From positions 950,939 through 1,014,938 of the forward strand of contig CAWCLG010000006.1 in the NCBI GenBank assembly GCA_963796335.1: DNA of 64,000 nt. The letters run 5' to 3'. Under the pieces are notes generated by a model that worked only from the letters and a program-made list of their open reading frames with translations, ran no database searches and was not told the origin of the DNA. Shown here in pieces: positions 1-64,000 of the stretch; the first letter of the stretch is position 1, and each line of letters begins with the position of its first letter. This DNA comes from an uncultured Gemmatimonadales bacterium (GTDB lineage Bacteria; Gemmatimonadota; Gemmatimonadetes; Gemmatimonadales; GWC2-71-9). A program made the translations under genes and the position numbers.

Positions 1-2335
1 TGCCTCGCAGGTAGGCGCCCAGCAACTCCGCAGGGAACTCCTGCCAGGAGAGGTACACCGACTCCGGGGACCTGGGCACCGTGAACGGCTGATCCAGTCT
101 ATGGCGGAGGTCAATGACCGCGGCGGTATCGAGCGGGAGGAACGGCGACGCGGTGAGTAGCGCCCGGTGGGCCAGCGCCGTGCCGGGGGAAAGCGCCGAT
201 GCTGCCGCCAGCTCGCGTTTCGCCGCCGCCCACTGCCCCCGTGCCAGCGCCAGTTCGGCGAGCGTGAGTCGCCCTCGTACCTGCGTCTCGCGTGGACGGG
301 ACGGGTCCAGCAGCATCCGCGCGAGCGCCTCCGCAACCGCGAAGTCGCGGAGATACACGGCCGCGCGCTCCGCCGCCGTGTAAACCACGACGTCCGGCTC
401 TGCCGCCAGCCGCGCCACGGCGCGCTCGATCGAGCCGGCCCCCCCAGACGTTCGGTAACGGAACACGTCCAGCCACGGCTCTCCCGCGGGCTCCGACACT
501 CGCCGGAGCAGCGAGTCCAGCTCGACGCGCTGTCCGCCGCTGGCCGACAACCCGCACCAAGTGGGAGACCGCCCTCCCGTTGGTCGGCTCGAAATCGAGC
601 ACCCGGGCGAATGGAGCGCCTGCCTCGGCGATGGATCGTCCGCGGAACGGATTCCCGTGGAACAGCACTTCGCCGAGTTGGAACCAGGCCTCCACGTCCG
701 TCGGGTAGGCGGCGAGGATGGCGCGGTATTGTTGCTCGGCATTGTCCGCATCGCCGCGGCGCCAGGCGAAATACGCCCTGAGGAGCGCCCGCTCGCGCTG
801 AGGCAACCGCTGCTGGTGCCTGACCGCTTGTTCGGCTGCGACGGGCGAGAGGTCGGTCATCGAGGCCCAGTCCGCCGCCAGGCTCAGCCGGTAGTAGGCC
901 AGCGCAAACGAGGAGTCCTCCGCCACCGCACGCTGATAGGCCGCCACCGCATCGGCATAGCGCCCGTCCAGGAACAGACCCTCGCCTGCGGCGAAGGCCT
1001 TGAACGCCGTCAGCGAGGCAGTCGCCGCGGCGCTCCGGAGCAGCCGCCGCTGCCCCTCCGGCCGAAGTTGCACCAGCAGCTCGGCGGTCAGCCGGTCGGC
1101 CAGGAGAAAAATGGAGGCCGGATCCCCGTTCGCCTCGGCCGTTGCCCATGGAGCCTCACCGCTCCCACTGGTCGGATAAGCCGAGGCGAGCAGGCGGAAG
1201 ACTCTTGGGTGCTTCTACCATGGCCCCACGAATGACCAGGTCTGCACCCATCCGGGCCGCCACGCTGCGTACTCCGGCAGAATCTTCAGCCGGCATACCA
1301 CCAAGCGCGGCTCCCGCGGCCCGGGGGTCCATCACTCTGATGCCGTCCACGCCCTCCAGCCCGCGTTGCACTAACTCGCGCAGGCCTTCCCGCAGCTCGC
1401 CATGTGGCCCGGCGCCTCGGTACTCAAAGGGCAATACCAGTACCATCATGGGCGAGACAGGAACCGGTGCCGGGGCGCTGCCACGTCGTGGTAGCACGAG
1501 GAGCGTGGCTAGTGAGACCGCCATGACGGCTGCCAGGACAAGACCCGTCGTTCGGCGGCGCGAGAGCGCCGGCACCTGGATCGGTGTCTCAGATGGCGCC
1601 GCTGCTTCCTGACGGACGGTGGACGGTGGCGCGGTGGCCGGCACTGCGCGCCGAAGCTTCTCTTCCAGCGCGGCCACAGCAGGGTCCGGATCGATGTGCA
1701 GCTCGCGCCGGACCAGCGCCGCGTGCTCTCGCGCCACCCGTAGCGCGGCAGGCGCTTGCGAGCCGGCGGCCAGCGCGCCCATCAAGCCGACCGCCGCCGT
1801 CGAATCCAGGGGATCAGCATCCAGCAGCCGGCGCCACCACCCTGCCGCGGTCGTTGGCGCCCCTTCCGCACGGACCGCGAGCTGCCGCAGAGAGTCGCGA
1901 TGAGCCCGAGCCAGCGACCCCGCTCGCTCAGTCTCCAACCACTCTTCGAAAGGGCCGGCATCAGGAAGGAAGAGCCCGTCAAGGGGTGTTCCGGTACAGC
2001 CCTACAGCTTCCTCCAGATCCCGTCGCTCCAACGCCCTTCTGAACAGGGGGAGGTCGGCAATTATTGCCGCCTCGTCCAATGCGAGGGTTTGGGATCCAA
2101 TGACGATGCGGGCCTCCCCGGTGTCCCGGCGGAGGGCGTAAACGGTCTGCTTCAGCGCGCCCCTGGCGCGTGCGTCGTCGAACTCGGGCCAGAGCAGAGC
2201 AAGGACGCGGTCACGGCTGACTCCCGTTGCCCGTGGCCCGCCAGCAGAGCGAGCAACGCCAGGGGCTTGCGCTGAGCCGCGGCACCCTGGACAGAGTGTT
2301 AGCCCCTCGTCAGGGCGGGGGTTCCGAGGGTTAAG
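1..2335 (-). pseudogene. SARP/BTAD-type regulator with TM + TolB-like + TPR sensor region, broken by several frame changes; C-terminus lies beyond the left edge
   Basis: Minus-strand translation runs through successive frames. First LRLLTLGTPALTRG, then an in-frame TAA near 2299, then RDRVLALLWPEFDDARARGALKQTVYALRRD (winged helix). Next LDGLFLPDAGPFEEWLETERA joins ORF 1156..1938 (BTAD, TM AAVMAVSLATLLVL, VLPFEY module). A shift near 1190 leads into the frame of ORF 111..1073, whose first ~165 aa are TPR-like. A further shift near 555 leads to GGQRVELDSLLRRVSEPAGEPWLDVF..., which stays open to position 1. Confidence 0.6.
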
Positions 2336-2456
2336 AGTCGAAGCGGGGCGGAAATTTGGATCTGACTGCGGTATGACCGGCGGCTGACCCCGCCGCGACA
2401 GATTCGTGGCCGCTCGGATCGCTCATACACCCGTCAACCGAAGAGAGGAGCCGACC

Positions 2457-2989
2457 ATGCGTAGATCATGGGCCTTCATCACCGCTTTCGCCATCCTCGG
2501 CCTCACTGGGGTCGCCGCAGTCACCGGTGCCGTGAGAACCGGGAACCTGGGTTTGCCGCAGCGCAAATCAGCGGCAGCGCGGAGGTGAAGTACCAGCGGC
2601 GCGACACACTGAGCGTGCCCGACGCCGCCGGGCACGAGCTGGCTGTCGGCCGAACCACGGGAAAGAACCGAAGCACCGGCAAGGAGGAGTTCATGGCGGA
2701 TGCCGACGTGGTGAACGTCGAGCTCACAGACCTGGTTCGCGGAACCGGCATCCACCAGGGTTACTACACGATGGGAAAGGGAGGCGACACCACGGTTGCC
2801 CAGTGGCAGGGCAAGGTGACGACCACGATGTCCGCCGACCAGCGCCCGATGACTTCGTTCAACGGGACCTGGAAGTACGTACACGGTGCTGGGCGGTACG
2901 CGGGTATCAAAGGCAGCGGGACCTACAAGGGACAGTTCGTCGCGGCCGACCGGTACGCCGTGACCTGGGAAGGGGGCTTTGGCGAGTGA
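2457..2989 (+). CDS. secreted hypothetical protein with one apparent frameshift near 2530-2555
   Basis: ATG 2457 follows AGAGAGGAG. The signal-like N-terminus MRRSWAFITAFAILGLTGVAAV lies in ORF 2406..2588. The body (AEVKYQRRD...GTWKYVHGAGRYAGIKGSGTYKG) lies in the frame of ORF 2468..2989. Confidence 0.5.
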
Positions 2990-3006
2990 GGAGAGGTTGA
3001 TGATGC

Positions 3007-3489
3007 GTGGCAGTGCTCATGCTGCAGACTGGCCGCGTGGCGTGGCCAGGTGACGGACCGATCGGTGGTGAGGTTGCCTCATCTGCCGCCACCTCAGAGG
3101 CCAACGCCGTCTTCGGGCTGAGCGGCTTCCAGGCTGTCATCCCGTCGGCCTATACCGACATCGTCGGAGTACGATACTGGGTGCTGGTAAGGCGGAACCA
3201 GAGTGCCTCTCTCAGGCTGATCTTTGGGGTGAACCGCCTCATGGGTCCCGGTTCGACGACGACGTACCTGCTGGAGTCTAACGTTTATTCCAGCCGGCTG
3301 ACCTATTCGGACGGTGGCTGCACCACCTGGCCCCTGCTGGGTACGTATCGGGAGGCTGAGGCGAGCCTTCGGCTCGCGATTCCTGACTACAACTACCATT
3401 TCGGGCTGACCCCCGGCATCACGACGGGAATCCTGACGCGCGAGCCCGTGGGCTACCCCGTGCAGACGTATCTGATCGACAACATTTGA
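3007..3489 (+). CDS. hypothetical protein (160 aa), no recognisable motif
   Basis: ORF track 3007..3489. The composition looks protein-like and not the R/G/P-rich type seen in GC-artefact ORFs. It lies in a visibly lower-GC patch. The start codon is uncertain (GTG 3007 or the internal ATG). Confidence 0.35.
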   Translation: MAVLMLQTGRVAWPGDGPIGGEVASSAATSEANAVFGLSGFQAVIPSAYTDIVGVRYWVLVRRNQSASLRLIFGVNRLMGPGSTTTYLLESNVYSSRLTYSDGGCTTWPLLGTYREAEASLRLAIPDYNYHFGLTPGITTGILTREPVGYPVQTYLIDNI

Positions 3490-3492
3490 AAC

Positions 3493-3983
3493 TTGTATAA
3501 GTCCGACGCGATTACCCAGCGATCACTGAACGGTCTGGTGGCTCTGGTGACGATCGAGCGGGGCGGGACCTTGACGAAGACCGGTCCGTATGCACGCTGC
3601 GGCCGTCCGCTTGAACCCGGGGTCTATCGGATCTGGACCATGCGGGTGAAGCTCCCGGATCGTCCAGCCTCGACTGTAAAGTTCGTGGTGCCGGATGCGA
3701 GCGGCAGGTTCGTGGCCCCTGGGAGACGTTGAACTTCTTCAGCGAGTTTTTGAACGGGGCGGGGGAGTTCACCGTGCAGTATTGGGACTTCGCGGTCAAA
3801 CGGGCGTCGGCGGCCGGCTGGAGCAGGCAGACCGACTTCAGCACCAGTTCGAATTACGATGGCGACGGCAGCAATTTCGGTGTACGCGTGGTAACCGTCG
3901 GAGGGCGGAAGCGGGTGGAATTAAGCAACCGTGCAGGCCTCTCGTATCTCGGCCTAAGTCAGGCATTTTCGCTGCGGAACTAG
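3493..3983 (+). CDS. hypothetical protein, either two coupled small ORFs (3493..3732 and 3729..3983, TTGA overlap) or one ~163-aa ORF split by a frameshift
   Basis: The first ORF ends ...GRFVAPGRR*. The adjacent frame reads PWETLNFFSEFLNGAGEFTVQYWDF across the junction at gcccctggg (3715-3723). The composition looks protein-like. Confidence 0.35.
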
Positions 3984-4176
3984 AGCTGCGGTAGTGCGGC
4001 TCTCGGGGCGGCCGGCGGCCCGCAGCCTCGGGGGGGCCGGCCGCTTCGTGGGCTTGTCCCAAGGCGCGGGAATTCCACCTACATTGTCACACCCCAGATC
4101 TATCCCTGCCGTTCCACAGCTGTCGCAAGCTGTGCCTGACGTGTTGTCCTTTCCTGGAGCTCAAAGGAGTCGTAGA

Positions 4177-4500
4177 ATGGCGCGCAAGCGAGGAAACGGT
4201 AGTCGTCCAAGCTCAGGGCTCCCCGGCGACCTCCTGGACGCCCCAATAGCAAACGAGCTCGACCTGCACGGTTACCGCTCGGTTGAGGTTCCACCCGCAC
4301 TCCGAGGATTTCTAACCAATTGGCAGAAGCGAGGCAGAAACCTCGTAGTCCATATCATTACGGGTCGGGCAAGCACTCGTCCAACGGCCCCGTGCTGCGA
4401 GGCCAGGTCGCCGGTCTTCTGCGCGGGGAGCTCAGGCCTCTCGTTGCCGACTGGACGCCGGACTATGACGATGCGGGGTTCATCATCAGGTTGCGTTAGC
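4177..4500 (+). CDS. Smr-domain protein (small MutS-related nuclease domain), one frameshift at the GGG run 4368-4370
   Basis: ATG 4177 follows AAAGGAG. The N-terminal part reads ELDLHGYRSVEVPPALRGFLTNWQKRGRNLVVHIITGR. With one extra G it continues as GKHSSNGPVLRGQVAGLLRGELRPLVADWTPDYDDAGFIIRLR*. The LDLHG and TGxG motifs are typical of Smr. Confidence 0.7.
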
Positions 4501-4714
4501 CCGTCAGCGGCATCCTCCGGTATCCTGGACGTCACCCGGCAGATCTTGCCGGTTTGGCGCACTCGTCTCGCCCTCGAGACATACACCGCGACTGTCACAC
4601 CGCCGCCCCAATTTGATGGCTGGACAAGGCACGGACGGAGAGGCATGCTTGGCTCTCCATCCTACACATCAATGCGGGACCCCTTTTCCCACGGACTCGT
4701 CGTCTTGGGAGCCT

Positions 4715-6243
4715 ATGCCCTCGCTTGCCCGCCTCACGCCGCTCCACGCCTTCATGGTCGCCATGACCCTCGGCGCCTGTGCGGGAACCACCACCCAGCT
4801 CGCTCCCGTGCCTCGCGAAGCCATCGAAGCCGAGGAGGAGAAGCAGCGCGGACTGGCCCTGGAGGACAACGAGCGCCAGCAGGCTCGGCTCGACAGCCTC
4901 GCCTATCCGATCCTTGCCCGCTCGACCTCGCTCTGTCCCGGTGCCACCGGTCCGCTGCTCGGACTGCGCCTGGCCACGATTCACAACTACGAGAAGGAAT
5001 GGCAGCCCGCCGCGGCCCGCGTCCTCGGCGTGAATGACACGCTCACCGTGGTCGGCGTGTTCCTGGCAGCCCCGCCTTCGCGGCCGGCCTCCGGCCCGGC
5101 GACCGGATCATGAGTCTCGGCAACACTGCCATTCCCTCGGGGCCAAAGAGCACCATTGAGTTCGCTAAGGCGCTGGAGGAACTCGCTGAGGTCCACACGA
5201 CCTCCACGACACAGATCTCCTATGTCAGAACCGGGGGTCGCCGTGCATCCGCCCTTACGTTGACTCCGGTCTGTGCCTACGGCACGGTGCTCCTCAATAC
5301 CGGTGAGCTCAATGCTTACGCAGACGGCGAGAGGATCTACCTGACCTCCGCTATGATGCGGTTCACCAGCGACGACGAGCTTCAGGTCGTGATCGCCCAC
5401 GAGCTTGCCCACAACGCCATGAACCACATCAAGGCCAGGAAAAAGAACGCGCTGCTCGGCGGTATCCTCGGCGCCATCGCCGACGTCTTCATGGCCACGC
5501 AGGGCGTGAACACCGGCGGGTACTACACCTCCCGCTACGCCAGCCTCGGCGCCCAAACCTTCTCCCAGGATTTCGAACGCGAAGCCGACTATGTCGGCAT
5601 GTATGCCCTCGCTCTCGCCGGCGGGCCGCTTGAAACGGCTCCCACGTTCTGGCGTTATATGGCCCAGGCTGACCCGAAGAGCATCCGGCTGGCGTTCACC
5701 CATCCCACGACCGCTGAGCGGTTCGTCCGGATGGAAAGGAGTCTCGCTGAGATCCGTGGCAAGCAGTCGCGACAGGTCGCGCTGCTGCCAGAGATGAAGG
5801 GAGAATCCAGGCCCGATGCTGCCGCCGCGGCTCAGTCGCTGCCTAACGTGTTCGCATCTGCGCCAGCCACCGTTCCGCCGGCTAGGCCTTCCGCGGCGAT
5901 CGCGGCGCCGACTACCCCGACGGTACCCGAGCCAGAGGCGGCGGCGTACGTCGATGGGAGCGAGGATCTGATGTCCTCGAACGAGAAGCTTCGCGAAGCT
6001 GTGGACGAGGCCATTGGGATGGGCATCATCGAGGACGTGCGGGAAGTCGAGCTTGGCCAGCTCAGTGCTATGACAGGTCCTAGGTTCGGGAGCGCCTTTA
6101 CCGACTACTATCTGGCCGGCGTCCTAACGGCCTACCTCGGCATCGGGGAAGCCGGGGCGATCGAGCTCTGGACCGGCCATGAGAAGCTCGGCGTCTACAC
6201 GGCCGGAGGGCTGACACGGGCTCATCCAGTGCCAGATCGATGA
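4715..6243 (+). CDS. M48-family zinc metallopeptidase lipoprotein with a PDZ-like insert, one frameshift at the CC run 5062-5063
   Basis: Lipoprotein signal MPSLARLTPLHAFMVAMTLGAC. The PDZ-like stretch VVGVFPGSPAFAAGLRPGDRIMSLG is restored by adding one C. HELAH (VIAHELAHNAMNH) and the downstream EREADYVG motif are present. This joins ORFs 4613..5113 and 5110..6243. Confidence 0.8.
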
Positions 6244-6489
6244 ATTCTCCGGGCTGTTCGCCGCCTTTGCCGTCACACCCCTCCAACATCTTGTGCGCGT
6301 CCCCTGATTGCACCCTTACGGGAGGCGCGGATGCGTTATTGCGTTGCATCACGGTGATGTCGCGCCAGCGGCGGCGACGGCGGGCACGAACCCGATGATC
6401 GTGCCGTCACCGGCCAGTGGAACGGCCCCATCAATACCAGCGGCGGCTCCGGCTCCCTGGCCCTCACCCTGAATGAGGCCGACGGCAAC

Positions 6490-6699
6490 GTGACTGGCAC
6501 CGGCACGCTCATCGTCCCCGGCGACGCCCTGGCCCTCACCGTGACCGGCAACTACGCCCCGCCAAACGTATCGCTACAGATGACGGCGTCGGGCTTCGAG
6601 CCGATGAACCTCTCGGGCACCTTGGGCGAGGACGAGATCGACGGCACCCTGAACGGTTCGGGCTTCGTCAATCTGGCGGTCACCCTGACCAGGCAGTGA
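6490..6699 (+). CDS. small hypothetical protein; the frame stays open upstream to about 6355
   Basis: ORF track 6490..6699. The upstream in-frame sequence reads DDRAVTGQWNGPINTSGGSGSLALTLNEADGNV with no ATG, so the true start is unresolved. Confidence 0.3.
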   Translation: MTGTGTLIVPGDALALTVTGNYAPPNVSLQMTASGFEPMNLSGTLGEDEIDGTLNGSGFVNLAVTLTRQ

Positions 6700-6856
6700 G
6701 TCGCCACTATCGCTGGGCCCCGGCCGCGCTTCTCCTGCTGATGGCCTGCACCGATCCCGGCGGGGCCGCCGATGCCCTACGCGACCTCGGTCTCGCGACC
6801 TTGTGCCCGGGCGGCGCAGTTCGCCACTTTCACCCACGCCTCCAGCTCGGCCGCCC

Positions 6857-7940
6857 ATGAACCCCCCAAGATCCAGCGCTGGATCGACCTCCTCGCCGCC
6901 CTCCTCGCGCCGCCGCTACCCGCGACCGTTCGAGGAGCTGATCCCCGACGTCCCCGCCTACGCCGCCGGCGACCAGTCGCACGAGACCCGCCGCCGGATG
7001 TTCGAGCGCGACAAGGACGAGCTCCGCGCCTTCGGCATCCCGATCGAGACGATCGACGCCGCCGAGCGAGGGCGAGCGCCAGGCTACCGGCTTCGGCCCC
7101 GCGACTTCTATCTGCCGTACCTCACCGCTCCGCGCCGACGGCCACGACCAAGGCGCCCCGGAAGATCGACAAGTACGGCTACGGCTCGCTCCCGACGCTC
7201 ACCTTCGAGCCCGAGGAGCTGGCCGCGATCGCCGAGGCCGCGGCGCGGGTCCGCGAGCTCGGCGACCCGCTGCTCGCCGAGCACGCCGAGTCGGCGATGC
7301 GGAAGCTGGCGTGCGATCTGCCGATGGACGCCGGCGACGCGCGCCGACGCCACGGGTGTCGCGCCCGCGCGGCCGCAGGCCGGCGCCGGAGGTGTTCGCC
7401 GGCGCTCGGCGAGGCGCTCGCAGCGGCCGGAAGCGGGTCACCTTCAGCTACCACACGATGGGGAGCGACGCCGACGGCCGAGCGCACCGTCGAGCCGTTC
7501 GGGCTCTTCTTCCTCAACCAGCACTGGTATCTGGCCGCGCGGCGCGCAGGGCGAGAGGCCGGTCAAGAACTACCGGCTGAGCCGGATCACCGACGCCGAG
7601 GTGAACGCGCGCCAGCCCGGCACCCCCGACTACGAGATCCCCGCCGGCTTCGACCTCCAGCGAGCACGCCCGCTCGCGCCAGGCCTGGGAGCTGGGCGAC
7701 GGCGACGCGGTCGACGGCCGTCGTCGCGCTCCGCAGCGCCGTCCGGCGCCGCCGCCGCCGCCGCACCGGCTGGGCGAGGCGGTCGAGGGCGACGCGCACC
7801 TGCCGCCGCTTCCGCGTCCGCCGGCGTGGACGCCTTCGCCCGCTGGCTCCTCTCCTTCGCCGGCGACCTCGACCCGGTCTCGCCCGCCGGCGTCGTGGAG
7901 GAATACCGCGGCCTGGTCCGCGAGACCCTCGCCACCACCA
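6857..7940 (+). pseudogene. WYL-domain transcriptional regulator (PafB/PafC-like), at least 6 frame changes
   Basis: ATG 6857 is followed by a C6 run (6862-6867). Segments in alternating frames read KIQRWIDLLAALL, RRYPRPFEELIPDVPAY...FERDKDELRAFGIPIE, YGSLPTLTFEPEELAAIAEAAARVRELGDPLL, RKRVTFSYHTMGSDADG, ERTVEPFGLFFLNQHWYLAAR, VKNYRLSRITDAEV and FARWLLSFAGDLDPVSPAGVVEEYRGLVRETL. Confidence 0.65.
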
Positions 7941-7944
7941 CTCC

Positions 7945-8914
7945 GCCTGACCGCCGACCGCCGCCGCAGCCAGCTCCGCGCGCGATCCTCCACCTCATCC
8001 CCCAGCTGGCCGACGGCGAGCCGCACTCGCTCGCCGAGGTCGCGCGCGAAGGCGGGCGTGGACCGAGCAGACGCGTGCTGCGCGACATCCAGTCGATCTC
8101 GCGAGCGGTTCGAGGCGCCGGGCGGCTTCGTCGAGGGGCTCCAGATCTACCTCGACGCCGACGGGCGTCTCGGTCCACTCGAACCACTTGCTCCGGCCGA
8201 TGCGGCTCACCCGCGGCGAGCTGCTGCGCGCTCGAGCTGGGGCTCACGATGCTCCGCCGGGAGCGTCCGCCGGAGGAGCACGGCGCGATCGACGCGCCGC
8301 TCGAGCGGCTTGCGGGAGGCGATCATCAGGCTGCCCGCGGAGGACGTCGGCGACGCGTTCAGCGCCTCGGCTGCCGGTTCCTCCGGGCGCCTGGATCATC
8401 TCCGGGCCATCCGCGAGGCCCAGCGCGAGCACCGGAAGGTGCGGCTCCACTATCGTCGAAGGGAACGAGCAGGAGGTCGTCGCACCGGATCATCTGCCCC
8501 CACGCGATCGTCTTCGCCACGGGATGTGGTTACGTGGTCGCCCACTGCGAGAGCAACGACGGGGTCCGGTTCTTCCGGCTCGACCGGATGGAGGACGTGC
8601 AGCCGCTGGAGGTCCGGTTTCAGCCTAGCCTCAGCCGGCGGTGGACGCCATCGTGCGGGACGGCCGATGCGTTTCAATCCGATGAGGCCGAGAAGCTGAC
8701 GATCAGGTACTCGCCACGGATCGCGCGCTGGATCGCGGAGCGGGAAGGGAAGACACTGGCGGCCGACGGCTCGCTGACGCTGGAACACCAGTTGGCGGAT
8801 ACCGATTGGGCCGTGCGGCACGTGCTCCAGTACGGACCTGATGCTGAGGTGATAGAGCCGGCGAGCGTCCGCCAGGCTGTGGTCGCACGGCTGAGGCAGA
8901 TCCGGAGCGGCTAA
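7945..8914 (+). pseudogene. second WYL-domain regulator (PafC-like partner), at least 5 frame changes
   Basis: Segments in alternating frames read ILHLIPQLADGEPHSLAEVAREGG, VLRDIQSIS, FEAPGGFVEGLQIYLDADGRL, LLRPMRLTRGELLRA, REAIIRLPAEDV...HLRAIREAQREHRKVRLHYRR and IICPHAIVFATGCGYVVAHCESNDGVRFFRLDRMEDVQPLEVRF. The last ~130 aa are clean and end at the stop 8912-8914. Confidence 0.65.
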
Positions 8915-9026
8915 GGCGATCGAGTCCGCGCCAACGTGCGGCAAGACGATCACACGGAAATCGGCGCTCCGTTGCACCATGGCGGATGCTCTCCCCTTGC
9001 CATCCTCCCGCCGCCGAGCCGATCAT

Positions 9027-9575
9027 ATGGGCATGGCCCTCCCCGTCTACTACACCGCCGACATGGTGCGCGCGCTCCCGGACGACGGCAGCCGCTACGA
9101 AGTGGTCTATGGCGAGCTGCTGGTGACCCCGGCGCCGCGCCCCTGGCACCAGATCCTCGTCAAACGCCTGAGCTACGCCCTCGAGAGCTATCTGCGGGAC
9201 CATCCCATCGGCGAGTTGCTCACTTCTCCGGCGGACATCTCCTGGGGACCGGACGTCCTGGTGCAACCGGACGTCTTCGTGGTACCCCCTGACGAGGCCC
9301 GCGCCCTCACTTGGAGCCGCATGCGGACCTTACTCCTCGTGGTCGAGGTGCTGAGCCCATCCTCCGCTCGGGCAGACCGCTTCACTAAGCGGCTCCGATA
9401 TCGAGAGGCCGGTGTTCCGCTCTATTGGGTGGTGGACGGAGACGACCGGTCGGTCGAAGTCTGGACGCCTGCGGCCGATTTTCCAGCGCTCGAGCGCGAT
9501 CGCCTGGCTTGGCATCCGACGGGCGCGCGCGAGCCTTTCACATTGAGTCTCGAGGAGCTGTTCCACCCGCTTTGA
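9027..9575 (+). CDS. Uma2-family (DUF820) restriction-endonuclease-fold protein
   Basis: Intact ORF. It reads MGMALPVYYTADMVRALPDDGSRYEVVYGELLVTPAP...PDVFVVP...LLVVEVLSPSSARADRFTKRLRYREAGVPLYWVVD. The D...EVxS...K nuclease core is typical of Uma2. Confidence 0.85.
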   Translation: MGMALPVYYTADMVRALPDDGSRYEVVYGELLVTPAPRPWHQILVKRLSYALESYLRDHPIGELLTSPADISWGPDVLVQPDVFVVPPDEARALTWSRMRTLLLVVEVLSPSSARADRFTKRLRYREAGVPLYWVVDGDDRSVEVWTPAADFPALERDRLAWHPTGAREPFTLSLEELFHPL

Positions 9576-9720
9576 TCCGCGCCCGCGCCTTGGCCACTCC
9601 CCCCTCTAAGCGCTGATTTCGCTCCGACGCGCGCGGCGCCGATACCCGCACCGGAGCTCTCGCCGCGCATGCTGGCCTCGTGCTGCCGGCTTGCCAATCC
9701 CCAGCGCCGAGCCGAACCTT

Positions 9721-10284
9721 ATGGCCATGCCGAACACGCTCTCGCCGATCTACTGGACCGCTGACATGGCGCGCAGCCTGCCCGACGACGGCAAGCGCTA
9801 CGAAGTGGTCCACGGCGAGTTGCTGGTGACGCCCGCGCCGCGGCTGTGGCATCAGCGGCTCGTGGTTCGCCTGGCCTTCGCTCTCCAGCAGTACCTCACT
9901 CAGCGGCCCGGATGTGGCGAGATTCTCATTGCCCCTGCCGACATCTCCTGGGGAGAGGATGTGCTGGTCCAGCCGGATGTCTTCGTGGTGCCCGTGATGC
10001 AGACGCGCGCCGGAGAGTGGGATGCGATCCGAAACCTGTTGCTGGTGGCGGAGGTGCTGAGCCCCTCCACCTCCCGCCACGACCGGTTCACCAAGCGGCG
10101 GCGGTACCAGGAGGCAGGCGTACCGCTGTACTGGATCGTGGACGGCGAGGCGAGGCAGGCAGAGATCTGGACGCCGGATGCTGTCTTTCCTCGAATCGAG
10201 CGCCACCGCCTGGTGTGGCATCCGGAAGTGCCCGGCGCGCCTTTCACCCTCTCACTCAAGGAGTTGTTCAGGCCCGTGGAGTGA
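9721..10284 (+). CDS. Uma2-family endonuclease, tandem paralog
   Basis: MAMPNTLSPIYWTADMARSLPDDGKRYEVVHGELLVTPAP...LLVAEVLSPSTSRHDRFTKRRRYQEAGVPLYWIVD. It has the same architecture and the same 5' leader as 9027..9575. Confidence 0.85.
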   Translation: MAMPNTLSPIYWTADMARSLPDDGKRYEVVHGELLVTPAPRLWHQRLVVRLAFALQQYLTQRPGCGEILIAPADISWGEDVLVQPDVFVVPVMQTRAGEWDAIRNLLLVAEVLSPSTSRHDRFTKRRRYQEAGVPLYWIVDGEARQAEIWTPDAVFPRIERHRLVWHPEVPGAPFTLSLKELFRPVE

Positions 10285-10316
10285 CCATCCGTCACGGAGC
10301 CGTCCAGCCGAACTCG

Positions 10317-11453
10317 TCAAGGGTGCAGCGGAGTTTCATCGAACAGATCCCTCGGCCTCAGGTCAAACCCTCCCCACATCAGCAACGCCACCCCGTTCCA
10401 GAACCCACTCCTCTCGATCCCATCCTCGCTTCGGGGCAGGTGGTGCACCGGCGAGATGTGCCAGAGCACCACGTCGGCGTCGGTGACGGTCTCCGCGTTC
10501 GAGACGTACGCCGGGAGCTGGTGGTAGAACAGATCCGCGGGATGATATCTCGTCACCCAGAAGTCGGCCTTGGTGAAGGCTTCATCGTGACGGGCCGTGC
10601 CTTGGCGCAACGGGATCAGGTCGTAGGCGATCGGATGCCCCTGGGCGTTCTGCATCCCCAGGTCCTGCACCCGCACCTGGGTGAACTGCGGATCGACCCA
10701 CACGGCTGAGCCCTCTTTGCCGCCGTGGAACGGGGCCGCGGTGTCGATCGCCTGGAGCGGATCACCCAGGGCAGGCTCCAGGTGGCGGACCAGCACCGCC
10801 GCATCGCGGGAGAACCCGTTGAGGTCGACGTCCAGCCGCCAGAGCGCGTTATGCATGTGGGCCACGGTCTCCATCCCCGGCAGGTTCCGGGCGGTGGCCC
10901 CGATCCGAAACGCGACCGTGCCGTCGTCTCGGAAACCGTACTGCATCACGTAGTTGTAGTTCGCCGCGTCCAGCGTCCCCCACAGCACCAGCTCCTGTCC
11001 CCGGCGCACGGCCGTGTCGTCCTTCCAGAGCGGGCCGTAGTCCCGCACTTCCTTGACCACCCGGGGCGGACTGCCCAGGAGCGTGCCGCAGCAGCCGGCA
11101 TCGGCGGGCGTCGCTTCGACCAGGTCGAACCCGAACGAGGTCAGGTCGTAGTAGCGGGGAGAGCCGACGTGGTACGGGACGAACAGCTCGGCGACGCGCG
11201 CGTCCCAGATCACCCGCATCCACGCCGAGGCCGGTGACCGCCGGAACCAGGCGCCGGTGATGTACAGGCCTTTGCCGGGTTCCGAAGCCCAGCTGACACG
11301 CCATGCCGTCTCCATGGTCCCGCCGGCAGGGAACTCCTGCACCACTTCATTGGGGGGTGTGTTCGAGGGTTGGGCCGTGAACCGCTGGCAGCAGCGACGA
11401 GCGCAGCCGGAGGCGGCGAATGCGAGGAGCAAAGCCAGGATGGCGGTACGCAT
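10317..11453 (-). CDS. copper amine oxidase catalytic-domain-like lipoprotein
   Basis: Lipobox MRTAILALLLAFAASGC. AANYNYVMQYGFRDDGTVAFRIGATA matches the TPQ site (T-x-x-N-Y-D/E-Y). VAHMHNALWRLDVDLNG matches the HxH copper ligands. VVLWHISPVHHLPRSED matches the third-His region. Confidence 0.8.
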   Translation of the reverse strand: MRTAILALLLAFAASGCARRCCQRFTAQPSNTPPNEVVQEFPAGGTMETAWRVSWASEPGKGLYITGAWFRRSPASAWMRVIWDARVAELFVPYHVGSPRYYDLTSFGFDLVEATPADAGCCGTLLGSPPRVVKEVRDYGPLWKDDTAVRRGQELVLWGTLDAANYNYVMQYGFRDDGTVAFRIGATARNLPGMETVAHMHNALWRLDVDLNGFSRDAAVLVRHLEPALGDPLQAIDTAAPFHGGKEGSAVWVDPQFTQVRVQDLGMQNAQGHPIAYDLIPLRQGTARHDEAFTKADFWVTRYHPADLFYHQLPAYVSNAETVTDADVVLWHISPVHHLPRSEDGIERSGFWNGVALLMWGGFDLRPRDLFDETPLHP

Positions 11454-11471
11454 GGCTGGATCTCCGGATGG

Positions 11472-12068
11472 CTAGCGTGGCTGGTCTTCGATCAGGACGT
11501 CCCGGGTCGAGAGGTTCACCGTGACGATCGGCCTTCGGAGGTAGTCGGGGCCGACGCGGAAGAGCAGACGAACCACGCGTTGTCCTGCCAGGGGGTCTTT
11601 CGGGTCGGAGGTGCGGAGGATCAGCGGTTCTACCACCAACCTGTCGCGATAGGGGGCCAGCTCGCGCGCCACGGCGCTGTCCAACAGCGCCAGCTCCCGC
11701 GCCTGCTCGAACTCCATCGGCGAGAGCGGGACCGGGAGATGCGCGATGGTGTCCTGCCGGATGACTTTTCTGTCTCGCAGGTTCACGAACGTCAGGATGG
11801 CAAGGTCGCCCTGGTACTGGTAATGGGTGACCAGGGCCTGCCGGGTCTCGCCTCCGGCTTCCTCTGCTGCCTTGTCCCGGAACAACTCTGCTCGGACCGG
11901 GTATATCCGCCGCTGGGCCAGCGGTCCTGCCCGGCTCAGCAGTTCTTCCGCGATCGAAGTGGCGGTTTGGCGCTCTTCCGCTGAGAGGCCGGCTTGGGCG
12001 GCGGCGAGGGACGGGCTGATGCTGCCGAGGAGCAGTACGGCGAGGGGGATGCTATGGTGCGGAGACAT
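11472..12068 (-). CDS. secreted protein resembling copper amine oxidase N2/N3 domains
   Basis: Signal peptide MSPHHSIPLAVLLLGSISPSLAAAQA. LSAEERQTATSIAEELL and VPLSPMEFEQARELALLDSAVARELAP resemble the two N-terminal CuAO domain openings. It ends 18 bp upstream of the catalytic-domain gene on the same strand. Confidence 0.5.
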   Translation of the reverse strand: MSPHHSIPLAVLLLGSISPSLAAAQAGLSAEERQTATSIAEELLSRAGPLAQRRIYPVRAELFRDKAAEEAGGETRQALVTHYQYQGDLAILTFVNLRDRKVIRQDTIAHLPVPLSPMEFEQARELALLDSAVARELAPYRDRLVVEPLILRTSDPKDPLAGQRVVRLLFRVGPDYLRRPIVTVNLSTRDVLIEDQPR

Positions 12069-12238
12069 GGTGACTCCGGCGTCTGTCAGGGGGCTGACCG
12101 GAGGAGTTTGGGGCCGGGTACAGGGCCGTACTAGGCCCTTTTTGCGACAACAGGGGGCCGAAATGCGTCAACCATGGGATCATCGGCCACTGCGGAGAAG
12201 AGCGCTCAGCCGTTAGGAGACGTGTCGTCCGCGTGGAA

Positions 12239-12267
12239 TTGATGACGGCGGTGGCCGAGCGTATTGT
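12239..12267 (+). promoter_or_regulatory. sigma70-like promoter of DUF1640-like gene copy 1 (TTGATG-N17-TATTGT)
   Basis: TTGATG at 12239-12244, a 17-nt spacer, then TATTGT at 12262-12267. The same block with TATAGT occurs at 22154-22182 upstream of the paralog. Confidence 0.5.
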
Positions 12268-12301
12268 TATCCTATCACCGGTTCAATTCGCGGAGTTTCG
12301 A

Positions 12302-12604
12302 GTGCCGGTGACCGCCAAGCTGTCCAAGCGCTTCTATGACGTCCTAGGCGAGGACGTCGCCAATGAGCTGGTCGACTGGTTCAACGCCGTGGACCTTACC
12401 TACCGTACCGACCTTCGGCAACTAAACGAGCTCAACTTCGCACGCTTCGATGCGAAGCTGGAGCAGCGCATCGCGGAACTGCGTGCTGCGGTCCACGCCG
12501 ACGTCCAGCAGGTCCGCATCGACCTGCTTCGCTGGATGTTCGGCTTCTGGGTCACTACCCTGATCGGCATCGCCGGCCTCCTGATCGCGTTACGCGGGCA
12601 GTAG
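12302..12604 (+). CDS. tail-anchored coiled-coil membrane protein (DUF1640-like), copy 1
   Basis: GTG 12302 follows GGAG. The protein reads VPVTAKLSKRFYDVLGEDVANELVDWFNAVD...coiled coil...LLRWMFGFWVTTLIGIAGLLIALRGQ, ending in a C-terminal TM. By eye it is about 90% nucleotide-identical to 22217..22552. Confidence 0.7.
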   Translation: MPVTAKLSKRFYDVLGEDVANELVDWFNAVDLTYRTDLRQLNELNFARFDAKLEQRIAELRAAVHADVQQVRIDLLRWMFGFWVTTLIGIAGLLIALRGQ

Positions 12605-12618
12605 CCTCAAAAAACCGA

Positions 12619-12657
12619 CAGGGCGGCGATCAGTGAGATATCCTGTTCGCCGCCCTG
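12619..12657. terminator. bidirectional stem-loop between convergent genes
   Basis: A perfect 11-bp stem, CAGGGCGGCGA (12619-12629) paired with TCGCCGCCCTG (12647-12657). It is flanked by AAAAAA on one side and CACTTTCT on the other. Confidence 0.6.
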
Positions 12658-12667
12658 CACTTTCTCG

Positions 12668-13258
12668 TTACTTCCCAGCTACCCCCGCTCCCGCCCTCAT
12701 CGCGACCCGATCCACCTCTGTCGCTGCAAGCTTATGAGCTTGCACCCCATTCCCGACCGCGACGTCCAGCAGCCGGTCCGCCCCCTCAGCTAGCGCCTTG
12801 CGAGCCGCTCCGTCCTGCATCCGCGACGCGAAACCCGCGAACGTCAGCGCACCGACGAGCCGCATGCCGGCGATGTCCCAAACCGGACCGTCGGGATCCC
12901 ACGGGTCAGGAAAGGGACCCCGGGGATCCGGCCCGGGCCCCGGCCACGGCCAGGGCCAGCGGCCGTTGCCGCACCATTCATCGAGCACGCTGTCGATCAG
13001 ACGCCCGGGGTTGCCGCCCGAGGCCTGGGCGGCCACCGCAGCCGCGGCGATCTCGTGGGCCACCTGGGCCGCGGCGAAGAACTGGAGCTCCTTGGGAGGC
13101 AGCGGCTGAGGGTTCAGCTCGGCCGCCACCTCGTCACGGAACACGCTGATGCGCCGCGCACCGGCCGTCTGCAGGACCGGTCCATGGGGGAAGATGAAGT
13201 CGTAAATCGCCGGATTGAGCCTGCCGAGGATGGCGGCCATTGCGGCCAGCGTAGCCAT
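12668..13258 (-). CDS. hypothetical protein with a W/P-rich segment (WPWPWPGPGPDPRGPFPDPWDPDGPVWD)
   Basis: ATG 13258 follows AAGGAG. The ORF is intact with no recognisable family motif. Confidence 0.5.
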   Translation of the reverse strand: MATLAAMAAILGRLNPAIYDFIFPHGPVLQTAGARRISVFRDEVAAELNPQPLPPKELQFFAAAQVAHEIAAAAVAAQASGGNPGRLIDSVLDEWCGNGRWPWPWPGPGPDPRGPFPDPWDPDGPVWDIAGMRLVGALTFAGFASRMQDGAARKALAEGADRLLDVAVGNGVQAHKLAATEVDRVAMRAGAGVAGK

Positions 13259-13355
13259 TGTTGGACTCCTTGCGAGGATGTCTCGCGGTTGGGGGTGACG
13301 CTTGGACCCCCACAATGGCTCCGCCGGCGTCATTCCACGGTCATGCCACCGTCAT

Positions 13356-13532
13356 CTAGTAGGGCTTGGAGGTATCGGCCGCCGCGGCGGAGTCCCCGGC
13401 CTGCACCGGGTTCGGATCCACCGCGGTGGAGTCGTTGGGACGCGCCATGCCGGTGTCCCGTTTGGCGCAGGACTGCAAGGTGAGGCCGGCGGCGAGCATG
13501 GACGCTAGGGACAACATCGTGACGGTACGCAT
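13356..13532 (-). CDS. small lipoprotein (58 aa)
   Basis: MRTVTMLSLASMLAAGLTLQSC lipobox. GAGG lies upstream of the ATG. The gene starts 3 bp after the kinase stop. Confidence 0.5.
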   Translation of the reverse strand: MRTVTMLSLASMLAAGLTLQSCAKRDTGMARPNDSTAVDPNPVQAGDSAAAADTSKPY

Positions 13533-13534
13533 GG

Positions 13535-16234
13535 TTACCTCGTGGGTTGAGATGCTGCTTTCGGCCAGTCGGACCCTGGAGCCCGATTCAGGTCGAAGGT
13601 GAACGCAAGGCCGCCGAGAGCGATATGGCTCGCGGGTATCCCTGCGGTGGACAAAGCCATTGAACGAAACTCCGCGGCGGTCTTCGAGTCGCCCAGCCGC
13701 TGGTGAGCTAACGCCACCAGGCACCGGGTCATGATGGCCGGCACTCGGTCCAGGGCCGTGGGATCGTGCTCCCCCTCCCGCGCGCTGTCGCCCAGCAGCT
13801 CGACCACGCGGGACCAGTCGCCCTTGCGCCCCGCCAGGATCGCTTCGATCGCGCGCGGGCCCTGACCTAGCCGCCCCCGGACGGCGGGCGAGAGGGCGTC
13901 GAGCCGCTTCAAGATCGCCGTAGCCTCCATCGTATCGCCCAGGAGCGCCATCCGGAGCCCTCGCTCCGTCACGGCGCCGGGCGCCGAGTCGGACTTCACC
14001 AGGGTTCCCGGGTCGATCCCCACGGCAGGAGTGGCGAACGCGAGGATGGAGCGGGCGCTCTCGTACCAGTATCGGGACGGCGGCGAGGCCTCGCGGGCCT
14101 CGCGACGCAGCAGCGCATCCGCCGCTCTCGGCGACCCCGTCGCCGCCAGCACGGCCACCCTCGCGGTCGTGGCCTCGACCCGGAGCGCCGGCGGTGTGGC
14201 GCTTCCCGCCAGCAGCGCTGCCGCCAAGCTGTCGGCCCCGCGCCAATCCGCTTCCACCAGCCGGAACCGGAGCGACGCATAGTGGGCGTACGCGCCGGTG
14301 AGGTCGCGGGCCTTGGCCCGGGCCCGGTCGAGCTGCCCCAGAGCCAGGAGCATGTCGGTCGCGTTCATGATGGCGGCCTGCGCCTCCCGGGGGCCGAACG
14401 GGCTGTTGTCGGCCGCCCCCTCGAAGTCGTCCAGCGCCGCCTGATACTTCCCCAACAGCGACAGGTAGAACCCTCGGTTGGTCCGTCCCCCGATCGAGCG
14501 CGGAGTCTCCGCCAGGTACCGGTCGTACCATTGGATCGCCTGCGGGATGTCGCGATCGAGCACGTACGCCGCGTCTCCCCGCAGCCGGTACGCCTGGCTG
14601 GTGCTGAGACGCGCCGGCCGTTTCAACGCCTCGAGGTACGCCACCCGCGCCGAGTCGAGGTTGCGCGCTTCCACATGGTTGAGGCCAATCATGGCGTAGG
14701 CTGCCGCGAAGCCGGTGTCGAGCGCGATCGCTTCCTGCAACAGATGGGTGCTGCCGGCCACGTTCCCCTGCTGCTTCTGCCCAACCGCCTCGATGTAGCG
14801 GCGGTACGCCGGCAGGGAAGGGGTGGCGATGTCGAGCAGCACCTGGTTGGCTGTCAGGTCCTCGCGGCGCTCGCCCAGGGACCGCCGCAGGTCGCGGCCG
14901 GCCCGCTCAACCGCGGGCACGAGGCTGTCTCCGCTGGCGGTGACCGTGATCGAGGCCAGGGGATCGCCGTTCTCGACGCCGACCGCCCGCACCTGTACCG
15001 AATACCCCGTCCCTCGCCGGGCGACGGTGCCGCCGATGACGACACGGATCGCGCTTCGGAACGCCAGCTCCCTCGCCAGGTCCGGGTTGACCCGGGTCGA
15101 CTCCGGCAGACCTGCGGCTCGCAGCGTGCCTGCCAGCTGCGATCGCGGCATGGTGGTCAGGTAGCGCGACTGGTTCAGCTCCGTCGTCACCAGCTCCCGC
15201 ACCGCCGTCGCCAGCGTCGGATCGCCCGCCGGGCCATCGAAATCGGAGACCAGCACCCAATCGCGCTCCCGCAGTGGCGCCGGCGATCGCCCAGCCACCG
15301 CCACACCGGCCAGCGCGGCCAGCCCCCCGACGCCCGCCACTGCCAGCCCGGTCCGCCACCATCGCGGCACCAGTCGCCGCCGGCGCCGCCGCTTGGGATC
15401 CTCCAGCGCCTGGAGAAACTCCTCGACCGACGCGAAGCGGTCGTCCGGCAACTTGGCCAGCGCCTGCTCCACGCTCGCCTCGACCGACGCCGGCAGGCCG
15501 GACCGCCGCCGGCGCAGCGGCGCGGGGATGTCCGCGGCGTGTTGCGACAGCACGGCGTGCACCGAGGAACCGTAGAACGGCGGATCGCCCGCCAGCATCT
15601 CGTACATCACGCAGGCCAGGCTGTAGAGATCGCTCCGCGGCCCTACCGTCCCTTTGCCCCAGGCCTGCTCCGGACTCATGTACTGCGGCGTGCCGACCGC
15701 CACGCCCGACTGGGTCAGCCGGCTCGCGCCGGGCTCCTCCAGCGCGAGGGCCAGCCCGAAGTCGGCGACCAGCGCGTGATCTCCCTGGAGCAGGATGTTC
15801 TCCGGCTTCACGTCGCGGTGGACCACACCCTGGCCGTGGGCATGGGCCAGCGCGGCCCCCACGTCCCGGACGATCCGGAGCGCTTCCGCGACCGGCAGCG
15901 GACCGGTCCGCTCCAGCCGCTGGCGCAGGGTCTCGCCCTCGACGAACGGCATCGTGAAGTAGAGGAGCCCGTCGGCTTCGCCCGAGTCGTGGACCGGCAG
16001 GATGCAGGGATGGTGCAGGCGGGCGGCGGTGCGGATCTCCCGGAGGAACCGGTCGGCCCCGACGACCAGCGCGATCTCCGGCCGGAGCGCCTTGAGGGCG
16101 ACCAGCCGGTCGTGCTTCAGGTCCCGGGCCAGATAGACCGTAGCGGTGGCCCCGGCCCCGAGCTGCCGCTCGATGCGGAATTCGCCCGAGACCGCCGGAG
16201 CCAGTCGCTCCAGCAGGCTTGTCGGCACCAACAC
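13535..16234 (-). CDS. Ser/Thr protein kinase with TM, periplasmic module and long TPR region
   Basis: Kinase motifs GAGATATVY, VALK, HRDVKPEN, DFG and GTPQYMSPEQ are present. TM segment WWRTGLAVAGVGGLAALAGVAVAG. TPR-like repeats run to the C-terminus. The start is placed at the GTG/TTG cluster at 16228-16234; the longer track ORF (to 16477) would overlap the divergent gene. Confidence 0.9.
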   Translation of the reverse strand: MLVPTSLLERLAPAVSGEFRIERQLGAGATATVYLARDLKHDRLVALKALRPEIALVVGADRFLREIRTAARLHHPCILPVHDSGEADGLLYFTMPFVEGETLRQRLERTGPLPVAEALRIVRDVGAALAHAHGQGVVHRDVKPENILLQGDHALVADFGLALALEEPGASRLTQSGVAVGTPQYMSPEQAWGKGTVGPRSDLYSLACVMYEMLAGDPPFYGSSVHAVLSQHAADIPAPLRRRRSGLPASVEASVEQALAKLPDDRFASVEEFLQALEDPKRRRRRRLVPRWWRTGLAVAGVGGLAALAGVAVAGRSPAPLRERDWVLVSDFDGPAGDPTLATAVRELVTTELNQSRYLTTMPRSQLAGTLRAAGLPESTRVNPDLARELAFRSAIRVVIGGTVARRGTGYSVQVRAVGVENGDPLASITVTASGDSLVPAVERAGRDLRRSLGERREDLTANQVLLDIATPSLPAYRRYIEAVGQKQQGNVAGSTHLLQEAIALDTGFAAAYAMIGLNHVEARNLDSARVAYLEALKRPARLSTSQAYRLRGDAAYVLDRDIPQAIQWYDRYLAETPRSIGGRTNRGFYLSLLGKYQAALDDFEGAADNSPFGPREAQAAIMNATDMLLALGQLDRARAKARDLTGAYAHYASLRFRLVEADWRGADSLAAALLAGSATPPALRVEATTARVAVLAATGSPRAADALLRREAREASPPSRYWYESARSILAFATPAVGIDPGTLVKSDSAPGAVTERGLRMALLGDTMEATAILKRLDALSPAVRGRLGQGPRAIEAILAGRKGDWSRVVELLGDSAREGEHDPTALDRVPAIMTRCLVALAHQRLGDSKTAAEFRSMALSTAGIPASHIALGGLAFTFDLNRAPGSDWPKAASQPTR

Positions 16235-16340
16235 TCCGTGACGGAAGAGGTTCGGTGATGCTAGCACCCGGGTGGGAGCCGGACAAGGATACCAGCGCTC
16301 CGGCGGCCGTTCTATGTTCCGTCTCCCCACTGGAGACGGC

Positions 16341-17951
16341 ATGCTCCGATTGACCACGTTCGGCGGGGTGGAGCTCCGCGAAGACGGGGCCCCCCACCTC
16401 GGCGCCGCGACCCAGCGCCGCCGCCTCGCGCTCCTCGTCCTGCTCGGCAGCGCTCGCGCGCCGGTGGCGCGGGACAAGCTGGTCGCCTGGCTCTGGCCCG
16501 ACCATCCGTCCGAGCAGGCCCGTCACTCCCTCCGCCAGGCACTGCACACCCTCCAGCGGTCGCTGCCCGGCGTGGTGCTGGTCAGCGGTGAGAACCTGGC
16601 GCTCGATCCCGCGCGCATCGCCACCGACGTGGGAGAGCTGGAGGACGCGGCGTTGGCCGGGACGGAGGACGCGATCGTCACGCTGTACCGGGGGCCGTTC
16701 CTCGACGGGTTCTTCCTGAACGACGCGCCGGCCTTCGAGCGGTGGGCCGATGGCCAGCGGGTCCGCTACGCCGGCCTCTTCACCGCGGCCCTGGAGTCGG
16801 TGGCCGGGCGCGCCGGCCGCGCCGGCAATCATGTCGAGGCGATCGGATGGTGGCGCCGGCTCACCGGCGAGGACAGCCTGAACGCCCGCTACGCCCTCGG
16901 CCTCATGCGAGCCCTTGCCGACGCTCAGGACCGCGCCGGCGCCCTCCGCTATGCGGGAGTCTATGCGGGGATGATGCGGCAGGAGCTGGGAGCCGCGGTG
17001 GATCCGGCCGTCGAGGCGTTCGCCCGCCGGCTCCGCGAGGCCGAGCCCGAGAGCGCGGAGGCCTCGACTCCGGCGCCGCTGGTCCAGACGCGGGAGCGAG
17101 CCCGGCATCGCCAGCGAACCTGGCTCGAGCGCACCTTCGCCGACCGCTACCTGCTGGCCCCGTCGTCTTCCGGGGGCACCGCCGTGGTTTCCTACCGGGC
17201 GCGACGGCTCGAGGCCGGGGACGAGGTGGAGATTCACCTGCTCGATCCCGGGCTGTCCGTCGCGGCCGATCCCGACCGGCTGCTGGCCTCCCTCGAACGA
17301 GTCGCCCAGATGCGCGCGCCGCGGATGGGACCGCTGCTCGAGGTCGGCAGTGCCGACGGCGTGGTCTACTATGTGACGTCGCGCCCGCCGGGGGAGACGT
17401 TGCGCGAGAAGCTCGGTCGAGAGCGGCAGCTGCCGTTGCCGGAGGCGGTCGCCATCACCGATGGGATCGGGGAGGCACTGGAGGCGGCCCACGCTGGGGG
17501 CGTCCGGCACGGGGACCTGCGGCCGCGGCACGTGCACGTGAATGACGGAGACGTCGTCGTGGCCGGCTTCGGGATCGCGGACGCCTTGCTCGACGCGACC
17601 CGGTCCGACCGGTCGTCCGCCATGCTCCGGTTCGGGTCGCCAGCCTATCAGAGTCCGGAACAGCTCGCGGGCGACCCACGCCTTGACGAGCGGTCCGACC
17701 TCTACAGCCTGGGCTGCATTCTTTTTGAGATGCTGGCCGGCGAGGTGCCGTTCGCCAGCGCCGACCGGCCGGCCCTGATCCACGGCAAGCTCACCGGCGG
17801 CGCCGCGTCGGTGCGCCCGCGCCGCGATTCCGTGAGCGACGCGCTCGACCAGGTCGTGAGCCGCTGCCTGGCCCGCTCTCCGGCCGACCGGTTTCCCTCC
17901 GCCACCGCTCTCCGCGCCGCGCTGCATGCCGCCACCCATCTCCCGGCCTGA
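16341..17951 (+). CDS. SARP (winged helix + BTAD) regulator fused to a degenerate kinase-like (pseudokinase) domain
   Basis: The N-terminal part reads MLRLTTFGGVELRE...QRRRLALLVLL...LYRGPFLDGFFLNDAPAFERW...YALGLMRAL. In the C-terminal domain the beta3 Lys position is VEIHLL, the catalytic loop is HGDLRPRHV and DFG is replaced by GFG. SPAYQSPEQ and DLYSLGCILFEML are retained. An alternative ATG lies at 16314. Confidence 0.85.
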   Translation: MLRLTTFGGVELREDGAPHLGAATQRRRLALLVLLGSARAPVARDKLVAWLWPDHPSEQARHSLRQALHTLQRSLPGVVLVSGENLALDPARIATDVGELEDAALAGTEDAIVTLYRGPFLDGFFLNDAPAFERWADGQRVRYAGLFTAALESVAGRAGRAGNHVEAIGWWRRLTGEDSLNARYALGLMRALADAQDRAGALRYAGVYAGMMRQELGAAVDPAVEAFARRLREAEPESAEASTPAPLVQTRERARHRQRTWLERTFADRYLLAPSSSGGTAVVSYRARRLEAGDEVEIHLLDPGLSVAADPDRLLASLERVAQMRAPRMGPLLEVGSADGVVYYVTSRPPGETLREKLGRERQLPLPEAVAITDGIGEALEAAHAGGVRHGDLRPRHVHVNDGDVVVAGFGIADALLDATRSDRSSAMLRFGSPAYQSPEQLAGDPRLDERSDLYSLGCILFEMLAGEVPFASADRPALIHGKLTGGAASVRPRRDSVSDALDQVVSRCLARSPADRFPSATALRAALHAATHLPA

Positions 17952-17957
17952 AGAGGA

Positions 17958-18542
17958 TCAAAGAGGCTCGATCGTCGTGATCGCCCTGACATCGTTGAAG
18001 CGGAAGTCCGCGCCGACCGACGAGAACAGCATCTCGGTGGTGATGGCCGTGTCGAACCCGATCGAGAACTGAACCCCGACGGAGATGCCGATCGAGTAGA
18101 GAAAGGGCTGTCCCAGCGGGAGCTCCCAGGTGTTCTGCGCCGAGACCCCGCCGCTGTGATCGCCTTTCGCGTTGAGGCTGTCGAACGTCTTGATCCGCTT
18201 GGGCCCGTCGTAGATGTGGACGTTCCGGATCTCCGCGTTGTCGGCGCGGTAGAGCACGAAGACCCGCTCGAGCCTGGGCCGGTTGCCATCCACCAGCACC
18301 GGCGTGGGAATCGCGACGTGAAACCAGGTGAACGCGCCTGGCCGGCCGTTGAACGACGTCCCCCAGCCGACCCGCCTCATATCGTTCACAGCGGTCGGAT
18401 CCTCGAGCTGGAACGCCGTGCCGTGGATCCAGCTGGCGCTGAGCCCTTCCGCTCCCTTGGTCTTGGGCGCCGCGACGTCAGCCAGATAGGTCGCGCCGAG
18501 CAGGCCCATTCCGGCCTGCCCGACCCATGCTCGCCGTTTCAT
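17958..18542 (-). CDS. secreted hypothetical protein (possible Tat signal)
   Basis: ATG 18542 follows GGAGGA. N-terminus MKRRAWVGQAGMGLLGATYLADVAAP. The ORF is intact. Confidence 0.6.
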   Translation of the reverse strand: MKRRAWVGQAGMGLLGATYLADVAAPKTKGAEGLSASWIHGTAFQLEDPTAVNDMRRVGWGTSFNGRPGAFTWFHVAIPTPVLVDGNRPRLERVFVLYRADNAEIRNVHIYDGPKRIKTFDSLNAKGDHSGGVSAQNTWELPLGQPFLYSIGISVGVQFSIGFDTAITTEMLFSSVGADFRFNDVRAITTIEPL

Positions 18543-18708
18543 TTCATCCTCCGTATTGGCAAACCGGCGATTCAAGCCGGTTGATAGGCCCCTTGAGTGC
18601 GTACAGGTTAGGCGGCTGCCGTCATGCCGCTGTCATCAGGCCGTCACCTCGTGTCACGATTCCCATCTTGTGCCGCGCGGGACGGCTCGCCACCTTCAGC
18701 CACCTTCC

Positions 18709-21700
18709 ATGCGGTTTCTCGCTGACGGCACGTTTCGGTATTCCCCCCACGACCTGGTCGCCTTCCTCGACGGCGACTTCGCCGCCTGGTGCGAGCGAAT
18801 GCTCGCTGAGCGCGGGCGCGCCGGGGGCGCCGGCCCCAGCTCGCTCGGCTGGGCCACGCCCGACGAGGGTGACGAGGAGGTCGCCCTGGCCAAACGAAAG
18901 GGCGACGAGCACGAGCAGCGCTATCTCGCCGGCCTCCGCGAGAAGTACCCCAAGCTCCTCGCCCTCGAGCGCGACGACCCCGACGGCCTGGCCAGGACCC
19001 TCGCCGCCATGCAGGCCGGCGATCCCGTCATCTACCAGGGCCACCTGGTGGCCGACGGCTGGGGCGGCTTCCCCGACTTCCTCTTCCGCTGCGAGGGGAA
19101 CGACGGCTGTAAGGGCTGGCATTACACCCCGTGGGACACCAAGCTGGCTCGCAGCGCGAAGCCCGCCTTCCTGGTCCAGCTCTGCGCCTACGCCGACATG
19201 CTCGAGCTGCTGCACGGCCACCTGCCGGGCGAGCTGGTCTTCGTCTTCGGCGGCGGCGAGCAGCGCCCGTATCGCACCCACGACTACTTCCACTACTACC
19301 GCCGGCTCCGCCGTGCGTTCACCGCGTTTCAGAGCGGCTGGAGCGCGGACCGCGCTCCCGAGCCCGGGCTGGACGAGAGCTGGGGTCGCTGGGAGAGGAC
19401 CGCCGAGAAGCTGCTGGAGCAGTCCGATCACCTGAGCCTGGTCGCCAACATCACCCGCGGGCAGGTCGCTCGGCTGAACGAGGCCGGCATCGCCACGCTG
19501 GCCGACCTCGCCTGGTGCGAGCCCGGTAGGCGGGTGTCGAAGGTGTCGGACGAGGTGTTCGAGCGACTCCGCGCCCAGGCCGAGCTCCAGGTCGCCTCCC
19601 GCGATCTCACCGTGCCGCTGTGGCGACTTCGCGAGCTGAGCGCGGACGAGCCGCGCCGCGGGCTCGCCATGCTGCCCGAGCCGTCCGACGGCGACGTCTT
19701 CTTCGACATGGAAGGCTTTCCCTACGCCGAGGGCGGGCTGGAGTACCTCTTCGGCGCTGTGACCGTCGGCGACGACGTGGTCCCTGTGTTCCACGACTGG
19801 TGGGCGCACGATCCGGCTGGGGAGCGCGCGGCATTCGAGGGATTCATCGACTGGCTGGTCGAGCGGCGGCGTCACCATGCCGAGCTCCACGTCTATCACT
19901 ACGCCTCGTACGAGGAGTCGGCGGTCAAGCGCCTGGCCGCCAAGTACGCCACCCGCGAGCTGGAGGTGGATGACCTGCTGCGCGGCGAAGTGTTCGTGGA
20001 TCTCTACAACGTCGTCCGCCAGGGGTTCATCGTCGGTACCACGAGCTACTCGCTGAAGAAGATCGAGCGGCTCTACCAGCAGCAGCGTGAGGGCCAGGTC
20101 GTCACTGCCGGCGGCTCGGTGGTGGAGTACCAGAAGTGGATCGACAGTGGGGAGCCTCGTCGGTGGGTCGCGTCCCCCACGCTGAAGGGAATTCGCGACT
20201 ACAACGAGAAGGACTGCGAGTCGGTCTGGGGGCTCCGGAGCTGGCTGCTGGAGCGGCAGCGGGAGAACGGCATCGCCTACCTCTCGCCGGCGCCCGCTGT
20301 GAAGAGCCCAAGCGGCCCGCGGCGCCAGAGCGGGCGGAGGCCGAGGCGATCGCGGTCCGCCTCCGCGGACGGGCCACCCTCGACACCGGCGACGATGAGC
20401 GATCCCGCCTGGACGAGCTCCTCGGCTGCCTGGTCGAATACCACCGGCGAGAGGATCGACCCGAGTGGTGGGCCCTGTTCGAGCGGCACGACCGGATGAC
20501 GGTCGAGCAGCGGTTCGAGGACGCGGAGTGCCTCGCCGGATTGGTGCGGACCGCCACGCCGCCGGTGGCGATAAAGAAGTCGTGCGGGCTGGAGTACAGC
20601 TTCAATCCGCAGCAGGAGACCAAGCTCCACGCCGGTTCCAAGTGCCAGATCGCGGGCGACAAGAACGCGACCTACGAGATCACCCGGTTGGACGAGGATG
20701 CCGGCCTGGTGGAGATCAAAGTCGGGCCGAGCAAGTCGCCCGACGACCGGATCTGCCTGATCGGCTTCGACCGCTACGACGAGAAGGAGCAGAAGAAGGC
20801 GATTCTGCGATACGCGTCGGCGTGGGAGCGCGGCACCATCCTGTCGCCCGCGGTGGACGACCTGCTGCGCCGCCGGCCGCCCCGGATCCGAGGCCATGCG
20901 GGCGGGCCGCTGGTTCGTGAGGGAGAGGACACGGTCGAGCGCGCCCGCGAGCTGGTCACCCGGCTCGACGGAAGCACGCTCTGCCTCCAGGGGCCGCCGG
21001 GCACAGGGAAGACCTACACCGCGGCCGCGATGATCGTGGCGCTGCTCCGTGAGGGCGCCAAGATCGGCGTCAGCGCCCAGAGCCATAAGGTGATCGGGAA
21101 TGTGCTTAAGGCAGTCGTGGGGGAGATGAAGCGCACGGGCGTCTCCGGCAGCCTCTTCAGGAAGAGCGACGGCGAGGACGATGGGCTGGCGAAGGGTGTG
21201 GTCCGCGAGGTGGGGAACGACGACGTCCTCGCGGCGATCTCCGGTGGCTCGGCAGTCGTCGGCGGCACGTCGTATCTGTTCAGCCGCGAGGAGATGGCCG
21301 GCGCGTTCGACTACCTCTTCATCGACGAAGCCGGCCAGTTCTCCCTCGCCAACGCCGTCGCGGTCGGGCAGGCCGCCCGTAACCTGATCCTGGTGGGCGA
21401 CCAGATGCAGCTCGCGCAGGTGACCAAGGGGGCGCATCCGGGGGACACCGGTCTCTCCTGCCTGGAGTACTACCTCGACGGGAAGGCCACGGTGCCGCCG
21501 GAGCTGGGAATCTTCCTCGAGCGTACGCGACGGATGCACCCTGATGTCTGCAGCTTCATCTCCAAGGCGATCTACGAATCCAGGCTCAGTCCGATTCCGG
21601 AGACGGCGCGGCGCCGCGTGCTTCGCGGTCCTGACACGGTCTTGGTGCCGGCGGAGACCGGGATCGCCTGGGTTCCCGTGGACCACGACGGCCGCACCCA

Positions 21701-22151
21701 GTCGAGCGACGAGGAGTGCGAGCGGATCGTGGCCATCGTCGAGGAGCTGCGGCGGCGGCGGGTGGTGGATAAGGACGGCGTGGAGCGCGCCCTCACGCCC
21801 AATGACATCATCGTGGTGGCCCCGTTCAACCTCCAGGTGCGCTGTCTGCGGCAGCGCCTTGATTCCCGGATCAAGATCGGCTCGGTCGACAAGTTCCAGG
21901 GCCAGGAGGCGCCGGTGGCGATCGTCTCGCTATGCTCCTCCACCCTCGCGGACGCTCCCCGCGGCGCGACGTTCCTGCTGAGCCCCAACCGGCTCAACGT
22001 CGCGATATCACGGGCGCAGGCGCTGGCAATCGTGGTGGGGTGTCCGGAGCTGATGGATGTGCGGTGCCACTCGCTGGAGGAGATGCGGCTGGTGAACCTG
22101 CTCTGTCACCTGGTGGACTACGCTGAGGTAGCGGGTGCCCGGTCTGCGTAG
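18709..22151 (+). CDS. three-domain fusion of a PD-(D/E)xK RecB/Cas4-like nuclease (TM0106-type), an RNase-H-fold exonuclease and an SF1B (Upf1/Dna2-like) helicase; one frameshift near 20300-20315
   Basis: Nuclease motifs GFPDFLF, WDTKLA and VQLCAYADML. Exonuclease motifs DVFFDMEGFP, LHVYHYASYEESAVKRL and SYSLKKIERLY. Helicase motifs GPPGTGKT, FIDEAGQ, LVGDQMQL, RMHPDV, VDKFQGQEAP and LNVAISRAQ. This joins ORFs 18556..20499 and 20136..22151. Confidence 0.85.
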
Positions 22152-22153
22152 AA

Positions 22154-22182
22154 TTGATGACGCTGTCCGCCGAGCGTATAGT
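22154..22182 (+). promoter_or_regulatory. sigma70-like promoter of DUF1640-like gene copy 2 (TTGATG-N17-TATAGT)
   Basis: TTGATG at 22154-22159, a 17-nt spacer, then TATAGT at 22177-22182. It starts 3 bp after the helicase stop codon (22149-22151). Confidence 0.55.
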
Positions 22183-22216
22183 TATCGTATCACCGGTTCC
22201 TTCAGCGGAGTTCTGA

Positions 22217-22552
22217 GTGCCGGTGACCGCCAAGCTGTCCAAGCGCTTCTATGACGTCCTTGGCGAGGACGTCGCCAACGAGCTGGTCGACTGGTTCAAC
22301 GCCGTGGACCTGACCTACCGCACAGACCTACGCGAGCTGAACGAGCTCAACTTCGCGCGCTTCGACGCGAAGCTGGAGCAGCGTATCGCTGAGCTGCGTG
22401 CGGAGTTCCGCACTGAGCTACAGCAGCTCCGCCTCGATTTCCGCAGCGACCTTCAGCGAGTCCGTATCGAGCTGCTTCGCTGGATGTTCGGCTTCTGGGT
22501 CACCACTCTCATCGGTATCGCCGGCCTGCTGATCGCGTTGCGCGGCCAGTAA
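22217..22552 (+). CDS. tail-anchored coiled-coil membrane protein (DUF1640-like), copy 2
   Basis: GTG 22217 follows GGAG. It carries an extra 11-residue coiled-coil unit relative to copy 1 (EFRTELQQLRLDFRSDLQRVRIELLRW versus AVHADVQQVRIDLLRW). The C-terminal TM is identical. Confidence 0.75.
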   Translation: MPVTAKLSKRFYDVLGEDVANELVDWFNAVDLTYRTDLRELNELNFARFDAKLEQRIAELRAEFRTELQQLRLDFRSDLQRVRIELLRWMFGFWVTTLIGIAGLLIALRGQ

Positions 22553-22587
22553 ACTCCGCCCCTGCCTGACATCGGCCAACCCTCGAT

Positions 22588-22953
22588 CTACAGATCCACC
22601 AGCGTCTTGAACCCTCCGTACGACATGCGCTTCATGTCGAACTGCTTCACCGCCGGATCCGACATCATCTTCGTCATCCGGGGGTCCTTCATAACCTTCG
22701 CGTTGACCCGGTCCCGGTGCGCCCGCGACTTGTAGACGATCCAGGAGAACACCACGGTCTCGCCGGGCTTGGTCCGCACCCGGCGAGGAAACGTGATCCC
22801 CATTCCTTTGATGTTGAGATCGTCGCCCACGCACTCGCGATACTCCAGCGCGCCGTGCTTCTTCCACAGGTTGGCCGAGGTCCGCGCTATCCGTCGGTAG
22901 ATCGAGAGTTTGCGCCGGGGTATCGGCAGCAGGAAACCGTCAACGTACGCCAT
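22588..22953 (-). CDS. DUF1428-family protein
   Basis: MAYVDGFLLPIPRRKLSIYRRIARTSANLWKKHGALEYRECVGDDL...MSYGGF is typical of DUF1428. The ORF is intact. Confidence 0.8.
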   Translation of the reverse strand: MAYVDGFLLPIPRRKLSIYRRIARTSANLWKKHGALEYRECVGDDLNIKGMGITFPRRVRTKPGETVVFSWIVYKSRAHRDRVNAKVMKDPRMTKMMSDPAVKQFDMKRMSYGGFKTLVDL

Positions 22954-23085
22954 GATTCCGCTCCGTGAATGCGAGTGAAATGATCGCTGTCCGCCAGCCC
23001 CTTGGTAACGCGAGCCGGTACAGAGCTAACGGTAATAGCGACGCGCATTTTACTGGAGGTCAGCGGGGCGTGGTCGGCGGACGGT

Positions 23086-23149
23086 GTCATCCTGAGCGAA
23101 GCGAAGGAGACCATGTCGATCTCCGCTCCTTCGCTTCGCTCAGGATGAC
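23086..23149. repeat. REP-like palindromic element (24-bp arms, 16-nt loop)
   Basis: GTCATCCTGAGCGAAGCGAAGGAG (23086-23109) pairs with CTCCTTCGCTTCGCTCAGGATGAC (23126-23149), a perfect inverted repeat. It lies in an intergenic region between two minus-strand genes. Confidence 0.85.
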
Positions 23150-23176
23150 ATGCGCTTAGGATGATATTAGCGACGC

Positions 23177-24673
23177 TTACGGCGTCCGCTCGATCTGCAC
23201 GAACACCGTATAGTTCCCCGCGAGATCGTTGTTGTCGGTGTACTGCACCGGAATGATCGTGGCGCTGGCGGCCGGCCCCAGCGCGCGCTCGATCCTCTCC
23301 CGCGTGAGCACCAGCCCCAGCGGCGCGAGCGAGTTCCCATTCGGTTGGCTCACGAACATGAGCGACAGCGGGTTGATCCCGATCGGCCGGTCCATGCCCT
23401 GACCCGGATTCATGCCGGGCTGGAACGGAAAGCCGCTCTCGTCCCGGTAGCCGAGCCACACCGGAGTGATCGGTGCCAGCCCTTGGTTGGCGTAGGCCAC
23501 GTCTCGCAGAATCGCCCCGCCGTTCGGCGAGCTCCACCAGCTCACCCAGCCCGGCAGATTCCCGGTGTTGTTCCGGTCGCTTTCCCAGATCGTCGGGTTG
23601 ACCACCACCAGCTGGCCGCTGTCCTGCAAGGTCCCCTGCCACACCAGGAGTGGGAACCGGTCCGGATAGGCCGGCGCCCCCGGCTGCGGGACGGGCTGGA
23701 ACCCCGCCGGGATCGCGTCTCCCGACATGATGCCTCCCATCGGGCTTCCGGAGCCGGCCTGGATCCGGTAGGTCGCCTGGTTGACGTCGCCGTAGATCCG
23801 CGTCTGGACCTGGGCATACGCCAGCGGCTTGTCCCGCCGGTACGGCAGCGCCACCCAGTACGCGGCCGCGTAGATCTCGTCCCGCTTGCCGTCGAAGTCG
23901 AAGGGGTCGTCCCGCGTTTCGCGCTGCGATTTTATGCCGGTGAGCAGGACGCGATACCCGCCGCTCGTAGTCCGCACGGGGGCGATGGTGGTGGCCACGC
24001 CGCTGATCCCTGCCGCGTACCGCGTCGCGATGGAGAAGGTGTGATGGCCCGGGTTGAGGCCGGTGATCACCTGGCTCGTGCCATTCACGTCGAGCCCCTG
24101 CGCCGGCAGCGTCGGGCCGAACAGGCGGTAACCGATCGCCGCCGGGATCTGATTCCAGGTCAGCTTCGCGGCTCCGGCGCTCCAGTGCCCGCCGGCGAAG
24201 CCGCCCGGCGGCGCCGGCTGTGGCGGATCGGCATAGAGATAGTCGGCGCTGCCCCGGGTGTTGTCGGGATACATCGCGACCACCCGGTAGGTCGTGCTGG
24301 GCGCCACGAAGGTGCTGTCCATGTACGCCCGGTAGCTCAGCCGGTCCGCGACCAAGACTCCCCCGGGATTCTGCTGGTTGATCTTGTAGACCTGGTAGTA
24401 GGACACGCCGTGCACCCCGTCCCAGTTCCAGGTCAAATGGTGCAGACCGGGATTGAACGTCGTCATGGCGAGTTGGACGGGCGGCGGTCCGGGCGGCGGC
24501 AGGTTCACCGGGAAGTTTCTGGGGACTCCGGACTTGTTCAGCGGGGCGGGCCCATTCACGGTCTGGATGGTGGCGCCAGAGTCCCTCGCGATTCTCTGCG
24601 CGGCGGCGGGCGAGATCGCCATCGTGACCAGGGCGGCGGCCATCCAGGCCGCGTGTCGGGGCGTCGCGGGCAT
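23177..24673 (-). CDS. secreted protein with two FN3-like domains and a C-terminal domain of unknown function
   Basis: Signal peptide MPATPRHAAWMAAALVTMAISPAAAQ. FN3-like stretches LTWNWDGVHGVSYYQVY and LTWNQIPAAIGYRLF. The ORF is intact to its stop codon. Confidence 0.65.
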   Translation of the reverse strand: MPATPRHAAWMAAALVTMAISPAAAQRIARDSGATIQTVNGPAPLNKSGVPRNFPVNLPPPGPPPVQLAMTTFNPGLHHLTWNWDGVHGVSYYQVYKINQQNPGGVLVADRLSYRAYMDSTFVAPSTTYRVVAMYPDNTRGSADYLYADPPQPAPPGGFAGGHWSAGAAKLTWNQIPAAIGYRLFGPTLPAQGLDVNGTSQVITGLNPGHHTFSIATRYAAGISGVATTIAPVRTTSGGYRVLLTGIKSQRETRDDPFDFDGKRDEIYAAAYWVALPYRRDKPLAYAQVQTRIYGDVNQATYRIQAGSGSPMGGIMSGDAIPAGFQPVPQPGAPAYPDRFPLLVWQGTLQDSGQLVVVNPTIWESDRNNTGNLPGWVSWWSSPNGGAILRDVAYANQGLAPITPVWLGYRDESGFPFQPGMNPGQGMDRPIGINPLSLMFVSQPNGNSLAPLGLVLTRERIERALGPAASATIIPVQYTDNNDLAGNYTVFVQIERTP

Positions 24674-24796
24674 CGTTCGTCCTCCTGCGTGAGTCGGCGC
24701 GGTAGCTCCAAGACCTGGATCTACATTGCGCCGGACCCGCGAAAACCCCGTCAATCGTGGTGTCAAAGTGCTGATTCTGCGGTAGTTGCCCTCCTG

Positions 24797-25369
24797 TCAG
24801 CCGGCGACCAGCGTGGCCCCTCCCGCCAGGATCAACCCGATCGCCCAGAGCAAGTCGAGATTGATCCACGCCCGCCGCAACAGCCCCACGCCGAAGATCT
24901 CGAAGACCGCTAGCGCGACGAGCCCCAGGACCAGGAACATCGCCAGCGTGTGGATGCCGAGCAGGGCCAGGCCTCGACCGAAGCCGCCCGGCCCGGACGC
25001 CAGCGCGACCGGGGCCAGCATCAGCCCGGCTCCGTGCGCGGTGCTCATGAGGAAGGACCACAGGGTGAGATCGCGGAAGCCGACCCGCATGCCGACCCAG
25101 CGGGGATGGGCCCACGGCCGGGCCAGCCGAAAGAGGCCGAACCCGACCAGCACCGCCGCCGCCGCGGTGCGGAGAGCCCCGACGGGAATCGCGAGCCGCG
25201 CCGCGTCGAGCGTCAGGAGCACCGCGCCCACCGACAGCGCGTGGCCCAGCGCGAGAGGGACCAGCGCCGCGAACACCGCCCCGCGCCTTCCCTCCTGAAG
25301 TCCCAACCCGACCGCAAACAGCCACCCCATCGCGGGGTTGATCCCGTGAAAGGCACCCAGCGCCGCCAC
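24797..25369 (-). CDS. polytopic membrane protein, family not recognised
   Basis: Five to six hydrophobic spans (AMGWLFAVGLGL, AVFAALVPLALGHALSVGAVLL, AAAAVLVGFGLF, LTLWSFLMSTAHGAGLML, ALLGIHTLAMFLVLGLVALAVF, LLWAIGLILAGGATLVAG). The GTG start at 25369 is provisional. It lies 24 bp downstream of the SBP gene. Confidence 0.55.
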   Translation of the reverse strand: MAALGAFHGINPAMGWLFAVGLGLQEGRRGAVFAALVPLALGHALSVGAVLLTLDAARLAIPVGALRTAAAAVLVGFGLFRLARPWAHPRWVGMRVGFRDLTLWSFLMSTAHGAGLMLAPVALASGPGGFGRGLALLGIHTLAMFLVLGLVALAVFEIFGVGLLRRAWINLDLLWAIGLILAGGATLVAG

Positions 25370-25392
25370 GGTGATGCCCGGCCATCCCGGGC

Positions 25393-26790
25393 TCAGGGGA
25401 AGCAATACGAGTCCGAGGAGGCGTCGCCGCCCTGGAGGCGGACCTGGTGCGGCCGCTCGCCGGAGAACTCCAGGAAGAAGTTGGGATCGGGCGTGATGCC
25501 GCCGCCGGGCTTCACGTCGACCTTGGTCATCCAGCCCTTGATCCCCTCGGGATAGAACTGCTCGTCCCACGGGATGTAGAGCGAGTTGGTGAAATACACC
25601 CGGCGGCCGTCCCGGCTCACTTCCACCATCTGGGGTCCGCCGTTGAGCGGCCCCGACGCGGGGTGCGCCGCGCGGCGAACGATGCCGCCCAGATGCACGC
25701 TGCCGGTCTGCCGCGGCTGGGCGGGGTCGCTGACGTCGTACTGGCGCAGCTCGCCGGTGCCCCAACAGGCGGCGTAGAGGAACTTGTCGTCCACCGAGAG
25801 GTCGATGTCCGACAGCAGCGGCGGCACCGCCTTGAACGGCTTGAGCGCCGGGGGCAGCAGGTCGGGATCGGCCGGCTCGGCCGGAATCTCGATGACCTTG
25901 CGGATCCCCCACTTGCCGTTGTCGCGGCTCCACATCCAGATGGACGACGACAGGTCCTTCAGGCTGATGACCACTCCCACGAAGCCGTAGCTCTTCCGCG
26001 GGTCGTGCGCGGGGCGCAGCTCGAGCACCATCTGGTCGTCCTCACCGACGGAAAGCGCCTGGAGGTGCTTCCGCCGGCGCAGGTCCCACACGTGCATCTG
26101 CCGGCCGTACTTCTTGGCCATCAGCGCTTCGGGGACCAGGCCGTTCTCCACCAGGTCGGGCGTGCCCCATTCGCTGGTGAGCATGATGTCCTGCGTCAGG
26201 TGCCACCAGGCGTCGTACGCCAGGTACTGGGGGCCCCGGTCCTTCTCCCATGGGCCGATGATATCGAAGGTGGTGTGATCCATCAGGAACACGCCGCCCG
26301 GACCGCCGCCGTCGCGCGAGCCGAGTGCGGTCACGTAGATCCCCTCGGGGCCGCAATGAATGGTGTGGGGCCTGGTGTAGCCCGACTTGCGCGCCACTTC
26401 TTCGGGCTCGATCACCTTCACGATCTTCGGCTTGGCCGGATCCGGCTTGGTGTCGAGGATGTAGATCCGGGACGACCGGAGTCCCGGCACGATGAGGAAG
26501 CGCCGCTCCATGTGCGGGTGGGGGTTCGCGGGGCAGAGCGCGGAGCTGCAGGCATTCCAGCCGAAGTGGTGTAACTCATCGCCCGGGTGCAGCATGTCGA
26601 CCCGGCCGACCGTCTTGCCGAACGTTTTCGATCCCACCTCGACGTCCACCACGACCAAGGCGTCCGGCTTGGTCCGGGTGGGATCTATGGTGACGGCGTA
26701 CGCCAGCGTCTCCGGCGGTGCCTTGGCGGCCTGGCTAGGAGAGGCATAGAAGGTGGGATCGGGGAAGACGGTGGGAGGAGAGGCGACCAT
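25393..26790 (-). CDS. selenium-binding protein (SBP56) / methanethiol-oxidase family
   Basis: PDPTFYASPSQAAKAPPETLAYAV...HHFGWNACSSALCP...RRFLIVPGLRSSRIYILD...PHTIHCGPEGIY...LYFTNSLY. The family signature runs the full length. ATG 26790 follows GAGG; the track start at 26823 is an alternative. Confidence 0.9.
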   Translation of the reverse strand: MVASPPTVFPDPTFYASPSQAAKAPPETLAYAVTIDPTRTKPDALVVVDVEVGSKTFGKTVGRVDMLHPGDELHHFGWNACSSALCPANPHPHMERRFLIVPGLRSSRIYILDTKPDPAKPKIVKVIEPEEVARKSGYTRPHTIHCGPEGIYVTALGSRDGGGPGGVFLMDHTTFDIIGPWEKDRGPQYLAYDAWWHLTQDIMLTSEWGTPDLVENGLVPEALMAKKYGRQMHVWDLRRRKHLQALSVGEDDQMVLELRPAHDPRKSYGFVGVVISLKDLSSSIWMWSRDNGKWGIRKVIEIPAEPADPDLLPPALKPFKAVPPLLSDIDLSVDDKFLYAACWGTGELRQYDVSDPAQPRQTGSVHLGGIVRRAAHPASGPLNGGPQMVEVSRDGRRVYFTNSLYIPWDEQFYPEGIKGWMTKVDVKPGGGITPDPNFFLEFSGERPHQVRLQGGDASSDSYCFP

Positions 26791-26869
26791 GGGAACCTCG
26801 GTGTAAAGGGACGGATGTCCCATTGTCGAACTCGGGTATGGCTATGTCAAGGAAGCAGCGCCCGGCCGC

Positions 26870-28342
26870 TCAGCGGATGTACCTGAGATCGAGGTCCGTC
26901 TCGCTCCGATACAGGACGTGCAGCCGCCCCGAGCCGTCCAGCGCCGCCGAGGTCCAGGTGCCGACGTCGCCCGCCTGGTCCACGGCCACCGATCGCCAGC
27001 TCGCCCCGGCGGTACAGACGGCGGTGCAGGTGGCATACTTGAGATCGCCGTTGCTGGCGTCGCGGTACACCACGTGTAGTCGGCCGTCGCCGTCACGGGC
27101 GAGCGAAGTGTACTGGCCCACGTTACCGGGCTGATCCACCGCCAGCGAGGTCCAGTTGGTCACCGTCCCGCACTGCGCGGCGCACGTCGCGTAGGTCAAG
27201 TCGCCGTTGCTGTTGTCGTAATAGCTGAGGTGGACTCCGTTGCTCCCGTCGAGCGCCATGGACGGGTTCGACCCGGCGCCCTCGTCCACGGTGATCTCGC
27301 TCCAATTGGCCGCGGTCGTGCATCCGGCGCCGCACGTCGCGTAAGCCAGGGTGGTATTGAAGGCGCGCGGCCAGGCCGCGTGAACCCGGCCGGTGCCGTC
27401 CACCGCGATGACGGCCTTCTGCGCCCCGGGTCCCAGATCGCCCAGGAGGGCACTGGTCCAGGCTTCAGGTGTGGCGCACTCCGCCTCGCAGGTGGAGTAC
27501 TTGAGGTTGAAGTTGGTGAGGTCGAAGTAGGCCGCGTGGAGCCGCCCGCCATCGTCCGCCGTAAGCGACCCGAAACCGGTGACGTTGCCGACGCTGTCGA
27601 CCGTCGCCGCCGTCCAGCTCGCGGGAGTGGTGCACGCCGCGGTACAGGTGGCGTACCGCACGTCGAGGTTGTCGATGTCGGCGTAGATCACGTGCAGGCC
27701 GCCTTCCGGGTCGATCGCCAGCGAGGCTGACTGCCCCACGTTCCCGTCCTCGTCCACGGTGATGGCCGTCCAGTTGGCGGCGGTGGCGCACTCCGACTCG
27801 CAGGTGGCGTACCGGAGATCCTCACCGGCCCCGTCCCAATAGACCGCATGCAGCCGCCCGTTCGCATCCACCGCAAGCGAGATTGCGCTGCCTTCGCCGC
27901 TCAGTTGGTCCACGGCACCCGCCTGCCAGGCCCTCGTGGTGAAGCTCCACCCCTCCGCTTCCGAGAGTGGTTCCCCTTCGTCGTCGGTGATCCCGGTCGT
28001 CAGCTCGGCCTGATACAGGGTGGCCGGCAGGAGCGGACCCACCAGCCGCGCGGTGCGGCTCCCGGCGTCATAGGTGACCGCCGTGGGGAGCGGGCTGCCG
28101 CCGGCGCGGAGGACGAAGGTCTCGGTAGTCACCGTCGCGCCGATGACGTCGCGATTGAACGACGCGGTCAGGGGGACGCCGGTCTCGACATCGTCCGCGG
28201 CATCCGCGGGGCTTACCGCCGTGACAGCAAGGGGGTCCGGCGTCGGGGAGGGATCCTGGGTGTCGTCGCCACAGCCCAGCAGGCACAGCCCCAACAGCCA
28301 GAGAGATCGGCCGGCTGAGGCGGTTGTCGTCGTGGTGGTCAT
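26870..28342 (-). CDS. lipoprotein with an Ig-like N-terminal domain and six ~45-aa YATC(x3)C...NW repeats (predicted beta-propeller)
   Basis: Lipobox LWLLGLCLLGC. Ig-like stretch LAVTAVSPADAADDVETGVPLTASFNRDV. Repeats LRYATCESECATAANW, VRYATCTAACTTPASW, LKYSTCEAECATPEAW, LAYATCGAGCTTAANW, LTYATCAAQCGTVTNW and LKYATCTAVCTAGASW, with a terminal LRYIR. Confidence 0.8.
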   Translation of the reverse strand: MTTTTTTASAGRSLWLLGLCLLGCGDDTQDPSPTPDPLAVTAVSPADAADDVETGVPLTASFNRDVIGATVTTETFVLRAGGSPLPTAVTYDAGSRTARLVGPLLPATLYQAELTTGITDDEGEPLSEAEGWSFTTRAWQAGAVDQLSGEGSAISLAVDANGRLHAVYWDGAGEDLRYATCESECATAANWTAITVDEDGNVGQSASLAIDPEGGLHVIYADIDNLDVRYATCTAACTTPASWTAATVDSVGNVTGFGSLTADDGGRLHAAYFDLTNFNLKYSTCEAECATPEAWTSALLGDLGPGAQKAVIAVDGTGRVHAAWPRAFNTTLAYATCGAGCTTAANWSEITVDEGAGSNPSMALDGSNGVHLSYYDNSNGDLTYATCAAQCGTVTNWTSLAVDQPGNVGQYTSLARDGDGRLHVVYRDASNGDLKYATCTAVCTAGASWRSVAVDQAGDVGTWTSAALDGSGRLHVLYRSETDLDLRYIR

Positions 28343-28369
28343 GCGGAGCCCCGGGGTAAGTGTCGAGCC

Positions 28370-28426
28370 AAGATGCCGGTAGGGCGTCCCCGGACCGCCT
28401 CTTGCCCGTCACCCGGGAGGTGACGA
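28370..28426 (-). promoter_or_regulatory. conserved promoter block with GTCAC-N7-GTGAC palindrome (copy A)
   Basis: In gene orientation it reads CGTCACCTCCCGGGTGACGGGCAAGAGGCGGTCCGGGGACGCCCTACCGGCATCTT. It lies 27 nt upstream of ATG 28342. The order and 38-nt spacing match copies at 54604-54660 and 61351-61407. Confidence 0.45.
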
Positions 28427-28445
28427 CATCGTGGCTACCATAGCT

Positions 28446-28519
28446 ATCCCCAGCGCAGCGAGGGACCTTGCCTGGACGGTTCGAGCCATCCGGGCAAAGT
28501 CCCTCGCTGCGCTCGGGAT
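28446..28519. repeat. REP-like palindromic element
   Basis: ATCCCCAGCGCAGCGAGGGACCTTGCC (left arm) pairs with GGCAAAGTCCCTCGCTGCGCTCGGGAT (right arm). It lies between the groEL stop and the upstream region of 26870..28342. Confidence 0.8.
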
Positions 28520-28534
28520 GAAGCGGCAGTGCCG

Positions 28535-30178
<1,644 letters not shown>

Positions 30179-30201
30179 TCACTCCCTTTGAAGCGGCCGC
30201 C

Positions 30202-30516
30202 TCAACCGATCTTGGCCAGAATGTCGGACGCCTTGATGATGATCAATTCGTCATCCCCCACCTGATACGGCGTCCCGCTGTACTTGCCGTAGATCACTCG
30301 ATCGCCGGCCTTGACCTCCATCGGAATCCTCACGCCCTTCTCGATTCGCCCGGGTCCGACGGCGAGGACCTCGCCCTGGGTGGGCTTTTCCTTGGCCGTA
30401 TCCGGGATGTAGAGCGGGCCCCGCATGGTTACCGCTTCCTCGGCCGGCAGGATCACCGCGCGGTCCTCGAGGGGATGGAGCTTGATCTTGGGTCTGGCTC
30501 TGGTCGCAGTGGTCAT
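30202..30516 (-). CDS. groS: co-chaperonin GroES (Hsp10)
   Basis: IKLHPLEDRAVILPAEE...KPTQGEVLAVGPGR...GDRVIYGKYSGT. It lies 29 bp upstream of groEL. Confidence 0.97.
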   Translation of the reverse strand: MTTATRARPKIKLHPLEDRAVILPAEEAVTMRGPLYIPDTAKEKPTQGEVLAVGPGRIEKGVRIPMEVKAGDRVIYGKYSGTPYQVGDDELIIIKASDILAKIG

Positions 30517-30630
30517 CGGTGCCTCTTGACGGATCAGGGGTCTGCTCGCTTCAACGGGACTGCGGCGGCGGGGACATGAAGGGACCGGCCGCTGCCGACC
30601 CCCCCAAAACTCCGAGCCTGCCGGCCGGAC

Positions 30631-30945
30631 CTAGGCCTGCGAGGCGATCTTGTGGAAGGTCGAATTGCCGACCTCGTACGCCTGCACTTCGGGCGTGCCT
30701 TCGACCAGGCTGTTGAGGCCCTTGAGCACCTGGGGATAGGTGTCGCGGCCGTACCGCTCCGCGCTCTCCTTGCCATCCCACAAGCTGATGGCGACGGCGT
30801 CTCGCCCGGTCTCGTTCACGAACGTGATCTCATCCTTGAAGCCCTCCTGCTTCCGCAGCAGCGGCAGGATGTCCTTCTCGAACGTCTGGGTGAACTCACT
30901 GACGCTATTGGGCTTCAGATGGATCGTGACGTTGCGTGCGTACAT
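30631..30945 (-). CDS. ABM (antibiotic biosynthesis monooxygenase)-like small alpha/beta protein
   Basis: 104 aa. MYARNVTIHLKPNSVSEFTQTFEKDILPLLRKQEGFKDEITFVNETGRDAVAISLWDGKESAERY shows the ferredoxin-like ABM pattern. Confidence 0.6.
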   Translation of the reverse strand: MYARNVTIHLKPNSVSEFTQTFEKDILPLLRKQEGFKDEITFVNETGRDAVAISLWDGKESAERYGRDTYPQVLKGLNSLVEGTPEVQAYEVGNSTFHKIASQA

Positions 30946-31104
30946 TTGAACTCCTTGACTTATAGAGACTTATATGCGCTTAACCAGTATGGTTGCAGAC
31001 TCGCATACTAGTCGGTTGTACTACTCTTGTCAAGTTAATCATACAGTTGCGAGAAATAGGCTCCATACTTTACTATTCGCGGTCAATGAGATCCTGGAGC
31101 CCCA

Positions 31105-31962
31105 ATGGACGTGTCATTCGTAATCCGGCAGCGGCTGGAAGAGTTCGGCCTGGACCAGCGCGAGCTCGCGCGGGCCGCCCAGGTCACCGAGTCCTACATC
31201 TCGCAGCTGCTGACCCGGAAGAAGGCGCCTCCCGCTCCGGGCCGCACCGACATCTATGACAAGATGGACGAGTTCCTGAGACTGCCGAGCGGGGAGTTGG
31301 CGAGGCTGGCCGGGATTCAACGGAAGGCGGAACTGAAGCGCGAGCTGGGGGAAGAGCCGGTCCCCCTCTTCGGGGAAGTTCGCGAGCTGATCCTCCGCAA
31401 GTGTCAGCCTGACAGGGAACGGCACGTCCGCGCGATCTTCGAGGGGCAGCCGTTTGGCGAGCTCGAGCGGCTGGTGACCCAGCGGCTGCTCGATGTCCTC
31501 ACGGCGGTGGCCAAGGACGAATTGGGCAACGAGTACTGGCTTCGCAGGGTCGCCGAGCTCAGTGGCCGCAGCTTCGAGGAGATGCGCGTCCTCGTCCTCG
31601 ACTTTCTGGACACCGACATCTTCCATCTATCCCGGGATCACTGCATCGCCTTCCTGGAGCCGCTGATCGAGTCCTGGGACATCGATCTCACGACATTTGC
31701 CCTGGATATCGCTCTGAACCCGAGGGTCGTCTCGGGCCACGTCAAACGGTTCGAGTTCATCGAGCGGGATCCCAGCCAGTCGGCCGGCGATGAGCCCGGT
31801 TTCGTCGAATTCCTTCAGGATCCCGCCCTCAGCGGCACGGCCGCCGAGGACGAAGTCGCGTTGCTCAAGCGGCTGAGGTTCCCCGGCAGGAAGCCGACGG
31901 CCCTCTACTACTACCGGGAGCTGCAGAGTCTCAGGGACCCCCTGCATTTTCACGCGGGATGA
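31105..31962 (+). CDS. XRE-type HTH protein with a ~220-aa C-terminal domain of unknown function
   Basis: IRQRLEEFGLDQRELARAAQVTESYISQLLTRKK is a classic Cro/C1 HTH. The remainder is not recognisable. The ORF is intact. Confidence 0.7.
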   Translation: MDVSFVIRQRLEEFGLDQRELARAAQVTESYISQLLTRKKAPPAPGRTDIYDKMDEFLRLPSGELARLAGIQRKAELKRELGEEPVPLFGEVRELILRKCQPDRERHVRAIFEGQPFGELERLVTQRLLDVLTAVAKDELGNEYWLRRVAELSGRSFEEMRVLVLDFLDTDIFHLSRDHCIAFLEPLIESWDIDLTTFALDIALNPRVVSGHVKRFEFIERDPSQSAGDEPGFVEFLQDPALSGTAAEDEVALLKRLRFPGRKPTALYYYRELQSLRDPLHFHAG

Positions 31963-31980
31963 AAGACCTGGAGGGGGGAC

Positions 31981-32508
31981 CTACAGTGCGGAGAGAGGCG
32001 CCGCCTCTTTCGTGGGCCACGCCATGATAGTGCCGGTGGACAACAGGGGCAGGAGCGGCCGCACGGCACCCCGCAGCACGTCGGCGGTGAATGGCTCGCG
32101 GAGGATCGCGACGTCGGCAGGCAGGCGTACCTCCAGCGATGGTCTCCACCGCAGGGTATCCACCAGGCAAAGGATTGGAATGCCGGGCATGCGCCCGCGG
32201 AGCTCGTCGATCAGGCCGATCGCCCGCCGGGCACCGATGCCGGACCCGCAGATGAACAGGTGGCAGTCACGGAACGCCAGGTCCGAGATGGCCGACCAGG
32301 TGTCGCCGACGTGAGAGACACGGTGGCCGTCCTCGCGAAGTGCATCGATGACGAACGCGCTCGTCGCGGAAACATCGTCGGCCACGACGATGCGTTGGCG
32401 GCTGAAGTCGAAGCCTGGTCCGGATACCACGGTGGGCCTTAAACCCGAAAGCATTCGGGGGCGGCGGGAAGGTTCGGTAAGCTGCATGCAACATAACCTG
32501 TCGCCCAA
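31981..32508 (-). CDS. stand-alone receiver-like (degenerate REC) domain protein
   Basis: RIVVADDVSATSAFVIDALREDGHRV...HLFICGSGIGARRAIGLIDELRGRMPGIPILCLVD...AILREPF. The fold pattern is REC, but the phospho-acceptor Asp position reads C/G and the conserved Lys-Pro reads Glu-Pro. The start is uncertain (ATG 32508, 32487 or 32454). Confidence 0.55.
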   Translation of the reverse strand: MGDRLCCMQLTEPSRRPRMLSGLRPTVVSGPGFDFSRQRIVVADDVSATSAFVIDALREDGHRVSHVGDTWSAISDLAFRDCHLFICGSGIGARRAIGLIDELRGRMPGIPILCLVDTLRWRPSLEVRLPADVAILREPFTADVLRGAVRPLLPLLSTGTIMAWPTKEAAPLSAL

Positions 32509-33011
32509 GCCGGTGCTGCTCGCTATTGGCAGTACCGCCTGCTAGGTTGCGCTCACCCTCCTCGCACTTCGGGATGAGGCGCGGTTCCCTCCACCGAAGG
32601 TCGCGAATCCATGACCGATCCCGTCCTGCTCGCCTGCCTCGCGGTAGCGCTGTCGATACCGGTCGCCGCCGCCACGTATCGTGGCCTCTCTCTCATTCGC
32701 GCCAGGCGCCGCACGGCAAAGGCGCTGGATCGGGCCAAGTAGTGCGCGGATTACGCCGGCGTTAGGCGACTCGCGGTGCCCACCTGCGCGGATGACGGTT
32801 ACCCGATGGTTCCGATACGCGACAGCGGCACGAGCGGCCTCGCGTGGGGGTGCACCAATGCGTGGCATCCTCGAGCCCCAGGACCCTGTCCGGCATGCGG
32901 ACACGCCGGCCGCCCGCGCAGCTCCGCGGACGGAGGGACTCAAGTAGCGAGCTGCCAGTCCTGCCGGCACCGGTGGGTTCCGGCGTGACGCTCGCGTAGC
33001 TCGGACTGCGG

Positions 33012-33352
33012 TCAACTGCCGGTCAGTGTCCCGTCTGCGGTCACCTGCACCTCGGGGAGCAGGCAGCGAGCCTGCCAGCTTGTCGGTTTCCGGGCCACTC
33101 CACCCTGAAAATCGAAGTGCGCATCGGACAGCACCCGCCCCTCGGCTTCCCACTGGGGTCCACCCCTGCGAAGCTGAGAGAGCGCCATCTCGCGCGTCCA
33201 CAGCGCGTGATGCCACTTGTCGGGTGTGATATTCGGGTAGCAACTGCTGAAGGATGGGCGCAGCCGCGCCTGCCGGGGGAGCATATCGACCTCGAGTGTG
33301 GCGAGGAGCGGCAGGGCCGCAAGAGATTGCGCTGTACGTCACCATACCACAT
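33012..33352 (-). pseudogene. small ORF downstream of the Cro-like gene, split by a frameshift; function unknown
   Basis: ATG 33352 (MWYGDVQRNLL) sits in one frame. AALPLLATLEVDMLPRQARLRPSFSSCYPNITPDKWHHALWTREMALSQLRRGGPQWEAEGRVLSDAHFDFQGG...* sits in the frame of ORF 33012..33284. A TGGTATGGT -10-like sequence lies just upstream. Confidence 0.25.
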
Positions 33353-33378
33353 TTACCCGGTGACTGCGGTGGCAACCG

Positions 33379-33618
33379 TCACATTGCCGCGCGAGCCCGC
33401 TTGGACCGCTTCGCTGGAGTGTACCGCAGCAGCTCTCCGGGTTGCACCTTGAAGAACGCACAGAGCCGGTCGAGCGTGTCGGAATGCAAGCGCCCGAATC
33501 CCCCGGCGGAGCGGGAGAGGCGGTACGCGCTGGGATAGCTCAGCTGTGCGCCGCGGCTGAGCGCGTACGCCGTGATGCCACGCCGCGCCATGAGCTGGTG
33601 AACTGTGAGGCGGACCAT
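33379..33618 (-). CDS. Cro/XRE-type small HTH regulator (79 aa)
   Basis: MVRLTVHQLMARRGITAYALSRGAQLSYPSAYRLSRSAGGFGRLHSDTLDRLCAFFKVQPGELL. This pattern matches stand-alone HTH_26/Cro-like proteins. Confidence 0.7.
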   Translation of the reverse strand: MVRLTVHQLMARRGITAYALSRGAQLSYPSAYRLSRSAGGFGRLHSDTLDRLCAFFKVQPGELLRYTPAKRSKRARAAM

Positions 33619-33644
33619 TGGGCCTTTCGGGAGGGACCGCGTAG

Positions 33645-33686
33645 CTGCAGGATATGTAGCCTTGCGATATGTAGCGCTGCAGTATA
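33645..33686 (-). promoter_or_regulatory. putative promoter/operator of the Cro-like gene
   Basis: CTGCAG (33645-50), GATATGTAGC (33651-60), CTTGC, GATATGTAGC (33666-75), G, CTGCAG (33677-82). The minus-strand -10 TATACT is the complement of 33681-33686, so the repeats cover the predicted start site and leader. Confidence 0.4.
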
Positions 33687-33800
33687 GCCTCCGATTGCCC
33701 CGGTGCCTATAGAGCAGGCGCCCTTGCATCACTCCTATTACTCCGCCCCACCTCAGGGACCCAGCGATTCGAGTGCCCACCTTCTCCCGGAGGTGCCCTC

Positions 33801-35420
33801 GTGGTCCTGTCGCCCGTTCGCACCCTCAGCGCAGGCTCCCGTCCCCGCCGTCGCCGCATCGGCATCGTAGATCTCGTCACCAAGAATCCCCGCCGCAGCC
33901 TGTACGGCCGCATCATGAATGCCAACCTCGCCAGCATCATGCCCCAGGTGCTGGCCGTCTGGAGCGAGGAGGCGGGGCACGATGTGCGCTACGTCTGCTA
34001 CACCGGCGCTGAGGATCTGCTCAGCGAGCTTCCGATTGATATAGACCTGCTCTTCATCGGCGCCTTCACCGAGGCGGCGCAGCTGGCGTATGCCTTGAGC
34101 AACCTCTTCCGGCAGCGGGGCGCGGTCACGGTCCTGGGCGGGCCCCACGCGCGCTGCTATCCCGAAGACGCTCAGCGCTTCTTCGACTATGTGTTGGGCT
34201 TCACCGACCGCCAGGTTCTCGACGAGGTGCTGGCCGAGTGCGAGCCGTCTCGACCCATCGGCCGAGTGATCGCCGCCGCCCGCCACCCTACCGACCTGCC
34301 GAGCCTGGCGGCGCGGTGGAAATTCGTCGAGGCGACCCTGGCGAAGTCGCCGGCCATCAAGATCGTGCCGATGATCGGGAGCCTGGGCTGCCCCTACACC
34401 TGCAGCTTCTGCATCGATTCGACGGTCGACTACCAGCCCCTCGGCTTCTCGGCGATGAGCGAGGACCTCGGCTTCCTGCTGACCAAGATGAAAAATCCGA
34501 TCGTCGGCTGGCACGACCCGAATTTCGGCGTGCGGTTCGACGATTACATGGACGCCATCGAGGCGGCGGTGCCGCCGGGACGCATGCGGCACATCGCGGA
34601 GAGCAGCCTCTCGCTGTTGTCGGAGCCGCACCTCCAGCGGCTCCGCCGCAACGGCTTTCAGGCGCTGTTGCCGGGCATCGAGTCGTGGTTCGCGCTGGGG
34701 AACAAGTCGAAGACCCGGCACACCGGGATGGACAAGGTGCGGCAGGTCGCCGACCACGTGAACCTGCTGCTGCGCTACGTGCCCTACGTGCAGACCAACT
34801 TCGTATTGGGGCTCGACAGCGACGAAGGGCCGGAGCCGTTCGAGCTGACCAAGCGGTTCCTGGATCTGGCCCCCGGCGCCTTTCCAGCCTATTCGCTGTT
34901 GTCGGCGTTCGGCCGCGCCGCGCCGATGAACCTGGACTACCAGCGCGCGGGCCGAGTGCTGCCGTTTCCGTTCACGTTCCTGAACAACAACCACGCGATG
35001 AATGTCCGGCCGGCGAACTATTCGTGGGTCGAGTTCTACGATCGGCTGGTGGACCTGACCAGCTACTCGTTTTCCTGGCGCGCGATCCGGCGGCGGCTGG
35101 GCGCCACCCCGGCGATGATCCCTCGCTGGATGAACGTGGTGCGCGCGATGTCGTCGGAGGGATGGGGGCGGATCGAGTACCACACGACCATCCGGCGGCT
35201 GCTCGGGACCGACCAGAGCGTGCGGGGATTCATGGAGGGGACGGAGCAGGAGCTTCCGGAGTTCTACGGCGCTCGCATTCAGCGGGATCTCGGCGAGCTG
35301 CACCGGCATCTGCCGGCCGGGGCGATCATGCACGACCCCAACGCCTACCTGAAGAGCGCCGGCGAGGCACCGGTGATTCCGCTGCAAGGCGGCCGGCGCC
35401 CGCGTGCCGCGGCTATGTGA
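33801..35420 (+). CDS. B12-binding-domain radical SAM enzyme
   Basis: The N-terminal Rossmann-like part reads RIGIVDLVTK...LLFIGAFTEAAQLAYALSNLFRQRGAVTVLGGPHA. The CxxxCxxC motif is GCPYTCSFC. The ORF is intact at 539 aa. Confidence 0.85.
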   Translation: MVLSPVRTLSAGSRPRRRRIGIVDLVTKNPRRSLYGRIMNANLASIMPQVLAVWSEEAGHDVRYVCYTGAEDLLSELPIDIDLLFIGAFTEAAQLAYALSNLFRQRGAVTVLGGPHARCYPEDAQRFFDYVLGFTDRQVLDEVLAECEPSRPIGRVIAAARHPTDLPSLAARWKFVEATLAKSPAIKIVPMIGSLGCPYTCSFCIDSTVDYQPLGFSAMSEDLGFLLTKMKNPIVGWHDPNFGVRFDDYMDAIEAAVPPGRMRHIAESSLSLLSEPHLQRLRRNGFQALLPGIESWFALGNKSKTRHTGMDKVRQVADHVNLLLRYVPYVQTNFVLGLDSDEGPEPFELTKRFLDLAPGAFPAYSLLSAFGRAAPMNLDYQRAGRVLPFPFTFLNNNHAMNVRPANYSWVEFYDRLVDLTSYSFSWRAIRRRLGATPAMIPRWMNVVRAMSSEGWGRIEYHTTIRRLLGTDQSVRGFMEGTEQELPEFYGARIQRDLGELHRHLPAGAIMHDPNAYLKSAGEAPVIPLQGGRRPRAAAM

Positions 35421-35423
35421 TGC

Positions 35424-36023
35424 TCAGTCGGGTCTGGGCCGGCGGCTCACGTCGCGGAGGGACCAGCGGACCCGATAGACCGAGCGGTCGCCGTGGCGGA
35501 CCACGGCCGCGGTCAGCGCCAGGGAGAACGGGGCCCGGTCGGCCGACACCGCCTCCCCGATCCATTCGGCATCCCAATCGCGCAGCTCGAAGGCGCTGAT
35601 CGCCGCCTGGAGCGTGGCGCGATGGTTCTCGTGAACCAGGGACGGGAGCTGCTGACCCACCAGGTCGTCGGCGCTGCAGGCGAACAGCTCGCCGGCCAGT
35701 TGGTTGGCCCGCAGGATCATCCCGTCGGGATCGGTCACCAGGTAGCCGTAGGGGCCTCCCTCGAACAGCTCCTGGTACGACCGGCGCTCGATCTCCAGGG
35801 CCTGATGCGCCGCCTCAAGGCTTGCCGCCTGGAGGTAGAGCTCCTCGACCGCGACGTCGAGCGCCCCGACGGCGGTGGCCAGATCCCGGGAAATCGAGGC
35901 GGCCAGGCGACCCCGGCCGTTGGGCCATGAGGTAGGGCTTCCTTCCAGGACAGGCCGAAGGCGGCGAATGAGTTGGTGGATCTCACTGGCGAACGCATCG
36001 ACCCTCTCCCGCCCGTGCTTCAT
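35424..36023 (-). CDS. PAS-domain protein
   Basis: YQELFEGGPYGYLVTDPDGMILRANQLAGELFACSADDLVGQQLPSLVHENHR...SLALTAAVVRHGDRSVYRVRWSLRDVS is a typical PAS fold sequence, preceded by a coiled-coil N-terminus. Confidence 0.7.
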   Translation of the reverse strand: MKHGRERVDAFASEIHQLIRRLRPVLEGSPTSWPNGRGRLAASISRDLATAVGALDVAVEELYLQAASLEAAHQALEIERRSYQELFEGGPYGYLVTDPDGMILRANQLAGELFACSADDLVGQQLPSLVHENHRATLQAAISAFELRDWDAEWIGEAVSADRAPFSLALTAAVVRHGDRSVYRVRWSLRDVSRRPRPD

Positions 36024-36237
36024 ACTGCAGGGCCCCGCATGGTGGGGCCTTCTTTCGATGGATGGCGAGGCGGCAGGCTCGGAGGAGGCGCCCGGGACGA
36101 GCGCGGCGATGCCGCACTCGGAAAACCTACACCCGCGGCATGGGCTGACCTGCCGTAGCTTGCCGTTTGGGGCTCAGTTGGGTACCTTAGCGCTGTATTC
36201 GGAGTTGGGCTGTACCGAATCCAACGTGATCAGGCAG

Positions 36238-36266
36238 GGGGCTGGCGTTGATGCCGGCCCCTTTTT
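36238..36266 (+). terminator. intrinsic terminator with no upstream plus-strand CDS
   Basis: A 9-bp stem, GGGGCTGGC (36238-36246) paired with GCCGGCCCC (36253-36261), with one G-U pair and a 6-nt loop GTTGAT. It is followed by TTTTT (36262-36266). The reverse complement has no T tract. Confidence 0.6.
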
Positions 36267-36402
36267 GTATGTGGGGTGTCGTTCCTGGCGCAGACAGCGC
36301 CGCGGCACCCGAGCCACGCGCGGAGGCGAAATCCGCGCAAATCCGTAGTCGGTCGTGTGGCATGTCCCCACTCCGATTACACCATTTCAAGGAGTAGGAA
36401 AG

Positions 36403-36609
36403 ATGCGCACCACCGGCACGGTCAAGTGGTTCAATGACGCCAAGGGCTTCGGCTTCATCACCCCGGAGAACGGCGAGAAGGACTGCTTCGTCCATCATTC
36501 GGCGATCCAGGCACAGGGCTTCAAGAGCCTGGCCGAGGGTGACCGCGTAGAGTTCGACATCGTTCAGGGCCAGAAGGGCCCGGCGGCGGAGAACGTGTTG
36601 AAGCTGTAA
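36403..36609 (+). CDS. cspA: cold-shock protein, CspA family
   Basis: [65 protein letters not shown] contains the RNP1/RNP2 motifs. AAGGAG lies upstream of the ATG. Confidence 0.95.
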
Positions 36610-36722
36610 GCATGGTGTAATGGCGGCGGCCGGCTCGTCTTCGGACGGGCCGGCCGTTGCAGCCTCCGCCGGGACGAGTTCCGCAGTGTCAGCGCAGGGA
36701 CAGGCTCACCAGGAGGTCAGTC

Positions 36723-36875
36723 ATGGGAATCCTCGCGGTCATCCAGCAAAAGCTCCAATCCATCTTCGGTCGATCTCAGAAGGACGGGCAGCCTGACGCG
36801 GCCCGCGTCTGCAAGTACGGGCACGCGGTGTTCGCGGGCAACAATCTGTGCAATTACGGACATCACGCCGCCTAG
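36723..36875 (+). CDS. small Cys/His protein (50 aa), unknown function
   Basis: ATG 36723 follows AGGAGG. MGILAVIQQKLQSIFGRSQKDGQPDAARVCKYGHAVFAGNNLCNYGHHAA carries a duplicated C-x-Y-G-H motif. Confidence 0.45.
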   Translation: MGILAVIQQKLQSIFGRSQKDGQPDAARVCKYGHAVFAGNNLCNYGHHAA

Positions 36876-39149
36876 CTACGCCGGCACGCCCTCGTCCGTA
36901 AACCGCTGGTGCCGCTCCCGCGCGAACGCCATCAGCTCTCCGAACCGCGGCGTCGCCCGCACCCGCTCGAGAAACCGGTCGAACTTCGTGAAATAGACGT
37001 AGTCCACCCACCCCCGAACCCGGACCGCGTGCTCCAGCCAGCCTAGCGCCTGGCCCGTCTCCCCGACCAGCGCGTACGCCGCCGCCATCAGGTACGACCA
37101 GTACTCATCCGACTCCGCCATCGCCCGCTCCGCCGCGCTCGGCGGTGACAGCACGGCCGCCCCGATCCCCGTCAGCCCCCGCTTGAACCGCATCCCGATC
37201 GCCGCGAGGTTGTCGTCCGGCGGCTGGCGCTCCAGCCACTGGAAGTGCGTCGCCGCCTCCGCCTCGCGTCCCGCCGCCACCAGCGCGACCGCCGCGCAGA
37301 CCCGGCAGATCGTGCTCCGCGAATCCAGCTCCACCGCCCGGGCATGCGAGGGCAGGGCACCGGCGGCGTCGCCGCCGAACAGGTAGCTGAGCCCCAGCAG
37401 GCAGTGGTTGCTGGCCGTGAGCGGGTCCATCTCCACCAGCCGGGTCAGCACCTCCCGCATCGGCCCGATCCGGCCACCCAACAGGTACGCCCCCGCGAGC
37501 TGGTGCATCGCGTCGGGGTTGTTGGGGTCGGCCGCGCAGGCCTGGCTCAGCAGCCGGACGGCCTCGCCCGCCTGCCCTCGGCGATATGCCACCTGTCCCA
37601 TGATCGAGAGGCCCTGCGCCGAGCCCGGGTTCAGCTCGAAGGCGCGCCGGGCGCAGGCCTCCGCCTCCCGCAGCGTGGTCTCCTCGTCGGCGCCGATGAA
37701 CACCGGCGACCAGGCATAGACGGTCCCCAGGATCCCGTAGAGCGCCTCGTTGGGGCCGACTACGCTGAGGCCGTGCTCCGCCAGCGCTTTCGCCGCCTGG
37801 ATCCCCTCGGAGCTCTGCCGGTAGTACTCTTGCCGCGCGCGCTGGTAGTACTCGAACGCCCTGACGTCCGCCATCGGCCGGTCGGCGAGGTCGCGGTCCT
37901 CCGGCGGGGTGAGGGTGATCCGGAGCGCCTCCACGATCCTTCGCGAGAGCTGCTCCTGGAGGTCGAACACGTCCTCCACGGTGCCGGCGTACTTCTCCGA
38001 CCACAGGGGCGCGTCGGTCTCGATGTCGATCAGCTGGGCCGTGATCCGGAGCGCAGAGCCGGCCCGGCGGACGCTGCCCTCCAGCGCGTAGCGCACGCTC
38101 AGCTCGCGCCCCATCCGGCGGAGGTCCCAGCCGGTGTCCTTGAGCTTCGCGGACGAGGTGCGGGAGATCACCGTGAGCGCCCGGACCCTTGAGAGGTCGG
38201 CGATCACCTCTTCCATCAGGCCGTCGGCGAAATACGCGTCGCCCGGATCGGGGCTCAGGTTGGCGAACGGCAGCACCACGATCGCCTTCTTCGCCGGCGC
38301 GGCCTCGACGTCCGGGGCCTCCAGCGCCGCGAGGAACTCCGGGATCGCCGCGTAGCGGTCCGCCGCCACCTTGGATAGCGCGCGTTCCACCGCTCGCCGT
38401 ATCGATCCGGTCACGCCCGGCCGCAGCGTGGTGATCGGCGGCACCGGGTCGAGCACCTGCCGCGCCAGCACCGCGCCGGCGGTTGGTCCGGTGAAGGGCG
38501 GCTGCCCCGCGAGCAGCTCGTAGAGGACGCAGGCGAGGCCGTACTGGTCTGCCCGGCCATCCACATCGCGGCCGCCCTCGGCCTGCTCGGGACTCATGTA
38601 CGCCGGCGTGCCGAGGCCCACGCCGGCCTGGGTGAGCTGATGACCGGCCGCGTCGCCGACCGCGCGCGCGATCCCGAAATCCGCCACCAGGGCGTGCCCC
38701 TGGGAGAGCAGCACGTTCTCCGGCTTGACGTCGCGATGGATCAGCCCCTGGCCGTGGGCGTAGTGGAGCGCTTCGCCGATCTCCCGCACCAGGCGCAGCG
38801 CCTCCGGCATCGAGAGCGGGCCCTCGCGGGTGAGCCGCTGCCGCAGCGTCTCGCCCTCGACGAAGGGCATGACGTAGTACGGCCTGGGGGAGGCTTCGTC
38901 GGTGGCGCCGGAGTCGAGCAGGGCGAGGATGTTCGGGTGCTGGAGACGGGCCAGGATCTGGATCTCGAGCAGGAAGCGCTGGGCGCCGGCGCCGACCACG
39001 ATCTCCGGACGCATGACCTTGATGGCGACGGGGCGGTCGTGCTTGCGGTCGCGGGCGAGATAGACCACGGCCATCCCGCCCCGGCCCAGCTCGCGGTCCA
39101 GCGCGTAACGGTCCCCTAGCGCGAGGTCCTGGTCGGCAGGGTGTAGCAT
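36876..39149 (-). CDS. Ser/Thr protein kinase with a TolB-like module and TPR sensor region
   Basis: Kinase motifs GRGGMAVVY, VAIK, HRDVKPEN, DFG and GTPAYMSPEQ. Then AIVVLPFANLSPDPGDAYFADGLMEEVIADL...LRITAQLIDIETDAPLWSEKY, followed by TPR repeats. Confidence 0.9.
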   Translation of the reverse strand: MLHPADQDLALGDRYALDRELGRGGMAVVYLARDRKHDRPVAIKVMRPEIVVGAGAQRFLLEIQILARLQHPNILALLDSGATDEASPRPYYVMPFVEGETLRQRLTREGPLSMPEALRLVREIGEALHYAHGQGLIHRDVKPENVLLSQGHALVADFGIARAVGDAAGHQLTQAGVGLGTPAYMSPEQAEGGRDVDGRADQYGLACVLYELLAGQPPFTGPTAGAVLARQVLDPVPPITTLRPGVTGSIRRAVERALSKVAADRYAAIPEFLAALEAPDVEAAPAKKAIVVLPFANLSPDPGDAYFADGLMEEVIADLSRVRALTVISRTSSAKLKDTGWDLRRMGRELSVRYALEGSVRRAGSALRITAQLIDIETDAPLWSEKYAGTVEDVFDLQEQLSRRIVEALRITLTPPEDRDLADRPMADVRAFEYYQRARQEYYRQSSEGIQAAKALAEHGLSVVGPNEALYGILGTVYAWSPVFIGADEETTLREAEACARRAFELNPGSAQGLSIMGQVAYRRGQAGEAVRLLSQACAADPNNPDAMHQLAGAYLLGGRIGPMREVLTRLVEMDPLTASNHCLLGLSYLFGGDAAGALPSHARAVELDSRSTICRVCAAVALVAAGREAEAATHFQWLERQPPDDNLAAIGMRFKRGLTGIGAAVLSPPSAAERAMAESDEYWSYLMAAAYALVGETGQALGWLEHAVRVRGWVDYVYFTKFDRFLERVRATPRFGELMAFARERHQRFTDEGVPA

Positions 39150-39161
39150 GCCCGAAAACTA

Positions 39162-39247
39162 CTTCATCCCGAGCGCAGCGAGGGATCTTGCCTGGGGACG
39201 GTTCGAACCGTCCACGGGCAAGGTCCCTCGCTGTGCTCGGGATGAAG
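39162..39247. repeat. REP-like palindromic element (31-bp arms)
   Basis: CTTCATCCCGAGCGCAGCGAGGGATCTTGCC (39162-39192) pairs with GGCAAGGTCCCTCGCTGTGCTCGGGATGAAG (39217-39247). It belongs to the same family as 28446-28519. Confidence 0.85.
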
Positions 39248-39254
39248 GTGTGGT

Positions 39255-40388
39255 CTACTTCCGGTTAGCCAGCCGGCGAGCCCGGGCCAGGTGCTCCCGA
39301 ATCATCGGCAGCTCCTCCTCCGCCAGCTTCCGCGCCCCCGCCGGCCGCACCCGCTCTCCCTCCTTCTGGAAGTACGGCACCACCGACGCCAGGTGGTCGG
39401 CTACGATCTCGGCGTAGGTCCGGTCGAGATTCCGTTTGGACGCCTTCTCCAGCTTCTCGATCTTCTGCCCGTGGTTCTTGCCCAGATGCGAGGGCTCCTT
39501 GATGTCGTACCGGCCTGCCAGGTTCTCCCAGCGGTCCGACCAATCCTCGAAGTCCTCCTCCATCTCCTTCGCGAACTTGCGGATCTCGTCGCTCTGGCCC
39601 TGGCGCTGCGCCCGCTCCGCCAGCCGGATATGCATCTCGTGGTCCTGCAGCACGTTCTGGATGAACGCGCGGTCTTCTGCCCGCAGCGCCGCGCGGTCGC
39701 CCTTGCGGTCGTCGCGATCGTTGCCGGATGTGCGGTCGGTCGTAGTGCGCCGGCGGTCGTCGTTATTCGGCGAGGTCCGGAAGGTGTCACTGCCGACCCG
39801 TCCCGCGGTCGTCGAGACGCCCACCTGGCTCCCAACCTGCCGCGCGAGGGTCAGGTGGTCCCGAACCGTCGATGAGCTGCTGGTCGCCAGCGCCCGCAGG
39901 TCGGACGAGCGGGACGAACTCCCGATCCGCTGGAAGTCGGCCAGGGCCTGCTCGTGCAGCCGGATCATCTCCGACATGTAGGCCTGATCGAACTCCGCCC
40001 CGCGGAGGTCCTCGAACCGGTCGTTGGCCTCTTTCCCGGCCTGGGTGATGTCGTCGAGGCCGAGCTTCATTTCGTTCTTCTTGGCGAGATCGCCCCACTG
40101 GTCATTCATCTCGTTGTGGTCCTCGACCATTCGCTCAGCGAAGTCCTTCACCGCGGAGTTCTCGGTGCGGGATTCCGCCGACCGGCCGAGCCCGACTTCG
40201 ACGTAGTTGCTGTGGATGACCTGGCGGATGAACGCGGTGTCGGAGGCTTGCGAGGTGGGGGTGACCTTCCCCGCGCCCGGCCATGGATTATTGACCGGTT
40301 CCCTATTGGAGGTCACTTGGGCAAACGCGTTTGGGACGGTGATGAGCGCCGCGGCCAGCGCGGTTGTGATCGGTATCACTTTTCGCAT
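39255..40388 (-). CDS. secreted protein with two DUF4142 domains
   Basis: Signal peptide MRKVIPITTALAAALITVPNAFA. Two copies of the F(I)xxV...E(V/I)xLxxxA...FAxxMxxDH pattern occur, separated by an R/D/T-rich linker. Confidence 0.75.
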   Translation of the reverse strand: MRKVIPITTALAAALITVPNAFAQVTSNREPVNNPWPGAGKVTPTSQASDTAFIRQVIHSNYVEVGLGRSAESRTENSAVKDFAERMVEDHNEMNDQWGDLAKKNEMKLGLDDITQAGKEANDRFEDLRGAEFDQAYMSEMIRLHEQALADFQRIGSSSRSSDLRALATSSSSTVRDHLTLARQVGSQVGVSTTAGRVGSDTFRTSPNNDDRRRTTTDRTSGNDRDDRKGDRAALRAEDRAFIQNVLQDHEMHIRLAERAQRQGQSDEIRKFAKEMEEDFEDWSDRWENLAGRYDIKEPSHLGKNHGQKIEKLEKASKRNLDRTYAEIVADHLASVVPYFQKEGERVRPAGARKLAEEELPMIREHLARARRLANRK

Positions 40389-40543
40389 ATGACTTCTCCT
40401 CAGCAAAGGCCTGAGATCCTTGGACGTGGTCCAGAGATCGGAACAGGCGGTATGCTGAAGCAGCATCCGTGCCTGCTGGACCGAGGTGGCTCCAGGAGTT
40501 TATGGGGAAAGTCGTTACGGCGATGTGGGCGCCAGCACAATGG

Positions 40544-41419
40544 CTACTGGCCTCGGCGCGCGGCGATCCGGGCCTCCGCACCGGCCCATCCCGCCTCGAA
40601 CGGATGACCCGGCGCATCGATGTCGATCACCAGCGGCGCATGGTCGGATGGGATCGGCTTGCCCTTCCGCGCCTCCCGGTCGATCTCCGCCCCCACCGTT
40701 CGATCCGCCACGGCCCGCGTCACCAGCAGGTGATCGATCCGCATCCCGAAGTTCTTGTGGAACGCGCCCGCCCGATAATCCCACCAGGTGTAGCGGCCGG
40801 GCTCCGGGTGCTTCAGCCGATAGGCATCCACCAGTCCCCACTCCCGGAGACGGGAGAACGCCTGGCGCTCCGCCGGAGACACGTGGGTCCCGCCGTGGCA
40901 GCGCGCCGGATCCCACACGTCCTCGTCGGCCGGGGCGACGTTGAAGTCACCGCCGAGCACCAGCGGCTCGGCGGGATCGCTCGCGGTCTCCAGCCAACGG
41001 GCGAGCCGGGCGTACCACCCCAGCTTCGCCTGGTAGAACGTCGAGCCGACCGACCGGCCGTTCGGCGCGTAGAGCGACACGACCCGCACGCCGCCACACC
41101 TCGCGGCGACCATCCGGGCTTCGGCCAAAGGCTCGTCGTCCCCCGTCTCCGAAGTCTGGGCCGGACGCAGGGGCTCGCCGAAGTTGGCTATGACGTCCTC
41201 AATGCCGACACGGCTCGCGACCGCCACGCCGTTCCACTGGCCTTCGCCATGATGGGCCAGCTCGTAGCCGGCCTCGCGGAACGCCGCGACCGGCGCCTCG
41301 GCGTCCGCCAGCTTGGTCTCCTGCATCAGGAGCACGTCCGGCCGCGCCCGCTGTAGCCACCAGGTGACTTTCTCGAGCCGCGCCTTCAGCGAGTTGACGT
41401 TCCAGGTAGCGATCCGCAT
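40544..41419 (-). CDS. xth: exodeoxyribonuclease III (AP endonuclease, Xth family)
   Basis: MRIATWNVNSLKARLEKVTWWL...PDVLLMQETK...GDFNVAP...WWDYRAGAF...GMRIDHLL...PSDHAPLVIDI. Confidence 0.9.
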   Translation of the reverse strand: MRIATWNVNSLKARLEKVTWWLQRARPDVLLMQETKLADAEAPVAAFREAGYELAHHGEGQWNGVAVASRVGIEDVIANFGEPLRPAQTSETGDDEPLAEARMVAARCGGVRVVSLYAPNGRSVGSTFYQAKLGWYARLARWLETASDPAEPLVLGGDFNVAPADEDVWDPARCHGGTHVSPAERQAFSRLREWGLVDAYRLKHPEPGRYTWWDYRAGAFHKNFGMRIDHLLVTRAVADRTVGAEIDREARKGKPIPSDHAPLVIDIDAPGHPFEAGWAGAEARIAARRGQ

Positions 41420-41548
41420 TTGCTGGAAACTTATCACGTCGGTGGCGGGAGACTCAGCCGCGCGAAAAGGATGATGGGTAGGGTGCTCCTCAGCCGTACT
41501 GTGACAGGTGGTTTCCCCTTGCCAAGCTCCCACCGCCGAGACGAACGT

Positions 41549-42090
41549 ATGGGTATGGCAGCTCCGATCTACTACACGGCCGACATGGCCCGGGCGATGC
41601 CGGACGACGGCAATCGCTACGAAGTCGTGTACGGCGAGCTGCTGGTGACGCCAGCGCCGCGTGCCTGGCACCAAGTTCTGGTCTTTCGTCTCCAGCTTGC
41701 GCTCAACGCGTACCTCGAGCACGAGACCTCGGGCATCGTTCTCGCCTCGAGGAAGCGAAGACGTTGGAATGGAGCCGGATGCGTACGCTTCTGCTGGTGG
41801 CCGAAGTGCTCAGTCCGTCGACGGCCCGGAACGACCGGTTCCTGAAGCGCCTGCGTTACCGGCAGGCCCGCGTACCGGTGTATTGGGTGGTGGATGGTGA
41901 CGAGCGTGCGGTCGAGGTCTGGACACCGGGGGACGATTTTCCACTGGTGGAGCGGGAGCGGCTTGTTTGGCAGTCGGCGGGTGCGCTCAATCGCTTTGAG
42001 CTGAGTCTCGACGCCCTGTTCCGGCTGCTGTTGCCGGTCAACGAGTCACCCTTTCGCTGCCAGCACCCCAGCCAGCCCCGCGATCAGTAG
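41549..42090 (+). pseudogene. Uma2-family endonuclease with an internal deletion and frame change
   Basis: The N-terminus MGMAAPIYYTADMARAMPDDGNRYEVVYGELLVTPAP...EHETSGIVLAS jumps directly to EEAKTLEWSRMRTLLLVAEVLSPSTARNDRF in another frame near 41745-41760. The SPADISWG...PDVFVVP segment seen in the two intact paralogs is missing. Confidence 0.7.
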
Positions 42091-43194
42091 CCCAGCCAGC
42101 CCGATGATCGCCACGCCCGCCCGAAGCGTCAGCACCTCGCCGATCATCCCGATCAGCGGCGGTCCGGCCACGAAGCCGGTGTAGCCGATCGATGAGACCA
42201 GCGCGATCGAGCTCGACGCCGGCGCGCCCGGCGTCCGCCCCGCTGCCGCCACGAGCGTTGGGTAGATCGACGACAGCCCCGCGCCGACCAGCCCGAATCC
42301 GGCCACCCCGGCCCATGGCTCCCGGTGCAGCACCGCCAGCGCGATCCCCGCCGCCGCCATCGCACCGCCCAGGCGGACCAGCCGCGCCGGGCCGAGCCGC
42401 ACGGTCAGCCCGTCGCCGACGAAGCGGCCGGCGGCCATCATCAACGAGAACGCCGCGTAGCCTGCCGCCGCTTCCGCGGGCCGCGCGCCGGCCGCGTCGC
42501 GCAGGTAGATCGTGCTCCAGTCGGCCACCGCGCCCTCGCTGAACAGCACGCAGAAGGCCAGCACGCCGAGGAAGATCAAGGGACGGGCGAGCGCCGCGCG
42601 GCCTTCGTGCGGGGACGAGGGCTCGGCTCCGGACTCCAGCAGAAACGGCCCGGTGGCCAGCGCCAGCACGGCGACCGCGAGTCCCGCGACGCCCAGATGC
42701 GTGGCGCCCCCTATCCCCGCCTCGGCGACCAGGCCTCCGAGTCCCGCGCCGATCAATCCGCCGAGGCTGAACAGGGCATGCACTCCGGCCATGATCGGGC
42801 GACCCAGCTGGCGCTCTACCTCGGAGGCCTGGGTGTTGTACGAGACGGCCATCACGCTGCCGGCCATGCCGAGGACCAGCAGAACCAGCGCGAGGAGGAA
42901 CGGTGTCGGCGCGTGGGGCGGTGCAGCCAGGGCGAGACCGACGCTGAAGAGCGCGCCGAGCCCGACGCGGCGGCTGCCGAACCGGGCGATCAGCGCGGCG
43001 GAGAGCGGGAAGGCCAGCAGGCCTCCGACCGCCATGCCGAGCAGGGTGACGCCGAGCTCTCCCTCGGAGAGGGCGAGGCGGCGCTGCGCGTCGGGGATGC
43101 GCACGACCCAGCTGGCGAAGCCGACGCCGAGCAACAGCAGGCCGGCGCTGATTGCCGCGCGCGCGGCTGGAACTTTCGGTGGGGTGGCGCTCAA
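42046..43194 (-). CDS. MFS-type transporter
   Basis: 382 aa with about 12 hydrophobic spans and a GxLxxRFGxRR-like loop (ARFGSRRVG). The ORF is intact. Confidence 0.8.
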   Translation of the reverse strand: MSATPPKVPAARAAISAGLLLLGVGFASWVVRIPDAQRRLALSEGELGVTLLGMAVGGLLAFPLSAALIARFGSRRVGLGALFSVGLALAAPPHAPTPFLLALVLLVLGMAGSVMAVSYNTQASEVERQLGRPIMAGVHALFSLGGLIGAGLGGLVAEAGIGGATHLGVAGLAVAVLALATGPFLLESGAEPSSPHEGRAALARPLIFLGVLAFCVLFSEGAVADWSTIYLRDAAGARPAEAAAGYAAFSLMMAAGRFVGDGLTVRLGPARLVRLGGAMAAAGIALAVLHREPWAGVAGFGLVGAGLSSIYPTLVAAAGRTPGAPASSSIALVSSIGYTGFVAGPPLIGMIGEVLTLRAGVAIIGLAGLLIAGLAGVLAAKG

Positions 43195-43244
43195 GGTTTG
43201 GGAGTGAGGGTTGTGCGAATATGCCCTCGGCGCCCTCGCCTTGC

Positions 43245-44282
43245 CTAGTCGGTCAGCTCCGCGTAGCGGTCGTAGGTCGTGGGATCGTCGCTCCGGCCCC
43301 GGAACTCGAACGGATAGAACTGGTTCTTCCGCTCCAGCATAAGGCCGTAGGACGCGCCGGCCTCTACGCTGGCCTCCGCGGCGGCAGCGGCGGAGGACCC
43401 GGTGCGGTCGTCCTCATTGCAGACGATGGGCTTGCCAGGGTGTTCCCGCTTCAGCGCCTTGATACGGCCGGGTATTTCCGAGAGGGACAGGTTATTGAAG
43501 TGGACCAGGATGAAATCCGCGGCATCGGCTACCCGTTGGGTGACGTCGCCATTGCGCATCCAGCTGGCCGACACCTGAAGCGAGGGATGCCGGTTCTTCG
43601 CCAGGCGGATGAGGCTCGCCACGCCGGCGTCGGTCCGGAGGATGCCGTGGTCGAAGCCCTGGTGCCCGTACTCGTTAACGACCTCCAGGATCACGTTCTT
43701 GTACCCGCGCTTGCGGATCCAGTCCACGGCGTTTTCGACTCCGGAGCGAACGGCCTCGTCGCCCGACAGCTCCTCGTCCTGGCGCTGGTAGAAGAGACTC
43801 AGGATGATAACGGCTCCGACTTCGTCGGCCTCTTCGATGACTCGCTCCACCCTATCGAGGTAGGAGGCCTTCAAGTCGCCATTCTTCAGGAACGCGGAGT
43901 TCCGAGCGCCTTCGTAGCCCGGGTAGCCGCCCTGGAGCGAGACGGTGAAGGCACGGACGCCATGGGACACATACTCGTCCATCCGGCCTACGAACTCACC
44001 TGTATTGCGCTCGGGGTCGAAAGCGGATCGTTCGGAATCCTCGAAGACCGAGTTCACCATGCGCACGTTCATGAGCCCGCCCTGGGCCGCCGCGCCAGGA
44101 TAGGTAACGGCACCATTGATCTTGAACCGGTCGCCATCGATCGTGACGCGCGTCCGCCCTATCGAGCTCGCCAGGGGTCCGGAGTCCTGGATGCCTTCCT
44201 TCCCATCGTCCGGCCGCGTCGGCTCAGCGCAGGACGCAAGAAGCGCGATGCCGAGCAGTCTGGTGCTTCGAGTGGACAGCAT
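43245..44282 (-). CDS. lipoprotein, TIM-barrel glycoside-hydrolase-like (GH5/cellulase-like)
   Basis: Lipobox LLGIALLASC. ILEVVNEYGH resembles the GH5 acid/base NE motif. The family call is tentative. Confidence 0.5.
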   Translation of the reverse strand: MLSTRSTRLLGIALLASCAEPTRPDDGKEGIQDSGPLASSIGRTRVTIDGDRFKINGAVTYPGAAAQGGLMNVRMVNSVFEDSERSAFDPERNTGEFVGRMDEYVSHGVRAFTVSLQGGYPGYEGARNSAFLKNGDLKASYLDRVERVIEEADEVGAVIILSLFYQRQDEELSGDEAVRSGVENAVDWIRKRGYKNVILEVVNEYGHQGFDHGILRTDAGVASLIRLAKNRHPSLQVSASWMRNGDVTQRVADAADFILVHFNNLSLSEIPGRIKALKREHPGKPIVCNEDDRTGSSAAAAAEASVEAGASYGLMLERKNQFYPFEFRGRSDDPTTYDRYAELTD

Positions 44283-44285
44283 GGA

Positions 44286-45575
44286 TCAACCTCCGTTGAC
44301 GACGGTGCCGTCGCAGGCCACGTAGCGCTCGGTTACCGCCGCGAAGAGTCGCTCCAGCGACTCCCGATCGACCTCGGCGCGCTTGGAATCGGGGGTGCGG
44401 CCGTTGAAGGAGAGCAGCAGGTCCAAGGAAGGGACCACCAGCACCCAGTTCAGGCCGGAGCCGGTGGTGCGGTACATGTCGGCCGGGTACTTCTTGCCCC
44501 AGTGGCAGTCGCGGTTGCCGCGGATGTTGGGATACGAGGTGGACTGGGTGAAGCGCCGGAGCCACGAGGCGGCGAAGATCCGCCGGCCGTTCCACACGCC
44601 CTCGTTCAGCATGAGGTAGCCGACCCGCATGAAGTCGCGAGCGCCTAGGAGCGCGTTGCCGGCCGCGGCGAACCTGGTGTCGCCCATGCCGCCGCTCATC
44701 TTGTAGGCCGTGCGCCCGACGCCGATGGGCTTGAACAGCGCCTGCTCCAGGTAAGCGCCGGCCTCTTTGCCGGTCACGTTGCGGAAGATCAGGCTGAGAT
44801 GATTGAAGGCGACGCTGGAATACGCGCTGCCCTTGCCATAGGACGACGTCTGGCCGGGCGAGTAGGCGAGCTGCGCGCTCTGCGGCCATTGAGCGTCCTT
44901 CCCGACGGTGAACGGCTCGAAGTTCCAGCTCGATTCGGTCTGCACGGCCCCGGACGCGATCTGGTGCTGGCTCTCGGGGATGATGCCTGAGGCGTGCCGG
45001 AACACGTGGTCGAATGTGATCGCCGTCTTCCTGCTGTCGGTGAGCGGAAAGCCCTGCGGCAGCCAGCGCTGGTCGTAGAGCTTATCCGTGGCGGTGATGC
45101 CCAGCTGGGGATAGCTCTGCGCCATGTGGCCGGCGAGCAGCATGGCGAACGTCTTGCCGTTCGACGCGGTGTAGTAGAGCGCCTTGTTGGCGCCGGCCTC
45201 GTTGTAGTACTCGCCGACGACCCAGCCGCCCTTCACCACGATGGCGGCCTTGTTGGACGCCTTGAAGCCGCTCACGCCCGTGGAGTAGTTCTGGTAGGGC
45301 AAGGACATCAGGTAGTCGCCCAAATCATCGAGCCGGCTGGGATCGATGCCGAGGTCCTCGACTCGGGCGTCGCTGGTCGTGGCGCGCCAGCCTCCGCTGC
45401 TCTCGGGCGGCGGGTAGTAGCTGGAGGCTGCGGCGGCGGTGTGGCGATTCGGGCCCTCGGTCGGCTCCAGGGGCCGCTGTGGCTCGCATGCGAGGAGCAG
45501 CATGGTGGCACAGGAGGCGAGTGCCGGGCGAGCCGCGGGGGCCACGGATGAGGACGTGGGGGGCATAGACTCCAT
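44286..45575 (-). CDS. beta-lactamase-family serine hydrolase (lipoprotein)
   Basis: The SxxK motif is YYTASNGKTFAML. The signal/lipobox reads ALASCATMLLLAC. ATG 45575 follows AAGGAA. The stop lies 3 bp from the start of the next gene. Confidence 0.75.
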   Translation of the reverse strand: MESMPPTSSSVAPAARPALASCATMLLLACEPQRPLEPTEGPNRHTAAAASSYYPPPESSGGWRATTSDARVEDLGIDPSRLDDLGDYLMSLPYQNYSTGVSGFKASNKAAIVVKGGWVVGEYYNEAGANKALYYTASNGKTFAMLLAGHMAQSYPQLGITATDKLYDQRWLPQGFPLTDSRKTAITFDHVFRHASGIIPESQHQIASGAVQTESSWNFEPFTVGKDAQWPQSAQLAYSPGQTSSYGKGSAYSSVAFNHLSLIFRNVTGKEAGAYLEQALFKPIGVGRTAYKMSGGMGDTRFAAAGNALLGARDFMRVGYLMLNEGVWNGRRIFAASWLRRFTQSTSYPNIRGNRDCHWGKKYPADMYRTTGSGLNWVLVVPSLDLLLSFNGRTPDSKRAEVDRESLERLFAAVTERYVACDGTVVNGG

Positions 45576-45841
45576 TCCTTGATTTCGGCAGGAGTCATCC
45601 CCGGCGTTACGCCCGGTATGGAACTCCGCAGCGAGTGGAGGGGGCAAAGTCGGGGATCGGATGGCATGGAGCTATGATGGGGATCACCAAAGCCGGGCTT
45701 TTCACCGAATTCACCCGCCAGGGAGCAAATGCCCGCTTGACACCGGCTTGACAGCCGCGTCCCACTCTCCTCTCTTGGGGCCACTCCCGCACCCACATCT
45801 CATCCCAAGACCGTGCCCCGCCCACGCGAGGGAAAGTCCAG

Positions 45842-47902
45842 ATGCGCCGCCCGCTCCGCACCGCCGCCGCGCTTGCCGCCACGCTGGTCGCCGCCGGTCT
45901 CGTGGTCCAGGCCTGCCAGGATCAGGCGGCCATGGCGCCGTTCGAGCCTGATTTGGCCTCCGTCGTCCGGCGAACCCTCAAGGTCACTGGCGGCGGCACC
46001 GGCAGCGGCAGCATCACCGCGCCCGCCAAAGGCGGGGCCCCAGCGCTGAGCTGCGCGGTCTCGGGCGGCAGCTTCGATCCCGACGACTGCACCCTCCGTT
46101 ACAACAACAACACTTCGCTGATCCTCACGGCCAATCCGGCGCCGGGGAGCAAGTTCAAGGAGTGGCGGAACGCCTGCACCGGGACCAGGACGACCTGCAC
46201 CGTGGCCATGGGCCAGAACCGGACGGTTCGGGCGGTCTTCCAGCGCACCACCGCCCCGTCCTACCGGCTCAACCTCACCGGCGGCGGAGACGGCGGCGGC
46301 AGCATCGCCAGCCAGACCGGGCTCGCTCCGGCGATCGCCTGCAGCCTGAACGGCGGGGCGACCCCCGCGGGCACGTGCAGCGCCAGCTACGCCGGCGGAA
46401 CCGCCGTGACGCTGACCGTCACCCCCGCCGCGGGTCACACCTTCACCGGCTGGAGCGGCGACTGCGGCGGCAGCGGCCCCTGCACCCTGGCGATGGGCGC
46501 GAACCGATCGGCCACCGCGAACTTCACGGCGCCGCTGGGCCCTGAGGCCGAGGTGGGTCGGTGGAGTGCTCCGAAGAGCACCCCGATCGTGGGCCTCCAC
46601 TTGACCCTGCTCCGCAATGGCAACGCTCTGTTGTGGGGACACGACGGCGAGGCGCAGGTGTGGAACGCCCAGGGCGAGAACTTTACCCAGGTCGCGAACA
46701 CTGTGTGCAACGATCCGCTGGGATGCGAGCTGTTCTGCAGCGGCCACACGACCCTGTCCGACGGGCGGGTCCTCGTCGCCGGCGGCCACGACGAAGCCCG
46801 CGGGAACACGTACGGCATCACCCAGTCGAGCACCTTCGACATCAACGGCGGATGGCAAGCATCCGGGGCGATGAGCTACGCCCGCTGGTACCCGACCCTG
46901 GTCACTCTGGGGGACGGCAAGGTGGTGGCGCTGTCGGGCAGCCAGGTGGCGGGCCAGAATGCGTCGATTCCTGAGCGCTGGGACGCTGGCGTCTGGACGG
47001 CGCTCACCGGCGCAGATCTCAAGCTCTCCAACTACCCAAGGGCCTTCGTCGAACCAAAGGACGGACGCGTTTTCGTCGTGGGCGACAACATCGTCCAGAT
47101 CCTGGATCCCAATGGCAACGGGTCCTGGTCTCCCGGCCCGGCCCGGCGGGTCGCCAACCGCAACTACGGGGCGGCCGTCATGCTCGACAGCAAGGTGCTC
47201 TACGCCGGCGGTGGCGGGAAAGCGTGCCCGGCCATGCCGGAGCGGAGCGCCGAGATCATCGACTTGGCCGACGCGTCGCCCTCGTGGGCGTTCACCGGGT
47301 CCATGGCGATGGCGCGCCGGCAGGTCAATCTCACGATCCTGCCGGACGGCACCGCGCTGGCCACCGGCGGCACCAGCACCTGCGGACAGAGCGACGAGGC
47401 CGGCGCGGTCTTCTCGGCCGAGCTGTGGGATCCGGGGACGGGGCAGTGGAAGACGCTCGCGAGCGCGGGCGTGGTCCGGGTGTATCACTCGACCGCCATG
47501 CTGCTGCCCGACGCCAGGGTGCTCTCGACCGGCGGCGGCGACGGCGGTGGCGTGACCCCGCAGCGGAGCTACGAGGTCTTCTCGCCCCCGTACCTCTTCA
47601 AGGGCGACCGGCCATCCTACGATCTGGCGTCCACCGATATGCGCTACGGCCAGCCGTTCGCGGTGAGCACGGTGGACGCTGCCTCGATCCGCAAGGTCAC
47701 CATCATTCGGCTGCCATCGACGACCCACGCCGCCGACATGAGCCAGCGGCTGAACACGCTCCAGTTCCAGGTGGCAGGCGGCGGATTGACCCTCACACCG
47801 CCGGCGGACGGGCGGACGGCGCCGCCGGGACCCTACATGCTGTTCCTGGTGAACGAGGCCGGCGTGCCGTCGGTGGCGCAGACGGTGATGCTGTCGAACT
47901 GA
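45842..47902 (+). CDS. galactose-oxidase/glyoxal-oxidase-like lipoprotein (Kelch propeller + C-terminal E-set) with two N-terminal B-repeat domains
   Basis: Lipobox GLVVQAC. B-repeat stretch FTGWSGDCGGSGPCTLAMGANRSATANF. Propeller stretches LFCSGHTTLSDGRVLVAGG, RWYPTLVTLGDGKVVALSG and RVYHSTAMLLPDARVLSTGGG. DUF1929-like tail IRLPSTTHAADMSQR...APPGPYMLFLV. Confidence 0.8.
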   Translation: MRRPLRTAAALAATLVAAGLVVQACQDQAAMAPFEPDLASVVRRTLKVTGGGTGSGSITAPAKGGAPALSCAVSGGSFDPDDCTLRYNNNTSLILTANPAPGSKFKEWRNACTGTRTTCTVAMGQNRTVRAVFQRTTAPSYRLNLTGGGDGGGSIASQTGLAPAIACSLNGGATPAGTCSASYAGGTAVTLTVTPAAGHTFTGWSGDCGGSGPCTLAMGANRSATANFTAPLGPEAEVGRWSAPKSTPIVGLHLTLLRNGNALLWGHDGEAQVWNAQGENFTQVANTVCNDPLGCELFCSGHTTLSDGRVLVAGGHDEARGNTYGITQSSTFDINGGWQASGAMSYARWYPTLVTLGDGKVVALSGSQVAGQNASIPERWDAGVWTALTGADLKLSNYPRAFVEPKDGRVFVVGDNIVQILDPNGNGSWSPGPARRVANRNYGAAVMLDSKVLYAGGGGKACPAMPERSAEIIDLADASPSWAFTGSMAMARRQVNLTILPDGTALATGGTSTCGQSDEAGAVFSAELWDPGTGQWKTLASAGVVRVYHSTAMLLPDARVLSTGGGDGGGVTPQRSYEVFSPPYLFKGDRPSYDLASTDMRYGQPFAVSTVDAASIRKVTIIRLPSTTHAADMSQRLNTLQFQVAGGGLTLTPPADGRTAPPGPYMLFLVNEAGVPSVAQTVMLSN

Positions 47903-48009
47903 GCAGTTGAGAACCAGTTGAGATCAGAGTGAGCGGGTAACCGTAGCATCCGGGCCAGAACACGACGCCGCGACGACGGCGATCCACTTCTCACCGCCCG
48001 GAGGTTCCG

Positions 48010-49098
48010 ATGTTCCGCAGCCCTGCTCGCCGAGGCACCCGCGCCGTTGCGCTGGCGCTCCTCACGATGGCCGCCCTCTTCGCCGGTGCCTGCGGCAAGG
48101 ACGGCAGCGGCGGTCCGACCGATCCCATCCCGAATGACCCCGATCCCTCCGATCCGACGGGTCCCGCCGAGTGGCCGGCGCCGGTCGGCTACACGGTGTA
48201 TGCGGTCGATATCCGGAACAACTTCCTCACCTTCGGCACCGAGAGCTTCGACGTGCTGAGCGGTGCGGAGCGGATCTCCGGGCTTCCGATCCTCAAGCGG
48301 ATCATCGGCATCGTCTATCGACCGTCGGACGGCAAGCTCTATGGCGTCGGCAACGACAGCCGGGTCTACACCATCAATCCGGCGACCGCCGTGGCGACGC
48401 CGGTCAGCGAGACCCAGTTCTCGCCCAAGATCGTCGATTTCTTCGAGGTCCACTTCGCGATGGCGCTGGAGCCCAACGGCAACCGGGTGCGCCTCATCTC
48501 CACCGAGGGCGGCGGGAGCTGGTCGATCAGCCTCGACGACGGCACCGCCACCGAGCGCGCACCGATGCAGTTCGTCGCGGGTGACCCGCACGAGGGCGAG
48601 ACGCCGCACATCGCCGCGCTGATGTTCGTGACGGCGCCCGCGGGCGTCCGCATGGCGGGCTCGATGTCGGATCCCTGCACCGAGACGATGTACATGATCG
48701 ATCCCGACATGGCGGAGTACATCGGGTCCTGCGGGGACACGGGCGACCTCGGCTCGCTCGGGCCGCTGCCCGAGACCTGGGCCCGCTGCATGGAGACGCT
48801 GGTCAACCCCGATGGCTCCGTGAATCCTTCGGAGGGCAATCCCTACGGCTTCGGCGGCTCGTTCGTGGCGGCGATGCGGGGGGTGGACGAGGTCAACAGC
48901 TGGGGCACCGTGAACGACGACGGCACCGTGACCTGGCACGGGATGACGAGGGGCGAGGCGATCCAGACCGCGACGACGGTGCCGAGCGGCACGTCTGACC
49001 TGGCTTGGCCGAGCTCGAAGAAGCGGGTGCAGTACGAGCCGCAGCTGTCGGTGGCCGAGGGCAGCGATCCTCGGGCCCGGTGCGGGGGAGGGAGCTGA
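48010..49098 (+). CDS. DUF4394-domain lipoprotein
   Basis: Lipobox ALFAGAC. IIGIVYRPSDGKLYGVGNDSRVYTINPATAVATPV matches the DUF4394 repeat signature. Confidence 0.7.
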   Translation: MFRSPARRGTRAVALALLTMAALFAGACGKDGSGGPTDPIPNDPDPSDPTGPAEWPAPVGYTVYAVDIRNNFLTFGTESFDVLSGAERISGLPILKRIIGIVYRPSDGKLYGVGNDSRVYTINPATAVATPVSETQFSPKIVDFFEVHFAMALEPNGNRVRLISTEGGGSWSISLDDGTATERAPMQFVAGDPHEGETPHIAALMFVTAPAGVRMAGSMSDPCTETMYMIDPDMAEYIGSCGDTGDLGSLGPLPETWARCMETLVNPDGSVNPSEGNPYGFGGSFVAAMRGVDEVNSWGTVNDDGTVTWHGMTRGEAIQTATTVPSGTSDLAWPSSKKRVQYEPQLSVAEGSDPRARCGGGS

Positions 49099-49102
49099 GC
49101 GC

Positions 49103-49642
49103 TCAGCTCCCCGGGCGTGCCGGAGTGATCAATGTTGATTGATGAGCGTAGCCCATCACTTCTCCCTCGAGCGCGACTCGGTACCACCCGCGCTCGAGGG
49201 AGTCGGCATAGACGGTATCGCCGGGGGTGAGCACGGCTTCGAGCGCGGCGTCCTTGCTGCGGCTCTGGCGCACATGGGTCCAGGTGGGTGCGACGAGATA
49301 TCCGCCGACGATCACCGACGTGTCCGGATGCGACGTCAACGGCGCCGCGGCGGTACCGGCGTAGGCTACCTCGGAGTATGCGGCGGCGGAATCCGCCGCG
49401 GTCTGGCTGGAGAGCTGGTCGGGGGCAGGGCCGCCCGGGAACAGGTCAATGGCGGCGAGAGCGATCACGACGACGGCAAGCACCACCGGCAGGTTGGGCG
49501 ACACGAAACGACGCAGGTCGGGGACCGGACTGTCCTCCGGCTCTTCGGGGAGCGGGAACGGCCGGCCGCAGCCGGGGCACCTGGTGGCGATGGACAGCGC
49601 CCGCTTGCCGCACTCCTCGCACTGCTTGTAGGACCCGCCCAT
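49103..49642 (-). CDS. zinc-ribbon / single-TM / SH3-like domain protein
   Basis: CEECGKRALSIATRCPGCG (CxxC...CxxC), TM segment NLPVVLAVVVIALAAIDLF, and a C-terminal SH3_3-like stretch LTPGDTVYADSLERGWYRVALEGEVMGYAH. Confidence 0.6.
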   Translation of the reverse strand: MGGSYKQCEECGKRALSIATRCPGCGRPFPLPEEPEDSPVPDLRRFVSPNLPVVLAVVVIALAAIDLFPGGPAPDQLSSQTAADSAAAYSEVAYAGTAAAPLTSHPDTSVIVGGYLVAPTWTHVRQSRSKDAALEAVLTPGDTVYADSLERGWYRVALEGEVMGYAHQSTLITPARPGS

Positions 49643-49782
49643 CAACGCCGCTCCGCTCCTGTTGCGCCCAGACCCGGCCGGCCGGGCGTAAGTGCCCGGC
49701 CGCGGGTCCCTCGGAACCATGAAGGCTGGTGGATGGAGGCGGGAGAGGCAAGTCAGGTGCCAGGGTAGAAGCCCCTTGCGGG

Positions 49783-52122
49783 CTATCGCCCCACCTTCCG
49801 TCGCAGGGACTCGAATCGCTGGTCTCCTTGCAGCGGATCGAGCTGGGGATCGACGGCCAGAAACGCCATCGAGTGCGCGCGCTCGCCGTACGCCCGGTCC
49901 AGCCAATCCATGGCCGTCTGCCGGTCACCCACGGCCAGATACGCCTTCGCGATCTCATAGGAGGGCACGTAGTGCTCCCCCGGCTCGGCCAGCCTGGTGA
50001 GGATCGCCCGCGCCGAATCGCGCTGCCCGGCCGTACCCAGCACATGGGCCAGGGCCACCCGGGTAAGCGGGGTACCCCTGGAGAGCCGGACGGCCTGGTC
50101 GATCTCGGCTCGCGCCGAATCCATCTGACCGAGCTGCTCGAACGCCTGTCCTCTCCAGAGGTGCGCCAGCTCGAAGTCGGGATTCAACTCGAGCGTGCGG
50201 CTGAACTGCGCGGAGGCCTGGTGGAACTCACGGGCGTAGTAGAGGCTCCAGCCCAGGGCGGCGTTGGCGATGAGGGATAGCGGATCGCGCTCCTGTGCCT
50301 CTCGCATTTGGGCGACGGCTTCGGAGAAGCGGCCCATCGCAGTGAGGTGATTGCCGTACCATTGGTGCGCCGTGGAGTACGCGGGATCCAGCGCGATCGC
50401 GCGGCGAAACTCCTCCTCCGCCGCGGCCCAGCGCCAGTCGTAATAGAGGTGGACGTAGCCCAGTGTCGCATGGGGAGCCGCCAGCCCCGGGTCCAGCTCC
50501 AGGGCGCGGCGCGCGGTGCGCTCCGCCGCCGGAAACGCTTCGCGCGGGGGCAAGTAGTCGTAGAAGCCGGAGACCGCGTAGGCGTCGGCCAGCCCGGCGT
50601 GGGCTCGGGCCCAATGCGGCGCGCGCTTGGCGGCCTGACGCAACAGATCGACCGCCGTCAGCAGGCTGGCGGCCGTCCGCCGGTGCCAGGCGTAGCGGCC
50701 CTTGAGATAGAGATCGTAGGACTCGGCATCGGGTGCGGCCCCGCGTTCGACCTCGGGAGCCGCGATGCCGGCGCCGAGGTTCCCTCGGAGCCGCGCCGCG
50801 ACCTCCTCGGCGATCGCCTGCTGCACCGCGAAAGCATCCTCGAAATCGCGCTCGTAGGTCTCGGACCAGAGCTGGTAGCCCTGGGCGGTCTCCACCAGGC
50901 GAGTGGTGACCCGAAGCCGCGGCCCCATCTTCCGCACGCTCCCCTCCAGCACCGCGCCGACACTCAGCCTGCGGCCGACTTCCCGCACATCGACCCGCTG
51001 GCCCTTGAAGGAGAAGGCGGAGGTGTGCGCCGCGACCCGGAGCCCTTCCATCCGGCCGAGGGCGGCGCCGATCTCCTCGGTGATCCCGTCGCTCAGATAT
51101 TCCACGTCGGCGTCGGCGCTCAGGTTCTCGAAGGGAAGCACGGCCATCGTGGTGATGGGCGCCGCCGGTTCGGCGGCGGTGTGCAGCCGACTGAAGACGA
51201 CGAGGGATGCGACGGTGATGGCGGAGGCGGCGGCGATCAGCGGGAGCCGACGGTGAGGGGCGGCGGAAGCGGCGGAAGCGGCGGTTGCGGCGGTTGCGGC
51301 TGTTGCGTGTGTGGCTTTGGCTGATTCTACGAAGGTCGGGATCGCGGCGTCCGCCGTAACCACCGCAACCGCCGTATCCGCCGTAACCGCCCCCGCCGCC
51401 TCCGGCGGCAGGAGCGGCGCCGTCAGCATCTGATGAGCCAGCGCGGTCACCTCGGGATCGGGCGGGGCGGCAAGTTCCAACTGCAGCAGCCTGCCGTGCA
51501 GGCCGGCGTGCTGGATCGCCGCGGGCCGGTCGCCGGAGCGCTCCAGTGCCCGCATCAGGCGCAGGGCGATCCGGGAGCTGAACCGGTCGTGCGCCGAAAC
51601 CCGACGCCACCAGCGCACCGCCCCTTTCCACTCACCCGCCCGCTCGGCCGATTCCGCCAGCCGTTCGACCGCGGCCCCGAACTCGTCGGCGAGCCGCCGC
51701 CGCTCGCTCTCGATCCACCGCTCCAGCTCTTCGCCCTCCGGCACGAAGAACCCGTCCAGGAACGGACCGGCATAGAGCGCGACCGCCGCCTCGTCCTCGC
51801 CCCGGGCGATGGCATCCTCGAACTGGCCTACGTCGGAGGGAAGGTCGGGGGAGAGCCGGAGCCCGTCCCCGGCGGCGAGGATGGCTTCGCGCTCGAGGGC
51901 CTGATTGATCCGGTAGACCGAATCGGACAGGAGATGGCGGGCGCGTTCGGCATCGGCCTCGGGCCAGAGGTAGGCGAGCAGCTTGTCGCGGCTCATCCCC
52001 CGGTCCCGGGCCGACGCGAGCAGGGCGGCGAGCGCCAAGCGCCGGCGCTGGACCGCCCGCCCGGTCATCGGGCCCGCGGGCGACACCAGGGCCGCCCCAC
52101 CGAACAGCTTGAGACAAAACAT
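49783..52122 (-). CDS. SARP/BTAD regulator with TM, TolB-like module and TPR region
   Basis: MFCLKLFGGAALVS...QRRRLALAALLA...LYAGPFLDGFFVPEGEELERW...IALRLMRAL, then the TM, then AVLPFENLSADADVEYLSDGITEEIGAAL...LRVTTRLVETAQGYQLWSETY, followed by TPR repeats. The ORF is intact at 779 aa. Confidence 0.85.
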   Translation of the reverse strand: MFCLKLFGGAALVSPAGPMTGRAVQRRRLALAALLASARDRGMSRDKLLAYLWPEADAERARHLLSDSVYRINQALEREAILAAGDGLRLSPDLPSDVGQFEDAIARGEDEAAVALYAGPFLDGFFVPEGEELERWIESERRRLADEFGAAVERLAESAERAGEWKGAVRWWRRVSAHDRFSSRIALRLMRALERSGDRPAAIQHAGLHGRLLQLELAAPPDPEVTALAHQMLTAPLLPPEAAGAVTADTAVAVVTADAAIPTFVESAKATHATAATAATAASAASAAPHRRLPLIAAASAITVASLVVFSRLHTAAEPAAPITTMAVLPFENLSADADVEYLSDGITEEIGAALGRMEGLRVAAHTSAFSFKGQRVDVREVGRRLSVGAVLEGSVRKMGPRLRVTTRLVETAQGYQLWSETYERDFEDAFAVQQAIAEEVAARLRGNLGAGIAAPEVERGAAPDAESYDLYLKGRYAWHRRTAASLLTAVDLLRQAAKRAPHWARAHAGLADAYAVSGFYDYLPPREAFPAAERTARRALELDPGLAAPHATLGYVHLYYDWRWAAAEEEFRRAIALDPAYSTAHQWYGNHLTAMGRFSEAVAQMREAQERDPLSLIANAALGWSLYYAREFHQASAQFSRTLELNPDFELAHLWRGQAFEQLGQMDSARAEIDQAVRLSRGTPLTRVALAHVLGTAGQRDSARAILTRLAEPGEHYVPSYEIAKAYLAVGDRQTAMDWLDRAYGERAHSMAFLAVDPQLDPLQGDQRFESLRRKVGR
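51260..51307. repeat. tandem 9-bp repeat (5 units) inside the SARP linker
   Basis: GCGGCGGAA x2, GCGGCGGTT x2 and GCGGCTGTT encode TAATAATAASAASAA on the minus strand. A second 9-bp array lies at about 51351-51390. Confidence 0.7.
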
Positions 52123-52246
52123 GTTGGAAGATGGCGAGAGGCAGCCGACGACCCGGCGAGAGCCGGGCGACGGACGACTCCTATTCTACCCCCGCGATCC
52201 GCCGGTACAAGCGCGGATCCGTTCCCCACATCACGGAGGTAGGTCC

Positions 52247-52795
52247 ATGTCTTCCCGTTCTCGTGTCCTCCGCGCCCTGGCGGCGGTCCTGGTCCTGGGC
52301 TGCGGCGAGGCCGCCGGTCCGCAGCCCCAAGAGTCCGCGGCGCTCATCCCCGCGACCGCGCTGGACGACGCCAGCACTCAGGGCTCGATCAGCATCAAGC
52401 TGGACCGGCTGCGCGAGCTCCTCGCCCCGTTCCACCGGTTCGAGGCGGCCCGGGCCGCCGGCTGGTCGGAGCAGATCACCGGCTGCCTGGCTGATCCCCA
52501 GCTCGGCGGGATGGGATTCCACTACGGGAATCCCGGCCTGATCGACGGCAAGGTGAAGCTGATGGAGCCGGAGCTGCTGCTGTACCAGCCGCTGGATAAC
52601 GGTCGCTTCAAGCTGGTGGCGGTGGAGTACATCGTGCCGTTCGACGCCTGGACCCGTCCGGGACCGCCCCGGCTGCTCGGCCAAGTGTTCAAGCGCAACG
52701 AGGCGTTCGGAATCTGGGCCCTGCACATCTGGCTCTGGGGCCACAACCCGAGCGGGCGGTTCGCCGACTGGAACCCCCACATCCACTGTCCCTGA
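52247..52795 (+). CDS. lipoprotein, unknown function
   Basis: ATG 52247 follows GGAGG. Lipobox LAAVLVLGC. The ORF is intact. Confidence 0.6.
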   Translation: MSSRSRVLRALAAVLVLGCGEAAGPQPQESAALIPATALDDASTQGSISIKLDRLRELLAPFHRFEAARAAGWSEQITGCLADPQLGGMGFHYGNPGLIDGKVKLMEPELLLYQPLDNGRFKLVAVEYIVPFDAWTRPGPPRLLGQVFKRNEAFGIWALHIWLWGHNPSGRFADWNPHIHCP

Positions 52796-52811
52796 GTCTC
52801 TCGCGGATCAA

Positions 52812-53120
52812 TTGAAAGGGGTGTCTCCAGTGCGCAGGTATCTGATCGAGCGGACCATTCCCGGAGCCGGCCAGCTCACCGCGGCCGACCGGCAGGTGAT
52901 CGCCCGGAAGTCGTGCGACGTGCTGCTGCAGCTCGGCCCGGAGATCCAGTGGGTCGAGAGTTACGTGACCGACGACCGGTTCTTCTGCGTCTATCTCGCT
53001 CGGGACGCGGAGATGATCCGGGAGCACGCCAGGCGTGGCGGGTTCCCGGCCGACCGGATTCAGGAGGTGTACACGATCGTGGATCCCACGACGGCGGAGG
53101 CCGAGATCCCGGTCGCCTGA
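52812..53120 (+). CDS. DUF4242-family protein
   Basis: RRYLIERTIPGAGQLTAADRQVIARKSCDVLLQLGPEIQWVESYVTDDRFFCVYLARDAEMIREHARRGGFPADRIQEVYTIVDPTTAE. An alternative GTG start lies at 52830. Confidence 0.65.
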   Translation: MKGVSPVRRYLIERTIPGAGQLTAADRQVIARKSCDVLLQLGPEIQWVESYVTDDRFFCVYLARDAEMIREHARRGGFPADRIQEVYTIVDPTTAEAEIPVA

Positions 53121-54566
53121 TCACTCCAGGTAGCGGAGGTCCATGTCGTCCTGGCCCTGGTACGCCACCGCCACCCGGCCGGTTCCATCGACCGCGATGG
53201 AGGTGTACTGCCCCACCTGGCCGTTCTGATCCAGCCCCGCGGTCTGCCAACCGCCTTCGGTTGTGCAGGCCGCGGCGCAGGTCGCGTACATGAGGTCGGC
53301 GTTGGTGTCATCGTAGTAGCTGATGTGCAGACGGCCGCCGTCATCCAGCGCGAGCGACGCGAATCTGCCCGCATTCCCGGTCCCGTCGACGATCACCGAG
53401 GTCCAGTTGGCCTCGGTGGTGCACTCTGAGGCGCACCCGATATATCGGAGCTCGTCGTTACGGCGGTACGCGATGTGAATCCCGCCGCTGGGATCCGCCT
53501 TGAGACTGGAATAGATGCCGAGGTCGTCGATAGTGATGGCCGTCCAGTTGGCGTCGGTGGTGCATCCGGCGGCGCACGTGGCGTACTTGAGGCTCGCGGC
53601 GGTGAACTCGTGGTAGCCGATGTGGAGGCGTCCCGTACCATCGATCGCGATCGAGGCGGAAAAGCCGCCCCCGGCGGTCAGGTCGATCCCGCCGGAAGTC
53701 CAGTTGCCGGCGTCGGTGCACTCCCCGCCGCAGGTGGCGTATTTGAGCTCACCGTTGTCGAGGTCGTAGTAGCTCGCGTGGAGTCGTCCGTTCGACCCGA
53801 TCGCCAGCGTTCCGTAGAGTCCGACGTTGCCCGGTTCATCAACCGCCACGGTGGTCCAGTTGGCCGCGTTGGTGCAGTCGGCGGCGCAGGTGGCGTACTT
53901 GAGATCCTCGTTGATTCCATCCACGTAGGTCACATGCAGCCCGCCGTTCGCGTCCGCCACGATCGACGGGTTCAGGCCCACGATTCCGTCCTCGTCCACC
54001 GTGACTCCCGACCAGCTGGCCGCGGAGGTGCAGTCCGCGCTGCAGGTCGAGTATCGCAGCCGGCTGCCGATCTGCTCGTAGTGGGCGACGTGACGCACGC
54101 CATCGCCGTCCAGCGTCAGGGAAGCCGTGAATCCCGCGGATCCATCCGCTTCCGCCGCGACTGCCTGGGGCGCCCCGGTGGTGAAGGTCCATTCCTCCGG
54201 CGCCGACAAAGGACCGCCGTCCTCATCGGTGATGCCCTCCGCCAGGTCGACCTGGTACTGGCCCAGCGGCAGCAGCGGAGCCACCAGGCGCGCGGTGCGG
54301 GTCGCGTCGTCGTAGGTCACGCCGGCCGGGAGGGGATTCCCGCCGGCCCGGAGCCGGAAGGTCGCCGCGTTCAGCGTCGCGGGATCGAGCGGCCGGTTGA
54401 AGGTGGCCGTGACGGAGACGCCGAAGGGGACCGCGTCGGCGCCGTCGGCTGGGCTCACGGCGGTCACCGCCAGCGGGTCGGGCTCCCCGGGATCGTTCGA
54501 GTCGCTGCCGCAGGCGGGCAGGAGGCTTAGCAAAAGACAGAACAGCAGGTTGGCGATCCGTCGCAT
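53121..54566 (-). CDS. paralog of 26870..28342, a lipoprotein with an Ig-like domain and six YATC(x3)C...NW repeats
   Basis: Lipobox LLLSLLPAC. Repeats LRYSTCSADCTSAASW, LKYATCAADCTNAANW, LKYATCGGECTDAGNW, LKYATCAAGCTTDANW, LRYIGCASECTTEANW and LMYATCAAACTTEGGW, with a terminal LRYLE. Confidence 0.8.
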   Translation of the reverse strand: MRRIANLLFCLLLSLLPACGSDSNDPGEPDPLAVTAVSPADGADAVPFGVSVTATFNRPLDPATLNAATFRLRAGGNPLPAGVTYDDATRTARLVAPLLPLGQYQVDLAEGITDEDGGPLSAPEEWTFTTGAPQAVAAEADGSAGFTASLTLDGDGVRHVAHYEQIGSRLRYSTCSADCTSAASWSGVTVDEDGIVGLNPSIVADANGGLHVTYVDGINEDLKYATCAADCTNAANWTTVAVDEPGNVGLYGTLAIGSNGRLHASYYDLDNGELKYATCGGECTDAGNWTSGGIDLTAGGGFSASIAIDGTGRLHIGYHEFTAASLKYATCAAGCTTDANWTAITIDDLGIYSSLKADPSGGIHIAYRRNDELRYIGCASECTTEANWTSVIVDGTGNAGRFASLALDDGGRLHISYYDDTNADLMYATCAAACTTEGGWQTAGLDQNGQVGQYTSIAVDGTGRVAVAYQGQDDMDLRYLE

Positions 54567-54603
54567 GGACGAACTCCGGTTGGAGATGCGGGACTACGGC
54601 GCC

Positions 54604-54660
54604 AGTATGCCACGCCGCCGTCTCCGCAACGCCCCCTGCCCGTCACCCCGGAGGTGACGG
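54604..54660 (-). promoter_or_regulatory. conserved promoter block with GTCAC-N7-GTGAC palindrome (copy B)
   Basis: In gene orientation it reads CCGTCACCTCCGGGGTGACGGGCAGGGGGCGTTGCGGAGACGGCGGCGTGGCATACT. It lies 37 nt upstream of ATG 54566. Confidence 0.45.
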
Positions 54661-54823
54661 AATGGTGGAACGGTAGAAGCGTTCATGCTGAGCGGGGTAC
54701 GTCCTCCACTCCGAACCGAGTGGTGATGGGGTACTCCGCTTGTCCGTCCGCCTTGCGTGACCCAGCCGCGCCGTCGTATTCGTTCCCCAACCTTCCAATC
54801 CTCCCTACATCCCGGCCGGGTCG

Positions 54824-55753
54824 ATGCTGAACTACATCTGGGCAGGGCTCATCGTCGCCAGCTTCGTGTTCGCACTCGGCTACGACGTCCGCGATCTCGC
54901 GGCGGACCGGTATCGCAACGGGCGGCCGCTCCCCGTGGAGCTGATCTACCCCGAAGGCAACGACCCCGCCGCGCGCCGGGTTCCGGTCGAGATACGCATC
55001 CCGCAGTTCGCGACCTTCTATGGCACGGCCGACACGGCAACCGGCTACGCCGGCTACATCCTCCGCACCCGGGACGCACAGCAGATCCGATTCGACGCCG
55101 AGGCCAAGCTTCCCGAGCCGCTCGCCAGTATCGCCAAGGTCTCCAAGTCCCGCGACGACGAGCTGCAGGGACGGCTGGTCGGCTCGGGAGTGGTCTTCGA
55201 GCCGGTACGCTTCGTCAAGCTGAATGCCATCGCCTCCGCGGCTATCGACTTCGCGAAGACCGGCGCCGAGATCGCCCTCGGACTCATCGGCGTGCTCGCG
55301 CTCTTTCTCGGCCTCCTCAAGATCGCGGAGGACGCCGGCATCGTGTACGCGCTGGTGAAGCTGGTCCGTCCGATCCTGCGACCGCTGTTTCCCGATGTGC
55401 CGCCCGATCATCCCGCGCTCGGCATGATCGCCCTCAATCTCACGGCCACGCTCTTCGGCCTGGGCAACGCCGCCACGCCGTTCGGGATCAAGGCGATGGA
55501 GGAGCTCCAGAAGCTGAACCGGTCGACGGACACCGCGACCAACTCGATGGTCATGCTGCTGGCGATCAACACCGCCGCGCTTCAACTGGTCCCGCCGGTG
55601 CTGCTGCTGGCGCTGATGGGCACCCAAATCAACACGCTCATCTTCCCGATCCTCACCACATCGGTTCTCGGACTCATCGTCGCCATACTCGCCGCGAAGC
55701 TGCTGGGACGCCTGCCCGGCTATCGGGCCTCCGACCCCAACCGGAAGGTCTGA
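54824..55753 (+). CDS. nucleoside-recognition-domain membrane protein (SpmA-like)
   Basis: MLNYIWAGLIVASFVFAL...LGLIGVLALFLGLLKIAEDAGIV...LNLTATLFGLGNAATPFGIKAMEEL. Confidence 0.8.
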   Translation: MLNYIWAGLIVASFVFALGYDVRDLAADRYRNGRPLPVELIYPEGNDPAARRVPVEIRIPQFATFYGTADTATGYAGYILRTRDAQQIRFDAEAKLPEPLASIAKVSKSRDDELQGRLVGSGVVFEPVRFVKLNAIASAAIDFAKTGAEIALGLIGVLALFLGLLKIAEDAGIVYALVKLVRPILRPLFPDVPPDHPALGMIALNLTATLFGLGNAATPFGIKAMEELQKLNRSTDTATNSMVMLLAINTAALQLVPPVLLLALMGTQINTLIFPILTTSVLGLIVAILAAKLLGRLPGYRASDPNRKV

Positions 55754-55763
55754 GGGCGATCCC

Positions 55764-56306
55764 ATGGAGACCGTGCGCAACGCCATCAGCCTTCTCTCGT
55801 ACTTCGTCCTCCCGCTGATCCTGGTGGGGTTCCCGCTCTACGGCCTGGTCAAGCGGGTGCCGGTCTATGAGAGCTTCGTGGAAGGTGCGAAGGACGGATT
55901 CAACGTCGCGGTCCGGATCATCCCGTATCTGGTCGCGATCCTCTTCGCCATCGCCATGTTCCGGGCCAGCGGCGCGATGGAGGCGCTGACCCGGGCGCTG
56001 GATCCGATGCTCGGCCTGATCGGATTCCCCGCCGAGCTGCTGCCGATGGCGATCATCCGCTCGCTCTCGGGCTCGGGCTCGGCCGCGCTGGTGGTCGACA
56101 TGATCAACCACTACGGGGAGGACTCGGTCCTGGTGAAGATGGCGGCCGTGATGTACGGCTCCAGCGAGACGACCTTCTACGTGATCGCGGTCTATTTCGG
56201 AGCCGTGGGGATCAAGAAGACCCGCCACGCGGTGCCGGCGGGCCTGCTGGCCGATGCGGCGGCGATGCTCATCGCGGTGTGGACCGTGCGGCTGCTGTTC
56301 GGCTGA
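55764..56306 (+). CDS. SpmB-like membrane protein
   Basis: It starts 10 bp after the SpmA-like gene. VPVYESFVEGAKDGFNVAVRIIPYLVAILFAIAMFRASGA...SLSGSGSAALV...YGSSETTFYVIAVYFGAVGI. Confidence 0.8.
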   Translation: METVRNAISLLSYFVLPLILVGFPLYGLVKRVPVYESFVEGAKDGFNVAVRIIPYLVAILFAIAMFRASGAMEALTRALDPMLGLIGFPAELLPMAIIRSLSGSGSAALVVDMINHYGEDSVLVKMAAVMYGSSETTFYVIAVYFGAVGIKKTRHAVPAGLLADAAAMLIAVWTVRLLFG

Positions 56307-56395
56307 ACTGTCAAACTGGCGGCCTCCGGTATCGGGTCGTATGTTCTCGCCGACCCCACCTGCACAATCCAGGTAGTCCTCTTCAAGGAGGAACC

Positions 56396-56875
56396 ATGCG
56401 TCGCCTCACGCTCTGCTGCTGCGCGGCCGTTCTCGCCGCCTGCGGTCCCAAGGACGAGCCGCCGAAGGACGAGACGGCCGACGCTACCGCCGCCGCGCCT
56501 GCGCCCGAAGCGCCCGCCGCGATCGCCCTGTCCGATGTCGCCGGCACCTGGAAGGTGAACGTGTTGTCCGAGAGCGGCGACACGACCTACTTCACTTTCG
56601 ACATGGTCGCCACCGATAACAAGGATGGCTGGTCGTTCAACTTCCCGAAGAAGAAGCCCGTCCCGGTGAAAGTGGTCGCGGTGGAGGGAGACAGCATCGT
56701 CACCGAGGCCGGACCGTTCGAGAGCATGATACGGAAGGGTGTGACCGTGACCCTGTCACGTAGCGTCAACCGAATCCAGGACGGCAAGCTGGTGGGGCTC
56801 ACCACCGCGCACTACGAAACCAAGGGTCCTGATTCGATGACCGTCGTGCGATTCGAGGGCACCCGCGCGCCCTGA
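56396..56875 (+). CDS. lipoprotein, unknown function
   Basis: ATG 56396 follows AAGGAGG. Lipobox CCAAVLAAC. Confidence 0.6.
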   Translation: MRRLTLCCCAAVLAACGPKDEPPKDETADATAAAPAPEAPAAIALSDVAGTWKVNVLSESGDTTYFTFDMVATDNKDGWSFNFPKKKPVPVKVVAVEGDSIVTEAGPFESMIRKGVTVTLSRSVNRIQDGKLVGLTTAHYETKGPDSMTVVRFEGTRAP

Positions 56876-56885
56876 ATCCCGGAGC

Positions 56886-56945
56886 GTCACCCTGAACGCA
56901 GCGAAGGGGACCATGCGGATATGGTCCCCTTCACTTTAAGATTCC
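56886..56945. repeat. degenerate REP-like element
   Basis: The left arm GTCACCCTGAACGCAGCGAAGGGGACCAT resembles the family. Only the inner 12 bp (GAAGGGGACCAT / ATGGTCCCCTTC) still pair. The right arm has decayed to CACTTTAAGATTCCG. Confidence 0.5.
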
Positions 56946-57047
56946 GTCGTCCCCAACCAGACCCAGCCTATCCCCAGCCTCCGCGACACCCTTCAGCACA
57001 CCCTCGCCGGCAGCTACACCATCGAGCGCGAGCTCGGCGGCGGCGGG

Positions 57048-59396
57048 ATGTCCACGGTCTATGTCGCCGAGGAGACGGCGCTCGGTCGCCGGGTGGTGAT
57101 CAAGGTGCCGCCCGCGGAGCTGGCCCAGGCCATGAGCGGCGAGCGGTTCCGGCAGGAGATCCGGTTCGCGGCCAAGCTCACCCATCCGCACATCGTCCCC
57201 TTGCTCACGGCGGGCGAGAGCAACGGGGTGCCCTGGTACACCATGCCGTACGTCGAGGGCGAGTCGCTTCGCATGCGGCTCGCCCGGGGACCGCTGCCGC
57301 TCGCCGAAGCGGTGAGCCTGTTGCGCGACGTGGCCCGAGCCCTGGCTTACGCGCACGAGCACGGCGTGGTCCACCGCGACATCAAGCCCGACAATGTCCT
57401 GCTGACCGGCGGCACCGCGATGGTGACCGACTTCGGCGTCGCCAAGGCATTGAGCGCGGCGACGGACGCGGGGCAGGGGGCCACCACGACCCTCGGTGTG
57501 GTGCTGGGCACGCCCGCTTACATGGCGCCGGAGCAGGGCGCCGGCGATCCGGCCACCGATCACCGGGCCGACATCTACGCCTTCGGCTGCCTCGCCTACG
57601 AGACGCTGACCGGCGCGCCGCCGTTCACCGGACGCCCGCCGGCCGCGCTCCTCGCCGCCCACGCGATCGAGTCTCCCGAGCCGGTGGCGCGGCGTCGGGC
57701 GGAGATACCGCCGGCGCTGGCGGCCCTGGTGATGCGCTGCCTGGCCAAGCGCCCGGCCGACCGGCCGCAGACCGCGGCCGAGATCTTCAGTGCGCTCGAC
57801 GGCGTGCCGGTCAGCGCGGGGATACGGCGGAAGCCACTCGCGATCTTCGCGGGCATGCTGGCGATCCTGCTGGGGCTCGGCGTGGTCTTCTCCTCCCGCC
57901 TCGGCCGCGGGCCGAGTGCCGGCGCCGGTCCGGCCGCCCCGAGCCCGCTCCACTCGGTCGCGATCATCCCCTTCGTCAACACCGGCGGCAACCCGGAGGA
58001 CGAATACTTCTCCGACGGCATGACCGACGAGCTGGCCCACGCCATCGCCGGGCTCTCCGACATCCGGGTGGCTGGTCGCACCTCCTCCTACGCCTATAAA
58101 GGAAAGCCGGCCACGGTCCAGGACATCGGACGGGCGCTCGGCGTCAAAGGCGTCATCGCCGGCACGGTCCGGCGGTCCGGCGACCGGCTCCGGGTCACCG
58201 TGCAGCTCTCCAGCGCCGACGACGGGTTCCAGCGCTGGTCCCACGAGTACGAGCGGCAGGCGTCGGATGTGTTCGCGCTCCAGGACGAGCTGACCCGGGC
58301 GATCGTGGTCGAGCTGGAGCCCGCGCTCCGCGGGACGGCGGCCGCGGTGGCGACGGAACGGCGAGGCACCGATGACGCCGAGGCGTACGAGCACTATCTC
58401 CGGGGCCGCTACTTCTTCGCCCGGCGTGGCACACCCGGCCTGCTGAAGGCGCTGGAGGAGTACCGCGCCGCCATCGCCCGCGACTCGGCGTTCGCTCGGG
58501 CCTGGGCCGGGATCGCTCTAGTCCATGTGGTCTTCCCCTCATACGAGTCGGTGAACGCGGATTCGGTCAACCAGCTCGGCATCGCGGCGGCGAAGCGGTC
58601 GCTGGCGCTGGACTCGACCGTTACGGAAGCCCATCTCGCCTTGGCCAACGCGCTGGCGAACCAGATGCACCTGGCGGAGGCTGACGCCGAGTTCCGCCGG
58701 GTGCTGGCGATCTCGCCGAACGACGCGATGGCGAATCAGTGGCACGCCTCGATACTCCAGGCGCAAGGGAGAATGGACGAGGCGATCCAGGCGTCCCGCC
58801 GCGCGGTCGCCCTGGAGCCGCTCTCGGCCGTCACCAACACTGACCTGGCCGTCGTGCTGCTCTCCTTGCGGCAGTACCCCGAAGCCTTTGAACAGGCCCG
58901 GAGGGGATTGGAGCTGGATTCGACCTATACCTACAGCCGGGTGGCGCTCGCCTGGCTGCACGGCGTCACCGGACAGCCGGACAGTGCCCTGGCTCAACTC
59001 GGTCTCGATCGGCCGGCCGAAGACGGGCTCTTCTGGCGGGGCGCGGGCTGGCGCGGGCTGGCGGCATGGGCGTACGGCCTCGCAGGGCGACGGAAGGACG
59101 TCGAGCGGATGCGGAACGAGATCATGCGTCAGCCGGGTGGTCCGGTCGGCTACGATCAGGCGATGGCGGACCTGGCGCTGGGGGATCTCGAGGGAGCGGT
59201 GCGTGGGCTGGCGCGGAGCCTCGAGCGGCATGAGCTGCTGGGGATGGAAGCGAATCCCGGCTGCACGCCGGTGTTCGACCGGCTTCGGGCGCTGCAGAGC
59301 TACCAGAAGCTGATGAAGGAGTACGGCATTCGGGTCTGCGAGCCCCCGCGCGCCTCTGCCATGCCTCACCCCTCCACCCCGCCGACATTGTCCTGA
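57048..59396 (+). CDS. Ser/Thr protein kinase with TM, TolB-like module and TPR region; the 5' end is probably mis-set
   Basis: Kinase motifs VVIK, HRDIKPDN, DFG and GTPAYMAPEQ. Then AIIPFVNTGGNPEDEYFSDGMTDELAHAI...LRVTVQLSSADDGFQRWSHEY, followed by TPR repeats. The in-frame upstream sequence PSLRDTLQHTLAGSYTIERELGGGG (the Gly loop) has no start codon back to TAA 56936. Confidence 0.85.
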   Translation: MSTVYVAEETALGRRVVIKVPPAELAQAMSGERFRQEIRFAAKLTHPHIVPLLTAGESNGVPWYTMPYVEGESLRMRLARGPLPLAEAVSLLRDVARALAYAHEHGVVHRDIKPDNVLLTGGTAMVTDFGVAKALSAATDAGQGATTTLGVVLGTPAYMAPEQGAGDPATDHRADIYAFGCLAYETLTGAPPFTGRPPAALLAAHAIESPEPVARRRAEIPPALAALVMRCLAKRPADRPQTAAEIFSALDGVPVSAGIRRKPLAIFAGMLAILLGLGVVFSSRLGRGPSAGAGPAAPSPLHSVAIIPFVNTGGNPEDEYFSDGMTDELAHAIAGLSDIRVAGRTSSYAYKGKPATVQDIGRALGVKGVIAGTVRRSGDRLRVTVQLSSADDGFQRWSHEYERQASDVFALQDELTRAIVVELEPALRGTAAAVATERRGTDDAEAYEHYLRGRYFFARRGTPGLLKALEEYRAAIARDSAFARAWAGIALVHVVFPSYESVNADSVNQLGIAAAKRSLALDSTVTEAHLALANALANQMHLAEADAEFRRVLAISPNDAMANQWHASILQAQGRMDEAIQASRRAVALEPLSAVTNTDLAVVLLSLRQYPEAFEQARRGLELDSTYTYSRVALAWLHGVTGQPDSALAQLGLDRPAEDGLFWRGAGWRGLAAWAYGLAGRRKDVERMRNEIMRQPGGPVGYDQAMADLALGDLEGAVRGLARSLERHELLGMEANPGCTPVFDRLRALQSYQKLMKEYGIRVCEPPRASAMPHPSTPPTLS

Positions 59397-59480
59397 CAGG
59401 TGGCACCCCGGCGGATGTCACATCGGGAAGTTGCGGGATGCTCCTAGAGCATCTCCCTCACCCGCGCCGCGGAGGGTCTT

Positions 59481-60248
59481 ATGCCGATCAGCCACGTATT
59501 TCCCGCGCCCCTGTCGCTGCTTCTCCTTATGAGCCTTTCGGCTTGCGACAAGCCGACAGCCCCCACCAGAACCGACGCCGAGCAGACCGCTCCCACCGGC
59601 GACCTCGAGCTCTCGGCGGCGGAGTCGGCCGATGCCGAGGTCTCCGCCGCCGCCGCCCCGTTCGCCGACGCCGAAGTGTTCTTCGAGCTGAACGCGACGG
59701 ACGACGACCTTGGGTTCCAGCTCTTCCTCGATTCCGACGACCCGTGGAAGCGGGTCAGAGTGCTGGATCCCGACCTCAGAGACATCCTCGTCTTTCAAAC
59801 CGCGGGCAGACTTTCCCGTCTGGGACTCACCGAGCTGCGGTTCGAGAGCGCGGAGCCGTCGCCCGCTGCAGTGCTCGCGCTGTTCCCGGAGGGCCGGTAC
59901 CGCTTCCGCGGCCGCACAGTCGGCGATCGGCAGCTGAACAGCGTAGCCACGCTGTCGCACGACTTCCCCGCCGAGCCGACGTTGTCGCCGTCGGGCGGGC
60001 AGGTCGTGGATCCCCGCAATGCGGTTGTCGAGTGGAATACGCCGGGCGCGGAGCGGGTCGAGCTGATCATCGAGCAGGACGAGCTGGAGCACTTCTTCGA
60101 CGTCACCGTCTCGGCCTCGACTAGGCGGATGCGGATTCCGCCCCAGTTCCTCACGCCGGGGACGGATTACAAGATCGAGATCCTATCGATCGGCGAGAAC
60201 GGCAACCGGATCATCGTGGAGAGCACGTTCCGCACCGCGGAACCCTGA
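59481..60248 (+). CDS. lipoprotein, unknown function
   Basis: Lipobox LLLLMSLSAC. The ORF is intact at 255 aa. Confidence 0.6.
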   Translation: MPISHVFPAPLSLLLLMSLSACDKPTAPTRTDAEQTAPTGDLELSAAESADAEVSAAAAPFADAEVFFELNATDDDLGFQLFLDSDDPWKRVRVLDPDLRDILVFQTAGRLSRLGLTELRFESAEPSPAAVLALFPEGRYRFRGRTVGDRQLNSVATLSHDFPAEPTLSPSGGQVVDPRNAVVEWNTPGAERVELIIEQDELEHFFDVTVSASTRRMRIPPQFLTPGTDYKIEILSIGENGNRIIVESTFRTAEP

Positions 60249-61284
60249 GCGATCCGCAGGTACGGGTCATCCGCCACTGCCCGCGGATCCGGTACTGGCC
60301 CCGCTGGCCGGTGAAGGTGAACTGGCCGATGGCCCCCGCGACCTCGTTCCCCAGCACTGCGTCGGCCGCGAGCCGCGGATCGAGCCCGGCGAAAGCGAGT
60401 CCCGGCGGGAAGACATCCTCGTCGAACTCGTCCCGCAGCCAGCGGACGAAGCGGTCGAGCACCGAGCCGGCGGCCTGGGAGATGGTCGCCGGGTGGACCC
60501 CGGCGATGCGCCGCTCGACCGTTTGACGCAGGATCGGGCTGGCCTTCGCCCAGGCGCCGGCGAGGGCGTCCGCGAAGCCCGCCCGATCCGCCACCTCCAG
60601 AAACGCCGCCGCGCCGTATGTCAGCGACTGCTCGCCTAGTGTCTCGGGCACCGGGAACTCGCAGAATTTCCTCCCCGGAACGCCGTACTCCTTCCGCACT
60701 CCGTTCCCGAAATCGTGGCGCACCAGGAACCGTCCGACCGGGGCGACATCGCCGCCGGCATCGAGGGCCAGGCCGCCGACCGCGATCTCCTCGCCCTTCG
60801 GCGCATCCGCCGTGCGGTCGAGGCAGCTGACGTCGGTGATGTAGAGGGCGAGGGTGGTGCGGGACAGCCGGGTCGGGGACTGGGCGGCGGCGCGCGGCGG
60901 AGTGGTTTTGCTCGCCGTGGCCCTCCGCGGCACGCGGAATCCGGCCTCCACGGGCGGGAGATGCCGGGCGGCGATGGCGAGTCCGCCGCAGGCGAACTCC
61001 TCGGCGCCGAACTGGCCGTACCGGCCGAACATCGCCCGGCGGCTCAGGGCCGGAGCCATGGCGATCCGTCGGGCCCGCGAGTGATAGACCCAGCGCTGCT
61101 CCACCGGCCGGAGGCTGATGGCCCCCTGAAACGCCTCTTCCAGGCTGCCGAACGGCAGGCGGATCTCGGGGTGCGCCGCGGCCGAGACGAAGGAGTATTG
61201 CAGGCCCTGGAGCAGGTCGGTGGCGACGGCCTCCAGCTCACGATCCAGCGGGGGTACCTGGCCAAGGGCGATGGAGGGGGTCAT
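60211..61284 (-). CDS. hypothetical protein, no recognisable motif
   Basis: ATG 61284 follows GAGGAA. The track start at 61350 is a GTG inside the promoter block. The 3' end overlaps the convergent lipoprotein gene by 38 bp. Confidence 0.5.
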   Translation of the reverse strand: MTPSIALGQVPPLDRELEAVATDLLQGLQYSFVSAAAHPEIRLPFGSLEEAFQGAISLRPVEQRWVYHSRARRIAMAPALSRRAMFGRYGQFGAEEFACGGLAIAARHLPPVEAGFRVPRRATASKTTPPRAAAQSPTRLSRTTLALYITDVSCLDRTADAPKGEEIAVGGLALDAGGDVAPVGRFLVRHDFGNGVRKEYGVPGRKFCEFPVPETLGEQSLTYGAAAFLEVADRAGFADALAGAWAKASPILRQTVERRIAGVHPATISQAAGSVLDRFVRWLRDEFDEDVFPPGLAFAGLDPRLAADAVLGNEVAGAIGQFTFTGQRGQYRIRGQWRMTRTCGSLRVPRCGTCSPR

Positions 61285-61350
61285 GGCGGTTCCTCGGTGT
61301 TGGGCGGATTGCGCGGCCCGACCCGCGCGCCTACCGTAAGAGACCGGCAC

Positions 61351-61407
61351 AGTATGCCGGTCCCCCGTCTCCGCATCGCCCCCTGTCCGTCACTCGGCAG
61401 GTGACGT
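61351..61407 (-). promoter_or_regulatory. conserved promoter block with GTCAC-N7-GTGAC palindrome (copy C), in a divergent intergenic region
   Basis: In gene orientation it reads GACGTCACCTGCCGAGTGACGGACAGGGGGCGATGCGGAGACGGGGGACCGGCATACT. The palindrome lies about 50 nt upstream of the divergent SARP-AAA-TPR gene. Confidence 0.45.
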
Positions 61408-61454
61408 CTTGAGCGCAGAGCCAGCAGTGGCCGGGCTCGTCCGGGTCCGGACCC

Positions 61455-64000
61455 TTGGTACGATTGACGTTCGACGCGCGCATGGCCCCGAGGCCGGGGT
61501 CCGCGCGGTCGTGTCCCAGCCCAAGCGGTTCGCCCTGCTGGCCTACCTCGCCGCCGCCACGCCCCACGGCTTCCACCGCCGCGACACCCTCCTCGCCCTG
61601 TTCTGGCCCGAGCTGGACCTGGCCCAGGGGCGCCATGCCCTCCGGCAGAGCCTCCACTTCCTCCGCCTCCAGCTCGGCCCGGTCGTGGTCCGCCGGGGTG
61701 ATGAAGACGTCGGGCTCGACCCGGCGATGCTCTGGTGCGACGTCCCCGCCTTCGAGCAGGCGCTGGAACAGGGACAGCCCGAGACGGCGCTGGACCTGTA
61801 CGCCGGCGATTTCCTCCCCGGCTTCTTCGTCTCCGGCGTGTCGGCGGAGTTCGAGCAGTGGCTGGATATCGAGCGGGCCCGACTCCGCGCCGCCGCCGCG
61901 CGGGCCGCGTGGTCGGTCGCCGATCGGGCGGAGGGGGAAGGCCGGGGGCCGGACGCCGCTCACTGGGCCAGGCGGGCGGTTGCGCTGGCGCCCGACGACG
62001 AGGGCGGCGTGCGCCGTCTCATGGCGCTGCTCGACCGGTTCGGCGACCGGTCCGGTGCGCTCCGGGCCTACGAGCAGTTCGCCGAAGGGCTGCGCACCGA
62101 GTTCGCCGCCGATCCGGCGCCCGAGACCCAGGTGCTGCTGGAGGCGGTGCGCCAGGGGCGGAGCGCGCCGGCCGCCGTGCCTCCGCCGCCCTCGCCACTG
62201 AGCACGGACACGCCGCTCCCGGTCCGCTCCACGACCGATCCCGATTTCGACCAGCTGGTCGGCCGCGACCACGTCCTCCAGCTCCTGCGGGCCGAGCTCA
62301 AGCGGGCGCTGGCCGGCGGTTGCGAGCCGGTGCTGGTGCTGGGCGAGGCGGGTATCGGCAAGACTCAGCTCGCGAGGTACTTCGCGCGGCTGGCGCGGTC
62401 CGAAGGGGCGCGCTGCCTGGTCGCCCACTTCTTCGACTATCAGGGCAGCCGGCTCGCTCCTTACGAAACGCTGCTCGACGTCCTCGCCTCCGCCCTGGAG
62501 GACGACGACACGGATCTCGCCCCGTCGCTCCCGGAGCGGGTGCAACAGCGGCTCGGCGTGACGCTGCCGCCCGAGCTGCGCCACGCCGCCGACGGCGGTC
62601 CCGTCCGGGCGCCGGCCGACTCCGGGCACGTGAGCGCGGTCCTGGGCCGCTGCTTCCGCCGGCTGAGCCGGGAGCGCCCGCTCGTCCTGCTCCTCGACGA
62701 TCTCCAGTGGGCGGACGAGGCGAGCCGCCAGGTGATCGGCTACCTCATGCGGACCGCGGTCGCCGATCCCCTGCTCATCGTCGGACTCGCCCGGCTGGAG
62801 GAAGCGGAGGAGCAGACCCACCCGCTGGCCGCCTGGCTGCGGCAGGAGGCGGCGGCGCGCGGGTTCACCAGCGTGCGACTGCGCACGCTGACCGACACGG
62901 AAGTCGGCATCGAAGTCGCCAGGGTGTTCGCCGCGAGCGGAGGAGTGACGCTCCCGGCCGCCGTCCCCGCGACGCTGCACAAGCTCACCGGCGGCAATCC
63001 CTATTTCCTGGTCGAGACCATCCGCTTCCTGCTGGAGCACGGGCTCTTGATCCGGGTCCCCGGCTCGGGCTGGACCTGGCACGACCCGGAGGGGCTCTTT
63101 GCCGGCGGGATCGCGGGCGGCCGTTCGGCCGGCAACACCGCGGAGCGGCTGGTGCTCCCCGCCTCCCTCGCGGCCGCGGCCGGCGCGCGACTGGACCGGC
63201 TCTCGGCGGAGGTGCGGGAGGTGGTGGAAACCGCGGCGGTGATCGGCGAGGAGTTTCGCCTGCGGACGCTCGCGGCGGTGGATGGACGGGACGAGGCCGC
63301 GCTCGAGCCGCTGCTCGCCGCCGCGGTCCGCGCCGGCGTGATCAGCGAGAGCGGGCTCTCAGCCGGCGAGGATGCCCGCTTCGCACACACGCTCCTGCGC
63401 CGGGCCTGCTATGCGGCGGTGCCGTCGCGCCGCCGCCGGCGGCTGCACGAGCAGGTGGCCCGGGGGCTCGAGCGCATCTACCGCGACGGGCTCGACCGCG
63501 TGGCCCCCGCGATCGCGGCCCACCTGGCCGCCGCGGCCCAGCCCGGCGAAGCCCTGCTCTGGTTCCTCCGCGCGAGCCGGGCGGCCGCCGCGCGCGGACA
63601 GTGGCGCGAGGCGCTGGAATCGATCGAGCGCGCGCGAGCGGTGGAGAACGAAGCCGCCAAGGCCGGCGTCGAGGTGGATGGCGCCATCCTGCCGGCGCTC
63701 CGCTTCGCCGAGGGCGAGGCGCTGCTCGCCGCGGGTCGGCTGCGGGAGTCCGCCGCGGCTCTGACCGACGCCGCGCGGCTCGCCCTGGCGGGTGGACCGG
63801 CGGGCGGCCCCCAGAGCGCCGAGCAACGGTCGCTGGAGGCGCTGGCGATGCTGCGGCTCGCTCGCGCGCGGGCGAGCATGGCCGAGTACGCCGAGGCCCG
63901 CGCCGCCGCCGAGTCGGCGCACGAGCGGTTCCGCGCGCTGGGCGACGCCGCGGCCGCCGCGGCCGCGCTGGTGCAGCTCGGCGAGATCGACACCGCCCTC
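61455..64000 (+). CDS. AfsR-like regulator (SARP winged helix + BTAD + AAA/NB-ARC-type ATPase + TPR); partial because it runs off the right edge; one frameshift near 61478-61484
   Basis: This gene is absent from the ORF track because it has no stop in the window. TTG 61455 gives LVRLTFDAR, then a frame change leads to GPEAGVRAVVSQPKRFALLAYLAAA...LFWPELD...LYAGDFLPGFFVSGVSAEFEQW...RRLMALL. Walker A is LVLGEAGIGKTQL and Walker B is LVLLLDDLQWAD. TPR-like helices continue to position 64000. Confidence 0.8.

Follow-up and report, generated by a model that had tools for sequence, protein, structure and literature searches.

A conserved promoter block with a predicted SARP operator upstream of three unlinked genes in a Gemmatimonadales genome

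Results

Three genes of the window share an upstream block

We analyzed a 64-kb stretch of Gemmatimonadales DNA (hereafter, the window), whose G+C content is 62–76% and in which reading frames were chosen by third-position G+C. Three of its genes, named A, B and C, are preceded by the block described here (Table 1). Genes A and B encode paralogous lipoproteins, and protein C is unrelated to both of them (best BLASTP E = 0.3), as claimed in a first-pass annotation of the same DNA. Gene C presented no match in Pfam, NCBIfam or PADLOC. Its family comprises 42 proteins, the named ones all being from Gemmatimonadales, and the gene was always found paired with a SARP gene. The AlphaFold model of protein C (pLDDT 84.8) contains a helical domain and a beta-sandwich, for which the PDB offered no convincing fold match (the best one, to C2-like domains, reached only E = 0.017). 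Convergent genes come after B and C. These two genes look like single-gene transcription units, and gene A is probably one as well. Between gene A and the SBP56/methanethiol-oxidase-like gene we observed a canonical TTGACA-17-GACAAT site, which suggests that the latter gene is probably transcribed from a promoter of its own and that its start codon is the in-frame ATG 26790 rather than 26823. This ATG is preceded by GAGG.

Table 1. Coordinates of the block copies, their parts, and the genes and other elements discussed in the text
Feature	Position	Strand	Description
Gene A	26870–28342	-	Lipoprotein (lipobox LLGCG); Big_5 Ig-like domain and BNR_4-like repeats (Pfam)
Copy A	28370–28425	-	Block position 1 (C of CGTCAC) at 28425, position 56 at 28370
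Copy A, left inverted arm	28425–28420	-	CGTCAC
Copy A, unit 1	28412–28406	-	GTGACGG
Copy A, unit 2	28401–28395	-	GAGGCGG
Copy A, unit 3	28390–28384	-	GGGACGC, followed by an 8-nt gap
Copy A, -10-like hexamer	28375–28370	-	CATCTT
Gene B	53121–54566	-	Lipoprotein paralog of A, 50% identical; Big_5 and BNR_4-like repeats
Copy B	54604–54659	-	Block position 1 at 54659, position 56 at 54604
Copy B, left arm	54659–54654	-	
Copy B, unit 1	54646–54640	-	GTGACGG
Copy B, unit 2	54635–54629	-	GGGGCGT
Copy B, unit 3	54624–54618	-	GAGACGG
Copy B, -10-like hexamer	54609–54604	-	CATACT
Gene C	60211–61284	-	357 aa, no Pfam domain
Copy C	61351–61406	-	Block position 1 at 61406, position 56 at 61351
Copy C, left arm	61406–61401	-	
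Copy C, unit 1	61393–61387	-	GTGACGG
Copy C, unit 2	61382–61376	-	GGGGCGA
Copy C, unit 3	61371–61365	-	GAGACGG
Copy C, -10-like hexamer	61356–61351	-	CATACT
Gene C leader	~61285–61340	-	After the block
Candidate regulator, AfsR-like large SARP	61427–64000	+	Runs off the window end, reads away from copy C; fused to AAA_16 and TPR
SARP-domain gene	16272–17951	+	Fused to Ser/Thr kinase
SARP-domain gene	49783–52122	-	Fused to TPR
TTGACA-17-GACAAT	26822–26850	-	Between gene A and the SBP56/methanethiol-oxidase-like gene
TTGACA-17-TAGTAT	31005–31033	-	Before the gene string 30631–30945/groES/groEL
REP-like hairpins	28445–28525, 39165–39245, 23086–23150	-	Just downstream of genes
Look-alike of the block	59417–59456	+	Between a Ser/Thr kinase gene (57048–59396) and a lipoprotein gene starting at 59481

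Reading the window directly, we found three ungapped 56-nt copies of the block, all on the minus strand: copy A (CGTCACCTCCCGGGTGACGGGCAAGAGGCGGTCCGGGGACGCCCTACCGGCATCTT), copy B (CGTCACCTCCGGGGTGACGGGCAGGGGGCGTTGCGGAGACGGCGGCGTGGCATACT) and copy C (CGTCACCTGCCGAGTGACGGACAGGGGGCGATGCGGAGACGGGGGACCGGCATACT). These copies end 27, 37 and 66 nt, respectively, before the ATG of genes A, B and C. Pairwise identity within the block is 42/56, 42/56 and 47/56 (75–84%), and the flanks are at background, with 13–21/56 identical positions in the 56 nt upstream and 8–10/27 in the 27 nt downstream (23–38%). No terminal repeats or duplications were found around the block, and similarity ends at its edges. 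Both the presence of a conserved block before three unlinked genes and its description as a shared cis-element, not duplicated flanking DNA, thus hold. The coordinates also bear out the claimed plus-strand distance of exactly 38 nt from the start of the hexamer to that of the palindrome in each copy (28370/28408, 54604/54642 and 61351/61389).

A search with a 30-nt degenerate core allowing up to three mismatches returned three matches in the window, against 0.00 expected, and these were copies A, B and C; the exact palindrome GTCAC-N7-GTGAC is likewise confined to them in the window. Apart from the copies reported here, an nhmmer profile of the block recovered none in the window or in 68 loci. 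This profile also missed the look-alike that the first-pass annotation had placed at 59417–59456, which shares only GTCAC and GCATCT with the block and can be set aside. The look-alike contains an inverted repeat of its own (GATGCTC/GAGCATC).

Copies of the block in other Gemmatimonadota

We searched for the block in genome and metagenome collections and upstream of the genes of protein homologues; the loci drawn from these sources are labeled L0xx. A strict DNA pattern yielded 22 matches in the genome collection and 34 in the metagenome collection, most of them chance matches in unrelated phyla. The only real copies among these were found in L010, L014, L017, L024, L031, L034 and L043: L014 and L017 are Gemmatimonadales genomes, L024, L031 and L034 are metagenome contigs, and L010 carries a diverged copy identical to that of L043. 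Overall, 11 more copies were identified in other Gemmatimonadota genomes and metagenomes, each located upstream of a gene and facing it. Within the collections scanned, the genomes holding the block were exclusively metagenome-assembled genomes of Gemmatimonadota.

Orthologous copies of copy C are present in L014, L017, L024, L031/L034, L059, L060, L061 and L062. Every gene C orthologue that we examined retains the block upstream, including those of L059, L060, L061 and L062, whose proteins are 46–62% identical to C. The block is therefore kept at orthologous positions although the gene C proteins are just 46–73% identical across genomes. For gene A, the block is kept at 52 of 56 positions in L057 (protein 94% identical to A), it is complete upstream of a homologue in L066 (52% identical to A/B) and it is shortened upstream of another one in L063 (58% identical to A). 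We did not find the block upstream of the gene A homologues in L058 or in L064/L065, the latter being loci in which the gene is the second of a tandem pair. Copy C and its orthologues account for most of the 15 copies, so that no more than about six lineages are independent.

With proteins no more than 50% identical, paralogs A and B still have blocks that agree at 42/56 positions with flanks at background. The fact that these diverged paralogs keep matching blocks and that most of positions 1–42 are near-invariant in 14 copies suggests that selection acts on the block.

The leader of gene C presents, after the block, a conserved TACGGTAGGC, a hairpin GCGCGG/CCGCGC and then CAATCCG, and these elements occur at the same place in L014, L017 and L059–L062. 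The hairpin reads CGCGA/TCGCG in L017 and L060, which is a compensatory change. The TACGGCAGGC part is also found after the block in L066, upstream of a Big_5 gene.

Internal layout of the block

We built a conservation profile of the block from 14 aligned copies. Positions 1–8, 10–11, 14–20, 22–25, 27–30, 32, 34–36 and 38–42 are invariant or nearly so; positions 43–47 are free; and positions 48–56 (CGGCATACT) are conserved, A52 and T56 being the same in every copy. Invariance is strongest in the arms of the palindrome, which are unchanged in 14/14 copies save for one C-to-T change. The motif G-N-G-R-C-G is found at block positions 14, 25 and 36 (i.e., 11 nt apart) in every three-unit copy, which defines three units: GTGACGG (positions 14–20), GRGGCGN (25–31) and GRGACGS (36–42). 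Unit 1 forms the right arm of the palindrome, and an inverted copy of this unit makes up the left arm (reverse complement AGGTGACG). In 14 of the 15 promoters, the shortened L063 among them, the last unit ends 8 nt before the hexamer; L061 has a gap of 9 nt. In L059, the spacer of the palindrome is N8 instead of N7. When searching the window for GNGRCG-N5-GNGRCG-N10-ANNNT, we obtained three matches against 0.12 expected, exactly copies A, B and C.

Two promoters depart from this layout in ways that support a modular, unit-wise reading of the sequence. Unit 3 of L066 is GTGACGG, identical to unit 1. The L063 promoter (CGTCACCTGCAAG-GTGTCGA-GGGG-GGGACGG-GCCGCCGC-TAAGGT) has, after the palindrome, just the two units GTGTCGA and GGGACGG, then a gap of 8 nt and the -10, and it is shorter by exactly 11 nt, the length of one unit. 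The self-similarity of the block at a lag of 11 nt is 0.44, as compared to 0.45 for the best lag in shuffled G-rich sequence, and is not significant; the repeat reading therefore rests on the layout and on these two variant promoters, not on statistics. Two features are unusual for a SARP box. The "4-nt spacers" between the units (positions 22–24, 32 and 34–35) are as conserved as the heptamers, which is atypical of the boxes described, and we found no precedent for the inverted upstream copy among described SARP sites, which are direct repeats.

These observations modify the proposal that the palindrome is an activator site near -53. The center is correctly placed if CATACT is the -10, but the palindrome is not the whole signal since positions 1–42 are nearly all conserved. 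Its right arm is the first of three units spaced by 11 nt that reach to 8 nt before the -10, an arrangement that fits the layout published for SARPs.

Promoter character

The hexamer at the end of the block reads CATACT, CATCTT, CAAACT, TATGCT or TAAGGT across the 15 promoters. A2 and T6 never change, in agreement with the earlier view of CATACT as a -10 element: an A at position 2 and a T at position 6 are the mark of the -10 recognized by the housekeeping sigma factor. We found no -35 in the block (0–2 of 6 matches to TTGACA at spacers of 16–18 nt), and a scan for sigma-70 promoters gave no match in it. This combination of a weak -10 with no -35 looks like an activator-dependent promoter. 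Canonical TTGACA-17-TAnnnT promoters exist in this organism, for instance before groES. The site TTGACA-17-TAGTAT, located before the groES/groEL gene string (Table 1), indicates that the organism uses canonical housekeeping promoters. We also considered a sigma-54 reading of GGCAT-N-GC and ruled it out by eye, as the spacing of GG and GC differs among copies.

All 15 copies of the block lie upstream of a gene and are oriented toward it, at distances of ~27–120 nt. Only ~26 nt separate copy A from the strong hairpin that follows groEL, leaving no room for another upstream promoter.

The hairpin after groEL has a folding energy of -78 kcal/mol (z = -10.4) and is kept in L057. Long, near-perfect REP-like hairpins form a family in the window, with the sequence TTCATCCCGAGCRCAGCGAGGGAC...GTCCCTCGCTGCGCTSGGGATGAAG or the related version GAGCGAAGCGAAGGAG, and none of them is followed by a T-run.

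The neighboring SARP gene

Copy C adjoins a divergent gene starting at GTG 61427 (ATG in L062) or TTG 61409, that is, 2–20 nt from the left edge of the block. Its product has the domain order of an OmpR-type DNA-binding domain with BTAD, an AAA_16/NACHT-like NTPase and TPR (the TPR part being present in the full-length orthologue). BTAD was detected by Pfam at E = 1.5e-13 and AAA_16 at E = 1e-29, along with a NACHT match. TPR_12 was found in the full-length L014 orthologue (1183 aa), and the window copy ends before the region where TPR could be confirmed by Pfam. The AlphaFold (AF2) model of the SARP domain (pLDDT 90.8) shows beta-strands and an HTH followed by a helical bundle. Its best Foldseek matches in the PDB are AfsR in a transcription initiation complex (8k60, 8hvr) and EmbR (2fez/2ff4), over 264–270 columns with E = 8e-9 to 8e-7 and TM 0.53–0.59. 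A profile search against PDB sequences also aligned EmbR (E = 7e-4) and AfsR (E = 0.048) from end to end. A single-sequence search of the PDB with the SARP domain gave no match, such that profile and fold searches were needed. The gene at 61427 thus encodes the predicted OmpR-type winged helix and BTAD that characterize a SARP, and its sequence and model identify the product as a large SARP with the domain order of AfsR.

At least 511 homologues of this SARP domain were found at E ≤ 1e-10, many of them 50–58% identical. Gemmatimonadota is the source of most of the named ones, and fusions to kinases, NTPases, TPR arrays or receiver domains are common among the homologues. The window itself has three SARP-domain genes.

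The N-terminus of the SARP is encoded divergently beside the block in L014, L017 and L059–L062, i.e., in all the gene C loci whose upstream DNA could be read; this count leaves out the short contigs L024, L031 and L034. In L010 (79–879), the block (hexamer TATGCT, weak unit 3) lies between a SARP-TPR gene and a gene for an ECF sigma factor. The SARP domain is there 46% identical to that of the window, in a protein that lacks the NTPase and whose remainder is built differently. Since the linkage persists in L010 with another target, the constant partner of the block is the SARP gene of this subgroup and not a particular target. Two SARP paralogs, in L067 and L068 (51–52% identical), presented no block nearby; the recognition helix of the block-less paralogs is different (LRKSV/LRKAV versus ALRQSL). 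The arrangement of L010 hints at a SARP-to-sigma-factor cascade.

The first-pass annotation had pointed to the AfsR-like SARP-AAA-TPR gene next to copy C as a candidate regulator, and linkage was found wherever upstream DNA was available. Because block and SARP gene adjoin in every such locus, even with another target, this protein appears to be the best candidate. The two further SARP-domain genes of the window and its several Ser/Thr kinases imply that another paralog could be the one that binds the block.

Discussion

A proposed operator for a SARP activator

With moderate confidence, we interpret the block as an activator-dependent promoter of the housekeeping sigma factor whose upstream 42 bp are a predicted SARP operator, most likely that of the divergent SARP-NTPase-TPR neighbor. 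SARP protomers would bind side by side on the three units spaced by 11 bp. With a start taken at about position 63, these units would lie near -49 to -21. A further protomer may occupy the inverted copy at positions 1–8, the partner of unit 1 in the palindrome. Units 2 and 3 would take the place of the missing -35, ending 8 bp before the weak -10 (positions 51–56), much like AfsR at the afsS promoter, where the activator substitutes for the -35 contact and recruits RNA polymerase. The predicted effect is activation. Transcription would start ~7 nt past the hexamer, giving leaders of ~20, 30 and 60 nt. A single operator would then define one regulon of three single genes (the two paralogous beta-propeller-like lipoproteins and gene C), switched by a signal sensed through the NTPase/TPR part. 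Autoregulation is likely as well: with its start codon 2–20 nt from the block, the SARP gene can only be transcribed from a start inside the block or on its far side. In the sequences compared, the block and the candidate regulator gene are conserved together across Gemmatimonadales, and the genome of the window has recruited the block to three unlinked genes.

We find a broader scenario doubtful. In it, SARPs would be a large and diversified signaling family of Gemmatimonadota, fused to Ser/Thr kinases, STAND NTPases, TPR arrays and receiver domains, rather than an actinobacterial specialty. The block would then be their first operator, controlling envelope lipoproteins and a protein of unknown fold instead of antibiotic clusters. 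It would be read by four protomers in a mixed head-to-head and head-to-tail geometry, with three direct sites and an inverted one arranged along four turns of the helix, unlike any described SARP.

Alternative explanations

The strongest invariance within the block is that of the palindrome arms, and the palindrome is kept even in the shortened L063; moreover, the SARP sites described so far are direct, not inverted, repeats. One could therefore argue that GTCAC-N7-GTGAC is the key site, at about -53, of a dimeric regulator (e.g., a CRP/FNR-like protein), with the downstream G-rich tract as promoter context or as the site of a second factor and the SARP neighbor as a coincidence. We consider this unlikely. 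It would leave unexplained positions 20–42, which are almost as conserved as the arms, and the linkage of block and SARP gene, constant wherever it could be checked, would have to be due to chance. A rigid dimer would also disfavor the N8 spacer of L059, and the palindrome is not fixed at -53 since it lies 11 nt nearer the -10 in L063. CRP sites read TGTGA-N6-TCACA and FNR sites TTGAT-N4-ATCAA. The block matches neither consensus: its half-sites, GTCAC...GTGAC, stand in the reverse order of those of CRP and the spacing differs (N7, or N8 in L059). The first-pass suggestion of a CRP/FNR-type regulator is thus not upheld. A promoter of an ECF-type sigma factor, with GTGACGG as the -35, GACGG as the -10 and a start near GGCAT, would make the three genes part of an ECF regulon of envelope proteins. 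The lipoprotein targets A and B fit such a regulon, the block of L010 lies directly upstream of an ECF sigma factor gene, a class that is usually self-transcribed, and the extra base of L061 would be harmless downstream of the putative -10. Nevertheless, this reading is quite improbable in our view. ECF promoters usually present AAC in the -35 and CGT in the -10, 16–17 nt apart, but no copy of the block contains AAC or has CGT at the -10 position, and the candidate elements are 24 nt from start to start versus the usual 21–22. The invariant A and T of CATACT, the left arm and unit 2 would have no role, and no ECF sigma gene is found beside any copy in the window or beside the gene C orthologues.

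The block might also be transcribed as a structured RNA, either a leader or a small RNA, in which GUCACC/GGUGAC forms one hairpin and a second one exposes CAUACU in its loop. The palindrome could indeed form a hairpin of 5–6 bp with a loop of 5–7 nt, the change in L062 is compatible with a G-U pair, and one pair of positions around the hexamer shows C-G, U-A and A-U among gene C orthologues. Apparent compensatory changes around the hexamer in these orthologues did not hold up when the comparison was extended to A, B, L062 and L010. The RNAalifold covariation term is only 0.01 kcal/mol, however, and the two-helix covariation score does not exceed that of shuffles (224/500 reach it). Helix 2 is paired in just 57% of cells and is missing in copy A and L062. 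Rfam 15 gave no match at gathering score in the window, and a search relaxed to E ≤ 10 gave only chance-level matches (E = 6–8) around copy C. In addition, an upstream promoter would not fit before copy A, start codons lie anywhere from 27 to ~120 nt away, and the 11-nt difference of L063 suits the helical phasing of DNA rather than an RNA fold. Taken together, these results make an RNA element very unlikely. Even less credible is a non-regulatory block, dispersed as a repeat or mobile fragment, despite the occurrence of three copies within 33 kb and of a separate REP-like hairpin family in the window. The first-pass annotation would have been overturned by a mobile repeat found in non-promoter contexts, but there is no such instance among the 15 copies, all of which share the same orientation and position relative to the downstream gene. 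Copies are kept at orthologous sites across genomes, and the sharp edges of similarity come with no flanking terminal repeats or duplications.

Significance of the block

Nearly all work on SARPs concerns their role as switches of antibiotic production in Streptomyces, and according to a 2024 review they are exclusive to actinobacteria (PMC10972967), which gives the block moderate interest. The window belongs to a soil phylum that has hardly been studied, and in it a SARP gene with the domain order of AfsR is accompanied by a candidate operator of 42 conserved bp whose predicted regulon is unrelated to secondary metabolism. On the other hand, the SARP domain has more than 500 close homologues, of which the named ones are mostly from Gemmatimonadota. 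The 56-bp DNA and the 270-residue domain constitute a testable candidate pair of operator and regulator, and the block motif can be used to define the regulon in Gemmatimonadales genomes. This system would also offer a natural test of how far the -35-substitution mechanism of AfsR reaches beyond actinobacteria.

Comparison with known systems

As a rule, the direct repeats of SARP promoters follow each other at 11 or 22 bp, and the 3' one is 8 bp away from the -10 (PMC10936776). Both two-repeat operators and operators of three heptamers separated by 4-bp spacers have been described (PMC5930380, PMC10972967). The block likewise places its last unit 8 bp before the -10 in 14 of 15 promoters, and its predicted operator covers or replaces a poor -35 next to a weak -10.

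The closest parallel is the afs box of Streptomyces coelicolor, where two AfsR protomers bind side by side on two 11-bp repeats at the afsS promoter, from -40 to -19, and replace the -35 contact (PMC10936776). Both systems share the order of SARP domain, NTPase/NOD and TPR in the regulator, a poor or absent -35 and a weak -10 (CACTGT at afsS, CATACT here). The units read in the block with an 11-bp period would likewise cover the -35 region and the spacer. Taking the hexamer as the -10, one would place units 2 and 3 within ~1 nt of the -40 to -19 interval. The block differs by its three direct units and one inverted unit versus two repeats, by its unit sequence GNGRCGG and by the conservation of its spacers. 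It is found in Gemmatimonadota, before genes for lipoproteins and a protein of unknown function rather than a small regulator of antibiotic synthesis, and the sequence identity between AfsR and the SARP of the window is only ~24%.

The three heptameric direct repeats with 4-bp spacers of the PimR (SARP-LAL) operator at pimM and of the boxes of ActII-ORF4 and DnrI parallel the three-unit reading of the block, and their two-repeat relatives parallel L063. Unlike the block, the PimR operator does not overlap the -35, its heptamer is CGGCAAG and it has no inverted copy; the known regulators of this kind are pathway-specific and belong to biosynthetic gene clusters. Lying upstream of the core promoter and centered at ~-53, the palindrome of the three-unit copies recalls the class I sites of CRP and FNR. 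The likeness ends with the order and spacing of the half-sites, the conservation running 24 nt past the palindrome and the 11-nt shift of the palindrome in L063. Finally, the winged helix of PhoB/OmpR-type regulators has the same fold and binds direct repeats spaced by 11 bp that replace the -35 (the pho box). The block is distinguished from these boxes by its linkage to a BTAD-bearing SARP instead of a response-regulator gene.
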